A model generated the notes under the pieces. That model saw only the letters and a program-made list of their open reading frames with translations, searched no databases and was not told where the DNA came from. 300 nt of DNA, taken from assembly GCF_003334385.1 (NCBI RefSeq), contig NZ_QOWN01000211.1. One strand, 5' to 3'. Source of the DNA: Escherichia coli (GTDB taxonomy: Bacteria; Pseudomonadota; Gammaproteobacteria; Enterobacterales; Enterobacteriaceae). How positions within the stretch are numbered: position 1 is the stretch's first letter; every line of letters begins with the position of its first letter. The position numbers and the translations under genes are program-made. Shown one piece after another: positions 1 to 300 of the stretch.

Positions 1-300
1 GCCACTGCCATTGAAGCCGGTGATGAACGTCGCGCCCGCGCAAAATTTCACTGGCAATTCCTGGAACATTATCCGGCTGCTCAGGACTGCGCTTATAAAT
101 TTCTTGTCTGCGAGGATAAACCCGGTATACCCCGCCCTGCCCTAGATTCCTGGGATGCTGAATATATGCAGGAAAACCGCTGGGATGAGGCGTCTGCTTC
201 CTTTGTCCCGGTTGAGACTGAATCAGATCCGATGAACGTCACTTTTGACAAGCTGGCCCCTGAAGTACAGAACGCTGTCATGGTTAAGTTCGACACATGT
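1..300 (+). CDS. Partial CDS (internal fragment, both ends outside the window) encoding an acidic hypothetical protein of unknown family; at least 100 codons
   Basis: Seen in sequence: frame 1 has no stop codon across 100 codons, whereas frame 2 hits TAG at 142-144 and frame 3 hits TGA at 10-12. Arg codons are exclusively CGT/CGC (28-30, 31-33, 37-39, 133-135, 178-180), with no AGA/AGG/CGA/CGG. Leu is mostly CTG, Glu mostly GAA, Gly is GGT. Amino-acid composition is protein-like, with 3 Trp, 3 Cys and a mix of hydrophobic and charged residues. No in-window start: the internal ATGs at 166, 232 and 280 lack a well-placed Shine-Dalgarno. Product identity was not determined. Confidence 0.78.

Follow-up and report, generated by a model that had tools for sequence, protein, structure and literature searches.

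The 300-nt stretch analysed here (the window) is 100% identical to sequence in many E. coli chromosomes. In strain NCTC86 it corresponds to positions 6001-6300 of locus L001 and falls within a CDS annotated on the plus strand at 5929-8421 (WP_021533631.1). The window starts 72 nt, that is 24 codons, into this CDS, and its frame +1 is the frame of the CDS. The CDS starts with an ATG that precedes the window by 72 nt and has a GAGGT Shine-Dalgarno sequence 8 nt before it. Among 5,426 complete genomes of E. coli, 3,885 contain a match to the window (6,710 places in all, with a maximum of six copies per genome), and every match listed is covered by a CDS that bears the name 'exonuclease' or '3'-5' exonuclease'. 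Plasmid records account for fifteen of these places (for example NZ_AP040233.1, 92126-92425, a 94.5-kb record in which the match is annotated '3'-5' exonuclease'); the records concerned may represent phage-plasmids or contigs that were misassigned. The plus-strand CDS is annotated in all the records inspected (~80, E. coli genomes and phages), and in the loci inspected neither RefSeq nor GenBank ever annotates an antisense CDS.

The gene is carried by a lambdoid prophage that adjoins ompW. Its neighbours in L001, all on the plus strand, include an HTH repressor-like gene (cI-like), ydfA, ydfB and ydfC and, further on, Rha, dicB and a DUF1482 gene (ydfD-like), followed by the exonuclease gene itself and then by xis and int. 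Beyond int comes ompW (8486-9842 and 9888-10526 of L001 for xis, int and ompW). The gene sits in the early-left (dicB-type) block of co-directional genes, and its 830-aa product would be translated from the early-left transcript of the phage once repression is lifted. The cultured phages Evi, mEp460_ev081, Tritos, HannyBb and PhiR42_1 have the gene at the same position, as do the PPompW prophages of EHEC. The ompW site is that of the PPompW prophage family, and in EHEC records Stx2a phages are inserted into PPompW prophages. The gene's own family is PHROG 2082, with the CP-933P 'exodeoxyribonuclease' (ExoO-type), present in EHEC prophages, Evi, mEp460_ev081, Tritos, HannyBb and PPompW, which has the same neighbours, 91-99% nucleotide identity and no material difference from it. 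As a member of this annotated family of prophage exonucleases the gene is ordinary, and there is nothing new in the window.

A well-known relative is YdfE of the cryptic prophage Qin in E. coli K-12, which is also encoded after dicB-ydfD on the same strand and is 94.7% identical in nucleotides over the window. Whereas the gene described here has 830 codons, K-12 ydfE (L007 2929-3696) is a pseudogene that retains the first 255 codons and is cut by IS2, and the former is the intact form of K-12 YdfE. In K-12 the polycistronic dicBF unit consists of ydfABC-dicF-dicB-ydfDE, on the same strand as here, and Northern blots did not reveal a transcript reaching ydfE (PMC10448788). Other damaged copies were seen. 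The gene of L018 (1501-3966) is broken up into five fragments as called (326, 190, 89, 75 and 76 aa), PF16473 being found in the 75-aa and 76-aa ones, and in PPompW_14040 (L014 301-1172) there is an annotated frameshift from a 4-bp deletion.

Table 1 Features of the window and of the gene that contains it, in window coordinates.
Feature	Coordinates	Strand	Evidence
Whole exonuclease gene; stop 2,121 nt beyond the window	-71..2421	+	
Internal segment of the exonuclease CDS, codons 25-124 of 830	1..300	+	Annotated CDS, translation, codon model, PHROG 2082
aa 25-95, larger part of the putative alpha/beta domain YdfE_N (PF27430)	1..213	+	AlphaFold2 model, Pfam hits of homologs
aa 96-124, linker and first helix (aa 111-121) of the putative helical domain YdfE_C (PF27432, ~aa 105-206)	214..300	+	AlphaFold2 model
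Non-coding shadow ORF, 67 aa from GTG	93..296	-	Low CAI, chance length, no families, lost starts, stops

Frame +1 contains no stop in any of the 100 codons of the window. The sequence-only reading had remarked that this frame is open from end to end, and extension of the flanks, which it had proposed, placed it within an ORF of 830 codons complete with ATG, Shine-Dalgarno sequence and stop. The mechanical ORF list of the window holds three ORFs; the shadow ORF is the longest of them and the only one listed on the minus strand. By its rule this list leaves out ORFs that run past an end of the source, and frame +1 is absent because it crosses both ends of the window, so the remark that the list omits the real gene was right. 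The case has some value for quality control, since the ORF list of a 300-nt window that leaves out the frames crossing both ends leads to a gene on the wrong strand. On the other hand, 5.6% of shuffled 300-nt windows had a fully open frame among their six. A fully open frame, though mildly unusual, is not rare at this length, and the genomic context was therefore needed to decide the strand.

Coding potential was scored with a codon model based on 14,886 codons, taken from 40 core genes annotated in the same genome, and expressed as log-odds versus base composition. Considering amino-acid and codon usage together, frame +1 scored +22.7 bits and the other five frames -27.8, -55.9, -61.4, -71.2 and -125.2 bits, with the value of -71.2 belonging to the frame of the minus ORF. 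The codon adaptation index (CAI) of the plus frame was 0.651 in the window and 0.659 in the whole gene, within the range of the core genes (0.574-0.827, median 0.691), and the bias in synonymous choice of the window amounted to 0.004 bits per codon versus a core median of 0.207. The codon bias of the plus frame is ordinary for a prophage gene and not 'strong', as it had been described, but the codon model still singles out frame +1. The CAI of the minus ORF (0.473) practically coincides with the median for the wobble-aligned antisense frame of real core genes (0.477). Both measures had been suggested as a check, and both favour frame +1 over the minus ORF.

The minus ORF is a textbook shadow ORF. 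Seen in its context, its frame remains open up to window position ~479, with a stop-free run of 132 codons and a possible product of 128 aa from a TTG, and the 67-aa ORF is the lower part of this antisense run. The third codon positions of the run coincide with those of the sense gene: base 294 is in third position both in the minus codon 294-296 and in the plus codon 292-294, as had been pointed out. In this arrangement stops in the minus frame arise only where a plus codon ending in T or C precedes Tyr (TAY) or one ending in T precedes His or Gln (CAN), so long open antisense runs are to be expected. The product is indeed of low complexity, with 15 Ser among 67 residues (22.4%, rightly described before as roughly a quarter) and 32.8% Ser plus Thr, a composition that mirrors the richness of the sense protein in Ala, Glu, Asp and Val. 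Neither the 67-aa nor the 128-aa minus product had a match in NCBIfam, PHROGs or PADLOC.

The length of the minus ORF is also within what chance predicts. When the protein of the window was re-encoded with the codon usage of the gene, a stop-free stretch of 68 codons or more appeared in the frame of the minus ORF with P=0.64, and 96% of the trials had such a stretch in one or more of the five alternative frames. Along the whole gene, 2,000 synonymous shuffles gave an expectation of 3.4 runs of this length or longer for the minus-ORF frame, with three observed, and a run of at least 132 codons in this frame was obtained in 34% of the shuffles. The codon-aligned antisense frame had a mean of 4.1 runs of at least 68 codons per shuffle versus 3.4 in the wobble-aligned one; the geometry had been called 'classic', which is correct for the alignment of the wobble positions and only loosely right as a label, the codon-aligned frame giving slightly more long runs. 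The minus ORF shares with the shadow ORFs of bacterial genes its location inside a longer sense gene, a non-native codon usage, a low-complexity product and a chance-level length, and we found no difference from them. Other ORFs in alternative frames of the same gene are found at L001 6437-6910 (plus strand, 157 aa, frame +2), 7098-7604 (minus strand, 168 aa) and 7424-7822 (minus strand, 132 aa). Most of the long alternative-frame ORFs of the gene were within the ranges of the synonymous shuffles or at their edge; a 132-codon run in the third antisense frame was the longest in only 4% of the shuffles.

Comparison of homologous copies was used to establish which strand is constrained. The 14 copies at 91-100% nucleotide identity have no indels, and both the plus and the antisense frames are open in all of them. 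The candidate antisense starts are less stable, with the GTG changed to GTA in two of the 14 and the TTG changed to TTA in six. Among the substitutions in homologs, 33 of 51 fall on the third position of plus codons and the same 33 of 51 on the third position of minus codons, and most leave the amino acid unchanged in either frame, as the two frames share their wobble positions. The position of a substitution alone cannot separate the frames for this reason, and we used instead the classes of substitutions that do distinguish between them, together with diverged homologs. Over the full antisense span, 12 substitutions were synonymous in the plus frame and nonsynonymous in the minus frame versus three of the reverse class (expected share of the first class 0.38, binomial p=0.002); the corresponding counts in the window alone were three and none. 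The ratio of nonsynonymous to synonymous changes in the plus frame was ~0.2 of the neutral expectation. The plus gene is under purifying selection.

Since all the close copies (at least 91% nucleotide identity) are open in antisense and hence uninformative in this regard, more diverged DNA was compared. Four copies from E. coli and E. albertii (L016, L017, L019 and L020) are 76-80% identical in nucleotides over the positions covered, L020 covering only 210 bases of the window (its identity becomes 0.52 if counted per 300 window bases). The plus frame is intact in all four, with length differences that are always whole codons (1-codon indels), and the three copies that span the whole window have 72-75% amino acid identity in this frame. 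The antisense frame has in all four a stop 17 codons below the right end of the window, which leaves an ORF of 51 codons, and L016 and L020 have also lost the GTG start (antisense Val to Ala). At the protein level, 132 homologs of the N-terminal 260 aa of the plus product were found in a set of 5.8 billion proteins, and 102 relatives, down to ~21% identity, in a library clustered at 50% identity. The plus protein is conserved to about 20-25% amino acid identity across Enterobacterales and beyond.

All these data indicate that the window is almost certainly frame-1 coding sequence of the plus strand, belonging to the 830-aa 'exonuclease' of a lambdoid prophage, and that the minus ORF is a by-product of it. 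The strand interpretation of the sequence-only reading is supported, including its view of the minus ORF as a shadow, with a length predicted by chance and no conservation; neither a closure of frame 1 just outside the window nor homology or expression favouring only the minus product, which it had named as contrary evidence, was found. It is very unlikely that both strands code, with the antisense ORF (67 up to 128 aa) as a young and lineage-restricted overlapping gene. The openness of the antisense frame in 14 of 14 copies at 91-100% identity would agree with such a gene, as would a weak and partial Shine-Dalgarno-like GGTGA 11 nt upstream of the GTG and the longest run of the minus-ORF frame, 171 codons located elsewhere in the gene and in the upper 10% of the shuffles. 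However, openness is what chance predicts in this frame (the P value of 0.64 given above), the codon usage is that expected of a shadow frame, with some -71 bits in the codon model, both candidate starts are lost in some close copies and an internal stop interrupts the frame in the four diverged ones. Furthermore, the frame-distinguishing substitutions favour constraint on the plus strand only, the antisense product has neither a family nor an annotation in the loci inspected, and a consensus scan of L001 5600-6800 found no promoter-like site on either strand. A gene of recent birth in the antisense frame (up to 128 codons), translated in lysogeny while the sense operon is repressed, deserves equally little credence.

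The opposite possibility, that the 67-aa minus ORF is the sole gene and the plus frame is open by chance, would be compatible with the window taken alone, considering the frequency of fully open frames among shuffled windows. It has a practically negligible probability once the surroundings are included, as the plus frame is open for 830 codons and has hundreds of homologs, recognised domains and conservation down to the distant identities mentioned above; the annotated CDS of 830 codons, the match to PHROG 2082 and the diverged copies refute it. Somewhat less remote, but still improbable, is that the plus ORF is real but silent in the source genome, a cryptic-prophage relic undergoing neutral decay. 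Damaged copies are frequent (the K-12 ydfE interrupted by IS2, the frameshifted PPompW_14040 and the five fragments of L018) and many database entries are partial. Against decay, the copy that matches the window exactly has its 830 aa intact, the nonsynonymous to synonymous ratio is far below neutrality and the gene is intact in cultured phages. A plus-strand gene maintained by selection, with a non-coding ORF opposite to it, is the reading that we retain.

The 830-aa protein is a mosaic, composed of a YdfE_N/YdfE_C module, a RecE-like centre and a C-terminal DEDDh 3'-5' exonuclease domain. The PHROG 2082 'exonuclease' profile covers it end to end (protein 1-830 versus profile 1-823 of 823, E=0, 1861.8 bits), and the homology check that had been proposed is in this way decided in favour of the plus strand. 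The 100-aa peptide of the window by itself matched nothing in NCBIfam or in the local Pfam-A, the latter because the local copy is without PF27430 and PF27432 and not because the window is non-coding. Precomputed matches to both families are available for the relatives P0001-P0004 (97-98% identical over aa 1-260), P0053 (72%) and P0062 (67%), and the N-terminal ~260 aa, including the window, very likely belong to the recently defined YdfE_N/YdfE_C families (PF27430/PF27432) as judged from this similarity. An AlphaFold2 model of aa 1-260, built with a 30-sequence alignment of diverse relatives, reached a mean pLDDT of 90.3 and predicts an alpha/beta domain at ~aa 1-95, with a boundary taken from the secondary structure of the model, and a helical domain at ~aa 105-206; the assignment of the two Pfam families to these residues is derived from fragments that carry only one of them. 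The part of the first domain encoded in the window (aa 25-95) is modelled as a strand (24-30), two helices (33-47 and 49-53), a strand (56-62), a helix (77-82) and two further strands (83-86 and 91-94). In the linker region the block of aa 91-100 has a lower pLDDT of 79. Outside the family, structural neighbours were not informative for either of the N-terminal domains, and a sequence search of the PDB with aa 1-647 gave no match even at E<=10.

In the C-terminal part, Pfam-A identifies aa 649-820 as an Rv2179c-like 3'-5' exoribonuclease (PF16473, positions 2-177 of 177, i-E=3.4e-67), with an additional weak match to RNase_T, and the DEDDh model of PADLOC also matches the 830-aa protein (E=1.7e-5). 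The 'exodeoxyribonuclease' of PDB 8KEL matches this domain with E=6e-8; a literature search on this structure returned nothing relevant. The acidic and His residues D653, E655, D753, H803 and D808 are found in the segments MID653LE655TMG, GNGANFD753 and RH803NALDD808. Their DxE, D and Hx4D motifs are the three Exo motifs of the DEDDh superfamily. The protein resembles in this region the Rv2179c-like and DnaQ-type DEDDh exonucleases, in the PF16473 match as well as in the three motifs, and the domain would degrade the 3' ends of nucleic acids. In contrast, the window encodes an unrelated N-terminal module, the DEDDh domain being located 1.9 kb downstream.

The centre of the protein is related to RecE of the Rac prophage. 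Residues 262-632 align by BLASTP with RecE 278-591 (E=8e-60), with ~85% identity over the last ~150 residues, which include CTACGQTGGGNCPDCG and a CxxC...CxxC motif with its Cys at 558-573. Both proteins share this central non-catalytic region and a large size and, to judge by the neighbouring genes, both would be encoded in a lambdoid-prophage early gene block. The differences are found at the two ends: neither the N-terminus of RecE nor its C-terminal 5'-3' nuclease domain aligns with the 830-aa protein, which has the DEDDh 3'-5' exonuclease domain in the position of the latter. The NCBIfam model for RecE (NF007259) gives 269.5 bits versus a curated cut-off of 1269, and only aa 245-632 match. 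In L001 no recT-like gene is adjacent to the exonuclease gene, where the next genes are xis and int. An identity with RecE/exonuclease VIII was ruled out by the NF007259 cut-off, the domain content and the lack of a recT neighbour. Several phage records name the protein 'exonuclease VIII', a label for which the cut-off of NCBIfam gives no support.

Distant relatives of the N-terminal module (21-53% identity) have a different conserved C-terminus, with the sequence ...GEAQKKSLTDAxKKALSxLGFSADVWLG... (P0124, P0128, P0130, P0134, P0149, P0162, P0180, P0183 and P0188). This alternative C-terminus has a weak Pfam match to Rad52_Rad22 (E=0.078), and the proteins that carry it may be fusions of the module to a single-strand annealing protein, as far as such similarity can indicate. 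A fusion of this kind would suggest that the YdfE-type module is common to phage recombination proteins. The module encoded in the window would be a non-catalytic accessory or targeting unit, a reusable one because the same module heads proteins with different C-termini, and it could be a domain for partner binding or targeting that several phage recombination or nuclease proteins reuse. In the literature we found no experimental study of the function of the YdfE module or of the whole 830-aa protein.

As for other elements at the locus, no Rfam family matched in L001 5000-9000 at E<=1, so a structured RNA does not account for the region, and a terminator scan gave two terminator-like matches, both at chance level. 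The search for repeats detected nothing beyond one exact 10-nt direct repeat, GATGAACGTC, with two copies 209 nt apart at window positions 22-31 and 231-240. Relative to the sense gene the copies are read in two different frames, one encoding DER and the other a part of PMNV, and this repeat is probably due to chance.

Follow-up and report, generated by a model that had tools for sequence, protein, structure and literature searches.

Exact direct repeats of about 10 bases can serve as deletion end-points in Escherichia coli, as the lacI deletion spectra and plasmid assays illustrate. The 300-base stretch of E. coli DNA analysed here (the window) carries a repeat that is similar in being about 10 bases long, with its copies a few hundred bases apart on the same strand. 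In contrast to the lacI and plasmid end-points, no product of deletion or duplication between the copies of this repeat, GATGAACGTC, was seen in 5,426 complete E. coli genomes; it has no nearby partial homology that would extend it, and no sign of being a hotspot.

The repeat can also be compared with the background class of short direct repeats that occur by chance in coding DNA. Like these, it is an exact 10-mer with unlike flanks, lies in different reading frames and varies at synonymous sites; its frequency fits the 11% of windows that contain such a repeat, and nothing sets GATGAACGTC apart. A third comparison concerns the gene, which shares its gene order with the exonuclease of PPompW / Qin / CP-933P-type lambdoid prophages. 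This element is the context that carries the repeat and offers no explanation for it, and the literature on ydfE and the Qin prophage yielded nothing bearing on it. We consider it about 95% probable that the repeat is a functionless coincidence of codon choice, present in one sub-lineage of a common prophage exonuclease gene.

The window is part of a widespread prophage exonuclease gene

The window corresponds to codons 25-124 of an 830-residue prophage exonuclease gene and was placed on a locus of E. coli strain NCTC86 (L001). Since it equals L001 6001-6300 inside CDS 5929-8421, codon 25 begins at window base 1, and the true frame is frame 1, which is open across the whole window. The features referred to below are as follows.

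Window 1..300, + strand: exonuclease codons 25-124, 100% identical to L001 6001-6300 within CDS 5929-8421 (WP_021533631.1)
Window 22..31, + strand: copy 1 of GATGAACGTC, GAT GAA CGT C, encoding Asp-Glu-Arg (residues 32-34 of the full protein)
Window 231..240, + strand: copy 2 of GATGAACGTC, (cc)G ATG AAC GTC, encoding Pro-Met-Asn-Val (residues 101-104 of the full protein)
L001 4356-4407, 4647-4723 and 4748-4835: Rfam matches to the DicF, isrK and C4 RNAs, respectively

Of 5,426 complete E. coli genomes, 3,885 have a match to the window; the matching places total 6,710, and their annotation reads 'exonuclease' or '3'-5' exonuclease'. Many E. coli chromosomes are 100% identical to the window, and Escherichia phage Evi is 99.3% identical. 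The host element is a lambdoid prophage inserted at ompW, with its other end about 56 kb away in NCTC86, and the local gene order is dicB - ydfD/DUF1482 - exonuclease - xis - int. Upstream of dicB, the matches to DicF RNA, the isrK Hfq-binding RNA and the C4 antisense RNA all exceed the Rfam gathering score; those to isrK and C4 lie at the start of a gene for a Rha-family regulator (L001 4596-5450).

The exonuclease gene is homologous to ydfE of the K-12 Qin prophage. The Qin copy (94.7% identity), which we take to be the ydfE locus, is truncated by IS2: a remnant of this element ends the gene after 768 bases (L087 2929-3696). The B-strain copy (L086 2929-3426) breaks off after 498 bases, with xisR following immediately. 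Neither truncation is connected with the repeat, and both are found downstream of the window.

Domain structure of the exonuclease

The protein matches the phrog_2082 profile ('exonuclease') over residues 1-830 (profile positions 1-823, 1861.8 bits), and this full-length match, together with a C-terminal DEDD-type 3'-5' exonuclease domain, places it in PHROG 2082. Its only Pfam domain is C-terminal (PF16473, Rv2179c-like; residues 649-820, E 3.4e-67), so that the part encoded by the window contains none. N-terminal residues 1-257 match phrog_5943, a family of unknown function, and residues 245-632 are similar to the central part of the RecE model NF007259 (NCBIfam; positions 270-602 of 877). 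We rejected an identity as RecE (exodeoxyribonuclease VIII), as the score for this model is 269.5 bits against a cut-off of 1269 and the C-terminal RecE nuclease domain is not matched. Based on these profile matches, the protein is a predicted mosaic of a phrog_5943 N-terminus, a RecE-like non-catalytic middle and an Rv2179c-like DEDD 3'-5' exonuclease C-terminus. Gene labels are inconsistent, and include exonuclease, 3'-5' exonuclease, exonuclease VIII, phage-associated endonuclease and exodeoxyribonuclease of CP-933P.

A tblastn search with the 100 residues of the window against 50,697 phage records matched 17 E. coli phages, all at 92% identity or more, and found no relatives below 92%. Thus, the N-terminal module appears to be narrowly distributed. 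About 1.2 kb downstream of the window, two adjacent tandem arrays with a 21-base unit (L001 7456-7550) comprise 2.3 copies with 82% matches and 2.5 copies with 96% matches. The reiterated peptide that they encode, QNSPNAL-QNSPNAL-QNEPE, belongs to an acidic linker of low complexity that precedes the exonuclease domain. Unlike the 10-mer, these arrays are a genuine slippage-type repeat.

Extent and reading frames of the repeat

An earlier note on this DNA had reported an exact direct repeat at 22-31 and 231-240 that is not a duplicated protein motif, and both statements hold. There are exactly two copies of GATGAACGTC, both on the + strand and 209 bases apart from start to start, and a search of both strands of the 300-base window found no third. 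The identity stops at 10 bases on either side (t at base 21 against c at base 230, and g at base 32 against a at base 241), and the flanks of the two copies show no similarity beyond the core. Copy 1 is read in frame 1 from its first base, and copy 2 begins at a third codon position. With window frame 1 as the annotated CDS frame, the copies encode D-E-R and (P)-M-N-V, respectively, and a duplicated protein motif is rejected.

No dyad symmetry or inverted repeat involving the 10-mer was found in the window. The search for other or longer repeats there returned just two 8-base direct repeats, ATTCCTGG and CTGGGATG (57-64/146-153 and 150-157/180-187), and an AT-rich 10-base near-palindrome at 158-171. 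These are at chance level, as most shuffled versions of the window contain the like.

Frequency of comparable repeats and of the 10-mer

The earlier note had put the chance of such a repeat at a few percent. This is right for random sequence: the longest direct repeat reached 10 bases or more in 3.4% of 5,000 dinucleotide-preserving shuffles of the window and in 5.1% of 5,000 codon shuffles. For real DNA it is an understatement. We cut 837 non-overlapping 300-base windows from 252 kb of the NCTC86 chromosome, the same prophage and the related phage Evi, and 92 of them (11%) contain an exact, non-overlapping direct repeat of at least 10 bases. The rate is 8% in three stretches of core chromosome and 13-20% in prophage DNA. 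An expectation of 0.00 applies to a single 10-mer fixed in advance and is the wrong null for a repeat picked after reading the sequence.

A search for over-representation of the 10-mer, which the earlier note had proposed, points to chance frequency. The count covered about 250 kb, part of a genome, and took in a 12.3-kb locus, the rest of the prophage (50 kb), three stretches of chromosome of 50 kb each and phage Evi (40 kb). In the 212 kb of NCTC86 covered, there is a single occurrence of GATGAACGTC outside the two copies, where a Markov model predicts 0.4-0.7. It is absent from the remaining 50 kb of the ~56-kb prophage and from elsewhere in the 40 kb of Evi. Matches with one mismatch in Evi are at chance level (5 found against 2.3 expected, with 12 of 100 shuffles reaching 5).

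Variation of the two copies among homologous alleles

We compared 88 homologous copies of the window, made up of 80 viral-contig loci, 7 E. coli loci picked at successively lower ranks of identity, and phage Evi. Among them are 43 distinct alleles with 89-100% identity to the window. The whole repeat is kept in 62 of the 88, and its presence follows identity to the window: 59 of the 60 alleles with at least 97% identity have it intact, as do 3 of 17 at 95-97% and none of the 11 below 95%.

Copy 1 occurs as GATGAACGTC in 63 alleles, GACGAACGCC in 24 and GACGAACGTC in one. The 25 changed alleles include 10 of the 11 below 95% identity; in the eleventh, both copies are altered. The K-12 Qin, B-strain and 89%-identical alleles all have GACGAACGCC. 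All three forms encode Asp-Glu-Arg, and they differ solely at positions 24 and 30, both of them synonymous third positions. Copy 2 is unchanged in 87 of the 88 alleles, and the single exception, GATGAACATC (Val to Ile), also has a changed copy 1. Positions 230 and 241, which flank copy 2, are variable. In some alleles CTG (Leu) replaces CCG (Pro) before copy 2 (window position 230), and where copy 1 is intact the repeat then grows to 11 bases (TGATGAACGTC; 3 of the 88 sampled alleles).

Across the complete genomes, the best copy is less than 95% identical to the window in 1,933 of 3,896 matching records. By extrapolation from our allele sample, the best copy probably lacks the repeat in about half of the genomes that have a match.

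Variable sites in the window number 17, 6 and 38 at first, second and third codon positions, and none of the 43 distinct alleles has a stop codon in the window. Variation is dominated by third positions and stop codons are absent, and therefore selection acts on the protein. At the DNA level, the copies are not conserved beyond neutral expectation, copy 1 differing in 25 of 88 alleles by synonymous changes only. Copy 2 varies less than 10 bases of the window do on average (about 1.6 variable sites among the first 81 loci). Its near-invariance is within expectation because ATG has no synonymous codon and most of the sampled alleles are closely related.

Possible roles as DNA-binding sites or as an internal start

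Two identical 10-mers placed in helical phase inside a coding sequence could form a pair of sites bound by a protein of the phage or the host, or belong to a dispersed family. At a distance of 209 bases, or about 20 helical turns, both copies would lie on the same face of the DNA, and copy 2 is nearly invariant in our sample. However, copy 1 carries one or two substitutions in more than a quarter of the alleles, among them nearly all of the most divergent, and these substitutions are exactly the synonymous ones that neutral drift predicts. Further copies are lacking in the prophage and in Evi, where near-matches do not exceed chance, and the 10-mers have neither flanking similarity nor dyad symmetry. 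We regard paired sites as extremely unlikely. A putative in-phase pair that evolved recently, in the sub-lineage with both copies, could be bound by a prophage or host protein and, for example, cause looping or pausing during transcription of the early-left operon; to this version, too, we attach hardly any weight.

Copy 2 also contains an in-frame ATG (232-234), which could be an internal start (M-N-V-T-F-D) for a shorter exonuclease isoform, with the likeness to copy 1 being incidental. The 15 bases upstream (gactgaatcagatcc), however, contain no recognisable Shine-Dalgarno sequence, and none of the annotated records inspected begins the gene there. The 100 codons upstream are, moreover, conserved as protein, with variation mostly at third positions and no stop codons. 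An internal start, which we think scarcely credible, would in any case leave the repeat unexplained.

The earlier note had seen no other evidence of function, and our searches agree with it. Rfam has no family in the window, the nearest being the DicF, isrK and C4 RNAs 1.2-1.6 kb upstream, and no promoter-like or terminator-like site was found in the window; two terminator-like matches nearby fall outside it.

Deletion or duplication between the copies

The repeat could also be a short-homology substrate for deletion, as the earlier note had suggested. If replication slippage or RecA-independent recombination joined the copies, 209 bases would be lost and the exonuclease inactivated, making the repeat a mutational on/off point. 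Any exact direct repeat of about 10 bases could in principle serve as such an end-point, and most alleles of at least 97% identity have both copies. Against this, 209 is not a multiple of 3, and the product would be a frameshifted pseudogene without obvious benefit.

We searched for the predicted deletion junction, CTGCCATTGAAGCCGGTGATGAACGTCACTTTTGACAAGCTGGC, with a 44-base query (17 bases, the repeat and 17 bases), of which a normal allele matches at most 27 bases, one below the 28-base megablast word. No match spans the junction in the 5,426 complete E. coli genomes, which hold 6,710 copies of the region. The query gave 106 matches, all of them partial (28-29 bases) and in normal alleles, because single-base variants adjoin a copy. 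One 28-base partial match, found in 105 genomes, corresponds to the CTG variant. In the same genomes, the junction of the reciprocal duplication likewise gave nothing but partial matches. Alleles able to form these junctions hold both copies and are at least ~96% identical to the window, and the sensitivity of the test should be good, though a rearranged allele with base differences close to the junction could escape it.

The truncations that do occur in this gene arose otherwise, by IS2 in K-12 and by a break at base 498 in the B strain, and 11% of comparable windows offer an equally good substrate. Deletion between the copies is largely refuted as a population-level phenomenon, and we judge a role for the repeat as a deletion substrate very unlikely. 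What stands of the earlier suggestion is that such a deletion is physically possible, as for any short direct repeat; the deletion variants ending at the repeats, which the note had proposed looking for, are absent from the 5,426 complete genomes.

A probable origin by synonymous change in copy 1

The haplotypes that differ in copy 1 differ at a whole run of synonymous third positions (18, 21, 24, 30, 33 and 36). We considered whether copy 2 had served as a template for copy 1, through templated mutation or gene conversion, and rejected it: the synonymous sites 18, 21, 33 and 36, outside the repeat, also differ; the C-to-T change at position 21 leaves copy 1 with a preceding base unlike that of copy 2; and GACGAACGTC represents a one-step intermediate.

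The reading of the repeat as a coincidence of codon choice suggests a simple history. The older form of copy 1, and the more widespread one, would be GAC GAA CGC C. One sub-lineage would then have acquired T for C at the third positions 24 and 30, both times without a change of amino acid, which made copy 1 match copy 2; the match would therefore be recent. GAC...CGC is probably the ancestral state, because the most divergent alleles all carry it. On this reading, the codons of two unrelated parts of the gene happen to spell the same ten bases in different frames, and selection would preserve the protein sequence of the N-terminal part of the exonuclease, not the DNA repeat.

Discussion

The earlier note had held that the 10-mer at chance frequency genome-wide, with no positional conservation in homologous genes, would speak against its suggestion of a role. 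We found one further occurrence against 0.4-0.7 expected in 212 kb, and copy 1 is not conserved. Any sequence-level function of the repeat is, in our view, highly improbable, and what might be left to it is use as an occasional, unremarkable deletion end-point, as for any 10-base repeat.

The repeat would thus be without biological importance, and the worth of the check lies in its negative result. Exact 10-base direct repeats occur in about one in nine 300-base windows of real E. coli and prophage DNA, and therefore such a repeat should not be flagged unless flanking similarity, conservation or over-representation accompanies it. The analysis has also shown what the window is, namely a piece of a prophage exonuclease gene that is very common, being carried by 3,885 of 5,426 complete E. 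coli genomes.
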